64,000 nt of DNA from the NCBI GenBank assembly GCA_964016885.1, contig OZ024743.1:159898001-159962000 (forward strand). The letters run 5' to 3'. The translations under genes were made by a program, and so were the position numbers. Shown here in pieces: positions 1 through 64,000 of the stretch (positions within the stretch are counted from its first letter, which is position 1; each line of letters begins with the position of its first letter). This stretch comes from Eledone cirrhosa (lineage: Eukaryota). Below the pieces are notes generated by a model. It was not told the origin of the DNA and searched no databases. It worked only from the letters and a program-made list of their open reading frames with translations.

Positions 1-560
1 ATAAAAGGAGATACTGATAAGACTTGCCCTGGTCACTTCCACCATGGTAAAGCTGAATGTCATATGCAGGTCCATCAATTTTCCAATGAGAAGTTCTTGA
101 TGACTTCGATCCTTTTGTAAGGGTGTCAGAGGTGGACACTCACACCAGTCTTGGAATGAAAAATCCAGTCATTCGTGCGTACTGGCTTCGGATGGTGGAG
201 CACAAAACAAACATCTTTGTCAGGTAGCAATTCACCAAACATGCTGGCAGACAAGAACCACTCACTGCAATAGTGAGAAGACGGATGTTTGTCTGGTATG
301 TTCAGGTATCCCGTATAAATCTTTGACTAAAACCATCATTTAGGGTACAGTCGAGACAGGAAGAAGGAGTGACAAAGAAAATCTTGGTCCGACAACATCA
401 AAGACTGGACAGGTCGCAACACCATGACCCTTATATACATGACTGAGACCGGCGGCGACGGCGGATTACCAAAGTAACTAGAGTGATACCCCCAACAATT
501 CGCTGCACCAGTTGAGGGAACATGATTGATTGAAAAGAAAACTCATGAATACAGAAAACG
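1..560 (-). mobile_element. Possible highly degenerate Gypsy-type integrase C-terminal relic
   Basis: Hand translation across frameshifts gives fragments such as ELLGIT, CPPLTPL and KNFSLE..DG, reminiscent of the Ty3/Gypsy integrase tail. No open ORF. Confidence 0.3.
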
Positions 561-1072
561 TCCATGGAGTTTTATCCTTACATGGTCATATACACATCGA
601 AGATCCACCTAAAAGAATAATATATACATCAGGCATAGAACAAGACTCTCAAGATATACTCAAGTAGGCTGGTTCCTCTTTTCTCTCTCTCGTCTACGAT
701 TTCACAGAACTTATGTTCACCGAATTCACGGACTGGACTCCTTCTTCCGCCCGTTTGACCTGTGCAGAATTCCTTCTTTGCTCACATTTCGACTAAGTTT
801 GATGGTCTTTATTCTCTCTCGTTCACGATTTCACCGAACTTATATTCATGGAAATCTGGGACTGACTCTTTCTTCCTCACTTTTCGTTGCTTTACCATCT
901 TTGTTTGTTTACACTCTCGCTCGTTCCACTTATTTACGTGTCCCAACGACTTTCTTTAGCCGTGGCTCGCACCAACCGGAGGTATATGGTCTTTAAAGCG
1001 ATGAAATACCAATGATGGTTGGAAGATCACTGATGAACGACTAACTTTATTCATATATATATATATATAATT

Positions 1073-2065
1073 GGAAAAAATGAAATTTCATTTCTCACTC
1101 TTAGTACGGCTAATACTTAAATATAAGTATGTATACCTACATACATATATGTATACATACGTACAGTAGTATATATATACATATATACAGGCACACATAT
1201 ATATATATATATGTATGTACGTATGGGTTTACCGAACATTTATTATAATGCTCGGTTTGTTTGTAAAGAAACAGCCCGAATTATTAGTCGTAGAGTGTTC
1301 GGTAACCATCGTTGCCATTTTGGTCAACACTGACAAAGAAACGATGTACTAGCTTCTAGCTTATTAGCTGTCATCAGTACCGTATACGTTCCTCTCAATT
1401 GATTGATCGTTTGAAAGTATATACTTTCCTTATGCATATTAACGGCTGACCAGCATAATTTGCATATCGAGTCAGTCAGTCGGCCGGGCGTACCGAAAAT
1501 GGTAAATGAAAAAAAAAAATTACAAACAAACCAGCATTATAATAAATGTTCAGTAAACCCATACGTACATATATATATGTGTTCATGTATGTATTTATAT
1601 ACAGACTACTGTACGTCTGTATACATATGTGTATATACGTATACATACTTATATTTAAGTATCAGCAGTACTAAAAGTGAGAAATGAAATTTCATTTTTT
1701 CCATTTATCGTTTTCGGTACGCCCGGCCGACGGACACACTCGATATGCAACTTAGGCTGCTCAGCCGTTAATATGCATAAGGAAACTATATACTTTCAAA
1801 CGTTCAATCAACTGACAGGAAGGGATACGGTGCTGATGACAGCTAATAAGCTAGAAACTAGTACATCGTTTCTTTGTCAGTGGTGACCAAAATGGCAACA
1901 ATGGTTGCCGAACACTCTACGGCTAATAATTCGGGCTGTTTGTATTACAAACAAACCGAGTATTTGGTAAACCCACATGTACATATATATATATGTGTGC
2001 ATATATGTATGTATATACATACTACTGTACGCCTGTATACATATATATATATGTACGTATAATAC
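1073..2065. mobile_element. Retrozyme-like family R1: ~440-bp HHR-bearing monomer, one minus copy (1073-1510) joined to ~1.2 plus copies (1520-2065), between (TA)n tracts
   Basis: The two halves are circularly permuted reverse complements of each other. Each carries the same hammerhead. The family recurs at 57250-59455. Confidence 0.85.
1828..1868 (+). ncRNA. Minimal type I hammerhead ribozyme (R1)
   Basis: cggtg-CTGATGA-c-agct-aata-agct-a-GAAAC-TA-GTA-catcg: stem I cggtg/catcg, stem II agct/agct, palindromic stem III ACTAGT, cleavage triplet GUA. Confidence 0.9.
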
Positions 2066-2078
2066 TTATATTTATATA

Positions 2079-2254
<176 letters not shown>

Positions 2255-2261
2255 AACATAC

Positions 2262-2660
2262 GGTGTATTGCAAAATACACTATATATACATTCATATATA
2301 TATATATATAGCTATTTCAGAGCACAAATTCTAATTTTCAATTTCTGCTTGACCGGCAACCGCTCTGTATAATCAGTTCCTGATTATTTACTAGAATTCT
2401 ATAAGAACCAAAACATCCATGATTTCAGCAAATAGGAGGAGTACTTGGCTTTGATAAGCATCAATAAATGCGAAACAAGGCCTTGTCAGCTTTATATCCC
2501 GCTGTTTGCTGAAATTAAAGTAAGTGAGTCTGTTACTACTCTAAAACAATAGCATAAGGTTTTCGAAATGCGTTTAATTAAGCATACAGTGTATTGCAAA
2601 ATACACTATACATACATTCATATATATATAGCTATTTCAGAGGACAAATTCTAATTTTAT
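2262..2660 (+). mobile_element. Retrozyme-like element, ~320-bp monomer with ~75-bp terminal redundancy
   Basis: Direct repeat gtgtattgcaaaatacac...aaattctaatttt at ~2263-2338 and ~2589-2658, with an HHR between. Follows a long (TA)n tract. Confidence 0.75.
2422..2515 (+). ncRNA. Type I hammerhead with U3-A8 core variant
   Basis: gct-TTGATAA-gcat-caataa-atgc-GAAAC-AAGGCCTT-GTC-agc. Distal stem I atttcagcaaatag (2422) pairs with ctgtttgctgaaat (2502). Confidence 0.8.
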
Positions 2661-2871
2661 ATATACATATATTCTTATAGCCTGGTCGAATTGATTTTTT
2701 GTGTGGTTAATTATGCTGATTGGGAGTAGAGATGATGTATATATATTATCAAATAATTCTCTGGACATGCTTTACTCTATAGTATATATATATATATATA
2801 GGTAGATATATAAAGAGACATGAATAGACACAACCATTGGTTTTGCTGCTGCTACTGCTACTATGCTAATA

Positions 2872-3058
2872 ATTGTGTCTAATTTTGGCACAAGGCCAGC
2901 AATTACTGCAGTGCATTACTGTTACTTTATTTTATCGACCCCATGATGAAAGGTAAATTCAACCTCGGCGGGATTTGAACTCAGAATGGAAACTGCCGTA
3001 ACTCTATGCGTCAAAGCAACACGTCAGACCCTCTACCGATACTGCCAATCCACCGCCC
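2872..3058 (-). mobile_element. tRNA-derived SINE (octopod-type)
   Basis: Reverse complement matches the SINE at 42095: ggcggtggattggcagtatcgg head, gagttcaaatcc B box, cctttcatc..gggtcgataaa body. Confidence 0.85.
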
Positions 3059-6000
3059 TACTATGCTAATAGTTGTTTCTTATATAGCCACAAGGCCAGC
3101 AATTTTGGCGGAAGGGAAAGTAACTCCGTATGGGCACTGTCGTGATATATTTGGCAATTTTAGAATTGGCGGAACCCGACCAATCTTCGAGTCTGAACAC
3201 AACTGAAAGAGAGAGAGGGGGGGGGAGAAAGGCAGAGGGAGGGGGAGAGAGAGTTAGAGAGAGAGAACGAATCGACGCAATTGTTGGACTGGTATGTCTT
3301 TTCTCCAACTCGAATAAATGAAAGGCAAAATTGACCTCAAGTTAATAATTATCGCCAACAATTTTAAATATGATGCTTTATGTATTTGGCAACATAGACT
3401 CTATACATGTATACATACGTTTTATAGAATATTATTACAAACAAACACATTGATGTTTACATATACAAAAAACATATAAAATGTAATTTGAATATATACC
3501 AATAAAAGAAAACGTTTGAAATACGTCCACCATACAACATTTTCCAGTATATCTGTCAAAGTAAAACTGCCTGCCATTTCATACTAAATAAAGAGTGCAG
3601 AGAGCGATCTTTACAAAAGACTCGGCAGAGAGCCAGGTCCGTCCTAACTGCACCAAGAATTGTTCGACATATATGCACAGGTCATCAAAGTTCGGTTTTG
3701 CCGTTCTGCGTGCATCTAGTACTCTACCCAATATACAGAACTATGTGGAGATTAAATGAAAAAAGAAACCTTTCGAAAAATTGCTAAGAACCCTAGGAGT
3801 TAATTTTGTATGGAATAAATTACATAATAGCGGGCCTTCGTCGAATTGATTAAATATTTTGTTTCCATGCCAGATATCTATTGAACTGCCAACGAATTGA
3901 TACATAGGAGAGTGTTTTTATATAAAGCGAAGCCACGTGACCACCACTTAAGAATTCTAGCAGATGCCGTAGCCTCAGCCTCAGCCTGTGCAAATTCAAA
4001 TACCGTATACCCAATGTTCCGATTAAAGGATTTCAACCGATGATGGGCAGTTTAATAAGGGGAATGAACCACAGGCTCCAATTTAATCGGATGAAAACTG
4101 TTTAGAGGGTAATAATTTTCGGAGCCAGGGAATGCGTTCATCACTTCTCTCTGATCTTACAGGAATAATTTTCTCCGAACCTGGTCGTGACCACCTAAAT
4201 TTCACCAGGATCTGCTTTTCTTCGTGTCAAGAAATCCCTGTTACTTCCTTGCATTCATTTAACCTTTTATCGATCACGGTTTCTTTATTGTCCGACATCA
4301 TAGCAATACCTTTGTCTGCGTATGCCGACATAAGTGTATCATGGTTTAGCAGCCGAGTTCGTGCGATATTAGCTTCAACCCTCTTCCTCCTGTACAAATG
4401 GATGAAGAACCAAAACTTAGACGAACACTGAGTGTGTGCGCTTTGATAGACCTTGCATGCCATTCAAAACGGTTGTGGTATGTAACCATTTACTCTGAAC
4501 GACGGGAAGATTTGCTCCATATTAAAGTGAAACAATTAGACATCACTGATGACAGAAAGTCACCCTTATCAAAAGATTTGCATTTACCTAAGTAGATCAG
4601 AGCAGTAATGAAGTTAGCTGTCGTCGATGTATCAGATAAGATGTGTTTGGCGTGGAAAAATCTGTCGGTAAACATGTATATCAGTGCAAACCAGGCCATA
4701 CTAGCAAAGACAAACGCCAGGCTCTATTTAAAAAATTTCGCAGTCTAAAGTTTTGCGTTCAGCAGAGTTATGAAGCGGAAAATATCAGTGATGTCCGTCT
4801 TATTTATCATCTACCTTAGTGTTATAACCACATTAGGGTTACCCCTAATGGGAATGTTTCTAGTGTAAGCAGTTTTGACACGCGTCTCTCAAGATCATCC
4901 AAGCCCGATGATTTGTTTTTTAACGCACACACACAAGTCGACAAAGGTACATCAACTACCCATAACCATTTTTAGTAACACTCCACTCATTTCGCTGAAA
5001 GCCACAGCATGTCGTTTAGATAGGTGTGTTTGACGTCAAAGAAATGTCCATGCGTCATTCTCGCTGGCAGTACATTAGCCACAATGCCATAACTTATTGC
5101 AGCTCATAATCTCCTGACAAGCTCCTATCTCCAATATAGTGCTATATTGCTACAATCGTGTTATATTCTACCGATTTTGCTCTAATGTTCTTTCCTGAAA
5201 AGACATGCCATCTCTTGTTTAAGATCCTTCCAGCCCAAACCTGCTAAACTATTTCGCTATTTCGTTTACTGCAGGATTTGCAAGGGAGTCTTGGTGCATT
5301 CAACTTCCAGATACTCTCTATACGCGCTAACTAGATACACTATGCATATCATAAACTGCTGTCTGTGTTATCAGGATTTAAATATCAATGACGACAAAAA
5401 CGACAAGAAAGACGACATCACTAACACCATCATCATCAACAACCACAAAAACCACCACAACAGCAACTATAGCACAAGCAGTGTCAAGGGTTTAAAGTAC
5501 AAACGTAAAATGCCGTACTTGGATATAAAAAAACCCACTTAATCCGTTATTCAATCGTTTCTGTCGCACCAGGCTCTATTGTAAGAATGATTTCAGTTTT
5601 AGGTTCAATAACACGCATTTTAGTCGTATAGAAGAGTAGTTAGATTTCAGTATATGACACATGTCTTTTTACCGATCCCAGAAAGAGAAAAACAAAGTTA
5701 ATCGCTGAGGGATGTGATCTCAGATTGTGAAACGTCTAGAGTACATAGCCCAATACAGTACACTACTTATTCCAGCAGTTGACAACTCCAGTTGACATCG
5801 CTTCGTTTACTATAAATAATCAATATATCTCTACGAACAAGAAGAAACACATTAGATAATATGGTTCGGAGTACATGTCTAAAAAGATAGAAAACACGAG
5901 GGTCACGTCTTGGATGAATTTGATTATGTCTACTGAAACAAGATTGACTCGAGGCTAATTATTAAATACATGTGCAAAACAATAGTGAAAACTCTAATGA

Positions 6001-6169
6001 GTAGTCTACAAAATATTTTTAATAAATGTCGATCAAGTGAAAGTAAACAATATTTATCATAGATACGCCCAGGAGAAGAAATGTGCAGCTGATTCTCATT
6101 ATTTGATTATAGTCATAACTATATTATTAATAACTGATTAATAATTGATCTTTGATTTCATATCATCGT

Positions 6170-6304
6170 TAATGAATGATGAAGGATGTTACATCATACA
6201 ACAATGCGATGTAAACAGACAAAGCATAAACAGTAACAAATACTCTGATTTTTTATGTATTTATTTACAAATGCAACCTATAGACAATCTAATATATATA
6301 AAAG

Positions 6305-6369
<65 letters not shown>

Positions 6370-6491
6370 TAGCTTGTCTATAGGTTGCATTTGTAAATAA
6401 ATACATATAAAATCAGTGTATTTGTTACTGTTTATGCTTTGTCTGTTTACATCGCATTTTTGTATGACATAACATCCTTCATCATTCATTA
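6170..6491. repeat. ~124-bp inverted repeat flanking a central (TA)n (tail-to-tail PLE 3' ends)
   Basis: 6170-6293 is the reverse complement of 6368-6491 with few mismatches. The right arm is contiguous with the 3' end of the minus-strand PLE. Confidence 0.85.
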
Positions 6492-9090
6492 TAGTTTACT
6501 TGAAGTCTTTTACCTTAAATGTATTTGAATATCCTTAATTTTTCGGAGGGAAGTAAAGGGGTTAATCCAGTGTTCTAATTAGCTTGCCAAGTGATGCTGA
6601 AGGAAATAGTAAAGAAATTCCATTCTATTTCTAATGTCAAAGAGTGAAGGTTAGGTTGATAAAGTGTTGCCTCTCCCTTTAAAATGGTTTGGACATTTGT
6701 GTCTAAGTGTGTGTGGGAGAATACGTAAAGGTGTAAGCATGTGTGTGTGTGTGCATGTGTGTGTGTGTGTGTGTGAATGTGGGAGGACATGTTTATATGT
6801 AAATGTGGGGGTTAGATGCTCTATCATGTTAAAACTGGTCTATGTGTGTGTGAGAGAGAATAAGTGAAGGTGTAGGCGTACGTGTGTGTGTGCGTGTGTG
6901 TGTGAGTTGGTACGTGGAGGTGTAAGTGTTGGGGCTAGTTGCTCTACCATGTTAAAAATTGGGTGTTGAGTTCTAGTCTGATATTGATTGGTGGTTGTGT
7001 TTTGTCTATAATAAGTGCTTCTTTAATTCTAAGATTGCCGAGGTTTCTTTCCTTAGATTCTATCCTAACTGTTATGTTTTTGTCGGTGTTTTTGCATCTC
7101 ACTACGTGTTTCTTAAATGAGGAAGCGTTAGTGTTGAGGTGTTCTTTTATTCTAATGTGAAGTGGTCCGGTGGTGCTACCTATGTAAAAAATGCTGCATT
7201 TGTCGCTCTCTAATCGTATACGACGTAAGCCTGGTGGCATAGGTCTGTGTTATCGATGGGGAAGTTGGCTAGCCTGCAGCGGCTGTCATGTCTGGTGGAG
7301 TGTCGTTTGGTTAGCTGTCCGCATAGAGAAGGTCCTGAGTGGGCTAGCTGGATATCTACGCCCTCTCGATTGATAACTCTGCGGATGGCTGTTGTTTTTC
7401 GTCACTGAAGCGTCGGAGCTTCAGGAAGCAGGTGTTAATGCCTCGGGTGTGGTTTCCTCTGTTGTTTCTGGCACGGTTCGCGGTGGAAGTCGGGTATGCG
7501 TTCAGTTTAAGTACTTCTAGGAAATGTGTGGTGTGTGTTTCCCGGTCTCTTGCGTCGGTGCATCTGTTCTGAACACGTGTTAGTTCGTTCCTTATGTATC
7601 CGAACTTATCGCTGACTGGGAGGGCTGATCTGAAATGTACGCACAGGTCCCTGCTGGCAGCTTTTTTATAGAAGCAGGTGTGGATGTCGCCTTCCTCTCT
7701 TATCCTGAGTTGGAAGTCCATTAGGGATAGGAATCCGCGGTCACCGGGTGTTCCATGCTGAACTTTATATTGGCGTCCATGATGGAGAATGTCATGTATA
7801 TTTTATCCGCTTCTTCACGGGATGATGTAACGATGAGTATGTCATATATGTATCGGGTTAAGAAGGTATAGGAATGGCAGCTGTTGAGGGCTCGGCATTC
7901 CAGCTAGTTCATATAAGTTATGGCCAGCAGGCCCGATAGGCTGGATCCCATGGGTAATCCTGTTGTCTGTCTGTATGTGTGGTGGTGGAAGGTGAGTACG
8001 TGTTGTCCTCTGTGAAGGACAAAAGCTGGTGTATGTCGGTCGGATGGAGGCCGTAGCAGTGGACGTCTTCTGCAACCACGCAGTCCGTCAATAAATCAAC
8101 AGCTGGAAGAGCGGGGACTGTAGTGTAGAGGGATACAACGTCGAGACTAAAGGCATATCTATTAAATTTAAGTTGCTCTGGCTGGAGTTGGTGTAGTCTA
8201 CATATGACCTCGTCGGAGCTACTGACATGCCCGGGAAAGGTGGAGAGTAGAGGCTTGAGGACCTGGGAGAGGAGCCAGGATATTTTGTATAGGTGCCCTT
8301 CTATGCTAGAGACGATGGGTCGTATTTGTGTCTTAGTACTATTCTTGTGGGTCTTGATGAGGTGATAGAAAGTGGGGGGTCTCCTATTTCTAGTTGTGTA
8401 ATTGAACTACTACAGATGTCGAACCAGATGGAGTTGGCTTATTTTTCGATCTGGGCTGCAGCTATGTCCGAGACCTCTGTATACATTTCGTTGTCGCTTA
8501 AGTGTTCAAAGGCTAGATTGCTGTATGTGGCTTGAGAGATGACACAAAACTCTTTACATTTGTAGGATGGTAAGTATATGAGTTCCCTATTCCGCAGGTT
8601 ATTCAGGGTTATTCAGAGTTGTTGCGTCCTGGAGCGGTTTGCGACTATCTTCTTCTGTTTCCGTAAGATGTTAAATACGGAATGTTTTAGCCTCGAGAGT
8701 TTCTCTTCCAGCTCGCAGTTGGCAGACGGTGGACAGAGTGGGCGGTCCAGTTGGTATATCGGGAATCTGGTTGTGTTAGACTCCGTGGTGCTGTTGTCGA
8801 GGGTCGATATCCATTTTAGTTGCTAGGCGGCCCGACAGAAATTCGTTTCTATGTCGATCCATAATTTGTCGTCCAGTCTCTGTTTCAATATGAACTTGGA
8901 ACCCAGGCTGAGGAGGTCTAGTTCATCTCGAGAGAGGGATCCTGTCAAGTCTGTGACGAAGTGTTTTGCGTCAGGTGTGTTGTTGGTCAGGGCGCCGCTA
9001 GGTTCGATGTTGGTACCGTCTTCTTCGCCGATGTTGGTGTTTAGCGTTGGGTTGTTGTTAGGACGGTCAACCGTGCTGAGTTTGAGAAAT
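6368..9090 (-). mobile_element. Degenerate Penelope-like retroelement (RT + GIY-YIG), Penelope/Poseidon-like
   Basis: ORF 6944-7240 has FYIGSTTGPLHIRIKEHL...LRIKEALIIDKTQPPIN (GIY-YIG). ORF 7356-7721 is the RT thumb (DFQLRIREEGDIHTCFYKK). Catalytic motif relic RYIYDIL near 7850. N-terminal LSRDELDLLSLGSKF near 8900. Frameshifted. Confidence 0.9.
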
Positions 9091-9092
9091 TT

Positions 9093-9685
9093 TTGGATTA
9101 TCTATTTGTTTTGGGATCTGAAACCGCGGTAAAGGGACATATAGTCAGTACAGTGAATTTGTTGAAATTTATTTAGAAATTTTTTCTTTATTTGCTTTCC
9201 TTGATTTTATATGTTCTGGCTTGTAAATTTATTAACTTGCCATTGAACAACACGGGCATGCGGTCGGACCATACTTGTATCCCTATGTGTATTATTTACA
9301 TGACGGAACACATTCTTTTATTATTATTCTCCCCAATGGTAGTGAAAACTTTGGTCATTTGAACGGCTGCTATTTTTAGTAGCAAGAGATTGACCTGGCC
9401 ACCTTGCTTTCAGTCTTTGCACACGGTACTAGACAAAATTGTTTCATCATTCATTTGCTGGGGCAGTTTTGAATGGAGCCAGTTTGTATTTTGAACTCGG
9501 GAATTTTATATTCTCCGAGAGAGAGAAGCCTTCTGACGAGGATCTCTTTCTCAATGTAAATCCGCTTGGATTATCTATTTGTTTTGGGATCTGAAACCGC
9601 AGTAAAAGCACATATAGTAAGTACAGTGAATGTTTTGAAATTTATTTTAAATTGTTTTCTATATTTGCTTTCCCTTGATTTTATA
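9093..9685 (+). mobile_element. Retrozyme-like element, 473-bp monomer (~1.25 copies) with HHR at 9528-9609
   Basis: Direct repeat ttggattatctatttg... at 9093 and 9566. HHR gcctt-CTGACGA-ggatctc...gggatct-GAAAC-CGC(G/A)-GTA-aaagc. Ends in (TA)n. Confidence 0.8.
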
Positions 9686-9778
9686 TATATATATATTTCG
9701 TTTCTGAATACGTTTAGCAAGATTCTTTATCTGAAAACGTGTGTTGAAACCGATATTGTTATACTTTGGGAGGGTCAT

Positions 9779-10223
9779 GTTGCCAATAAGAAACACACGC
9801 ACCAGTTGCTTTCACTCCAATTTATTATAAATTCAATTTACAAATTTAAGAATTTATAAATTTCCGGTTGGTTGGCTGGTTCCACAACCAGACGATTGTT
9901 CATATATTGTCAAAATTCTTTCGTCACACATTCTGTGACCTCTTGAGTGACTGGCGATTCTTTTCTTTGTTTTTGTGCCTCTCCTTTGTTCTGTCCTACG
10001 CCATCTTGTTTTTGCGTAGGACAGAACAAAAGAGAGGCACAAAAACAAAGAAAAGAATCGCCAGTCACTCAAGAGGTCACAGAATGTGTGACGAAAGAAT
10101 TTTGACAATATATGAACAATCGTCTGGTTGTGGAACCAACCAACCAACCGGAAATTTATAAATTCTTAAATTTATAATAAATTGGAGTGAAAGCAACTGG
10201 TGCGTGTGTTTCTTATTGGCAAC
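9779..10223. repeat. Near-perfect ~215-bp-arm fold-back hairpin element
   Basis: Arms 9779-10001 and 10014-10223, 12-nt spacer, one 13-nt indel. The left arm continues as a ~90-nt tail; related tail fragments at ~11850 and ~33490-33545. Confidence 0.92.
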
Positions 10224-10272
10224 GTATAACAATATATATTGGCAAAGTATAACAATATATATATATAATAAT

Positions 10273-10477
10273 AATAAATGTAATCTAAGTTTTCCGAATA
10301 TTAGTAATAACATTCGATTCGTTTGCAATTATGCAAACAAGCCTCAATTTTATAGCCATGTCAATAGAATGAACACTTCATTCTACTAACATGGCTATCA
10401 AATTGAGGCTTGTTTGCTTAATCGCAAACAAATCGAATATTTTTATTAATATTCGAAAAGCTCAGATTACATTTATT
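10273..10477. repeat. Diverged fold-back palindrome centred at 10375
   Basis: aataaatgtaatct...gaatgaa-cac-ttcattc...agattacatttatt, flanked by (TA)n. No HHR core recognised. Confidence 0.85.
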
Positions 10478-10531
10478 GTATTCAGCCATGTAGAGCGAAA
10501 TTTTAATACATATATATATATATATATATAT

Positions 10532-11815
10532 ATTGAAAGAGTGAAGAATAACATGGTCAACAGTACAAAAAAGGGGGTTTATTTACAGTATAACATTTGT
10601 TTCACTGATTAAGTTGTCTAAAAATTGCCGAACACTTGAAGCTGTGCCACTCAATTTTAAATACGTTTTTAGCTTAATCAGATCATCAGAGAAACTGTTA
10701 AAATATGTTCAGTTTTAACAAATTCAAATTACAACATCATTAATAAAGATAGAGAGAAAAAAGAAAGTGAGATAGAGAGAAAAAAAGAAAAAGAAAAAGG
10801 AGAAAATGAAAAAAGAGAAAGATATAGAGAAAGATGAGAGAGAGAAAAGAGGAGAGAAAGAGAAGAGAAAAGGATAAATAAAAATAAAAGGTAAATAAAA
10901 ATAAAAATTAAAATAAAGGGAAAAATAATGATATCAACAATAAATGAATAAATGCTAATAAACAAGTTACATCGAGGATGATACAAAACAATACAAAATA
11001 TGAAAATAAATAAATAAATAATGCTTATATGTGCGAAGAAAAGTAAACATAGTATGATTATTGAGAGTAGTTGTGGTGTTGATGGCTAAAATTTAGAGAT
11101 ACGAAAGTATAAACATGAAAATGTTAAATAAATTCATGTATGTATTCGTTATTTTAATATATTAATTAGATAATAAATTACTTATTTGATTAATTAATTG
11201 TAAGTTATATTAGAAGTAAAAATAATACGATAAGATATAATGTAAGAGATGAAATAAATTTAGGGAGAGAAATAGAAAGATAGAAAATGAAAGAGAGAAA
11301 ATATAAAATATAAAAGGTTATGATGTTGGTTCATTGACAGTTGATGACAATAATAATAATAATTGTTTCTACTTTTGGCACAAGGCCATCAATTACCCAG
11401 TGCATTACTGGTACTTTATTTTATCGACCCCGATAAGGATGAAGGGCAAAGTTAACCTCGGCGTGATATGAACTCAGACCGCAACTATGCTGGAAAGCAT
11501 GGCGTTCGACCCTCTACCGATACTGCCAATTCACCGCTAATAATAGGTTATTATAACAGGTTATTATAATAGGTTATTATAATAGGTTATTATAATAGAT
11601 TTAAGTCGTACAATTTGAGTTATGGAATAGATGGGGTGAATTAAGTTGGTCTAATATAATCGAATTTGGTCGCCGTTTTATGCCTACAGAAAATAGTTCG
11701 TTCAATTTTGCTGTTAAGTAGCATTTTGTTGTATTGTAAAATTTGGAATAGTTCCATATTACAAAGTCCACAGTGGGACATGCCAATTCTATAGGCCATT
11801 GCTGTTGATAATGTT
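10532..11815 (-). mobile_element. 3' fragment of PLE (GIY-YIG tail, 3' UTR, pLTR with expanded-stem-II HHR at ~10585-10697)
   Basis: Reverse complement aligns along its length with 50600-51780. Minus-strand CTGATGA at 10683-10689 and GAAAC at 10599-10603. Confidence 0.85.
11362..11537 (-). mobile_element. tRNA-derived SINE inserted in the PLE 3' UTR
   Basis: Same family as 42095. Absent from the paralogous position near 50825. Confidence 0.88.
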
Positions 11816-11872
11816 ATCCAGCTGTATGTATGTATATATATATATATTATGCTTTGGGAGGGTCATGTTGCC

Positions 11873-12018
<146 letters not shown>

Positions 12019-12047
12019 ATATATATATATATATTATATATTATATA

Positions 12048-12085
<38 letters not shown>

Positions 12086-12109
12086 TTATATATTTATATA
12101 TATAAATTA

Positions 12110-12141
<32 letters not shown>

Positions 12142-12216
12142 ACTTTGAAATATATCTATCTAAATAAAGAAATATATATATATATTTCATTATCTAGAGT
12201 TCAAATCCCGCCGAGG

Positions 12217-12246
<30 letters not shown>

Positions 12247-12247
<1 letters not shown>

Positions 12248-12716
12248 CAAAATAACAGATTAAAGTTTAAGCAAATAATTACTGCTTTCACTCTTAACGG
12301 GATCTTCTGAAACTAACAAAGTCATTCTGTGAAGGCAGAAGTAAATATTTCAAAACATGTTGCAACCGGAGGAAGACAAGAAGACGATACTTTGGTTCGA
12401 GGAAACGTTCCCTGGCAAACAACGGGAAAAAACGAAAGTAATACGTTATTATTTGGAGCGGTGAAAAACAATTACACGAACCAAAGTATCGTCTTCTTCT
12501 CTCCACCGGTTGCAACTTTTTTGGAAATATTCACTCCTGCGTTCACAGATTGACTGTGTTAGTTCCAGAAGATTCCGTGAAAACAGCGATTCTTTGCTTT
12601 AACTTTAATTTGTTATTTTAATAAATATTTGCTCTACGGTTCTTATATATTTGATATATATTTATCCTTATCGAGCCCTTTTTGGATTTTAGTCTTCAAA
12701 TTTATTATTATTACTA
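12247..12716. mobile_element. Head-to-head inverted element, family G (CAGAAGA hammerhead-like), with ~95-nt tail
   Basis: 12247-12400 is the reverse complement of 12476-12622. Related copies at 18030-18705 and 21857-22065. Flanked by (TA)n. Confidence 0.8.
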
Positions 12717-12776
12717 TATACATATATATACATATACAAAGTTGAAAATTGCAAACTTGACTGTCACCACAGAATA

Positions 12777-12815
12777 TGAACCTGAAGATTCCGAAAGCAT
12801 GAAAGTACTTGTTCA
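12777..12815 (+). ncRNA. Minimal type I hammerhead ribozyme
   Basis: tgaac-CTGAAGA-ttccgaaagcat-GAAA-GTAC-TT-gttca. Stem I tgaac/gttca, palindromic stem III AGTACT. Stem II has a mismatch. Lies in a ~220-bp island between (TA)n tracts. Confidence 0.7.
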
Positions 12816-12957
12816 ATTAACACTTAACATTTAATATTCTACCATACTATTTCATTATTATATCTTTATAATTTTAAAGGATCGTAAATAAAACGAGTAA
12901 ATCAGACAAGGTTGAAATACCTTTTATTAATATAATCTTCTATACACAAACCGTGTA

Positions 12958-13019
<62 letters not shown>

Positions 13020-13021
13020 CG

Positions 13022-13057
<36 letters not shown>

Positions 13058-13302
13058 CGGATTTATATATATATATTGCTTCATCCTTCTATGTTGTTTA
13101 CTTGTCTCACTTGCTTTACGCGATTTACTTGTCCCAATAGCTTTATTTAGCTATTGCTCGCACCAACCTGAGGTATGTGATTTTTAATGAGATGAAATAC
13201 CAATGATGGTTGGAAAATCACTGACGAAGGACTATTTTTATCATATGTAACCCATTGCAACCACGCAGTATTCTTCTTTCTTCTCATGTTTATATATATA
13301 TG

Positions 13303-15668
13303 TTTTTTGACAGCGGTAAGAAATTGTTTTCTTATATCAATGTTTAACGGGCTTCCACTGATGATTTATAAGTGCCCACCTAAATATATTCTTACATGAA
13401 TATATATTAGGCTTCTACATGAACTGGAAACATTCTCCCAACTTGTAGAAAACTTATAATGAAACAATTGTTTGGAGAGAGAGATATACTTTAACTTTAA
13501 TTATATCTCATATAATAATACAACTGGTTTTTCCACATTATACATATTGTTAGCACCCCAAACACTTAAATTACGTTTATATTTTAATATAACCTAATGT
13601 TTGTAGAGTGAGATGGTTACCAGTCAGAGTTTAGCTTTAAACTATCTCTGTTATTGTATTAAATATTTACTCTTGATTGGCCAGAGGTGTTTATTTCCAG
13701 GTTCCTTATGAATTTGACTTTCCGTATTTATTACTGTTGTGAAATATTGTGGCCTTTTTTTGGTTGTAACTTGTCTGTTTTTTAGCCTAAGAAAATATAT
13801 ATATATGCCTACGTATATAATTACATGCATATATGTATTTATTTTCTTTTATTAATTGAGTTCTTTACACGAGGAATTAATATTGGTTTTGTAATAACTA
13901 ATTAACCCGCGTGTGTTTTATATTTTACTCTTAATTCGGCCAGAGAATTATATTCCCATTTGCCCTTTATAGCATAACTTTCTGCATTTACTGCGGTTAT
14001 GAGAAGCAGTTCTTATTCGGGTACAACTTCTGATTTAGCCTAAGAAAATATCTATATGCGTGTGTAATTTATACAAGCATATATTTATTTTTTTATTTTC
14101 AATTGAGTTCTTAAACACGTTGGATTGATAATGTTTTCAAAAAAACTAATTAACCCGCGTGTATATTATTATTTGTTTTCCTCATTTCGTGGATCGTGGG
14201 TTGTCTCCCCTTCCCGCTTCGTGTCGCTATGATACTTCCTCAATCAAAAACTACTGGAATTTCAAATTTGGCGGTCATTCGAGGTGAGAGAGAGCAACTT
14301 TACGGACACGATTTTTGACAGCGGTAAGAAATTGTTTTCTTATATCAATGTTTAACGGGCTTCCACTGATGATTTATAAGTGCCCACCTAAATATATTCT
14401 TACATGAATATATATTAGGCTTCAACATAAATGGAAACATTCTCCCAACTTGTAGAAAACTTATAATGAAACAATTGTTTGGAAAGAGAGATATACTTTA
14501 ACTTTAATTATATCTCATAAAATAATACAACTGGTTTTTCCACATTATACATATTGTTAGCACCCCAAACACTTAAATTGGGTTTATATTTTAATATAAC
14601 CTAATGTTTGTTAAGTGAGATGGTTACCAGTCAGAGTTTAGCTTTAAACTATCTCTGTTATTGTATTAAATATTTACTCTTGATTGGTCAGAGGTGTTTA
14701 TTCCCAGGTACCTTATGAATTTGACTTTCCGTATGTATTACTGTTGTGAAATATTGTGGCTTTTTTTTTGTTGTAACTTCTGTTTTTTAGCCTAAGAAAA
14801 TATATATATATGCCTACGTATATAATTACATGCATATATGTATTTATTTTCTTTTATTAATTGAGTTCTTTACACGAGGAATTAATATTGGTTTTGAAAT
14901 AATTAATTAACCCGCGTGTGTTTTATATTTTACTCTTAATTCGGCCGGAGAATTATATTCCCATTTGACCTATATAGCATAACTTTCTGCATTTACTGCG
15001 GTTATGAGAAGCAGTTCTTATTCGGGTACAACTTCTGATTTAGCCTAAGAAAATATCTATATGCGTGTGTAATTTATACAAGCATATATTTATTTTTTTA
15101 TTTTCAATTGAGTTCTTAAACACGTTGGATTGATAATGTTTTCAAAACAACTAATTAACCCGCGTGTATATTATTATTTTTTTTCCTCATTTCGTGGATC
15201 GTGGGTTGTCTCCCCTTCCCGCTTCGTGTCGCTATGATACTTCCTCAGTCAAAAACTGCTGGAATTTCAAATTTGGCGGTCATTCGAGGTGAGAGAGAGC
15301 AACTTTACGGACACGTTTTTTGACAGCGGTAAGAAATTGTTTTCTTATATGTTTAACGGGCTTCCACTGATGATTTATAAGTGCCCACCTAAATATATTC
15401 TTACATGAATATATATTAGGCTTCTACATATACTGGAAACATTCTCCCAACTTGTAGAAAACTTATAATGAAACAATTGTTTGGAAAGAGAGATATACTT
15501 TAACTTTAATTATATCTCATAAAATAATACAACTGGTTTTTCCACATTATACATATTGTTAGCACCCCAAACACTTAAATTGGGTTTATATTTTAATATA
15601 ACCTAATGTTTGTTGAGTGAGATGGTTACCAGTCAGAGTTTAGCTTTAAACTATCTCTGTTATTGTAT

Positions 15669-15752
<84 letters not shown>

Positions 15753-16352
15753 ATTATATTATTATTATATATTATTTTTTTTATTTCAATTGAGTTCTTA
15801 ACACGTTGGATTGATAATGTTTTCGAATAGACTGATTAACTCGCGTGTGTATTATTTTTTTTTCCTCCTTTTGTGGATCGTAGTTGTCTCCCCTTCCCGC
15901 TTAGTGACGCTATAATACTTCCTCAGTCAAAAACTGCTGGAATTTCAAATTTGCCGGTCATTCGATGCGGGAAGGAGCAACTTAACGGACACGACTTTTA
16001 ACTTTGGTAAGAAATGTTTTTCTTATATCAAAGTTTATTGGGCTTCCACTGATGATTTATTAGCGCCCACCTAAATATATTCTTACATGAATGTATATTA
16101 GGCTTCTGCCTAAACTGGAAATATTCTCCGAATTTGTAGAAAACTTATAATGAAACAATTGTTCGGAAAGAGAGATATACTTTAACTTTAATTATATCTC
16201 ATAAAATAATACAACTGGTTTTTCCACATTATACATATTGTTAGCACCCCAAACACTTAAATTGGGTTTAAATTAAAATATAACCTAATGTTTATTGAGT
16301 GAGATGGTTACCAGTCAGAGATTAGCTTTAAACTATCTCTGTTATTGTATTA
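13303..16352 (+). repeat. Tandem array of a ~1005-bp HHR-bearing monomer (starts ~13309, 14317, 15322, ~16000)
   Basis: Periods are 1008, 1005 and ~680 bp (third unit has a deletion replaced by (TA)n). CTGATGA at 13358, 14366, 15367, 16049. GAAACAATTGTT at 13461, 14468, 15470, 16152. Confidence 0.93.
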
Positions 16353-16353
16353 T

Positions 16354-16382
<29 letters not shown>

Positions 16383-16387
<5 letters not shown>

Positions 16388-16571
16388 GATGAGATTCTAC
16401 ATGACTAGAACTGTTTCATTCTTTAGAAATCATCAGGAATTCCTGATGATTTCTAAAGAATGAAACAGTTCTAGTCCTGTAGAATCTCATCTATATTAAA
16501 ACTTTTATACTCTGCAATGTATTGAGTACCTTACTTACTGTGGTTACCTCCGATTCAACACGGAATAACGT
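16383..16571. mobile_element. Family I mini fold-back element: 57-bp-arm palindrome of two outward-facing HHRs plus ~75-nt tail
   Basis: Palindrome 16383-16496 centred on gaattc. attc-CTGATGA-tttctaaagaat-GAAAC-AG-ttctagtc-CT-GTA-gaat. Copies at 58431-58623 and 59134-59326. Confidence 0.9.
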
Positions 16572-16604
16572 ATATTTATATATATATATATATATTAGCG
16601 GATT

Positions 16605-17150
16605 TAGCGAACCGATTAAGTACATACCCAACAATACTAACTCCTTCAAACATAATAATAGGAAAAGAAATAATCTGTTTCACACCCCCTTACTCTCTAC
16701 CAGTTAAAACTAATGTAGGCAAAAAATTCCTAGAGCTCTTAGATAAACATTTTCCTAGAACACATAGATACTATAATATCTTTAATAGAAACTGTGTCAA
16801 AATTAGCTATTCCTGCAGTCCCCCTATTAAATCTTATATCATCAATAAGAAAACACCCAGAGAACATCAAAATTGCTCCTGGAGGGTCAAAAGTGAATGC
16901 ACATTACAAGGTAAATGCAACACTAAAGCCATTGTATATCCGGCTAAATTGACAACCATCAGCAACAACCTACCAGCCACCAGCGAACGATATGTGGGTA
17001 TGACACAAGACAAATACAAAACGCGTTATTACTCACATGTCGCATCTTTCCGACATCCAGAAATAAGATTTACAACAACTCTGGCTAGCAGAATATGGGA
17101 TTTGAAAGACCAAGGTATTTTTCAAATATTTCACTATGTTTTAAATTGCT
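16605..17150 (+). mobile_element. PLE fragment (RT-EN linker and GIY-YIG), Neptune/Nematis-type
   Basis: Translates KTNVGKKFLELLDKHFPRTHRYYNIFNRNCVKISYSC, a Cys linker, and ERYVGMTQDKYKTRYYSH...TTLASRIWDLKD. Confidence 0.85.
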
Positions 17151-18029
17151 TTGTCCGATGAACGAATGAGGACGTTTTTCGTATTCGTTTTATTCGGGTA
17201 TCCTCTGGTAATGAGGTAATTATATTGTATTGTTTATTATACATTAAATTTAGCTCTGGTACTTACATAGAGCACTCTTCACTTCTATGACTTTTTCAAT
17301 TTTCAACGGAAACTTCAATACTTATATATATATATAGTAATAAGAATATTTATATTTATATATGTTTGATACAACTATAAATAAGGAGGGTAGTACTAAA
17401 TTGCACAAAGCCTTCCTGTATTACAGCCTCACGTTATACCCTAACGGATAGCACGATCTATACGTGGATATTTTACGTCTTGATGTGGGAGCTAAGTATA
17501 TGTTTGTTTATTCCTTTACTTATTTGCATAGGTAAGTATATATTACCTGTATGTTTTGTGAAGGTACGTATACCTTCTCGTATGTATATTTGACTGTTAT
17601 GGCGTATAATTTTTACATATTCTGGTATTTAGGGTTTGGCTATGTGTATACGGGAGTTTTGAGTCTGCGTGAGTATGCAGGTTCGTACGTATGGTGGGTG
17701 TGTGTATATGTGTACTTCTTGTTTTAGTTGACTTACGTCTCCTAACATTCGTGTATTTATATGTAGGTATGCGTGTGCGCTTGTTATATACGTATTTATT
17801 TACTTATATACGTTTATATAATTATTTATTTATTTGTACACAAGCATACACACACACACATATTTATATGTGCGTGGTTTTGTAAACCTATGGTAAGGTT
17901 TTGCGTATGCTTGTGTATGTACGTATCTGTTTGCGTGTATGTATTTATTTGTTTCTATTACTTCTGTATTGTATTTATTTACTTTGTTCTTAACTCTGTA
18001 GCGGAGATTCATTTGGTCTCCTAGTTAGA

Positions 18030-18705
18030 ATTTTAGTCTACGACTTCTGCTCACCATTTACGTGATTTTGTCTTTGCGTGCTATTGTTCTCCACGATCCA
18101 CATTTGACTTATTATCTTCGTTTTTTCGTTCATTGCCAGAGAACGTCTATATGCACCACATAAGAGAACATTAGTCTACGACCTCTTTTATACCATAAAC
18201 GTGGTTCTGTCTTTGCGCATAATTGTTTTTCACCGCTCCTATTAATGACGTATTATTCGTTTTTTCCCGTTCTTTGCCAGCGAACGTTACCACGAACCAA
18301 AGTATCGTCTTCCGGTCTTCCTCCGGTTGCAACGTTTTTTGAAATATCCAGTTTTGCGTTTACAGGTTGACTTTTTTAGTTTCAGAAGATCCCGTTAAGG
18401 GTGAAAGCAGCGATTCTTTGCTTAAACTTTAATCTGTTATTTTAATAAATATTTGTTCTACGGTTCTTATATATTTGATATATCGAGCCCTCTTTGGATT
18501 TTAGTCTTCAATTTTATTATTATTACTATATATATATATATATATAGTAATAATAGTAATAATAATAAATTTGAAGACTAATGTCCAAAGAGGGCTCGAT
18601 AAGGATAAATATATATCAAATATATAAGAACCGTAGAGCAAATATTTATTAAAATAACAGATTAAAGTTTAATCTGTTAAACTTTAATCTATTATTTTAA
18701 TAAAT
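18030..18705. mobile_element. Family G element (plus, HHR-like at 18378-18428), then (TA)n and an inverted copy of its tail
   Basis: 18424-18530 is the reverse complement of ~18555-18670. Internal ~138-bp diverged duplication starting tagtctacgac at ~18034 and ~18172. Confidence 0.8.
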
Positions 18706-18725
18706 ATATATATATATATATATAT

Positions 18726-18808
18726 AGAAGAGGAAGACCAAGGTTAACATATGTTGATGCCCTAGGGACAGACACTGGTCTGTTGGAGATGCAGGATATG
18801 GCAGCGAT
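18726..18808 (+). mobile_element. Tiny RTE-like LINE 3' fragment
   Basis: Translates RRGRPRLTYVDALGTDTGL, a typical RTE C-terminus. Confidence 0.55.
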
Positions 18809-19034
18809 ATATATATATATATAGAGAGAGAGAGCAAACAGATCAGAGCAAACAGCACGGACACTCTATCTCAAAATTATTTTTGAAAAGCATTTAGAAA
18901 TGCGCAACCGGTAAAAACTTAAAAAATTAAAACCACAACTGAATACTAACCCATACAATCACTAATACTCTTTTATTCCTAATTAAACCATTTTTCAACT
19001 GTGAACAATTTGTCAGCATTTTCTATTCCGTTTA

Positions 19035-19136
<102 letters not shown>

Positions 19137-21174
19137 GTAGGTGTGCGTTGTGGGAATGGCAATGATATCAAATAGTACTCAATACCATAATTTAGGTATT
19201 TAATTTGGTCGAGTGAAATGAACAGTGGAATGATCTTTCTGTTTCCGTATGTGAAGAAATCAACTAATTCAGCATACTGCCAAGTTGAGAGTGAAGAGTG
19301 GATAAAAAGCAGCGTTGTCACATTTGCTTATTATCTTTTACTTGCCTACAAATGAACCGCGCCTATTTTCTCAAACGCCGCATTGTCAAGTATATTGTCA
19401 ATTATATTATCAGGGATGTCGAGTTAGTCAAGATCTCTTTTCCAGACCAAGCCATTAAAAATAATTCCTACCATCAAGAGAAATGCATATTAACCGTTAT
19501 TTTTTTTATTGTGCTCAAACCTATCCTACTTCAAAGAACATTAAATTACAGCCGATGTAGTTGGGCAGCATATTAATGGCTTTGCAAGTTGCACCAATAT
19601 AGCCCGAGCTATGTAGCTAAGGAAATATCCGTAAGTTATGTAATCATTACCATCGTACTAATTTATACTGAATTAGCATGTGGTAGCAGGAATAAATTAA
19701 CTTTGTGAATGACATAGCACTGTTTATGGGATTCGATCCTCCGACACAGTATGCTTCAGTCAGTATGACTGCAAAGTATCGATTTCACCACTATCTGTTA
19801 ATCATATCCTCCACATTCCCAATATTTGTTCATCGTTCCAGATCACACGTGCGTAAAATTGTTTTCGAACGATATCCATACATGTACATAATTCTTTTTC
19901 TAAATTCTCGTGTTTGTTTGAGCTTGTCTTAGAAATTAAATATATCTGCATTCATAATAACAAATAATATGTATAGTCTGAAAATGAACATCCAGCTGTA
20001 AAATCATAAGTAAGCATCGTCTGTTACTTCTCCTGGTCTACATCACTAAATTTTATGGCGCAAATATTTACAAGCAACTCATGTGGGCGATGATTTAACA
20101 GAATCGTTAGAACGCCAGACAAAATGCTTTACTATATATAATTACGGCCCTTTAAGTTCTGCGTTGAGATCCTAACTAGGTCAATAAAATAAAGTGACAA
20201 TAAAGTCCACTTACCTTGTGCCTAAAATAGAAATCATTATATACTCTTGCTTCTTCTCTTTCTATTGTCGTTCTAGATTTCACGCCTCTGATTAAGTTTT
20301 ACGTGTAATCAAAGTTCATTCCTATAAATGGCTAATATTTTAAACTCTTTTATTTCAATATTTTCTATTCTCGATTTCAAACTTCACATTATTAATTTTG
20401 TCCAGAAATTCCCATAGCTTTGTCTTCGAGGACATTAAATGGCCATCGGAGACATGTTTGTTATCTTTCGACTAAAGGATGAAAACTATCCCATGTATTT
20501 GCTTCTATTCTGTTAACTCTACAGGTAATCGGACATTTCCTAAGAATATTGGTTAATGTATCTCAACAGAGAAATATTGCTTTTGATGCAGGCAAAATAA
20601 AGAAAAGAATATTCTCCTTGTGATCCTGAAATATATGATTTTAAAAATATTACAAACCTGTATCCACAAACAATTATACTAAGAATGTTTGCATTTGTAA
20701 TACTTCACAAGTCAAAATTTATTGTTTGAGCAAATAATACATGGGTTTGTTGAGTGTTGCTAAATTTCCTAAAGATGTAATGTAAATATTGTCGCCCAAA
20801 TTTACCGACTGTAGTCCTTGGTTACCTTTAACAGAATCTCTTTTGTTGCAAGCATTTGAACACTGCTTATGGATGGCTCGATACTTCGATGCACACCTTT
20901 TTAAAAATACAAATTCTGTTGCGTATGTCACTGGTTTTTAGAAGCTACAGGTAGAAGTAATTATCTGGCTTAGTGCAGCGGCATGGATCTAGCCACGTGA
21001 GTCTCTGCAAGAATCATGGTGATGATTAGCACAAACCTGTATGTCATGCATTTTTCTCTCTTTACATCACCACTTGTAAAGTTCATGCTGAGGTCAAAAA
21101 GCTGTTTCCCTCGTTTGGCTAAGTCACACAAAAATAGTAGATATACATCGTTTTACGTCAAAAAGCATATATAT

Positions 21175-22334
21175 GTATCCCGGCATTGCACGGGTAAGAA
21201 CATTGGTAATAGCACCTCCATTGAGAAACGTTTATTTGTGAGTGCCTGTTAAAAACTCACGAAAATATACCGACGGGAAATTTGTTTTATTTGGAGAAAA
21301 TTAAGAAGTTGAAAGTAAAGTTTAGCTGTCTACGTGCATTGTTCATAGAAATATTGTTGATCCACTTCTTTTCATACTCCTCTGTTTTGGCCTTTTGGAG
21401 TAAATGTGAAAGAGAAAGTCACAGGTTAAGTTGGCAGAAGGTTCCAGTGTAATAGCAGTAAGGCGTAGGCTACTTACCTCAAAAGTTCATTCGCACTCTT
21501 TCCACTAAGTTACTCTTTCTCTCTATCCCTCTCGGTGCGAATTTCTCGCGTAGGCCTGGTGTAGATTTGTACCCGATCCATCTGCTCGATGCACATGTCC
21601 ACTTTGCACGGCTTTTGGAGGAAGGAGTGACCAGCAGTACGTTCGGTATTATTACGAAAAGGTGTAGCAGAGAATCCCGCGTGAAGTAACAGCTCGGGAG
21701 GAAACTGCTTACCTCGAAGATTCATTCGCCATCGTTCTTGTCAACGCTCCGTTTAGTTGGTATTTGTTGGTCTACAGTTAGATGAATGGCGCACAAAGGG
21801 TTAATGTTTATTGGCAAGAAGTGGCAACTGGGCTGGCTTGACTCATTTGTATTATATAGTAAAATAATAGATTAAAGTTTAAGCAAAGAATCGCTGCTTT
21901 CACCCTTAACGAGATCTTCTGAAACAAAAAAAATCAATCTGTGAACGCAGAAGTAAATATTTCGAAGAACGTTGCACCCAAAGGAAAAAAGGAAGACGAT
22001 ACTTTGGTTCGTGAAGACGTTCCCTGACAATAAACGGAAAATAGCGAACATAATATGTCATCAATGTTTTTCATAATGTCGAAATGCAGGCAGTCAGGCA
22101 TACAGAAAGATATTATAAGGGCGCGACGGAGATCGATAACCAGCGCCTAGCACCCCTTTAACAACAGAAAATTGAAAAATAAAAGCTGCAGTTAATATAT
22201 TTAGACCGCAAGGAATATATAAATGCAAGTTTGAAGTCAATCCGAGTAGAAATGTGAATTTGTAAAGACTTTGCAAAAATGAGGACACACACAGACACAG
22301 AGAGACAACTACAGTTTTATATATATGTATAGAT
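21175..22334 (-). mobile_element. Non-autonomous Helitron-like element with a nested family G fragment (21857-22065)
   Basis: Minus-strand 5' end TCTATACATATATATAAAA at ~22333. Subterminal GC hairpin cccgtgcaatgccggg at ~21179-21194. Confidence 0.55.
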
Positions 22335-23059
22335 TATAATTGATAATGCACTATACACACACGATCGCATATCCACACATAGAAAAGCATATACGCACAC
22401 ATTCATATATATATATATATATATCCCAAGCCTGTTTCACCCCTACATCGTCCACTCTCACACTTGCGCGCAGACATTCACTTTCTAGCTTCCTTCCAAT
22501 GGTTCTATTACGGTGAGAAAGACACTCTTACAACTTGTATAGACAAACAAAAAACACGGACAAACAACTAACACACACACATACACACTCATAAACTTAC
22601 AAACACATACATATTATCACAGCTTCCTATTTACAACAAAACACACACTGACGCATGTACACATGCACACACTAACGCATGTACGCATGCAGACACCCAC
22701 ACAGGTTCGTACACGCTCTATATACAAAACGGTTTTCCTCCTTTTCAGCTAGACCAGTGCGTTCACCTCTTTTAAAACAAAGTCAACTTATACAAAAACG
22801 CCAGATGTTTACAAGAGATGGCGACTTGAATAGATGGACCAGGTATTTTTCTCTAGGAATATTTTTTACCATTTCTGACACTGCCCACACTCCTCTAACT
22901 TTTTATTTCTTCTTTGATTTCTCTTTTTATTTTTTGATGACAGACTATCTTCCGAAACTTTGAGTCTCTTTTCCTACTATATTATGCATAAAACTAATAA
23001 TATGTATCCTCATTGTACTGTATAGTTTACTTTATTACTTCTGTTTGCCTTTTGTTACA

Positions 23060-26000
23060 TATATGTATGTGTGTATGCTTGTATGTATGTTATGTATGTA
23101 TTTATGTATGTATGTATTTATGTATGTATGTTCTTCTGGCTTTATAATTTCACAAATTTTTGCAAATACAGAGAGAGTCGGTTTCTACATAGATACAAGA
23201 TTCTCGCATTGGAATTTACACAACAACTAGGTAGATATGTATGCATGTCTGCATGAATGCATGTGTGTGCCGGTATGGATGCTGTTGTATGTGTGGATGT
23301 GGATGTATTGAGTTATATGTGTGCATGTGCATATGCTTTATATCTGTACAAGTGTATATACAGTTATTAGCTGCAGAATTGTTGGAATGTTTTACATATT
23401 TTTACTTTTCCATTAATGGATTGTACTTGTATTTTCCTAACTAGTTGTGTTCTTTCTGTTTCTGTGAAGCCCAGCTTCTCAAGATTTGTACTGAGGTAGT
23501 TACTAACATATTCCAGTGCCCCAATTCTCACAGGCATAAATCTGAAGGTATAGTCAGGTTGGAGTATCAGTAGATTTCTCATCAGTTCTGCATCCTTTTC
23601 GCTAATATTTAATATTATATTGGCATCTACTGGGGAACTAACTTCCACTACTGAGTATGCCTTCTTTTCCCTGTCCCATATGATTATATCAGGTCTGTTA
23701 TATCTGCACTTTATTTGGGTTTTACACTGGAACATTCCATCAGTACTCTTTCATATTATGCATATGTATGTTTTCCATATTGCTGTAGCTTTTAATGTGT
23801 TTAGTGCCGGGGCTATCTTTTCTACGGATTGCCTTGTACAGTGTTTTGTCCACTAAATCATGCCTCATAGGTAGATAGTACCGTGATGCCATCTTTGGAC
23901 AGCTGCTTATGACATGGGGGACATCTTCGATGTTAATTCTGCAGAGTCTGCAATTGTCACATCTAAGTGCTTTGCCTGCATCCCTATCTCTTTTGTCAAT
24001 CAGGTATTTCGTGTAGATTTCCTGTTCTCTGATTGAAAAAGCATATCCTTCAATGTGGGAGAAAATATAGCAGTTATTGGTTCAACATAGACTGCTTTGC
24101 TTATGTATATTACTCTCACTCTGGAGCTTCATCGCAACATATCCATGCATGATATTTTTGCTGATAAGCATGCAGTTTTTCCTCCATGGATTCATTCCGG
24201 TACTGCTGAGCAATTTCCTTAGGTGTAATGTATTGATTATCATGCAGGGAGTATCTTTCAAGAAGTTCCTTCCCAACTCTCATGATCTTATCTGTCTCAT
24301 GCAGATAGACTTTCTCAATAGATGGGCTCCTACGATTCGAGGTTTAAATGTTGTCAGAGGGATATGATGCGACACTCAAAGGCTGCCTACCTGCTTACGT
24401 TTCAAGTAGAAGTGGTCTATGTCATTGTTGACGTGGAATTTTCCGGTGTTGTTTAGAATTTGTCAAGTTTTAACATTAATTGCTCGAATTTCGCCTATCG
24501 TTCAATCGAGTATTCCAAAAGTTAGTGTTAGGACAGAAACACATTGTGAGCCACTGTTTTATTGTGCGCAGAGAGTTCTGATGTCCATATTTTCTTAATC
24601 GGGTGTAATATTCCCTGGTTATGCGTTCTTTATTACAAATACCATTACAGGATATATTCTCATCCATCTCCAGGTACCTGTGGCAGTCTTCGTCAGATAT
24701 AGGGGAAACAGTTAGTCTATTGTAACAATGTTGCTCGATTGGTTTGTTGTTCTTCCCCACTTTAGAGTCATATTTCAACATTTCTCTTGACCTGGTTACA
24801 ACATTCTCAAAGGATATAGGAATGGAAATTTGTATATCCTTTGAGAATGTTGTAACCAGGTCAAGATTTTTCTTCGTCCCATTTATGTTCTTGGCACAGA
24901 GCTTCAGGTCATCCACAAAGAATTAAGGGTTAAGTTCGTATTTCTGACTTCCTGTTAGCCAATGATGTATACTTCTCATTTCTTGGGCAGAAACGACAAG
25001 GTATTTAATGACAGGATATATAGTAGCACAGAGAGTCTGTCCCCTTGAAATATACTCCTGTGATATTCTATTTTATCAGTGAAAATAGAGTATTCGTTCT
25101 TCTCTGATTTTAAATTTAGGATAAGAAGAAGACAGCTTCTCTATGGCTCTGATAATAATGTCTGGGACTTTAGCAAGTCGGAGGGCCTCTATCATCCAAA
25201 AGTGGGGAACAGCATTAAAGGGTATCCTGTAGTCCAGCAAGACTGTAGCCATATTCCTCCTAAGGTGTCGCACTTCTGACATTGCAGTTTTGTTGATTGT
25301 GAGTTGTTCAGCACAACCCCAACTACCTTTCCAGCTGCCTGTTCATCTGTGATGATGTTATTATTTTCACAGTGACAGTGGAGGAATCTGTTCAGTCAGG
25401 CTGTATACATCTTATGCATCAGGTTCTGGCATGCAATGGGTCGGTAGTTTTTTGCCAAGTGGGTGTATTTGTTCTTGGGGACTAGTAATGTTTGTGCTAA
25501 TGTCAACCATTCTGGTATAAGTGTACCTCTCTTAAGCACTTGTTGGTAGAGGTCAGTAAGATACCTCCGATAGAATATCAGTAGCCGGCAATCATGTCTC
25601 TTCCTGGTGTTTTCTTATGATGGAGTTTTCCTGTCACAGTCTCAAGGGTATCCACATATATTTCGTATGTATTTGTTTTAGTGTAGAGCAATAGTTCTTT
25701 TGGATTTCTTTTAACCCCACTGCATCTTGGTTGAAATCCTTCTTTTCACCCCATATTTTCCACCAGAAGGAATCTATGTCTTTCTGGGATGTGGCCTCAG
25801 TGTCATTTATTACTTTGCCCTTCATATCTCTATAGACTGATGTTTGGATTCGTCTGAATCTTTTATGAAGTACTTTTCTTTCATCTACCTTCTTCAGGCA
25901 TCGGCGTTTCTCGCTGACAGCTCTCACTTTTTGTTTGAGGGTGATCAGCTTATATTGTATAATTCTGGTTGTACTGTCACCAAACATCGTTTCTATTTTA

Positions 26001-27040
26001 TTTTTCCCTCTTTGTTGGTGAGCAGTGAAGTTTTTTGTTTTTGTTTGCATGTAAGGAGCATTGTCACATATCCTATAGTTTTTCATAGGTCAGCAATTTT
26101 TTGTGGTGTTTTGTTCTTGTTAAAATCTCTGCTATCACCAAGATAATGCTTCACTGTCATTGCTAGGGCACATAAACAGGCGTTGAATTGCCAAAATGTG
26201 GGGTTTTTAATCCGTCGTAAATATCCATCCCCTATTTCGTCAATAGCACATAAACTTTCATTATTTGGTTTCATTTTATTTAGTATTGGTGTTTTATTGC
26301 GTTTAGCAAGAGAAATGTTGATACATGAATTAATTTTTCTCTGAAAGGTTTCATTGAGGGGAAATTTCAATTGTTTATACTTTGATTATTATTATCGATA
26401 GTGTTTTCCATGTCAGTCGAGGCAGACTCAGATGTTGCACGTGGTGTCAAATTTCTTATGGACATAGTTTTTCAAAGCACTGTTTGGTCCGGTTGCTAGG
26501 AAGTCTAATGGCATGTTGACTTGTAGCACGTGTTGAAAAAAAAAAGGATTTCTCTGGATATAGAATTTTGCTTTCAACCTTCTGTTAAAATTGCAAATGG
26601 AGACTCAAAAATTTTGTTTTCCCGCGTACACCTTGTCTTCTTCAATCCCAGCCATTTTTCCTGGCTCCCTAGCACATTCGGCAATACATCTGGAAGGCCA
26701 ACATTTTCTCGCCTACCCATCATCTTCTTGCCAGCACTGGTAAACTACCATAATAGCTTCGTCCACAGCTACTGGTACAACACTTACCATTAACATTTAA
26801 TGCAAGAACAGCAACTTCTCCCATGTCAGACTTTATCCGTTTTCTGTTAGACCTTTGGTGGTCACGTATAAACTACAAAACGGCTAGTCATTTGACAGCG
26901 GCTCAACACGGCCCGTAGCGCCTCCTTTTTTTTCTTGCATGCATCCTTCTGCTCAATTATATTTTCACTGATGTGCTCTTTCAGCATTTGTTCTTGCTGA
27001 TTCAATAATCTGTATCGACTTCCGTCTAGAAGGGGGTATT
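23060..27040 (-). mobile_element. Degenerate REL-endonuclease non-LTR retrotransposon, R4/Dong-like
   Basis: REL motif RYNRPDIIIWDREKK..VVEVSSP (ORF 23367-23735). CCHC knuckle CRLC...HVISSC near 23900-23950. RT motifs FVDDLKL (~24910), LDY..FNAVPH (25076-25282) and YRPIACQNLMHK (~25430). 3' end lies near (TATG)n. Confidence 0.88.
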
Positions 27041-28694
27041 GTAGTGACCTACAATCCGCGGGCTAACATACATTCTCTGTGCGTGATTTGGCTCAGCTCA
27101 GCCAATCAGCGCCAGGAGAAGAGGATGTATCCCTGCGCGTCCTTAGGGAGAGATAGCCCGCGAAGATTTGAGGAATCTAACTCTTGCAGCTTGACCATGC
27201 TAAGGTAAACACCACTTGTTCTTTTGCTCCGTAAGCACAAACAATATGTAACGACACAACAATTTTACTACGGACCTGGCCAAACGCCTCAGCCAGTCGA
27301 CCGTATTTTCTCTTGTAATCTTAATTGAATTATTTCATTATTCTTGGCATGCCAACTTAATTCACTTCTTAACCTTTGTTAATAAATAATGTAAAAACAA
27401 GCTAAAGTCGTTGTCCTATCATATCTTTCTACCAAACCTGGTTCCTCGTGGCAACATTACAACTCTCTAAAATAAAATCTCTGCTAAAATACCATTGTTG
27501 TTCTGGGGGTCTTACAATTAATTATATTTTATTTTTACGTTCAATAAACATCACTTGTTGGCCTAATTGTTTGGATGTATTTAGTCCCAGTGTAGCTTCA
27601 CTCTATTTATATAGCCAACGGAGGGGTTTTTTCCCCATTTTATAACAATTAAATAAATCATCATTAAGTTCGCAACTACAAGAGACATGCGTTTTATAAT
27701 TTCGGTTTCCTCAGTAGCTACAACTGAAGAAGTTTTGTTTATCTTTATCATTGATTTTCTCACTGATTTTCTCCGGTAAATTGTTTTCGTTCCTTGTGTT
27801 CGGTAAATTGTTGTTGTTGATGCTGTGTCCATCCATGCTGTTTTCAGCAAATCCTTGTAAAATGAATTATGTATTTAGTCGGATATCTCTACGAATTCGA
27901 ATAAAAGGTCACTTCAGAAGAATATCCAGTTATTCAGCACAACTGGTAGTTGTTGCATTACTGTCAGAAATAGTATCCATCTTGAATTTAATGAATAGTC
28001 GCCCAGGCCAAAATGTGCGACTGATCATGTTGACTGACTGACTGTTGTATGTATGTATATATGTATGTATGTATGTATACATATGTATATATTTATGTGC
28101 ATGGAAATTAAACTTACAACACTGAATTTAAAAGAATTTAAAAGAATTCGTTGGTAAATAGTTGATAGACAGGAATATTTGTTAACCAAACCCAGCTCAA
28201 TATGATTATGTGTGAACCCTAGTATGTATATTTGCATATACGTTCGCGTGCGTTTTGTTTGTGGTCATAGTGACTGAATGACAACAGCTTCCGTACACTA
28301 GTTTTGTTGCCACATCCAGTTGAATCTGACCAAAGACTTATAATCAAAAGTACGCCACTCGTATCTATATAATCTTTCTTGCTTCAGGTATAAGGAAACC
28401 AATTAACAATACATCGTTTTCATTTGAATGTAATTTGGTTGATATTTATAGCTGGTCAAGTGACCACGTAGAATGTCTTTCATTGACTAAAAAATTGCTT
28501 CAGGGCAGAGCATCACAGCAGGATCTGACTTGCCCGCAAATCGGAGATATGGTCCAAATGCAAACAATGGAGCAGACTGAGCGAAAAATACCCAAATGTC
28601 CAAATTTGTATATGAGGTTTCGGGAGTATAAGTGTATAAGTGCCTGTGTATATTTTAAAGAAGGAGTGAAGTGTTTTCATATGTATATATATAT

Positions 28695-30021
28695 GAACTA
28701 GACATCCAGGAACTCAAACACCCCAAACCCAGGAATGAACCGCAACAAAAAACTCTACCATACATCTCCACACACAACCCCCTCAACAATGAGGCATTCG
28801 ACACCATCCTCCAGAACATTCCTTTACTAAAAGGAGACCCAAGAATGAACAATATCCTCCAAACACACAACATCATAAAGAGCAAAAGACAACCCAAATA
28901 TATAAAAAACATCCTCACACAAGCGAAAATACAATAAACCCTCACAATGAACCCTACAATAACAAAATGCGGAAGGCCCAACTCTGACATATGCATAAAT
29001 CTAATAGAAAGTTCAACCTTCCATTTTAAACAAGGTCAACGTTTCACAGTCAAACACAACTTTACATGTGCATCTGAAAACCTTATCTATGTTTTGACAT
29101 GCTCAGGTTGTCAACAGCACTACATAGGACAGACAAAAACAGCCTCCGTCAATGTATGACCATCCATAAATCACAAATTAAAATACAGGAATACAGAAAG
29201 ATTGCATTAAGGAACATATCGCCAATTGTGCTCTCAACCAACATCCAAACTATAAAATTTTCCCTATTTACAAATTCATAGACAACGCTACTTTCATCCA
29301 ACGTACCAATAAGGAAACACATTTCCTTAATAAATTTCAACCACTACTAAATGCTCTAAAAATCGGGCCAATCTAAAACTGCTACAAACCATCAAACATT
29401 TACAAGAGTTACCTCCCTCACACCCTACCTAATCCTTTTTCTTAAATAAATTAAATATCACCCAATAAGAATTGCTTCCCCTGCATATTAACTCTCTAAA
29501 ACGGGAAATCATATCAAACCTCAGTCCACAATTTGCCTCCTTCACGGAACCATGGTTCAACTAAGCACTCTTGCTATATTAACACATTTTGAACTGCTTA
29601 ACATCAATGACTGTGCTTATAAATAACATTATTTTTATTCCACGTTGACTTTTTACGTTCCACATTATGAACGTTTTTTTTTTCCTTTTTCTTTTTTCTT
29701 TTCACTTCTTAAACCTTGTTTGTATATAACATTATTCTTCCTGCACCTTCTGTTTAATATGTGCGCCACCACACTAATACAGTCCACTATCATTTGATAA
29801 TGCATATAAATGCTGAAACCGGTAATAGACAATAATTAAATATATAAATAGATATAATGAATGCCATTGTTAAATAATAAATAATTCAACTAATACATTA
29901 ACACTTCACACAAAGTAAAACATTTCGCTTTAATCATTTTCTAACCCAGAAACAAGAGAGAGAGAAACAAAAAAGGAAAAAAATATATTTTTCTTCCTCA
30001 TAATCGTCTCTTTCTCCCTGT

Positions 30022-30027
<6 letters not shown>
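28695..30027 (+). mobile_element. 5'-truncated PLE (Cys linker, GIY-YIG, 3' UTR with HHR at 29787-29828), ending at (TA)n
   Basis: KCGRPNSDIC...FTCASENLIYVLTCSGCQQHYIGQT (ORF 28947-29159). HHR TTGATAA-t-gca-tataaa-tgc-t-GAAAC-CG-GTA-atag. Confidence 0.85.
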
Positions 30028-30073
<46 letters not shown>

Positions 30074-30714
30074 ATCTAAAGCTTAACTTAGGGATATGTG
30101 GTGATAGGGAGAGAAATTGAGCTCATCAAAAGAACGTCATGAATTAATATGATAGTAATAGAGCTAAAGATTGCTTCTGATCTTAAAAGCTGTAAAATAA
30201 AATATAGAGGTAGTATTTCTGTTAAACATTTTATATTACACCACCAACTAATCAAAGACACGTAGAAAACACACAAACGAAAATATTTACAGATAAGAAT
30301 TAATTATAGAATTTGTTTTTCATATCACACACGTGTACGACAAATAAGGATATGCTATAAATGTTGTAAATAGCGATATCAATCATGGAATGTTTAACTG
30401 TTATTTGGATGTGGATATTTGGTTTCAGATCAGGCGTGGAGGTTAAATAAAATAAAAATATGATATGTGATATTCATGACGCTTCTATTATTTGCTTTCG
30501 CTGCCTATTCCTGTACCGTCATTACATTTGTGTTCTTTTGAAATTGCTGGATTAAATTAAGTGAATTACTATACATACGTAAACTGAAATTGACTGCCAA
30601 TCTCAGTCCACGGAAAACTTGCTCCTCCTCTTTCAGTGCTACACAGCAGAAATGAATTACGTATCACCTATGCAACCAAGGATAAGTTTTATGAACACTA
30701 TTCTATATTCCATA

Positions 30715-33380
30715 CTAGCTATCCGGTGAAACCTAGGTATTTTATTAAAGTTACAATATATTTTGGCACATATTACAAAATATTTGACCACCGAAATATG
30801 ATTCCTAAAGTAGGAATTATAGCAGAATCTATTTGTTTGCCGTTTTGTTTGCCATTTCTATATACAAATATTATTTTTATTTTTTTGCAGTGGTGATTTT
30901 TTGAATACTGCTCCCTATTATATGGGACAGCAGACTGGCATTTGAAAGAAATGTGGCTGCTATTTCTAACATGTCAAGCTAGCTGCCATAAAAAGAATTC
31001 ACTTATACTACTTTATATAGCAGAGGTAACCAGGAATGTGCGTATATTCTTCCAAAGTGTCACTATGCAGTAAAGTTGTGACTTCAAAATTCACTTCAAA
31101 CTATATGACTAATGAATTAATATAAATTGTCATTCAATGAGGGATTACGATATTGCTCATTCCAATAAAAAACCTTCTTGGTTTTGTCCTGTGGTGCTAT
31201 ATTGAAGAGACAATCAGGGTTTCCAACCCTTGTTGTACCAACATAGAGCTGTCCATGTGAAAAGACAGGATCTGCCAGGTTCAGCCCAATGACATTCAAT
31301 GATTGCCCTTGAGATTTATTGATCGCAAAACTGAGTGTTATAGGAAATTAAAGCCTTTGAAATTCAAATAGCAAATCAGTTGTCTTCAGAGGTATTCTGG
31401 GAATGAAACAATTGTCACCAGCAAATTTTCCTGACATGATTGTTACTTCTAGGACATTGGGCATCAAATTTCTAATGATGAGCCTTTTGACATTGCAAAG
31501 TTTTGGAGGATAAAAGCTTCAACATCAGGTTGTGTGAAGGAATTCCTGTTAGTTCAAGAGTGTAAAAAAGAAATTCAATTGGATATTTAACGAACCAGGT
31601 CTTGGGAAGCGATTGTGTAAACTGATTTGTAGCAACTTTTCTCTACTGGTAACATGTCCAACAGCCTTCTATTGATTTCTTTCACATCAACATTTTTCAG
31701 TGCTAAGATTGCTCGTTCTCAGAGACATTTTGGATCGCATTGTCTGATCTGAATGTTTGAAAACACTCTCGCAATCAGTTCTTGTTCTGTTTCCATGGTA
31801 TGGTCAAATACCAACTGAATCTGGTCGTTGGAGTCCTTTTTTAAGTAGCCCATTTCCCAATTTAAATAGTTGGATGGAAAACTCACTGAGATCTTCATCA
31901 CCAGTCAAGCACATTGGTTGTAAGGCTCAGCCGCTGAAAGTGGGACCAGAAACAGGATGTTTTCAGACAGGCATTGATCTGATCACATTTGGTTCCACAG
32001 GGAATTACAGGCTGAGTTTGTCTGAAACCTAGAACCATTGTTACTCCTATTATGCAAGTATTTTCTTTCAGATTCCTTATTTTCTGGTCCGAAAATCTCA
32101 TGATAGCTTCATCCCAAATTATCATATTGCATGTTTGCAGAAGCTTACGCCTGGGTGAGTTCTTGATGTTGCAAATAGATGCATCAGGTCATGTGAGGTC
32201 TATGGGCAGCTTAAACTTAGAGTGTGCAGTTTTTCCTCCATCAAGAACTGTTGCTACAATGCCACCTGAAGCCACAGCAAGGGAAATATATTGCTTTTGG
32301 TGAACTTTTGCAAGCAGGAGGTTTATGAGGAATGTCTTAACTGAGCCAGCAGGAGCATTGAGGAAGAAAATTCCTCCCCTCTCATTTTCAATGTTTTCCA
32401 TGATATTGTGGTCATCACCCAGTCAAGGTTCATTTTTATTCACAAACTTAAGCATTGCTTGAATATCGTAGTTTGTTTCATGAAAAACCTATTGTGTTAT
32501 CTCCATTTCTTCATCTGGCTCTGGCATCCCGCAATGATATTAAATCCCTGAACTCGATGGGAGAGATCGCAGAGAGCTTGATTGTAAAACCTTGGTGAAC
32601 ATTCCATATACATATTGCCATGCTGTCTTTGGGCTAAGTGTAGATAGTTATCTGACATATTGTTTTTGTATTCCTGCAAGAGTAGATGAGCTTTATCAAT
32701 TCCACATGCTGTGAGTATATTAGGAAGCAACTGGCTTATTTGAATGTTTACTCAAGTGACTGCTGCTTTTTCTAGGCTCTTCTTCCAATGTCCGTAGTCA
32801 TGCAGGAGTCCGTGCTCTTTACATGCTTCTTGGTATATTGCACACACTCTTCCTCCGATTAACCCTAGATCCTCAAATGACGTTGGTCTTTTAACAATAT
32901 GCATAAGTAGCCGTCAATAAAAACACTCTCTATTGTTGGGGTGGTCATTGTAAACATACAACACGTGCCTTGACTTGATGATCATTCACTATATGACCCT
33001 GCTCTCTTCGATTCCAGGTGATTCAATTGGTCCAGGTGTAGTATGTTGGGATATCATCATATAGGAGGGATCAAACAAATACATCATTCTGGGAGAGTTT
33101 TAAAAAAGCAGTTAGAGTAGTGTCAGGTGGTTCTTTTGTCAACTGATGAGCAGAGGTCTCGGTGAAGTACACTCTCTGTCCAATTTCTAGATGGACTGTG
33201 ATGTTGACCACTGTTGGATAGCGTTGGTGGATATCAAATCCAAAGATCTGCCAGGTAACTTCATTGTTGGACATGTATCAACCTGTCTGATACTGTTTGA
33301 CCACAACCAGACAACTATCATTGAGTTTTTTGTCAGTAACAAAGGTAGCCATGTCACTGCCCTTGTTGATATATTCTGTG
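30715..33380 (-). mobile_element. Degenerate autonomous Helitron (RepHel, PIF1-family helicase)
   Basis: Walker A-like FFLNAPAGSVKTFLINLLLA, VASGGIVATVLDGGKTAHSKFKLP, IIWDEA, PVFSHGQLYVG, and QRYPTVVNITVHLE. Candidate 3' CTAG at 30715-30718. Confidence 0.9.
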
Positions 33381-33589
33381 ATAAATAGTATAGAGCTGCA
33401 ATACGCAACATTGATAATTTATAAAAATATATAGTTATACTGAACTGAAGTGTAAACCAAACCAAACACATGATGTTTTTTTATTATTATTTTGGACATG
33501 TCCCTCCCCAAATATAACAATATCTGTTTCAACACACGATTTCATATAAAAAAAACTTGCAAAACAAATACAACGATTGCCCCAGGGTT

Positions 33590-34230
33590 TCATCATCATC
33601 ATCATAATTTTACGTTCGCCTTTCCCCGTTTGCAAGGATAGGACGGGTCCTCTTCAGCAGAGCATCTTTCCATTTGTCAAGGTCCTTTTTCATCACCTCT
33701 GTGAGCTTCAGCGATCTAAGGTTAGCTTTCACCACCTCCATCCATATTTTTCATGGTCTTCCTCTACTGCATTTTTCTTCCACTGGGATTACTTGGCGGT
33801 TATTCATCCAGCGGTCATCATTCATGTGCATCACATGGCCATACCAACGCAGTCTTCCCTCCTTTCCTCCTTTTACACACAGTTTCACTCTCAACTCGTC
33901 CATGCTTGGTCGTTCACGCACATTGACATTACACATCCAACGGAGCATTCTTGCGTCATTCCTCTCCAGCCTTTACATATCCTCCGAAGTTGCTGACCAT
34001 GTCTCACTACCCTGCAGCATTGTGAATCACACAGGCATCACACAACCGACCATTGGTTCGCAGGGAGAAACCCTTCGTTGTCAACAGAGCAAGGAGTTCC
34101 CTAAACTTCTTCCATCCTGTCCTTATTCTAGATAATATGGCCTCGGAGAATCTACGTCCCTTGCTAATTTGATCACCTAGTTATCGGAAGCTATCGACCA
34201 CCTCTATAAATCCTACCTGCATTTGATAAT
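33590..34230 (-). mobile_element. RTE-clade LINE 3' fragment
   Basis: MLRWMCNV..ELR..LRWYGHVMHM..RGRP (ORF 33751-33948). (GAT)n tail near 33590-33605. Confidence 0.85.
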
Positions 34231-34305
34231 GTGCTAATCACTGACAATTTTGAGAGCAGTAAAGTTGAAGAACGTCTACACACAAACACAAACACGCATA
34301 TATAC

Positions 34306-34383
<78 letters not shown>

Positions 34384-34395
34384 CCGTTCTTAGGT

Positions 34396-34433
<38 letters not shown>

Positions 34434-35494
34434 CCTGTAACGATATATATTTGGCAAAGAAACATATATATGTCTTCAACTTAAGTACACACATATACGC
34501 ACAGACACATATATCTCTAACTTAAGAACGCCGACACACACACATGCGTGCACACATACACAGTGTCCCAGTACGACTTACGTGAGAGACAGAGGGAGAA
34601 AGATAAATAACGTTGAAGAAGTGTGTAAAGAATAAATAAATAAGGATTAAAGTTATGGAACGCTGCTATCCTTTTATCCCCCAAACCCGCCTCTCTCTTT
34701 CTTTCTTTCTCTCGCTACCCATCTATCTCTCTCTCTCATCCGCTCTCTCTCTATCTCTCTGTCTCTCTCTCTCTCTCTCTCTGATCCCTCCTCTCTTTCT
34801 CTCCAGAATGGAGAACAAAAACAACATCGATGATTTTTTCGATATTCATTAGAAAGTAAGATAAATGAATTCCTTCATCTGCAAATTAAAATTCTTTTTT
34901 ACCATTACCTGTCCAAGTGTCTATTGAATATGAATATGTAATTCTGAGGGGTATGGTCAGCGAGTTTGTTAGTTTTAGGCGGGCATACAGAATAAAAAAC
35001 TTGCATTGAGATATACTAGCAGAAAAACCACCCTTCGGGTAGTTTTCTGCTACCATGTGTAATGTGCATATTGATATTATACGCAAGTATATATGCATGT
35101 AGATATTATACATAAAATAAAATCGTAATTGACAATATACACAGAAATTGAACGAAGACTGCGTTACACTGTCTTATGTAATCAGTAACGTAATCCATGA
35201 TACATTTAAAAAAAGACGATATTATATATAAACTGCATTAGGAGAAAATTAGTGACGGAAATATATGAATGTTTATTTAAGCGATCGCTAACCGGAAGAG
35301 TTGACATTTGAACATTTTAAAGAAGTGAATCTTAAAATAAGCAACAATATTATTTATATTTAAACAAGAATAACGAAATTTAGTAGATACAGTATATAAT
35401 ATTAATTCACCATTTATTTAAAGTAATATAACTTATTTTACAAACAGTATAACAGAATATATTCTGGACGCAGTCCCGCACTCCACACTTTATT

Positions 35495-35582
<88 letters not shown>

Positions 35583-35628
35583 CAAGTGTGTGATTACAAC
35601 CCACGACCTTTGAATCGCGGATCCATAA

Positions 35629-36420
35629 TCACACGAATCCCTTCAGGGACCGTAGCAAAAGGCACTCAACTAGGTTAGCGGACCTGGTGTGGGACCTGAA
35701 AGACCAAGGCACTCCGTACGTCCTGGAATGGAGTATCGTTCGCCTTGCGAGAGCATATTCGGCTGGAAGTAGAAAGTGCCAATTATACCTACACGAATCC
35801 ATGAAGATAGTCAGACTGAAAGATGACGCGGTCAACCTGAAGTCTGAAATTATCATGACATGCAGACACCAGAGAAGGTGCACATTTGCAGCGTAGAATC
35901 CTCCGGGTGGCACGGGCCAGGGGCATGGGACCGGGTACGCACAGACCCGAACGACCCAACAGGATTATGGGACCTGACGCCATGCCCTGATGACATTGTG
36001 CGACCGGTGTGGCAAACATAAGTAAACCAGGGTGCGCACCTGACCGAGCACGCAACATTGGGCAGGTACATCGCCTAGGCCGAGACAGGCTAATATGGGG
36101 TCTACGGTCGTCCGGTCCAATATCCCAAACATATAGAACAGCCATGGCATACCCCATGGTGACCGGGACAATCGTCCCTTTGAATGTGTACCCCGTCAAT
36201 CGTGACTATATACTCTCCACATGTCCCACTTTGGAACAATTATTATTACTGCTATTATTGTTTTGTTATTGTTACTTGTTCCATATACGTACCAATGTTT
36301 GAACCTCATACTACCTGTGTGTAGTATATCACATGGATACACGCACCTTCTCCTGTACCTCCCTGTCCGTTTTTTATTCACCCGTCTTTTATTTATCTAT
36401 TTGTGAAGTTACATACAGAT
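35629..36420 (+). mobile_element. PLE GIY-YIG C-terminal fragment and 3' UTR
   Basis: WDLKDQGTPYVLEWSIVRLARAYSAGSRKCQLYLHE...LKSEIIMTCRH (ORF 35687-35896). Confidence 0.8.
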
Positions 36421-36479
36421 TTTAATGTATTTTAAAATATTGTAAATTTATTTAATTTTATTATCCTATTGTTTATATG

Positions 36480-37790
36480 TGTGTTTTTATGTGTAGACCT
36501 GCGCGTAGGTAGATATATATATATATACGTGGGTGTGTATAAGCGCGTGTGTGCATGCATGTACATGTATGTACATATGTGGCTGAGTGTGTATATATAT
36601 GTATATATATGTACGTATAGCTGCGTATGAGTATGTGTGTGTATGTGGGTGCGTATGTATATATATATGTGTGTGTGTGCGTATGTATGTATATGTGGGT
36701 CTCTATATGTATGTGTATTTATGTGTGTATATATATATATATATATATGTGCATGTATGTATATATATATATGTATATTATATTGTATACTATATTGATA
36801 TTTTATTTTATGTTATGTTATTTTACTGTTATTTTATGGGATATTGTGTTTTTTTATTATATACTGTATTTTTATTTTACGGTTTTGTTTATATATGTAT
36901 ATGTGGAAGCATGTGTGTGTAAGCAAATATGCATATGTGCATGTGTCTGCATGTGGCCGTCCGTGTGCGTATGTATATGTATGCAAATGTATATATGTGT
37001 GCATGTATATATGTATGTATATATGTGGGTATGCGTACACATGTAGAGTTTTATATATATATATGTATGTGTATGTATGTGTGTATGTAGTTATGTGTAC
37101 GTATGTGTATTTTGTATGTATGTGAATGTGTATATATATATATATGTGTGTGTGTGTATATATATATAAATATGTGTGTATATAAGGTTGTGCGTAGGTA
37201 TGTGTGCGCGCGTATGTATGTGTATATGTGTATGTTTGCATGGGTGTGTGTACACATATGGACATATGTGCGTATAAGTTTCTATGTGTATGTGCGTGTA
37301 TACATGTGTATGTGTATGTATGTGTGCGTATGCATATATGTATATGTGTATACGTGTGTGTCTGCATGAGTGTGTATATGTGTGCGTGTCTATGTACACA
37401 CACACATATAGATAAATATATATATATGGTGTGAGTATCTGTCAGTGGTATGTGTGGGGGGGGGGGGGCCTACGTACACCCACATAGGACGGTTGTATAT
37501 AAACGTGTGTGTATACAGACGTGTGTGTCTGAGCGTGTGTGCGCGTTTGCCTGCGTGTGGGACCGGATGTATGGCGCAGTTTAGACAGGCGATAATAGGC
37601 TTGTGGCGGTCGGTATCTAGAAGTGGGTGTGCCTGGGTTTGTGGAAGAGAGGGAGAGTGTGTGCGTGTATATATGTGCATGGGGTATGTGTGTCTGCACA
37701 TGTATGCGTACATATGTCTATGCACGCATGTGTCTGTGCCTGCCCGTGTGTGTGTATATGTGTGTGTGTGTATATGTGGGTACATACCAT
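36480..37790. repeat. Degenerate (TG/TA/TATG)n low-complexity tract
   Basis: Alternating purine-pyrimidine sequence. It is the source of the many YIYVC/HTHT ORFs. Confidence 0.9.
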
Positions 37791-38146
37791 GGAGTGTGAA
37801 CAGACGTGTGAGATACCGAATCCAGCATGACTCCATTGAAGTGTGTCGGACGGAAAATGGCTGATCAGCCGTGTAGCAGTAAATAGTGACCAGAACTTAA
37901 GATGACGTAGAATAACAACAGCCAATGGCATGACAAGAGTGGAAGATGTTTTTTGAAGGTGCTTTTTGACGATAACACCCCAGTGAGAGAATTTGCTCCG
38001 AACGAATTATTCGTGTGCGAAGGAACCTGCAGCCGTAGAATCAGCCAGATCCATACAGTGATCATGTCTCGAGCTTCCTGCCGGCGAAACAATTGTAACA
38101 CGCAATAAACTGAGTCCAGATGCATCACTGATTTTTCGTTTTTTTA

Positions 38147-38253
<107 letters not shown>

Positions 38254-38322
38254 GAGGGATAGATAGGTAGATAGATAGATAGATAGATATATAGATAGAT
38301 AGATAGATAGATAAATAGATAA

Positions 38323-38358
<36 letters not shown>

Positions 38359-39105
38359 CATTATCCCATGTTCTCTAACGAATATTTAAAAAAATAAAGT
38401 TTTATATTCTATGGCAACTATTATTATAAATTATATATTTCAAAGAGTATTGTATGTTCCATTGTACATGTTCCATAAGCAATTTCTTATATTTCATACA
38501 ATTTATTCTACATAAGAATATTCGATATTTCAAGATGTACATTTCACATAATGCTCTCTTTATTCTATACATCATATTCTATTTAAGGAAATTATTCATT
38601 CCATATCATGCATCTTCCCGTAAATCCTGATGGGTTCGTAGTGCACTTTATTAACATACGGCGTTTCTAGGGCATTTTGAAACCTAGCGGTGCCTATCTC
38701 CTCCCCAATTCCGAATAAAGCATGTACTAACCTTTGCTACACAACTAAATCTTTAAATATATATGCACACCTACAAACACACATACTTACACACACACGC
38801 ACACACAACCATAGACATGCATACACATATTACCTACATCTACACAACAATTACAAGCAATCCAAGTACATTCACTGAATTCATTCAATATGCTAAACTT
38901 AGCAGCCAAATCTACCATAAACCACACGCAGCCATGTCTAAAAAAGATGTTTGGTTAATGCAGTTGCCGATATTTTCTCTGCAAAAAAGATGCAGTAGTC
39001 AAGTGAGTATACCTTTTCTCATAGGACAGTTTCACTCAATATGTAAAGAAATAGCGATGTCTTTCTTCCAGCTCCAACTTCTAGCATTTTCCGTTCGATA
39101 CATCT

Positions 39106-39181
<76 letters not shown>

Positions 39182-39539
39182 TATTATAGATCATATTTTC
39201 ATGAATATTATAATTGTCATTATCGTTGTTGTTATATATATTACCTTTTTCTTTTATTATTGACGCTTTGAGGTTTTGGTATTGACGTTATGATCAGTTG
39301 TATTCCATATTTTCCACGTAAAACATACCCGACAATTGTACAAATGTTCGGCTTACTGCGTTCTAAGGTCAAATTCTACAACTGCCCTTTATCCTTTCAC
39401 GGTCGATACATAATGTACCAGTCCAGTATTGGAATCAATTCTCTCTGCCTCTCTCTCTCTACCTGTCTCCCTTTTTCCTCTATTTCTAGATTTAAAGTGT
39501 CCAAGATAAGCATGTTAAGACAGAAACTCTACTACTCCG

Positions 39540-40624
39540 CTATACGTGGCCTTCGAAGAAGACATCATCTCTGCTCTTTCTCTGCAAGTAACGGCGGAGG
39601 TGCCGATGGTCCCGTCCACATCAGGGATTTATTCTCCCAGCTCATTGCCGAAGACATGTGCCACCTTCTGGACGAAGCTGAGACCCTCATTAACAGGTTT
39701 ATTTACGGCACCATGGACCCTTATTATTCTAACCACTTTCATGAAAAAAGACAATGGTGTGCGCCCCATCGCTGTAGGAAATGTCTTACAAAGGCTCGCA
39801 GTTATGGTCGTCTGAAAGTATGTCACACCTGAACTAAGAGAGTAACTCAGCTCTGTGCAGCTAGGAGTCGGCGTGACAAGTGAATTCGAGTTCTTTAGCG
39901 ACTGTCCTCTCGGAACATAATGATTCGAAGCACCTCATCATTAAGCTTACCTTCAATTGTCTGCAGAGCAATGAATAGCTCCGCCGTGTCGTTTCCGCCT
40001 ACTCACGGGCCTACCTGTCGTATAGGTCTCCAGACATGCTCCTCACTGCGAACAAGATCACACCATCTTCATGGCATTCAGTTGAACATGAAACAATTTC
40101 TTCAAATTCTGGATCTTGAATAAAATCAAAAAACAAGATGAAGAAGAAGAAACATGTGCTGTCACAGTCTGATATTATACAAAGAAATGCAGAAAAAATA
40201 GAATTACATCTGAAGATCGATAATATCGAGATGGGATCTGCCAAAAGTAAGATGAATAAAATAATTTACTGTGTAATGTATGATTTTATGTATTATGCCT
40301 ATGCATTGTGTTTATTTTCAGAGAATATATGTTTATATATAATTGGGTTTATAATATATAGCTTTACAAGTGAAGATTTTGATAAAAAATGCCTACTTAA
40401 TATTGGATGGTTTCGAAGATATATGTGTTTCTATATGATACCATTGACAAAATAAATGTTTGAAAAAATTATAACAAAAGAGTTCAAATTTATGAGCACG
40501 TGTATTCGTATGGATTCATCGAAGTATAAGATTTGAAACTATCATAATTTAGGTGTCAGGAATATATATGTGTATGTAGGATGAAGTCCATCACATACAT
40601 ACACACGCAAAGCTGCTCAAAACG

Positions 40625-40680
<56 letters not shown>

Positions 40681-41210
40681 TGCATGTATGAATATATGTA
40701 TGTATACGTGCATGAATGTATGTATGTATGGATGTTATGTATGATTTTAGTTTTAGAAAACGTGGTTTCTAAGAAAGTATAGGAAAAGTTTCTTTGAAAT
40801 TTAAAGTAAGAAAGACAATATATCATATCCCTTTTATCCTTACAAATTTGCAGTTAATTATCTGTTATCTTTGAATGTATGTTCAATCTAATTACAAGTA
40901 TTGAATGGTTCATTTGCTCAGATATTTGAATATTTAAAACACCCATAAATATATATATCAAAAGTATATATTGAGTTAAACATTCACATTAGCCCCTTAT
41001 AATCAAAGTAGCCCAAGGAACAAATATTTTCCGCATCGGCGTTTCCTTGAGGCTTGGCCTTCGGATCTGCGAGTCACACCAATGTCGCTGTGTATCCACA
41101 GTGGACTCTCTGGCCTCCACTCGCTTTACTGTCTCCACAGTGCCGGCCGCTTTCCACGCCATGCTGCCCTCAACGAGGTCATAAAGCATGGCTATTGGAA
41201 TCCCTTCCCA
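39540..41210 (+). mobile_element. Fragments of a CRE-like non-LTR element (RT ~39540-40020; Zn-knuckle ~41040-41210)
   Basis: KKDNGVRPIAVGNVLQRLA and QLGVGV (RT). GLHSLYCLHSAGRFPRHAALNEVIK (pre-REL CCHC region). Confidence 0.7.
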
Positions 41211-42094
41211 ATTCGATCCGGTGGGGCTGAACCGAGGGGACAGCTTTGGGTAGAACTCTTTTGCAAATCTCTGCAGAGAGTTAAAAATGCAATGCTCATC
41301 GGTGGATGTTCGGATCAGTAATCACTCCGCTACTAATTTCCATAGAAGACTAAATCATGCGCGTTTGTTAAGAGAGAGAAACCGCACATGGTACCGCGTG
41401 CCTAGCGAATCGAATAGAACGTAAGCTATTAAAAATAGAAGCCATCTCCATTCAACATATTAAAAGCTCAACAAACGCGTAGGAGCTCAATTTATCAAAA
41501 TTATATATTGACTTAAAAACTCACATTAGTCCCTTATACTCAAAGTAGCCGAAGAAAAAATATTTTCCGAGCCTAATAATGATTTATAGTATAGGCACGG
41601 GGCCAGTAATTTGGCGGGAGGGGAATAATACCATAAAGAGAGGCGAATACAAATATATAAACATATATGCGTTCAAATAACAAGGGACAATAACTGCCAG
41701 GGTGAAGCGAATACTGACTAAAGATAATACACGGCTGAATTAAAAGGATAAATTAAGATTTACAAACCGATTATGATAACTACAAATATCCAGACAGCTT
41801 TGTGTAGAACTGTTTCCCTAATCAGTGAAGGGAGAGTGGAATAATCCATGTTTATTTTGGTAAGTTGCATGAAGCTCGATGTATTATCAAATTTTACAGC
41901 ATGCAGAAATCCAATCAAAGGTGCACTTTGATAGGTGCCAATACTAGCAGTAAAGTCAGACAAAGCCGAAGAGCATAAATAATTAATGGAAAAGGAAAAC
42001 CATGTTCTTTATTCAAATTCTATCTTTAATTCCTACAATTATTTCTATAGAGATAAATGTCCAAAAATTATGAATCAATATTTAAATGACACAA

Positions 42095-42278
42095 TGGCGG
42101 TGGATTGGCAGTATCGGTAGAGAGTCGGACGCCATGCTTTCCAGCATAGTTACGTCCCTTTACGATCTGAGTTCAAATCCCGCCGAGGTTGACTTTGCCT
42201 TTCATCCGTACGGGGTCGATAAAATAAAGTACCAGTAATACACTGGTTATTGCTGGTCTTGTGCCTAAAGTAGAAACA
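42095..42278 (+). mobile_element. Full-length tRNA-derived SINE with 18-bp TSD
   Basis: A box tggcagtatcgg, B box gagttcaaatcc. TSD aatatttaaatgacacaa at 42077-42094 and 42279-42296. Body resembles the octopus/Meta-domain SINEs (from recall). Confidence 0.92.
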
Positions 42279-42898
42279 AATATTTAAATGACACAAACAT
42301 AAATCTCCATTTCGTCAGGAAAAGAGAGATTGAAACATTGAGTTACATAAAACATCCCCAAAAATAAGACAAACTTTCAAGAAGCGATCAGAGTACGTGA
42401 GAAATATTGAGCAAATGGTTAGGGTAACCATTTCATTATTCTCTGGTTACACTGATAATTTGTTAAATATTTTTGGTGATGGCCTACTCAACACGGTAAT
42501 AAAAAGATAAACGGCTTTTGATCTACGACCAAGCGATGTGGTTGTTGTTGCTGGTGGTGATATTGTGGTTGATGTTGCGACTGCGCAACGTCTTTAGTCG
42601 TCACCGACGACAGAGATTTTCGTTTGCATAACAATGCCCCAACGCATTTTCACGCCCATATTTGCACGAAGATGGTGCCGAAGCTGGTGAACGTTGATAT
42701 GCCAGTAAACAGGATCAATACAATATGTGCAGGGCATCCTCGAGCGTCATGATACTGAACCAGCTTTGCGTGGGAGAGTCATCCCGATGATGAGTCTTCT
42801 CAGGGGCACCGTTTTCCTGGCGGCGGAGTCATCAAGAGGTTCGTGACGAACACACACACAAACGAACGCACACACACACACACATAAACACACACACA

Positions 42899-42932
<34 letters not shown>

Positions 42933-43162
42933 TTTTTTTAATGAATAACTTCACTTGTCGTTCTAAATGATTTAATTTTATGATATCATTTTACAATTTT
43001 GTTTTTTAGATCTAGTAAGTTTGTGTTAACTTTTGTGGGGAGTTTTTTTAAAGATTCCTCTTTAACGTTCCTGGAGAACATTCTAGCATTAGTCAGTGGC
43101 GATTGTCAAACTGATCTAAGGTTACGTTGTGATGTATGGCTCTCTATATAGGGGATTTGGGT

Positions 43163-43275
43163 TTTTCTACTTTTGGCATAAGGCCAGCAATTACCCAGTG
43201 CATTACTGGTAGTTTATTTTATCGACCCAGGAAGGATGAAAGGCAAAGTTAACCTCGGCGGGATTTGAACTCAGA
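43163..43275 (-). mobile_element. 5'-truncated SINE
   Basis: Matches the 3' two-thirds of the 42095 SINE. Confidence 0.85.
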
Positions 43276-43693
43276 AAAATAATGAATGGTAAAAGCAAGA
43301 TTATTGACTGAGAGTGGAGTTGGGAGATACTGGGGTGAGGGAGCAGGATGTGATTGTCAGATTTGTTCCCTAAAGGCAATGTCGACGAGTGTTTATTGAG
43401 TGTTTAATGACTATTTTAGAAAGGGCTTGTGAAAATGCCCTCCTGCTGGTTCCATTTCAATAGACGAACTTTGGTGAATAAAATACCAGCGAAACATAAT
43501 GGCAAGATGCATTCAAATTATTTTCTTTAGCTGAATAAACTATCTTAAATTTATAAAGAAAACCTTCAACAATGTTCTATATTAAAGATAAATTTGGGTG
43601 AGTGTCGCATGTCGGGTTTAATGAGGGGTAATATGTTGTGATGTGTCCGTTTTTTTAATTTAGTTCCACTTATCATGTTCATGAGGCCAAGCT

Positions 43694-44540
43694 CGTCGTG
43701 GGATAGTTAAACGTACGGCTTTGTTTGACTCAACAAGATGTTTCCATAGTTATGCAGCGAGTTCGCGGTAATTTCTATGCAGGTTATACTTGGAATAATA
43801 ATAGTTAAAGAAAGAAGAAGAGTAACAAGGTCGGCTGTTCAATAAGGGTTTTATTTAAAGTACTAACAATTGTTTCGTTGATCAGGTGTGTCTAGAGTTC
43901 GATAATCGTTTGAGGTTGCGTAAATCTATCTCTAATACATTGTGTACCACTGGTCAACACATCAGAGCACGTAGATATGAGAATGGTTCACTCGAGGCAA
44001 GACTTATATAGAAACGTAGCGTAACACCTAGACAATAACATCAATAATAAAATAGCGTATAATTAAAACAATAACATCAATGGTAAAACATGTATGGTAA
44101 ATAGATAGAGCAGTTATATTATTTTATTATAGATGTTATTGTCTAGGTGTTACGCTACTCCTCTATATAAGTCTTGCTCGAGTGAATTATTTTCATATCT
44201 ACATACTCTGATGTGTTGACCAGTAGTAGCAATGTATTGGAGATCGATTGACGCAACCTCAAGCGATTAACAAACTCTAGACACACCTGATCAACGAAAC
44301 AAGTGTCAGTACTTTAAATAAAACCCTTATTGTACAGCCAACCATGTTACTTTTCTTCTCTCTTTAACTATTATTACTCCAAGTATAATCTGTATAGAAA
44401 TTACCACGAACTCGCTGCATAACTATGGAAACATCTTGTTGAGTCAAACAAAGCCGTACGTAAAACTATCCACGACGCGGTGTATTTAACTGGATTACCT
44501 CTAACTGGATTACCTATAACGATACCATGTTATCCCATAT
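43694..44540. mobile_element. Head-to-head inverted pLTR pair (~360-bp arms) with expanded-stem-II HHRs and ~60-nt tail
   Basis: Arms 43694-44054 and 44120-44477. HHR tact-CTGATGT-gttgaccag...ctgatcaac-GAAAC-AAGT-GTC-agta at 44204-44311. Ends at a long (TA)n tract. Confidence 0.88.
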
Positions 44541-44591
44541 ATATACAGATATATATATATCTGTATATATATATCAACTAGAAATTCATTG

Positions 44592-44678
<87 letters not shown>

Positions 44679-44718
44679 TACATATATATATATAGAAATA
44701 TATATGTATATATATGTC

Positions 44719-44810
<92 letters not shown>

Positions 44811-44848
44811 TATGTGTATATATATATATGTATGTATATATAAATATA

Positions 44849-44908
<60 letters not shown>

Positions 44909-44991
44909 CATATATGTCTATATATATATATGTATGTATATATATATGTATATATATGTATGTATATATATATATGTATATATATATATAT

Positions 44992-45475
<484 letters not shown>

Positions 45476-45479
45476 ATCT

Positions 45480-48290
45480 ACCAAAATATACGGTAGTGTC
45501 CAATCCGTATGAAGAACTCAATGTAATCCAAATATCATGAAAAGAGAAGATACATTCAAAAATGTTCGATGAAAATCACAGGAAAACAGAGTCAAGATAA
45601 ATTAATAAAAACAATGAATAAAAACAAAGAACAAGTTCCTTATATTAAAAAATCCATCATTTTACGATCGTTTCTAGGATATATATGTGTGTTGGTATGT
45701 ATATCATATAGATCTATGTAAAAATATTACAAACTATCAGAGGAAATATACATACCTTCACATATATATGCTGACTTCAGAAATAATTGTTTCTACTTTA
45801 AGCACAAGGCCAGCAATTACCCAGAGCATTACTGGTAGTTTATTCTATCGACCCCGTAAGGATGAAAGGCAAAGTCAACCTCGGCGGGATTTGAACTCAG
45901 ATCGTAAAGGGACGTAACTATGCTGGAAAGCATGGCGTCCGACCCTCTACTGATACTGCCAATCCACCGCTCAGAAATAATGAGATTTGTTTATTGAAAA
46001 AAACCAACAAAGATTTAATATAATAGATCTGTTTGGGAACAGGTTTTGAATTGACCAATAGAAAAGTAGTAAGAGGTCAAGTTGATAGAATAGTAGTAGT
46101 AGAAATTTAATTTAGGGGTAGAGGAATGCAGACTTATGTTTTGAATGGAAAGAACTCTTTGAATGAAAAGAATACTTTGGGGATGAAAAGAGGTCAAGCC
46201 GGTGAAGGGTACACGAACACTTGATGTTATTAAATGAATAATGTTAAAAACGAAGGAGAGTAAAATTTTAGGGTAAAGGTATTAGTGAGAAATAACAATC
46301 TTATTTAAAACACAAGGAATTTAGATCTATAACAATAAATTAAATTAATTGATAGGTATACTTATAGGGATAAATTTATATTAATTCATATGAATTTGAT
46401 AAATAAAAATTAGATGTTATTAAAGAATGTTGTTAAAAACGAAGAAAAATAAAATTTTGGGATAAGTGTAGTAGTGAGAAATACCAATCTTATATAGACT
46501 ACAAGGAATCTAGATTCATAACAGGAAATTAAATTAATTTACATGTATAGTTTTAGGTATTAATTTTAGGAAAAGAGAGCTGTAAGAGGGAAATAAGATT
46601 ATGAAGTTCTCTGTAGTAAAGTACTAATTATAGGTTAACTAAATAAAAAAAACTAATTATAATAATATGTAAAATATAAGTGTAAGGTGTATATTAATTA
46701 GGTTTATAATATTTGAAAGTTCTTCTAATTCTATGATTGCAAGATATAATTAATTTTTGTCGCTTATTTAATAGGATATCCTTAGATTTCATTATTTCAA
46801 CAAGTTCCTGGGAGCATAATCTACACTCATATCTGTTATTTTGATAAGGGGTGGCCCTTTTGAGCACACTCCAGGTCAGGTTGTAATCGATATTCTTTTT
46901 TCTATAATTATTAATTGTTTCAGCCAAGGATGTTGTATTAGCTAATGCGGCATTTTTTAAACTATTGTGGGTATTAAATCTTACTTTAAATTGGTTAGAC
47001 GTAACTCCTATATATGAATAAGTTGAGTCCTTAGTGCTAATTTTACATTTATATACTATTTTATTAATAAGACAATTTCCCTTTAATGGGCAATTTCTTT
47101 TGTTTCTACAGTTACAACCATTCGTGAATATTATATCAGAGGAGTTAGTCCAATTTGGTGTGAAATTTACTCGACATGCTATAAGTGAAAGAGATGGTGT
47201 TTTGTTGCGGTTTATTTTAGTATTATGGTTGGTTTGGTGTGTTGGTGGTATATTCGGGGTTATATTACATGTATATGCGTTGTACGCACTTATATTTTGT
47301 TGTATATTTTTGGTAGTGGAGTAGGAAAATTTGACAGTTGATCTATTTAAAATTTGATGGTATTTATGGTTTGGCGGGAAGTTTTTCTCTAGAATAGGAA
47401 AAAGTTTTTTAGCGATATTATCTTTAATTTGTAGATTAAGTGGATCATTATACCAAGTAACTCGTCTATTACGGTTTCGATGTTGTTTTTTTTATATTTA
47501 TACGATGTATCAGGATGTTTACTAAGAGAGTTAGTATTAGTGCATTTATTATATATAGGTTTAGTTAGATTAACTGATGTAGGTGTTTTAGTCTGATTAT
47601 TAGGAATTTTGTTAGTAATGTTATTGGAGTATTAGGATGATTGGTTTTTTGAAAGTCATTATATTTTATGTGAGAAGAGGTAGATAAATTAAGTTTTAGG
47701 TTGGTATTTTGGGGTGTAGTGTGAGTGGCATCTATGTGTGTGTTTTTCATTTGTTGTTTGTTGGTAATATTGTGTTTTATGTTTGAAGTATTATTGGTGC
47801 AAGGTATATAGACTAATTTGTTTTTGTGGCCGCTTTTAGCTAAAGCTTCGTTATAAAAGGGTGTATTTTTATCGAATACATCCTGTTTAGATGAAAGGTT
47901 AGAAATTCTGAGTGAGATATTATATGCTAGGTTTTTAAGAATAGATCTAGGGTGATTGGATTGTGAGTGTACGTAATGTAAGTTTTGGTTAGGTTTATGG
48001 TAAGGTTGGTAGATACCCGTAGATAAGTCTAAAGTTATTTTGCTGGTGTTTTCAAATGTAATAGTGAGATTATAATAGTCTTTCAGGAAAGTTCTAATAA
48101 GTTTTTTTATTTTTTTCAATTTCTGATAGGCTAAGATTAGTGGAAAGAAGAAGACAGTCGTCACGATATAAACCACCTTTAAGGTGGAGAAAAGAAGAAT
48201 TTATAGTAGAAATACGCCCACAAGATCGGTAATTTGGGCAGAATCACTAGAACCCATAGTAATGTCGAAGAGATTACTATATGTATTTCT
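45480..48290 (-). mobile_element. Degenerate PLE (RT C-half, Cys linker, GIY-YIG, 3' UTR with HHR at 45658-45785)
   Basis: FDITMGSSDSAQITDLVG, YQPYHKPNQNLHYVHSQSNHP, CNCRNKRNCPLKGNCL, YIGVTSNQFK, CRLCSQE. ~190-bp tandem duplication in the 3' UTR (46224/46413). Confidence 0.9.
45788..45970 (-). mobile_element. SINE with 11-bp TSD overlapping an HHR core
   Basis: TSD tcagaaataat at 45777-45787 and 45971-45981. Confidence 0.9.
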
Positions 48291-48619
48291 GTTCCAATAT
48301 TCCTTCTGAAATTCCAAGGGATAACAAAATATCGTTATAGGAAATCCACTTAGAGGTTCTGAATACTCCGTATTGTGGATAGTTTTAACGTACGGCGTTG
48401 TTTGATTCAACAAGAGGTTTCTATACTATGTTTACTTTTCTTCGCACACATATAACATTTTTTCATTTATATTTCATCATATTTTGTATTGTTTTTATCA
48501 TCCTCGTTGTAACTTGTTTATTAGCATTTAAGTGTTCAGCAATTTTTAGACATCTTAATCAGTGAAACAATTTTTAAATACCTTTTTTATACTATTGACC
48601 ATGTTATTCTTCATTCTTT

Positions 48620-51600
48620 CAATATTATGCCTATGAACTTCACCTCATGAACATGATAAACGAAACCAAATTCAAAAAACGAACGCATCACAACAAACTG
48701 CAAAATAACATCGATGCACTACTAAAATAATTGCGTAACACCAACGGTATTATAGTTAAGCAGACAACACATAAAATGTATACAACATGAGCCTTAATAC
48801 ATACAACAACTTTATACGGCGGGAATTACACAAAAAATACAAGAAAACTACAGAATCTACATTCAATAGCATTAATAAAGAAGGACTTAACATAGTAAAA
48901 TATCTGATAGAACCGAATCTCTGACCCCTTGTAAACCCACTTTTAATTTAAAAGATCATAAATGCAACTTCGAAACTGACCCTACTATTAGATTATTATG
49001 CCCATTAAAATCTGATATAGGCAAAATTAGCAAGTATATACTAAATAGAATAATACCAGAAATTAGGGAAATCTACTAATTAAGCTTTGGGGTAACACTA
49101 ATGAAGCAATAGATTGGTTTAGCAAATTAGACAATAAGGAATCTTCCAACTTCATACAATTTGACATCAATGACTACTACACCTCTATTTCCCCAGTCCC
49201 ACTAAATAAGGCATTAACATTTGCAAAACAAACTCTGACAACAGATGAAATTAAAATAATACTAGCTGCTATAAGAACAATCATTAGGTTCGATAATAGT
49301 TACTGGGAAAGAAAAAATAGACAAAATAACTTTGATATCACAATGGAATCGAACGATTCAGTTCAAGTAACGGACATAGTCGGAATATATATAGCACATA
49401 TCTTGCATAAGGAATTTGATAACCTAGAAGGAAGAATTTATAGAGATTACTTTTAGCTAAAAGCCTAAATAATCAAAACTTGGAAAGATTACGTAAAAAG
49501 ATTAGAACAATCTTCAATAAATTAGGCCTAAACATCACTTTTGAACTCAACTCTAAAAAAGCTAACTTCTTAGATGTGTCACGTAACCTAAACACAGGAC
49601 TAATAGAACGATTCCATAAAAATAACGAAAATCTAGCCTACATTAGTTATAACTTAAACCACCCTCGCTCCAAAATTAACTCCATAGCACATAGTATATC
49701 CCTTAGAATTTCACGCTTATCTTCTAATACAAAGATTTTTAACGAACACGCTAACTACTACAACATAGCTTTACTCAAGGCAGGCCATAAAGAGAGGCTT
49801 AAATACAAACAATAACAACACACTTAACAGAAATAACACTATCCACACCTATAGAAAAAGCAAATCTAGGACTAAACATAGAAATTGGCAACAAGCACTA
49901 GAAATAATTGAACCGAATACTAATATAAGGATTACTAGAAACTATAGAAGATGCAGAGATAGAAAATACTAATGGTTCAATCCAATATTTAAATCCTCTA
50001 TAAAAACCAAACTACCTTCTACTTTCTTTAAATTAATTGACAAGCACTTCCCTAAACATCACAAATACCATAAAATCTTTAATAGAAATACTATCAAACT
50101 ATCATACTCTACTGCCACCAACATAGAATCGTACATATATAAAATTAACTATAAAAGAATATCTAATACAAATAGCCTGCAAACAAGCACCATAACACCA
50201 AATACAAAACACAAAAAAATAACAACATCACAACCAAAGCACACGTCAGAACACATCACGACAATACATCAACAAACCCAATTCTCAGCCCATACATAAC
50301 ATACAAAACCGTATCGCGGAATCGGCACATAGGAAAGCATTAAAATGTAACTGTCATTTACCTGATAAATGCCCACTACAAAAGAAATGCCTGGAGTCAA
50401 ATATAGTGTACCTATGTACTATAAATTCAGGCAACTTAGCATGGCACTACATAGGTTGGACGGCGCGGGAGTTCAAGAAAAGATGGTATGTCCACAGACA
50501 CTATAAATAACCGTAAACTTATGAACACAACGACGCTTGCCAATAAAATATGGCAGCTCAAAGATACAAACCAGGAATACAGAATTAGCTGGGTGAAGTT
50601 GTCAACGTCAATAGCCTATAGAATTGGCATGTCCCATTGTAGACCTTGCAATATGCAATTATTCCATATTTTAAAATATAACAAAATGCTGCTTAACAGC
50701 AAAATTAACGAACAATTTTCTGTAGACATAAAACGGCGATCAAATTCAATAATTTTAGACCAACTTAATTCATCCCATCTATTCCATAATTCAAATTGTA
50801 CCACCTGGATCTATTATAATAACCTATTATTGTTATTATTGTCATCAACTGTCAAAGAACCAACATCATAACCTTTTATATTTTATATTTTCTCTCCTTC
50901 ATTTTCTATCTTTCTATTTCTTTCCCTATATTTATTTCATCTCTTACATTATATCTTATCGTATTATTTTCACTTCTAATATAACTTACAATTAATTAAT
51001 TACTTATTTTATTTATTTATTAATGTAACTAATACATACATGAATATATTTAACATTTTCATGTTTATAGCAACATATCTCTATATTTTAACCACCAACA
51101 CCATAACTACTCTCAATAATCTTACTAGGCGGTGGATTGGCAGTATCGGTAGAGGGTCGGATGCCATGCTTTGACGCATAGAGCTACGGCCCTTGCCATT
51201 CTGAGTTCAAATCCCGCCGAGGTTAACTTTGCCTTTCATCCTTACAGGCTCGATAAAATAAAGTACCAGTAATGCACTGGGTCATTGCTGGCCTTGTGCC
51301 TAAAGTAGAAACAATAATCTTACTATGTTTACTTTTCTTCCCACACATATAACATTTTTTTATAAATTTGTTTATTTAATTTTATCATATTTTGTATTGT
51401 TTTTTTATCATCCTTGCTCTAACTTGTTTATTAGCATTTATTCATTTATTGCTGTTGTCTTTGTTGTTGTTTTTCTCTCTGTTTTTCTTTTTCTTTTTCT
51501 TTATCTTTTATCTTTGTTCTTCATCCTTTTCTCTTCTTTCTTTTTTCTCTCTCTTTCTTTATTAATGATGTTGTAATTTGAATTCGTAAACGCTGAGCAT

Positions 51601-51780
51601 ATTTTCAACAGTCCTTTCTGATGATCTGGTGAGGCTAGCAACGTATTTACAATTGAGTGGCACAGCTTCAAGTGTTCAGCAATTTTTAGACAACTTAATC
51701 AGTGAAACAATTGTTAAATACTGTAAATAAAACTCTTTTTTTTTGTATTGTTGACCATGTTATTCTTCACTCTTTCAATA
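48620..51780 (+). mobile_element. Near-complete but frameshifted PLE (RT + GIY-YIG) with 3' pLTR HHR at ~51609-51723
   Basis: FIQFDINDYYTSI, NFDITMESNDSVQVTDIVG, KANFLDVS, CNCHLPDKCPLQKKCL, WHYIG. CTGATGA at 51618 and GAAACAATTGTT at 51704. Ends in (TA)n. Confidence 0.9.
51128..51311 (+). mobile_element. Full-length SINE with 14-bp TSD
   Basis: TSD caataatcttacta at 51114-51127 and 51312-51325. Empty site in the paralog near 11050. Confidence 0.92.
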
Positions 51781-51807
51781 TATATATATATATATATATT
51801 TTTTTTT

Positions 51808-51934
<127 letters not shown>

Positions 51935-51984
51935 GTATATTTATATATATATATGTATGTGTGTGGGTTGGTGTATAAAAAAGA

Positions 51985-52372
51985 AGAAATTAAAAGATGG
52001 TTAAAAAAGTTCCACATATTTTATTATGCGTATTTCGAAAACAACATCATCCTGGGACAAAAATTGTGTTCTCATCAGATAAAATAAGGTAGCATGATAT
52101 GAGGTCTAAAAGCACTTGTGTTTTTAGTCCTCATATCATATATATATACTTGTTTTTAGGCCTCATATCATGTTACCTTATTTTATCTGAGGAGAACATA
52201 ATTTTTGTCCCAGGATGATGTTTTCGAAATGCGCATAATAAAATGTATGGAACTTTTTTAACCATATTTTAATTTCTACTTTAATATATATTCCAGTTTT
52301 ACCAACAGTTGAGTGCTACTTATCTGATATATGCATAGTTTTATTGTTCTACAATATTACTCACCTCCTACA

Positions 52373-52375
<3 letters not shown>
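51985..52375. mobile_element. Fold-back element with two outward HHRs (52018-52085 minus; 52180-52244 plus) and tail
   Basis: attttat-CTGAGGA-gaacat...atgttttc-GAAA-TGCGCA-TA-ataaaat. Arms ~51985-52110 and ~52153-52277. Confidence 0.88.
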
Positions 52376-52447
<72 letters not shown>

Positions 52448-52547
52448 TGTGTGTGTGTGTGTAAAAGTTCTATTTAAATTGTTGGGATACAACAAGCAAA
52501 TATTTTTATAACTGATAAAAAGCATTCAACAAATATTTGGAGTAAAA

Positions 52548-52852
52548 ATACGTTATTAACAAATGGAAACTATATTTATTAAACCATATTTATATCATTA
52601 TACATATTTCAAGGACACCAAGTTAAATGATGGTGTGCTTTTATCAGATAAAATATAATATAGATCAGTTTTATAAATAAATATTGACATACCCTTAAAG
52701 AATGGAACCATTACTGTTGGAAGATCCCGGGAGCTTCCAACAGTAATGGTTGCATAATTTAACACACCATAATTTAACTTGGTGTCCTTGAAATATGTAT
52801 AATGAAATAAATATGGTTTTATAAATATAGTTTCAATGTGTTAATATCGTAT
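52548..52852. mobile_element. Fold-back element (family O) with central 46-nt hairpin; relatives at 56700-56800, 56905-57075 and 62575-62745
   Basis: Arms 52548-52638 and 52762-52852. Central aaccattactgttggaagatcccgggagcttccaacagtaatggtt at 52706-52751. Family consensus attttat-CTGATGA-aag..ctt-GAAA-TATGTA-TA-atgaaat. Confidence 0.8.
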
Positions 52853-52884
52853 ATATATATGGTTGTATATATATACATATATAT

Positions 52885-55288
52885 AGGGGATAACAAGTTA
52901 TCGTTATATGTAATCCAGTTAGAGGTTGTGAGTACACTGTATTGTGGATAGTTTTAACGTACGGCTTTGTTTGACTGAACAACATGTTTCCATAGTTAGG
53001 AAGCGAGTTCGCGAGAATTCCTATGCAGGTTATACTTAGAGTAATAATAGTGAAAGCATGAAGAATAACATGGTCGGCTGTACAAGAAAGGGCTTTATTT
53101 CAAGTATTAACAATTGTTTCATTGATCAGGTGAGTCTAAATGCCGCTAATCACTCGAAGTTGCGTCACTCGACCTTCAATAAAGTGTTTACCTCTGATCA
53201 ATTCCTCAGAATACTAGAGAACACACATATGGCAATTGTATATACAGCGTAGAATCAAAACTATAACATCAGAAATGAAATATAATGATAAATAGGTAAA
53301 GAAGTTACAGATGTAAAAAGTAAAAAAAATAAAAAAATAAGTAAAAGTATATAAGTACAGAATGCGATAGTAGTGGTAGTGAGTAAGTGTCTGGATAAAG
53401 ATGTGGGGTGGAGGTAGTACTAACATGAAAAGCAATATTCGATACATACATACATACGTGTAGAGAATAAGAGGAAGTAACAAATGACAGATAAAACAAA
53501 AAACAATAAATTCAAAATTAAGTGAGAGATACGAGCATGAGACATGAGGGCTAAGGATGGATGCTGAAGGGGGATTTTGATATATGTATGTGGTAAATAA
53601 TTGGCCCGCTGATTGTCTTATCTTTATGGGATTAATGTGGCTCCAGGGAGAGAGAGTGAAAGAAAGGTTAGGAGATTTATGATCTAGTGACCAGTCGGTT
53701 AGTTAACAGCTAATAACAGTGTGTTGATATGTATTCCGTACGTTAAAATTCCGGTGGTTCAGTTCTAATTTTTGGATTGCTGGGTCGAATCATGATGGTT
53801 TGAAATTTGTAGCTGCTTTGTGCCTACAGAAAATTGATCTTTCTATTTAGTTGTTGAGCAACATCTTATCGTACCTTAAAATATGGAATAGTTCCATATT
53901 GCAAAGTCCGCAGTTGGACATTCTATTGCTGTAGGCCCTTGCTCCCGATAATTTTGACCTGCTAATCCCATATTCCTGGTTTGTGTTCTTAAGCTGCCAG
54001 ATTTTATTGGCCAGCTTTGTAGAGTTCTCCAGTCTACGGTTCTTCATGGAGTGTCTGTGAACATACCCTCTTTTTATGAACTCCCCAGCCGTGGAACCTA
54101 TGTAATGCCATGGTAAGTTGCCTGAATTTATAGTACACAGGTACACCATACTTGAATCCAGGCATCTATTTTGTAGTGGGCACTTATCCGGTAGGTGGCA
54201 GTTACAGTTGGAGGCATTCCTGAGTGCAGGTTCTCCGTTGCGGTTTTGCATGTTGTTATCGGTGGGTTGAGATTTAGGCCTATTAATGTTTTGTTGTGAT
54301 GTGCCCTGATGTGTGTGTGGTTGTGGTGTTGTTATGTGTTTGCGTTTTGTATTTTGTGCTATGGTGTATGTTGGTAGGTTATTTTCTTTAGAGATTATTT
54401 TGTAGTTGATTTTATGTATGTGTGATTCTATGTTGGCTGCAGTAGAGTAAGATAGTTTGATAGTTTTTTCTGTTATAGATTCTATGGTATTTGTGTAGTT
54501 TATGGGAGTGTTTGTCAAATAGCTTAAAGAATGTAGAAGGTAGTTTAGTTTTTATAGCGGAGTTGAATATTGGATTGAAACATAAGTATTTCCTATCTCT
54601 GGATTTTCTATAGTTCCTAGGGGCCCTTATGTTAGTATTCAGTTCAGTTATTTCTGGTACTCGTTATCTAATTCTGTTTAGTCGTATGTTTATTATTTCT
54701 ATAGGTATGGATAGTGTAGCTGTCGTTAGGGCTGTTGTTGCTGTCTCTATCTGGTATGTATATGAGCCCCTCCTTATATCCTGCCTTATGTAAGCTATGT
54801 TATAATAGTTTGTGTGTTCGTTAAAAATCTCTAGGTTAGAAGATAGGCGCGATATTCTGAGGGATATACTATGTGCTGTAGAGTAAATTATGGCTCGTTG
54901 GTTAATAGAGCCCTTCCATAAAAATAACGAGAATCTAACCTACATTAGTTATAACTCAAACCAAACTCTATAATCAGTTTTTCTGATGATTGGATTAAGC
55001 ATACATTGTATTTAAAATTGAGTCGCACAACTGCAAGTGATTAGCAATTTTTAGACAGCTTAATCAATGAAACAATTGTTAATACTGTAAATAAAACGCT
55101 TTTTGTTATTCTTCACTCTTTCACTATTATTATTCCAAGATTAACCTGAATAGAAATTCACAGAACTCGCCAAATCACTACCTAAGGAAACCTCTTGTTG
55201 AGTCAAACAACGCCGTACGCTAAAGCTATCCACAATACGGAGTATTCACAACCTCTAACTGGATTATCTATAACGATAATTTGTTCTC

Positions 55289-55290
<2 letters not shown>
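52885..55290 (-). mobile_element. 5'-truncated PLE with 3' pLTR (HHR 53104-53214) and an inverted pLTR at its 5' end (54964-55290, HHR ~54975-55087)
   Basis: ORF 53847-54518 has CNCHLPDKCPLQNRCL..WHYIGST (GIY-YIG). Minus HHR gtatt-CTGAGGA-attgatcag...ctgatcaat-GAAAC-AATT-GTT-aatac. (TA)n on both sides. Confidence 0.9.
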
Positions 55291-55380
<90 letters not shown>

Positions 55381-56816
55381 CAAAAGATTAATATGGTTCG
55401 TTGATTACTCAAAGAATACAATAATTTCAAAAAAATAATGACAATTAATAATTTAAATATATATAAATTTTGCCTTATTGATGTAATAATGTTTTGATGT
55501 TTATATATATTGCAATAATTTCATTAAGAGTCTCTTTATCCTATACTTTGATTAGGATAATTCAATATGTAATTAGGCATCAATTACGATATATACAATA
55601 GATGATTTATGGATTTCGAAATATCGCTGGACGTGAGAGTAGAGATAAATTATGAATGCTTGTATACGGTGAACGAATTATCTTCCTTTTGTTTACATTG
55701 TGCGTTAGAATTTCTTTTTAACTAGCTTGATAAAACATATTAAATAGGAAATATGAAGTGTAATAATATATAGACTATCATTAAAAGGAAACTATATATC
55801 AATATAATTAAATACAGAAGTAAATATCACCATCCATTATATAAATGAAATAAAATTATAGAGAGTAAATATAACCACAGTTTGATTCTGAGAAATAAAT
55901 GAAAATTAAAGAGTAGTAAAGCTTTTATAAAGTGAATTTCTGAATTAAAATAAATTAATTTGGATAATAAATTAACAAAATATATTATATGTATTGATGG
56001 GGATACATGCATAGTATTATATTTTAATACATATTTAATAATTATTTAAATACTCTTTAAAGATTAATTCTTTTAAATTTGTAGTAAAATATTAATAGAA
56101 TATCTTACCTTAAAATTAAAAATTATAATAATCTATAATGAGCTAAATTAAATTATATAAATTTGAAATTAACTTAAATTTATGATTGCTATAGAAAGTA
56201 ATCTATACCTAATAATCTAGATATAATATAAAGGATAATTAACTAAAGCATAATACAATACAAGAGATATTCATTGATATATGTGAATAGATTTTTTATT
56301 TCTTATTTCATCCAACATTTGAATACAACGGTTTTTTATTCCCCTCTATTTCATATTTTCTTCTTCTTTTTCTTCGTTTTTCTATATTCCCCTTCGTTTC
56401 CTCTTTATTCTCCCCACATCTTCCCTCTCTTTTGTCTGTATTCCTCTTTTCTTTTATATATTTCTTTTCTTCTTTTATTTATTCATTCACCCATTTATTT
56501 ATTCATTTATTTATTTCTTGCCTTTTCCTCTTCTTTGCACTCCCCTGTTATATTTCTAACTTTCTCTACGTCCTTTTTTTCTTTAAGTTTATCATATTAT
56601 TTGTGGTATAAAGTGGTTGAGATTTGAGGAAATAAATCACTGCCAATACTGGAATTGAATAATCAAAACCTTAGGAGTATGTCACATATTAAATCATATA
56701 TTTTTTCTGATGAAGACGTACTTAAACACCATTGTACCTTTGAAATATGTACAATAAAATATATATTTTGATTATGAGAATATTTTTCATTTATTAACAT
56801 TTTGAATAATATATAT

Positions 56817-56862
<46 letters not shown>

Positions 56863-57125
56863 TTACAAATATATATATACATATGTATATATATACATAT
56901 ATATACAATATATTAACAAATCGAAACTATATTTATAGAACCATATTTATTTCATTATACATAGTTCAAGGACCACCAGAGCAAACTATGGTGCGCTTTC
57001 ATCAGATAAAATATAATATAGGTTAATTTTATAAATAAATATTAACATACCCTTCAAAAATGCAACCATTCTGCAACCTCTACATGCATATATATATACA
57101 TATATATATATACATATATATATTA

Positions 57126-59455
<2,330 letters not shown>

Positions 59456-59693
59456 ATATATACACACATATGTATATATATATATATATTTATGTATTTA
59501 TATATATTATATATATATATATAAATATATATAATATTAAGGATACTATTCATGGCTATGTATATACTAAAACCTTTTATAGTTATATATATTTTAAACC
59601 CTAAACAGTGAAGGTCAGTCATTTATTACTACCTTATTACCAGTAAGATAAATAGCTCAATGTAATAACATCAATTGTTCTACAGAGCAGTTA

Positions 59694-60793
59694 TATAGAA
59701 TTCACAAGAATCAAGGCTATGTTCAAAGCATTTATTCACTTACAATTGTTTCATCCAAACCTAGGCTTGGTGTCAAGAACATTGATATAAAGATATGGCT
59801 CTTTGTATGGACTATTCAGTTGTAGCACTCCATGATAGAGAGTAATCATCCTAATATAAATACCTTTAGTACATCATGATAGAGTACACTGTATTTAAAA
59901 TTGGAAACTGAATATAAATATATAACCGTCTATATAAGGGACTCGATTGAGACACCTTATAATATATGTTAGAACAATAAATTTAATTATGGAAATCAGC
60001 TAGTTACCTCCCCTTACGCATTAACTCCCATAATTACACACATACTTCCGGATAATAAACTGATGTAAATTCTCGCAGCATAAACAACCTACTCTATAAA
60101 ATTGGATTCAAGAACACTGAGCCGCAATAAGCTAAAATAATTTAATTTAATACATCAAACATCCAATACGGAATCGTCGTTAATTATGTGATGGATGTAT
60201 AAACTCTATATTACATTTCCTGAATGTGAAAATGGTGGTGGATACGAAAACCATAACTTTCTTTTGCTTCTCCTTTTTATTTTTATTTTTCTGCACACAT
60301 ACTTTTTTATTATATACAAAACATACCTTACCACTACAACCTCCATAATACTCTTACTTACCCGCTTAAAGTGCTTGTATTACATGTAACACCCTGCCAC
60401 ACAATAACCACATCTAAATGAGACACACGTGCATGCCCCACGTGTAACTAACGCATACAATAACTATTACATCTGACTAACAAACTATCCTCTTGCATTA
60501 TCTATGTTAACTGCCGAATGTATTTTAATTTTGTTTTAATTTTGTTTTAATTTTAATTTTGATTTTGATTTTGAATTTGAATTGCTATACAGAAATAATA
60601 TAACATAATATATGTCACTCCACTGTACATCAATATATACATATGTATCTGTATGTCTCTTGCGTTGGAAAGGAGGTCAATTATGTGTACAAACATTGAA
60701 AAATACTCCGAAGACACCAAGCCTAGGTTTGGATGAAACAATTGTAAGTGAATAAATGCTTTGAACATAGCTTTGATTCTTGTGAATTCTATA
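59694..60793. mobile_element. PLE-derived remnant bounded by 81-bp inverted repeats; HHR-like motif at 60704-60750
   Basis: 59694-59774 is the reverse complement of 60713-60793. tact-CCGAAGA-ca-ccaagc-ctag-gtttgg-at-GAAAC-AATT-GTA-agtg. Confidence 0.8.
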
Positions 60794-61367
<574 letters not shown>

Positions 61368-62132
61368 CTACCCAACCTACCCGTCAAGTAGCTTTCGATG
61401 TAACCATTAAACTAAAGAAAGTAATTTGAATACATAGAAGAAAAACGTATTTTATGTAAACATGAAAATCTTAGGCACTATTCCAGCGAAATAATTAATA
61501 TGTGAGCTCGGTGTTTTTTGTTGACAACAGTAAAAGCGCATCATGAAATAGTGAATTGAATGAATAAAAAACACTGTTATGTACAAAGCATAATATTGTA
61601 AAAGTTATGACATCACTTATTGTATGAAGATCAAGCTTGAAACGATAAATTATATAATGTCAAATATATAACTTAATTTAGTAATCTATTAGAAATTGCT
61701 GGTTGTGAAATATACAAAATGATATTGTTAGTCTCATGGAAGCGTACATTTTGTTGCAAGTACAAAGAGTAAATTAAAATCCGAATGAGCCGAATTACGA
61801 AAGATAACTCTTGTCTTACTAAAAGATAACTCTTGTCTTACTAAAAGATAACTCTTGTCTCACGAAAATTCACACAAATAATCGAAATTTTTTAATGTCT
61901 CCAAATGCCCCAATATCGATTTTTGAAAGGCTTTGTAGATTATGTACAGGTTTTGTGCAAGGAGAAGGTTTTGTACAAAGAAATAGCATGAATGGTTTAG
62001 AATATATGAGCGCTCATTAAAAATTGTCCACACACATACAAAAAACTTCGTCTTTATATATATAGATATATAAACAAACATATATATATATATATATGTG
62101 TATATATATGTATATATATATATATATATATA

Positions 62133-62317
62133 TAGGAACCAGTAAGACCCCGACAGCTGAGCTCAAGCCGTTTCGACGGCTAATTAGAATTAGCCGTCGA
62201 AACGGCTTGAGCTCAGCTGTCGGGGTCTTACTGGTTCCTATTACCCACTCTACTACCTCAAGTATTGAGTACTTTGGTGCGTTATGGTCCACCTGGTACC
62301 TTACCACATTTCCTTCG

Positions 62318-62320
<3 letters not shown>
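62133..62320. mobile_element. Perfect 53-bp-arm palindrome containing the 3' half of an HHR, plus ~80-nt tail, in (TA)n
   Basis: Arms 62133-62185 and 62188-62240 with a 2-nt loop. gccgtc-GAAAC-GGCT-TGAGCTC-AGCT-GTC-gggg. Confidence 0.88.
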
Positions 62321-62369
<49 letters not shown>

Positions 62370-62500
62370 GTGGGGGGGGTGTACGTATATATATATAGAC
62401 CTATATATATATATATATATTGAAAGGATAACAAGGATGATTGGTTACTCTTTGATTACATTTATTGGTAGGTGAACCTGCAATAACTCCAAGTTACACT

Positions 62501-62572
<72 letters not shown>

Positions 62573-62743
62573 ACATTAAATAAATGAAAACTATATTTAC
62601 AAAACCATATTTATTCTATTATATATATTTCTATGGTACCAAAAAAACTTTGGTACGCTTTAATCAAATAAAATACAAAGAGTGTTTCATAAATTTTGAC
62701 ATAGCCAAGGAAATCATACCTTATCAGTGGAATTTTCTTGGGT

Positions 62744-62839
<96 letters not shown>

Positions 62840-63149
62840 TACATACATACATATATATATTTATAGTTATTTAGGTTTGTTGGATGACCACTGGATAGAA
62901 TTGGTCAATACGTATGGTCAACCTCGTTGTAATTATGTAATTATGGAGAGCACTCAACGTCATGCAACTCACCCGTCTTCGTTTGTGTAGTTGGTGGTGC
63001 GAGAACGGAGTTAATTATTATAAAATAACAGGAGGCTGGACTGGTGTTATTCCCTGAAATGTTTATTATACCATGATTATTTCAATGACCGGGTCCAGTA
63101 TGAATCAGGTGACATCATCAGGTATTCAAAATATAACAAAGGAACATAA

Positions 63150-63580
63150 TAGGGGTCGATCAGTCTTCCTTGAGTGCTTGGAAAAATAAATTTCCCCTTC
63201 TTTCGGTAAACGAAATTACTCAGAACGGCTGCTTCGCCCTGGGGCTTTGTCAGACTTGGAACACGCCGCGCCACCGGTTTTGACTGCCAAATAATACCTT
63301 TAAATTCTAGGCTTAATCATAACTATTAACCTTATCATGCCTCTACTAGCACTTAACTAAATCCCCCACTAGTGTGAATAACTAGTAATCGTTTGGTATA
63401 TACGATGACCAGTCGACGGTGGCGGACTTCCCGCTAACACATCCGAGTACTCGGAAAAATAAATTTCCATTTCGTTCGCTAGAGGATAATACTCGGTACA
63501 GCTGACACGCCGTTGGGCCCCGGGCTGGCCGGGGTCCGAAATGTTGCTGGTTATTGACCGCTAAACATGGGCTTAAACTT
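63150..63580 (+). repeat. Diverged ~273-bp tandem duplication
   Basis: gagtgcttggaaaaataaatttcc at 63172 versus gagtactcggaaaaataaatttcc at 63445, with similar downstream spacing. Confidence 0.55.
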
Positions 63581-63791
63581 TACTCTATATTCTACCCTGA
63601 AACTTTATCGTGACTATCTATAATACACTTAAACTTTTTCATAACAGCCTCCTTCTTTAAATTCTTTAACTAAATTTCACAACCTTAAATCTAAACCATA
63701 TTTTTCTAATTTCATCTTAATTGGCATCTTCTAACTCTAAACATAAGATGTAATAATGAACAGCGGCACTGACTCCAGTGTACAGTGTACA

Positions 63792-63850
<59 letters not shown>

Positions 63851-64000
63851 CAGTATTTTCCGTTGTGTTGTAATATAAATATTACACACAGTAGATTATC
63901 AGCTCACGTAGAGTTTGCTCGACGGTTCCAGTTGTAGTTCCAAAAGTAATCCGGAGAAAAATAGAAAGATTTGAATGGATACAGTTTAGTTGAAAGGAAT

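Follow-up and report, generated by a model that had tools for sequence, protein, structure and literature searches.

Short head-to-head hammerhead fold-backs in Eledone cirrhosa as likely minimal insertions of Penelope-like retrotransposon ends

Insertions of Penelope-like retrotransposons (PLEs) with an inverted pLTR, junction palindromes and a one-sided tail are already on record in the accessible text of Arkhipova 2013 (PMC3846280), where self-priming was proposed from the palindromes at the inverted pLTR junctions and where a TATA box was located 20 bp before an initiator-like motif in rotifer pLTRs. The general PLE layout, including a 30–40-bp tail and targeting of (TA)n, is given in the Fig. 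2 legend of Craig 2021 (PMC8557442), and the accessible part of that source calls the way in which tandem and inverted PLE ends form unresolved. For the Anolis Poseidon element PAc, the available portion of Frangieh 2024 (PMC11167929) describes nicking and extension of both target strands in vitro, reverse transcription (RT) that begins on uncleaved RNA at two internal sites, which delimit the tail, and a ribozyme which cleaves only with protein; inverted repeats are not derived there from dual priming. Minimal hammerheads of Schistosoma PLEs form opposite-strand pairs 100–700 bp apart, and G10.1–C11.1 is called highly conserved (Cervera and de la Pena 2014, PMC4209133, accessible text).

Here, we describe an element present in three copies in a 64-kb stretch of Eledone cirrhosa DNA, the whole of which is referred to as the window. 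As far as the accessible descriptions go, it shares with the insertion unit of EN+ PLEs the head-to-head inverted copy, junction palindrome, one-sided tail and pLTR hammerhead, as well as a variable target-site duplication (TSD), an AT-rich or (TA)n target and a TATA about 20 bp before an initiator-like motif. It differs in lacking an ORF between the repeats, with a total length of 183–190 bp, and in its tail of 74–79 nt, the described tail being 30–40 nt (PMC8557442); moreover, our junction data favour two joined cDNAs over the self-priming reading of that unit. The type I motif, short stem I, palindromic loop III core and mostly ORF-less truncated copies are also found in PLE minimal hammerheads, whereas the window cores lie only 6–13 nt apart and have U·U for G10.1–C11.1 and a 4-bp stem III. 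The long end of PAc lies about 120 nt from the core ATG, compared with 125 nt in the window family. The PAc ORF starts in the ribozyme, whereas the core ATG of the window element reaches a stop after five codons, and PAc belongs to Poseidon, whereas the linked relative described below is of Neptune type and carries its ribozyme 3′ of the ORF. Retrozymes of the non-LTR (animal) kind (bioRxiv 10.64898/2026.07.22.740005, accessible part) are likewise non-coding and pLTR-derived with a type I hammerhead; they are tandem, whereas the window copies are head-to-head, though the family also yields a 78-nt head-to-tail tandem form. Coral CMITEs were considered as prior art and set aside as piggyBac-type and unrelated (PMC2872659, accessible text). 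The layout is known and the element itself is ordinary. Neither a dual-priming origin of PLE inverted repeats nor a tail hairpin was described in the accessible text of the literature found, a search with subscription papers and Repbase outside its scope.

Copies, ends and hammerhead motifs in the window

The following features were located.

16388–16570, plus strand: copy 1, 183 bp
58432–58621, minus strand: copy 2, 190 bp, with three non-native apex bases and a short-arm substitution at 58607
59135–59324, minus strand: copy 3, 190 bp, arms identical, in the next tandem-repeat unit after copy 2
57884–59457, plus strand: host tandem repeat of copies 2 and 3, period ~700 bp including the element; carries a second hammerhead family
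16374–16387, plus strand: likely TSD, left copy, 14 bp, in a (TA)n tract with a TTT interruption; identical to 16571–16584
16571–16584, plus strand: likely TSD, right copy, matching 16374–16387
16388–16439, minus strand: tailless (short) arm of copy 1 with inverted hammerhead motif; a substitution at 16402 breaks stem III
16437–16442, no strand: apex GAATTC of copy 1, zero loop, four native bases per arm, 2-nt self-complementary AT overlap
16439–16486, plus strand: type I hammerhead motif of copy 1 (structure descriptor match)
16439–42 and 16482–85, plus strand: stem I; 16443–49, core; 16450–61, stem II (descriptor)
16462–65, plus strand: GAAA; 16465–68 and 16477–80, stem III; predicted cleavage after A16481 (descriptor)
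16492–16570, plus strand: tail, on one arm only, its first five nucleotides (TATAT) in microhomology with the (TA)n target where the short arm ends
16509–16527, plus strand: tail hairpin motif RCTC-TRC-loop-GTR-TT-GAGY (motif comparison)

By sequence alignment within the window the three copies are 95% identical. Their arms are 56–57 bp long, and they differ by a 7-nt apex indel, a substitution in the tail (16560) and, in copies 1 and 2, a single short-arm substitution apiece. These two short-arm substitutions (16402 and 58607) fall on the equivalent position of stem III, where the new bases differ, and each is the sole arm substitution of its copy. Copies 2 and 3 lie in neighbouring units of the ~700-bp tandem repeat, the flanks of which are 96% identical (57884–58365 versus 58650–59134), and most likely represent one insertion event. 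The original prediction had listed three copies; these were found, but on this reading the window holds two independent apexes rather than three. Empty (TA)n sites are present in inverted sister units of the host repeat, at about 57325–57373 and 57794–57845. Copy 1 was received by the (TA)n tract at 16350, one of two long tracts of this kind (the other is at 15670) that close the units of a tandem repeat with a ~1 kb period (13302–16352).

The same one-sided tail of about 75 nt that had been reported for all three copies was recovered, measuring 74 nt after the TATAT microhomology and 79 nt counted from CATC. Short arms start and tails end at identical bases in copies 1–3, at two unrelated sites. 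The predicted fixed outer end therefore stands within the window but not family-wide, since sequencing reads show tailless ends also at 59199 and 59202–3, 9–15 nt beyond the end of the window copies. The 14-mer flanking copy 1 occurs within 20 nt of the tract end in 4 of 51 AT tracts of the window, both flanks of copy 1 included; the pair is likely a TSD, coincidence being possible but not likely. The flanks of copies 2 and 3 are compatible with a (TA)nCA duplication, which is ambiguous since they are pure microsatellite.

All three copies have an inverted adjoining 5′-truncated copy in head-to-head arrangement. The head-to-tail tandem units with same-strand hammerheads that characterize non-LTR retrozymes were not seen in them, nor were the inverted repeats at both ends and fixed TSD of class II MITEs, the ends being asymmetric and the TSD of variable length in the metagenome families described below. 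We consider these stubs likely PLE insertions in the previously described layout of inverted pLTR plus tail, in its shortest form. As predicted, the apex differs between insertions: the arms of copy 1 are joined without a loop, via a self-complementary AT, whereas copies 2 and 3 have GAATCA-G-TGATTC, with a 3-nt insert of non-native bases relative to the native upstream sequence obtained from read loose ends.

The hammerhead had been called fully canonical. This is borne out by the CUGAUGA core, the GAAA, the 4-bp stem III ACAG/CUGU and the GUA, but not by stem II, which opens with U·U at position 10.1/11.1 followed by merely 3 bp in place of the canonical G10.1–C11.1 and a stable stem. Rfam reported no hammerhead at gathering score and none among 144 weak matches on 57200–59500, which are miRNA-type hairpin models. 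The type I descriptor returned eight strict sites in the window, five of them within the element, and none in each of ten block shuffles. Stem I of copy 1 has 4 bp. Minimum-free-energy folding did not recover the hammerhead fold, which in a model ignoring the core has −2.6 kcal/mol, 3.4 above the minimum of −6.0 kcal/mol. Variation in reads is concentrated in loop II (59248–51), positions 10.1/11.1 are absent from the best 40 of 75 variable sites, and the read loose ends include a subfamily in which both stem I strands have changed together (compensatory). The reads thus support selection on the hammerhead structure of a motif whose self-cleavage is predicted. A transcript across the element is modelled as one hairpin of −92 to −104 kcal/mol which buries both motifs and is predicted to lock both ribozymes in a duplex of 52–55 bp. 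Since the two motifs lie head-to-head on opposite strands, no monomer would be excised.

The family in reads and metagenome contigs

The read survey used 59133–59275 (one arm plus apex) as query in four of 14 listed runs, the best of which have 32% of sampled words in common with the window and may derive from the same or a related species; none of the 14 is an RNA data set, which has no bearing on expression. Matches amounted to 5618 raw reads in run X12 and 8322 contigs in run X1. Depth falls sharply after 59267; reads that continue beyond this point most often enter a single native upstream sequence (744 reads). Since most reads run into native upstream sequence, the fold-back appears as a minority form of a large, high-copy family of PLE ends. 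Opposite-strand joints were found in at least 194 reads from at least 29 start places in X12 and in at least 28 contigs in X1; hairpins may be under-sequenced, and some of these joints could be library chimeras. Read ends adjoining (TA)n cluster at 59137–45 (tailed) and 59202 (tailless). The 78-nt tandem form is represented by 77 reads with 16 starts, and its downstream unit begins ~14 nt upstream of the core.

Metagenome contigs were scanned for two head-to-head cores with a 12-nt stem II and 4–34 nt between the cores, which yielded at least 117 loci. In the matches listed, 87 of 117 are true palindromes, and the 30 non-palindromic ones were left out; seven more palindromes with less than 80% ungapped arm identity were excluded, and the remaining 80 form 19 families. 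Five (sub)families with 56 of the listed loci were scored, leaving 24 loci in small families unscored, and five of the 56 were removed: L037 (a duplicate of L035), L030 and L040 (palindromic flanks; they would have counted as short-short and long-long), L090 (degenerate) and L093 (complex). L072 and L085 may be one locus. Family 1 (L073, L052, L068) has two alternative sequences upstream of the ribozyme.

Among these listed matches, a tailed arm is paired with a tailless arm in 31 of 31 loci with both arms callable (of 51), and short ends fall within about 4–10 nt per family, as do long ends. TSD-like matches of at least 10 bp, ranging up to about 20 bp, flank 19 of the 22 listed loci tested, at least three of the 19 being pure simple repeat, versus 2 of 98 mismatched pairs. 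Family 0a shows 20 distinct apexes in 25 listed loci with near-identical arms, so that the apex was likely made at insertion. The pattern of a fixed outer end and a variable apex, and the view that the apex is made anew in each insertion, thereby extend to the metagenome families listed. That arms share private mutations, in contrast, does not hold in the window (none shared, two arm-private) and was observed in the listed metagenome families only: 28 within-copy variants are common to both arms versus 1.4 expected in 39 loci, 13 of them from one divergent locus, and family 0a alone has five versus 0.06 expected (0 of 5000 permutations). Unshared arm differences occupy 58 positions in the same 39 listed loci.

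Whole-arm similarity of the window element reaches 35 against a shuffle maximum of 30 for family 0a and 36 against 34 for 0c, and there was none to the window's other hammerhead families. The ribozyme pattern of the window family had no match in metagenome and viral contigs, nor the family 0 pattern in viral contigs. The tail hairpin motif is present in 26 arms of families 0a, 0b, 0c and 4 among the metagenome matches listed, with no match in 145,116 control bases; its covariation score was equalled by 58 of 500 shuffles in an alignment of 8 rows only, in which MAFFT misplaced the window row. The tailless end lies ~6 nt 5′ of this hairpin in families 0a, 0b, 0c and 4 and at the 59202–3 end of the window family, and 12–17 nt 5′ of it in the window copies themselves. 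The hairpin is a candidate cis-element for RT initiation. A further match to the motif, at 6941–6975, overlaps in antisense the end of a remnant of a Penelope/Poseidon-like ORF (6944–8406, minus strand) and may be a chance match or a clue to orientation.

Neptune-type ORFs and neighbouring repeats

In L119, and similarly in L118 and L120, a PLE ORF encoding a cysteine linker and a GIY-YIG domain has family 0c at its 3′ end. The ribozyme of L119 lies on the sense strand, 129 nt downstream of the ORF stop. From its motifs, with tblastn used in addition, we take the ORF of L118–L120 to be Neptune. Pfam GIY-YIG was not matched by either of two pieces of L118 and L119. An ORF-linked copy of the window's own family was not found, and the upstream motif is absent from the window; the Neptune link of the window family comes through its relative 0c, which has the tail motif and the layout in common with it. 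The three loci L118, L119 and L120 represent eukaryotic-type PLE sequence on two contigs of a bacterial MAG record, likely host carry-over, and L120 has an internal ORF inversion. In L074 (1–1346), another Neptune-type ORF remnant, with a hammerhead of its own at 989, is closely followed downstream by an inserted 0c fold-back.

In L119, TATATAA is located 26 nt before an initiator-like A, which is itself 12 nt from the core. Among the matches listed, 10 of 30 arms of the 0b and 0c fold-backs stop exactly at this A and none beyond it, though the pattern allowed it, and a uniform-truncation null gives 7e-5 for the seven listed loci of 0c. If the start is read from the motif, these arm ends suggest that the apex marks the RNA 5′ end. 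L118 is a mild exception, the 15 native bases matched by its tailed arm extending past the proposed start.

The surroundings of the window copies include related sequences.

16601–17161, plus strand: Neptune-type PLE ORF remnant (thumb-linker-GIY-YIG region), E 3e-15 to 46697–47491 and E 1e-25 to the L119 ORF
62132–62318, plus strand: sister-family fold-back of ~187 bp with the same layout, its apex inside stem II, the CUGAUGA half missing, and a tail hairpin at 62247

The remnant at 16601–17161 had no Pfam match, and it was ruled out as the element's own ORF, lying beyond the TSD. Pfam GIY-YIG was detected below the cut-off only, in 2 of 10 PLE remnants of the window. More PLE ORF remnants are found at 46694–48200, 49067–50871, 53847–54551 and 35594–36205, and the Atlas position of 46697–47491 is near eukaryotic GIY-YIG clusters. 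The apex of the sister-family fold-back, inside stem II, indicates that cDNAs can stop within the ribozyme.

The host repeat (57234–59457, 1118–2074) has its own hammerhead family in inverted and tandem arrays, with cores at 1833 (plus), 57551 (minus) and 58134 (plus), a minimal ACUAGU stem III and a pyrimidine or C·A mismatch at 10.1/11.1. A third hammerhead family at 51831–52444 has canonical G-C at 10.1/11.1 and head-to-head cores at 52078 (minus) and 52187 (plus), separated by about 110 nt with a TA-rich junction. Palindromes without a hammerhead descriptor match, most of them adjoining (TA)n, lie at 9779–10223, 10273–10477, 12240–12628, 18422–18672, 24785–24866, 43694–44477 and 6170–6491.

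Origin of the inverted arms

As we read these sequences, the fold-back is rather probably the shortest Neptune-type PLE insertion in (TA)n, consisting of an inverted tailless pLTR end, a pLTR end and the tail, and likely made in situ from two head-to-head cDNAs. An RT/GIY-YIG protein from an autonomous copy elsewhere would nick both target strands 10–20 bp apart. RT would be primed by one strand at the tail end (distal site) and by the other about 6–17 nt 5′ of the tail hairpin (proximal site), in both cases on uncleaved RNA. Both cDNAs would extend to or near the RNA 5′ end, which would lie about 12 nt before the ribozyme core, and their 3′ ends would be trimmed and joined via short self-complementary microhomologies or small inserts. 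Two cDNAs, one per nicked strand, would account for the constancy of both ends, for the TSD and for the variability of the join, while the constant pairing of a long and a short arm together with the shared variants suggests that one RNA or one RNP serves both primings. The product, without an ORF and TATA box, is probably a dead end. In L1 twin priming, the second target strand primes a second cDNA, and a join through microhomology results in an inversion. The likeness is partial: L1 cDNAs copy different stretches, whereas here the same stretch would be copied from two fixed starts. Two further determinants of the apex were considered and rejected: a splice acceptor AG upstream in the window family, seen as a motif only, and a cap-derived extra G, which occurs in L101 and family 0a and is missing in 0c.

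The original prediction invoked snap-back self-priming, a form of the self-priming proposed in PMC3846280, by which a tail-primed cDNA ending just past the ribozyme folds and serves as its own template up to the point of joining with the target. The stop of such copying could be set by the TATAT microhomology where the short arm ends in the window copies, and the shared within-copy variants of the listed metagenome loci are expected under it as well. This model requires that the tailed arm keep at least three more native bases than the tailless arm. Among the matches listed, which represent other families and come from short-read assemblies, in which contigs often break off at palindromes, the difference between tailed and tailless arm was symmetric over 48 apexes (17 values below zero, 10 at zero and 21 above), with orientation resting on one arm in 19 of the 48. 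Classified accordingly, 11 of these 48 listed apexes fit snap-back with microhomology and a loop of at least 3 nt, 11 more could be accommodated with untemplated inserts, several of which are copied from the arm itself, nine have no loop, and 17, with native bases only on the tailless arm, are impossible; the native upstream sequence for 0a and family 1 is a majority vote, and some impossible calls may be later point mutations. The 29 listed apexes with both arms called divide into seven that fit, eight that need inserts, four loopless and ten impossible. Furthermore, the upstream sequences on the two arms of L073 (1224–1254) differ, and the arm of L118 that reaches ~530 nt into the endonuclease gene is the tailless one. 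Neither window apex fits microhomology snap-back without untemplated bases, and the 3′ base of the modelled window cDNA has a predicted pairing probability of at most 0.04. Tailless ends are also found in L119 and L120 without a short fold-back, so the proximal end needs no hairpin. Snap-back may hold for a subset of events; as the route by which the hairpin is generally regenerated we consider it unlikely, and probably wrong for most events.

A preformed palindromic master could instead be copied whole, with apexes changing later by deletion or repair at the centre and gene conversion keeping the arms alike. Palindrome centres are known to be unstable, and some of them may have eroded after insertion. 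Loss of 7 nt between AT repeats would turn the apex of copies 2 and 3 into that of copy 1, minority alleles of the family such as T at 59189 are common to all three window copies, and certain apexes recur among the matches listed: one 15-mer is present in seven of the 25 loci of 0a and one 17-mer in four of the 15 loci of 0b/0c. However, the recurrent apexes coincide with a built-in near-palindrome, a natural joining site, and no apex is dominant: that of copies 2 and 3 has a depth of about 8, versus about 1900 just before the apex, in X12. The distinct apexes of the 25 young 0a loci listed vary in the length of native sequence that they retain, and the fold-backs lack the TATA motif found in ORF-linked copies, which together make a copied master quite improbable. 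Small size, high copy number, a palindromic body and a TA-rich target would also suit a class II MITE or a fold-back DNA transposon with a chance hammerhead-like motif. This explanation is largely refuted and very improbable, given that the one-sided tail leaves the ends without mutual inverted repeats, that TSD length is variable among the metagenome matches listed, and that in a relative the same arm and tail run on into a GIY-YIG PLE ORF. The postulated retro mechanism for MITE-like palindromes is upheld in this respect by the PLE origin and, among the matches listed, by the TSDs and shared variants. Illumina libraries can generate fold-back reads, and 2 of the 56 listed metagenome loci had palindromic flanks and were left out as suspect. 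An assembly or library artefact is nevertheless hardly credible for the element, as the flanks differ on the two sides and carry TSDs, substitutions private to one arm occur, the long and short asymmetry is constant, and joints occur both in contigs and in the raw reads of a run from 2026.

Returning to two head-to-head cDNAs, we tentatively propose, as a possibility to which we give somewhat less credence than to the origin of the element itself, that PLEs make strong-stop-like cDNAs from both nicked strands, that a tail hairpin conserved among distant Neptune-type families fixes the two sites where these begin, and that the apex would map the RNA 5′ end. Both ends and the junction of these fold-backs fit into one read, and with thousands per genome they offer a direct readout of PLE end formation. 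Their junction statistics argue against the published self-priming and tie the genomic pattern to the two RT starts and the two-strand extension observed in vitro. Moreover, such hairpins can be misfiled as MITEs. If the proposal is true, the inverted repeats and tails of PLEs would generally arise by dual-strand priming followed by end joining, and many of the MITE-like hairpins in invertebrate genomes would be retro products.

Follow-up and report, generated by a model that had tools for sequence, protein, structure and literature searches.

Six terminal repeats of decayed PLEs in a 64,000-nt stretch of the Eledone cirrhosa genome (contig OZ024743.1; the window) carry a type I hammerhead motif whose stem II is about 80 nt long and for which self-cleavage as a dimer is predicted. 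On balance, the long stem II is probably a tolerated lengthening that has been kept folded. The ribozyme and the retrotransposon clade are both known; the long-stem variant, found in three families of one genome, is apparently undescribed.

The family-1 hammerhead motif

The cores of the six copies (family 1) lie at 44208(+), 43965(-), 53209(-), 54983(+), 51618(+) and 10689(-). The spacer from core position 9 to GAAA measures 81 nt in the first copy, 82 nt in the second and third, and 79 nt in the remaining three. A sequence-only reading of this DNA had reported six copies with core and GAAAC about 80 nt apart, which agrees with the 79-82 nt measured here, and had called them PLE pLTRs with a hammerhead, an identity upheld by the ORF context, the core and the helices. 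When the window was searched with the pattern core-N75-100-GAAACAATTGT, seven matches were obtained, against 0.00 in 100 shuffles. A structure scan yielded 10 long matches, where 30 block shuffles gave 0.4 on average, and its strict form yielded 5 compared with 0.

The motif has the features of a type I hammerhead: three helices around the core, an open helix I and UH at the predicted cut site. On the 3' side of stem II, family 1 shows GAAAC, a 10-nt palindrome that would form stem III (intact in four of the six copies), U or C at position 17, and a short stem I, with AATAAA about 10 nt beyond stem I in five copies. The duplex between two palindromes has 10 bp and a computed energy of -9.6 kcal/mol, and no monomer hairpin is predicted. 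The CUGAnGA core and GAAA are exact in four of six family-1 copies and in all four copies of family 2, described below; the other two family-1 copies, the pair at 43965 and 44208, depart from CUGAnGA. Stem I has 3-6 bp in four copies according to the strict scan, has a bulge or mismatch in the copies at 54983 and 10689, and displays compensatory changes between subfamilies.

The best preserved motif (53103..53215, -) lies 3' of ORF remnant C and has a 6-bp stem I, the core CUGAGGA, an A10.1-U11.1 pair and an 82-nt spacer. The motif at 54975..55087 (+), with a 79-nt spacer and U.U at 10.1/11.1, belongs to an inverted piece that adjoins ORF C and has a long tail to 55290. U10.1-U11.1 is known as a tolerated, active natural variant (PMC3088659). 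Two more motifs have 79-nt spacers: one (51609..51724, +) belongs to element A, within its downstream pLTR (51321-51781), and the other (10585..10696, -) closes a short, truncated copy on the 3' side, the ORF end of which is at 11659-11829. The upstream pLTR of element A occupies 48424-48625 (+), plus an inverted tail at 48318-48425 (-). A seventh family-1 copy, at 48527-48625, has suffered an internal deletion that took the 5' half of the hammerhead.

An Rfam scan (E<=1) returned no hammerhead model among the best 150 of 180 matches listed, and the short-stem motifs of the window were also unlisted; the matches listed were microsatellite-driven miRNA models only. The top miRNA-model matches stem from a near-perfect inverted repeat of about 39 bp at 9962-10053. 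The possibility that, as in D. virilis, an intron has its 3' splice site within helix I was considered and discarded: AG after pyrimidines occurs in four of six copies and is absent from the pair at 43965 and 44208, and the deletion at 48527 lacks a GT start. The pyrimidines and AG of the helix I 5' strand, which may be compared with the intron end of D. virilis Penelope, are located at 51590-51612, 10695-10720(-), 53212-53230(-) and 54968-54978.

Fold and covariation of the stem II extension

As modelled, the extension is one long imperfect hairpin that continues stem II. The closing helices quoted in the sequence-only reading are present, with 9/9 pairs in the 53209 copy, 9/9 plus U.U at 10.1/11.1 in the 10689 copy and 8/9 in the 43965 and 44208 copies. 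The closing helix encloses about 60 nt, less than the 65-70 nt given for the insert before. Its inner 50-nt block (44233..44282, + in the 44208 copy) would contain an invariant internal loop (UAUU/UAGAC), a 7-bp helix and a bulged 6-bp helix, with an 8-nt apical loop (44255-44262, +) at the tip. An inner hairpin had been said to switch between cac/gtg and cgc/gcg; the former is found in three of six copies and the latter in one, and the other two have a cgc/gtg G.U intermediate and a broken cgc/acg.

RNAalifold predicted 25 pairs from the six copies, 9 of them with two-sided change. Because related sequences can beat letter shuffles, whole columns were shuffled, a procedure that keeps relatedness. 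Two-sided change in stem II as a whole (8/22 pairs) was matched by 0/1000 column shuffles, and the earlier claim of a covarying structure within stem II is therefore sustained. For the inner 50 nt, without the closing helix, the consensus energy was -7.75 (z -3.9/-4.3; 3/1000 column shuffles as low), and two-sided change in 5/13 pairs was matched by 3 and 7/1000. The inner-block result persisted with one sequence per subfamily (four sequences; 1-5/1000 column shuffles). Paired cells amounted to 88.7%, versus 24-40% for slid partners. As the alignment consists of six sequences in approximately 3-4 subfamilies, the two-sided changes represent few independent events. Single copies fold no better than shuffles (z -0.8 to +0.9 for the whole motif, -1.2 to +0.8 for the inner part), so that the structure is visible only in the alignment, as expected if the copies are decayed.

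Between subfamilies the insert is identical at 29-37 of 50 positions. Identity is 77-87% in the tail behind it (four long-tailed copies from different subfamilies) and 77% in the ORF. The sequence of the insert thus turns over faster than the neighbouring DNA, and its pairs are kept. The sequence-only reading had viewed the insert as a conserved accessory domain grafted onto the ribozyme. In that form the view lacks support and is a conceivable reading rather than the best one: the insert continues stem II, it is less conserved than the tail and the ORF, and the other families differ. The invariant loops may nevertheless have a function: in a block chosen after inspection of the alignment, 14/24 unpaired positions are invariant versus 9/26 paired ones, and they include a 9-nt invariant internal loop. 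In the six copies, the apical loop has no covarying partner within -300/+270 nt and no shared pseudoknot partner; 8-nt matches to the apical loop in the 43965 and 44208 copies were dismissed as pseudoknot candidates, as they are merely the other inverted arm. With a covariance model built from the six copies (R1), no further significant match was obtained, either elsewhere in the window (best E 0.39) or in 80 Hydra-type loci (best E 0.089).

The inverted pair at 43694-44540

The focal element (43694..44540) is formed by two 5'-truncated pLTR copies placed head to head. The arms are 87.2% identical over 794 nt by blastn, inverted identity spans 43694-44477, and the right arm terminates in (TA)n. 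The element has no ORF and no profile match to PLE proteins. A TATA-like box that precedes the core by about 45-50 nt (44162-44170, with a counterpart in the inverted arm) may be part of the pLTR promoter.

The right-arm motif (44203..44312, +) comprises the 5' strand of stem I (44203-44207), the core (44208-44214), stem II (44215-44295), GAAA at 44296, stem III (44298-44307, with its palindrome broken at 44303) and the 3' strand of stem I (44308-44312), and the cut is predicted after C44307. In the inverted arm (43860..43970, -), the core occupies 43965-43959 and stem II 43958-43877, stem III is palindromic and N17 is U43865. Both cores read CUGAUGU, and the two closing helices share a C.A mismatch.

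When reads and contigs were aligned to 44100-44540 at 80% likeness, 1729 and 1662 contigs and 3171 and 2993 reads were recovered. The family is therefore of high copy number, and three letters that break pairs in the 44208 copy are mostly the pairing letter in other genomic copies. At 44272, about 99% of them have G in place of A, which restores the C-G pair 44245/44272; at 44203, G replaces A in 80-88%. At 44303, the G of this copy is T in >99% of contig depth, against 25-39% of raw reads, of which many stop at 44302. Position 9 and the closing-helix C.A mismatch are not among the 40 of 122 read/contig differences listed, and the loose-end consensus of 14 contigs has U at position 9. On these grounds A9U, which is present in the two focal copies and in family 3, looks subfamily-wide.

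Other hammerhead families in the window

Families 2 and 3, as well as short motifs with spacers of 12-35 nt, had been missed by the sequence-only reading. Family 2 (13304..16352, +) consists of ORF-less tandem units of about 1 kb that end in (TA)n, with cores at 13358, 14366, 15367 and 16049. The 95-96-nt spacer is predicted to form an 8-bp stem that closes two hairpins (z -3.1 to -6.3). Tandem non-coding units with one type I hammerhead each are a trait of non-LTR retrozymes. Family 3 (45655..45790, -), 3' of element B, has one motif with the core CUGAAGU (45780-45774), a 99-nt hairpin spacer (z -5.6) and a palindromic stem III. A dispersed repeat (45782-45970) is inserted at its core with an 11-nt duplication. 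This repeat of about 190 nt (45782-45990), which we take to be a SINE, has further copies at 2867, 11357, 42096, 43164 and 51128, and also lies in the 3' regions of element A and the 10689 copy.

The inserts of family 1 have no similarity to those of families 2 and 3 (18/18 comparisons at >=29 of 300 shuffles); the only candidate similarity between families 2 and 3 is an AT-rich stretch of 22 nt (3 and 5 of 300 shuffles). Spacers of 12, 14, 20, 28-35, 79-82, 95-96 and 99 nt coexist in the window. Those of 12 nt occur in overlapping head-to-head pairs at 16354-16595 (cores 16436-/16443+), 58407-58655 (58559-/58573+) and 59110-59358 (59262-/59276+), and the 16436-/16443+ pair adjoins a Hydra-type ORF remnant at 16594-17119. 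A family with 14-nt spacers and a palindromic stem III is found at 1377(-), 1833(+), 57551(-), 58134(+) and 58899(+); its members are arranged both in tandem and inverted, and (TA)n runs separate them. Hammerhead-like motifs with a mid-size stem II (20 and 28-35 nt), some of them decayed, lie at 52078(-), 52187(+), 52647(-), 56707(+), 57005(-) and 60708(+), and bridge the sizes between the short and long forms.

PLE ORFs and element ends

Element A (48620..50760, +) carries a decayed Hydra-type PLE ORF with RT, a CxCX5C linker and a GIY-YIG endonuclease, and spans profile positions 69-703 of 706 with several stops and frameshifts. Element B (46694..48311, -) belongs to another family: its Hydra-type ORF is decayed, lacks its 5' part and is 41% identical to A in amino acids. 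Element C (53796..54909, -), also 5'-truncated and decayed, covers profile positions 420-701 and lacks its 5' 60%; it is 77% identical to A in nucleotides and 70% in amino acids. A and C carry different family-1 subfamilies, the inserts of which match at 33/50 positions. None of A, B and C is intact. The sequence-only reading had tied the motifs to autonomous coding PLEs; the linkage to ORF remnants is real, and the claim of autonomy falls with the stops, frameshifts and truncations.

Judged from their sequences, the ORFs fit the Hydra clade as characterised in PMC8557442, with a C-terminal GIY-YIG, CxCX5C, CxxC/CxH and (TA)n ends. The CxCX5C linker, and CxxC and CxH around conserved E and N, can be read in all three translations, although the CxH of A lies past a frameshift. 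The Pfam GIY-YIG match was below the cut-off (E 0.002, in B). At the place aligned to the DKT motif, the decayed copy A reads DNT, and B and C start after that place; the first 68 profile positions, the region of the N-terminal RWK motif, are missing from every copy in the window. The best named protein match of the PLE ORFs is an Argonauta hians protein. Other habits of PLEs are present too: pLTRs, tandem and inverted 5'-truncated copies, and (TA)n insertion. In a tree built from 315 columns and 157 of the 176 sequences (remnant D was dropped because of its short length), A and C were joined (1.0) and their grouping with B reached only 0.31-0.71; the long stems may have had one origin or several.

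Family-1 copies end 58-62 nt (two copies) or 210-229 nt (three copies) 3' of the predicted cut, and the extension is located upstream of these ends. The terminus is (TA)n in five of six copies, and one is without it. By analogy with an Anolis element that has two internal RT starts, according to the part of that report available (PMC11167929), we infer that the ends may be RT starts on uncleaved RNA.

Additional pieces deserve mention. The optional tail of family 1, about 160 nt long compared with 30-40 nt in other PLEs, is found at 44355-44536, 52887-53047, 55130-55290 and 48318-48425; in the 53209 copy one of its frames is open for 88 aa, yet it has no profile match and was rejected as an ORF start. 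In the inverted piece adjoining ORF C (54893-55290), a short ORF fragment is joined directly to the hammerhead, and the piece combines an A-type insert (43/50) with a C-type tail (84%), being either a recombinant or a third subfamily. At 35603-36165 a GC-richer Hydra-type endonuclease remnant is followed by CTGATGA at 35987, which was rejected as a fourth long motif (no closing helix, z -0.7). Another repeat, 8427-8822(-), weakly matches the N-terminal region of the profile of Hydra-type proteins (11.6 bits).

Hydra-type loci elsewhere

The metagenome loci compared were the best 80 of 256 confirmed Hydra-type loci, ranked by likeness to a non-cephalopod query; none of these 80 is closely related to A or B (best 46%). 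A hammerhead was detected in 44 of them, with 41 distinct spacers, all of 10-30 nt, and the clade therefore does not need the extension. Among the 36 loci without a match, 28 have <300 nt downstream; the 8 longer ones gave 3 short motifs, 2 decayed short motifs, 1 short motif on the opposite strand, and 2 without any. The latter two are L058:1723-2400, which has a lone core, and L017:2308-2666. Position 9 was A in 49/49 matches, in a scan that allowed A or U, and U10.1-U11.1 was the commonest state (25/49). Viral contigs gave 14 pattern matches and no relatives.

Discussion

How might a stem II of this length be accommodated? Minimal PLE hammerheads are described as dimeric, with no tertiary contacts and low rates (PMC4209133; PMC6155905; PMC6765202, each available in part). 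A tandem PLE transcript would carry two hammerheads whose palindromes would pair into a stable stem III, and the paired RNA would be cut after position 17. As there is no contact between loop 1 and loop 2 in minimal PLE hammerheads, the tip of stem II would be free to grow. Fold-back of the added sequence would keep the core active, with the consequence that pairing would be selected while the sequence drifts. Uncleaved RNA would be the template for new copies, and RT would begin at one of two sites, about 60 or about 220 nt 3' of the cut; with such starts, the extension would be copied along and would not be the RT start site. Two observations speak against tolerated lengthening: unpaired positions are more invariant than fold-back alone needs, and long stems II, present in three families of this genome, were seen in 0/44 motifs elsewhere, a distribution that could mean selection for length.

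The same observations lend themselves to a tentative alternative, which we consider rather unlikely: the extension may be a functional module whose invariant loops bind the RT-endonuclease or a host protein, or dock stem I, and thereby gate cleavage, with the families being convergent. The excess of invariant unpaired positions (14/24 versus 9/26) would be explained, as would the retention of a gap-free 50-nt block in subfamilies that differ at up to 42% and the presence of three long-stem families within a 64-kb window; moreover, a PLE hammerhead of Anolis is reported to cleave only if the element's protein is added (PMC11167929, available in part). However, family 1 shares neither sequence nor shape with the other long-stem families, its apical loop lacks a covarying partner, RT would start downstream of the extension, and the extension is absent from 44/44 hammerheads at other loci and from the 26/26 Hydra rows of File S2 of PMC8557442, in the part available. 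A bolder version, which we hold to be doubtful, is that PLEs of this lineage have repeatedly made the tip of stem II an 80-100-nt module that docks the RT-endonuclease and gates self-cleavage, which would make it a natural hammerhead switched by protein, in a class that would be large and invisible to current descriptors.

It is improbable that the motifs are mostly non-cleaving relics, with the fold kept for another purpose such as RNA protection or packaging and with catalysis, in the A9U subfamily at least, being weak or lost. The focal copies and family 3 do have U9 in place of the A seen in 49/49 other-locus matches, and A9U lowers the rate, at least 20-fold in one construct, but it is also found in natural RNAs that cleave (PMC10085705, available in part). 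Likewise, every copy retains sequence 3' of the cut site, yet insertion from uncleaved RNA has been seen even with an active ribozyme (PMC11167929, in the part available). PLE hammerheads are slow in vitro (PMC4209133, available in part); against the idea of relics, the core, GAAA, the stem III palindrome and stem I are retained here, the latter with compensatory changes. Finally, the inner covariation might arise from the small number and relatedness of the sequences and from fitting a structure to them, only the closing helix being real. The number of sequences (six) and the weak folding of single copies would agree with such an artefact, which is nonetheless very improbable: column shuffles that keep relatedness reach the observed values in only 3-7/1000 cases (1-5/1000 with four sequences), the slid-partner controls fail, and the C-G pair 44245/44272 is restored in other genomic copies. 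Tolerated lengthening kept folded is thus the reading that we favour.

Searches for PLE hammerheads use short limits for stem II, exemplified by the core-only search of PMC8557442, whose spacer was limited to 7-17 nt according to the part available; long motifs are therefore missed, and some PLEs may be wrongly scored as ribozyme-less. Natural long, covarying extensions offer a handle on what PLE hammerheads do and on whether the element's protein assists. Engineers insert aptamers at this same position of stem II. If the extension is neutral, its interest is modest: a fix for descriptors, and a case of structure outlasting sequence.

Comparison with known systems

PLE hammerhead variants are reportedly treated by Lunse et al. 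(2017). In the literature available to us, supplements, figures and Repbase/Dfam being places that could hold such a case, no structured stem II extension of 60-80 nt in a PLE hammerhead was found. The closest relatives are the Hydra-clade PLE hammerheads of Craig et al. 2021 (PMC8557442, available in part), which share the type I motif at the 3' end, a palindromic stem III, U.U/G-C at 10.1/11.1, U17 in several families, (TA)n targets and CxCX5C. They differ in stem II: the 26/26 Hydra rows of File S2, which include an Octopus bimaculoides family, have a stem II of 3-7 bp and a loop of 3-10 nt, while spacers are 79-99 nt here. In File S5 of the same paper, the 'half core' of the Octopus vulgaris Naiad was rejected as a hidden long stem II, as no GAAAC follows the core; inspected by eye, the last 150 nt of this element have GAAAC about 25 nt before CUGAUGA, a permuted order.

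The minimal PLE hammerheads of Cervera and de la Pena 2014 (PMC4209133) share the short helix I and the palindromic helix III that needs a dimer. Their helix II is larger than usual (7-8 bp) and has a high sequence turnover with covariation, and a structured extension of 60-80 nt is not described in the part of the paper available. Spacers of 79-99 nt depart from the short stem II (4-8 bp with a small loop) of this dimer-type minimal motif. Chrysovirus motifs have a so-called 'long helix II' of 6 bp, according to the part available of PMC13725137, and the word 'ribozyme' is absent from the available part of PMC13282606. A long natural insertion between the core halves is shared by the mammalian discontinuous Clec2 hammerhead (PMC6155905, PMC6765202, both available in part), which differs in being of type III, with 150-1500 nt in helix I, and in residing in a host mRNA.

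The nearest precedent is provided by the spike-moss PLE-X hammerheads of Craig et al. (File S2, in the part available), with a loop 2 of 35 and 29 nt marked as deviating; they have half the length or less, belong to another clade and kingdom, and appear in a table that shows no covariation analysis. Family 2, in turn, shares its ORF-less tandem units with the non-LTR retrozymes (PMC7229834; bioRxiv 10.64898/2026.07.22.740005; both available in part): its unit of about 1 kb stands at the upper end of their 51-972 bp, and its stem II is distinguished by a branched fold of 96 nt.
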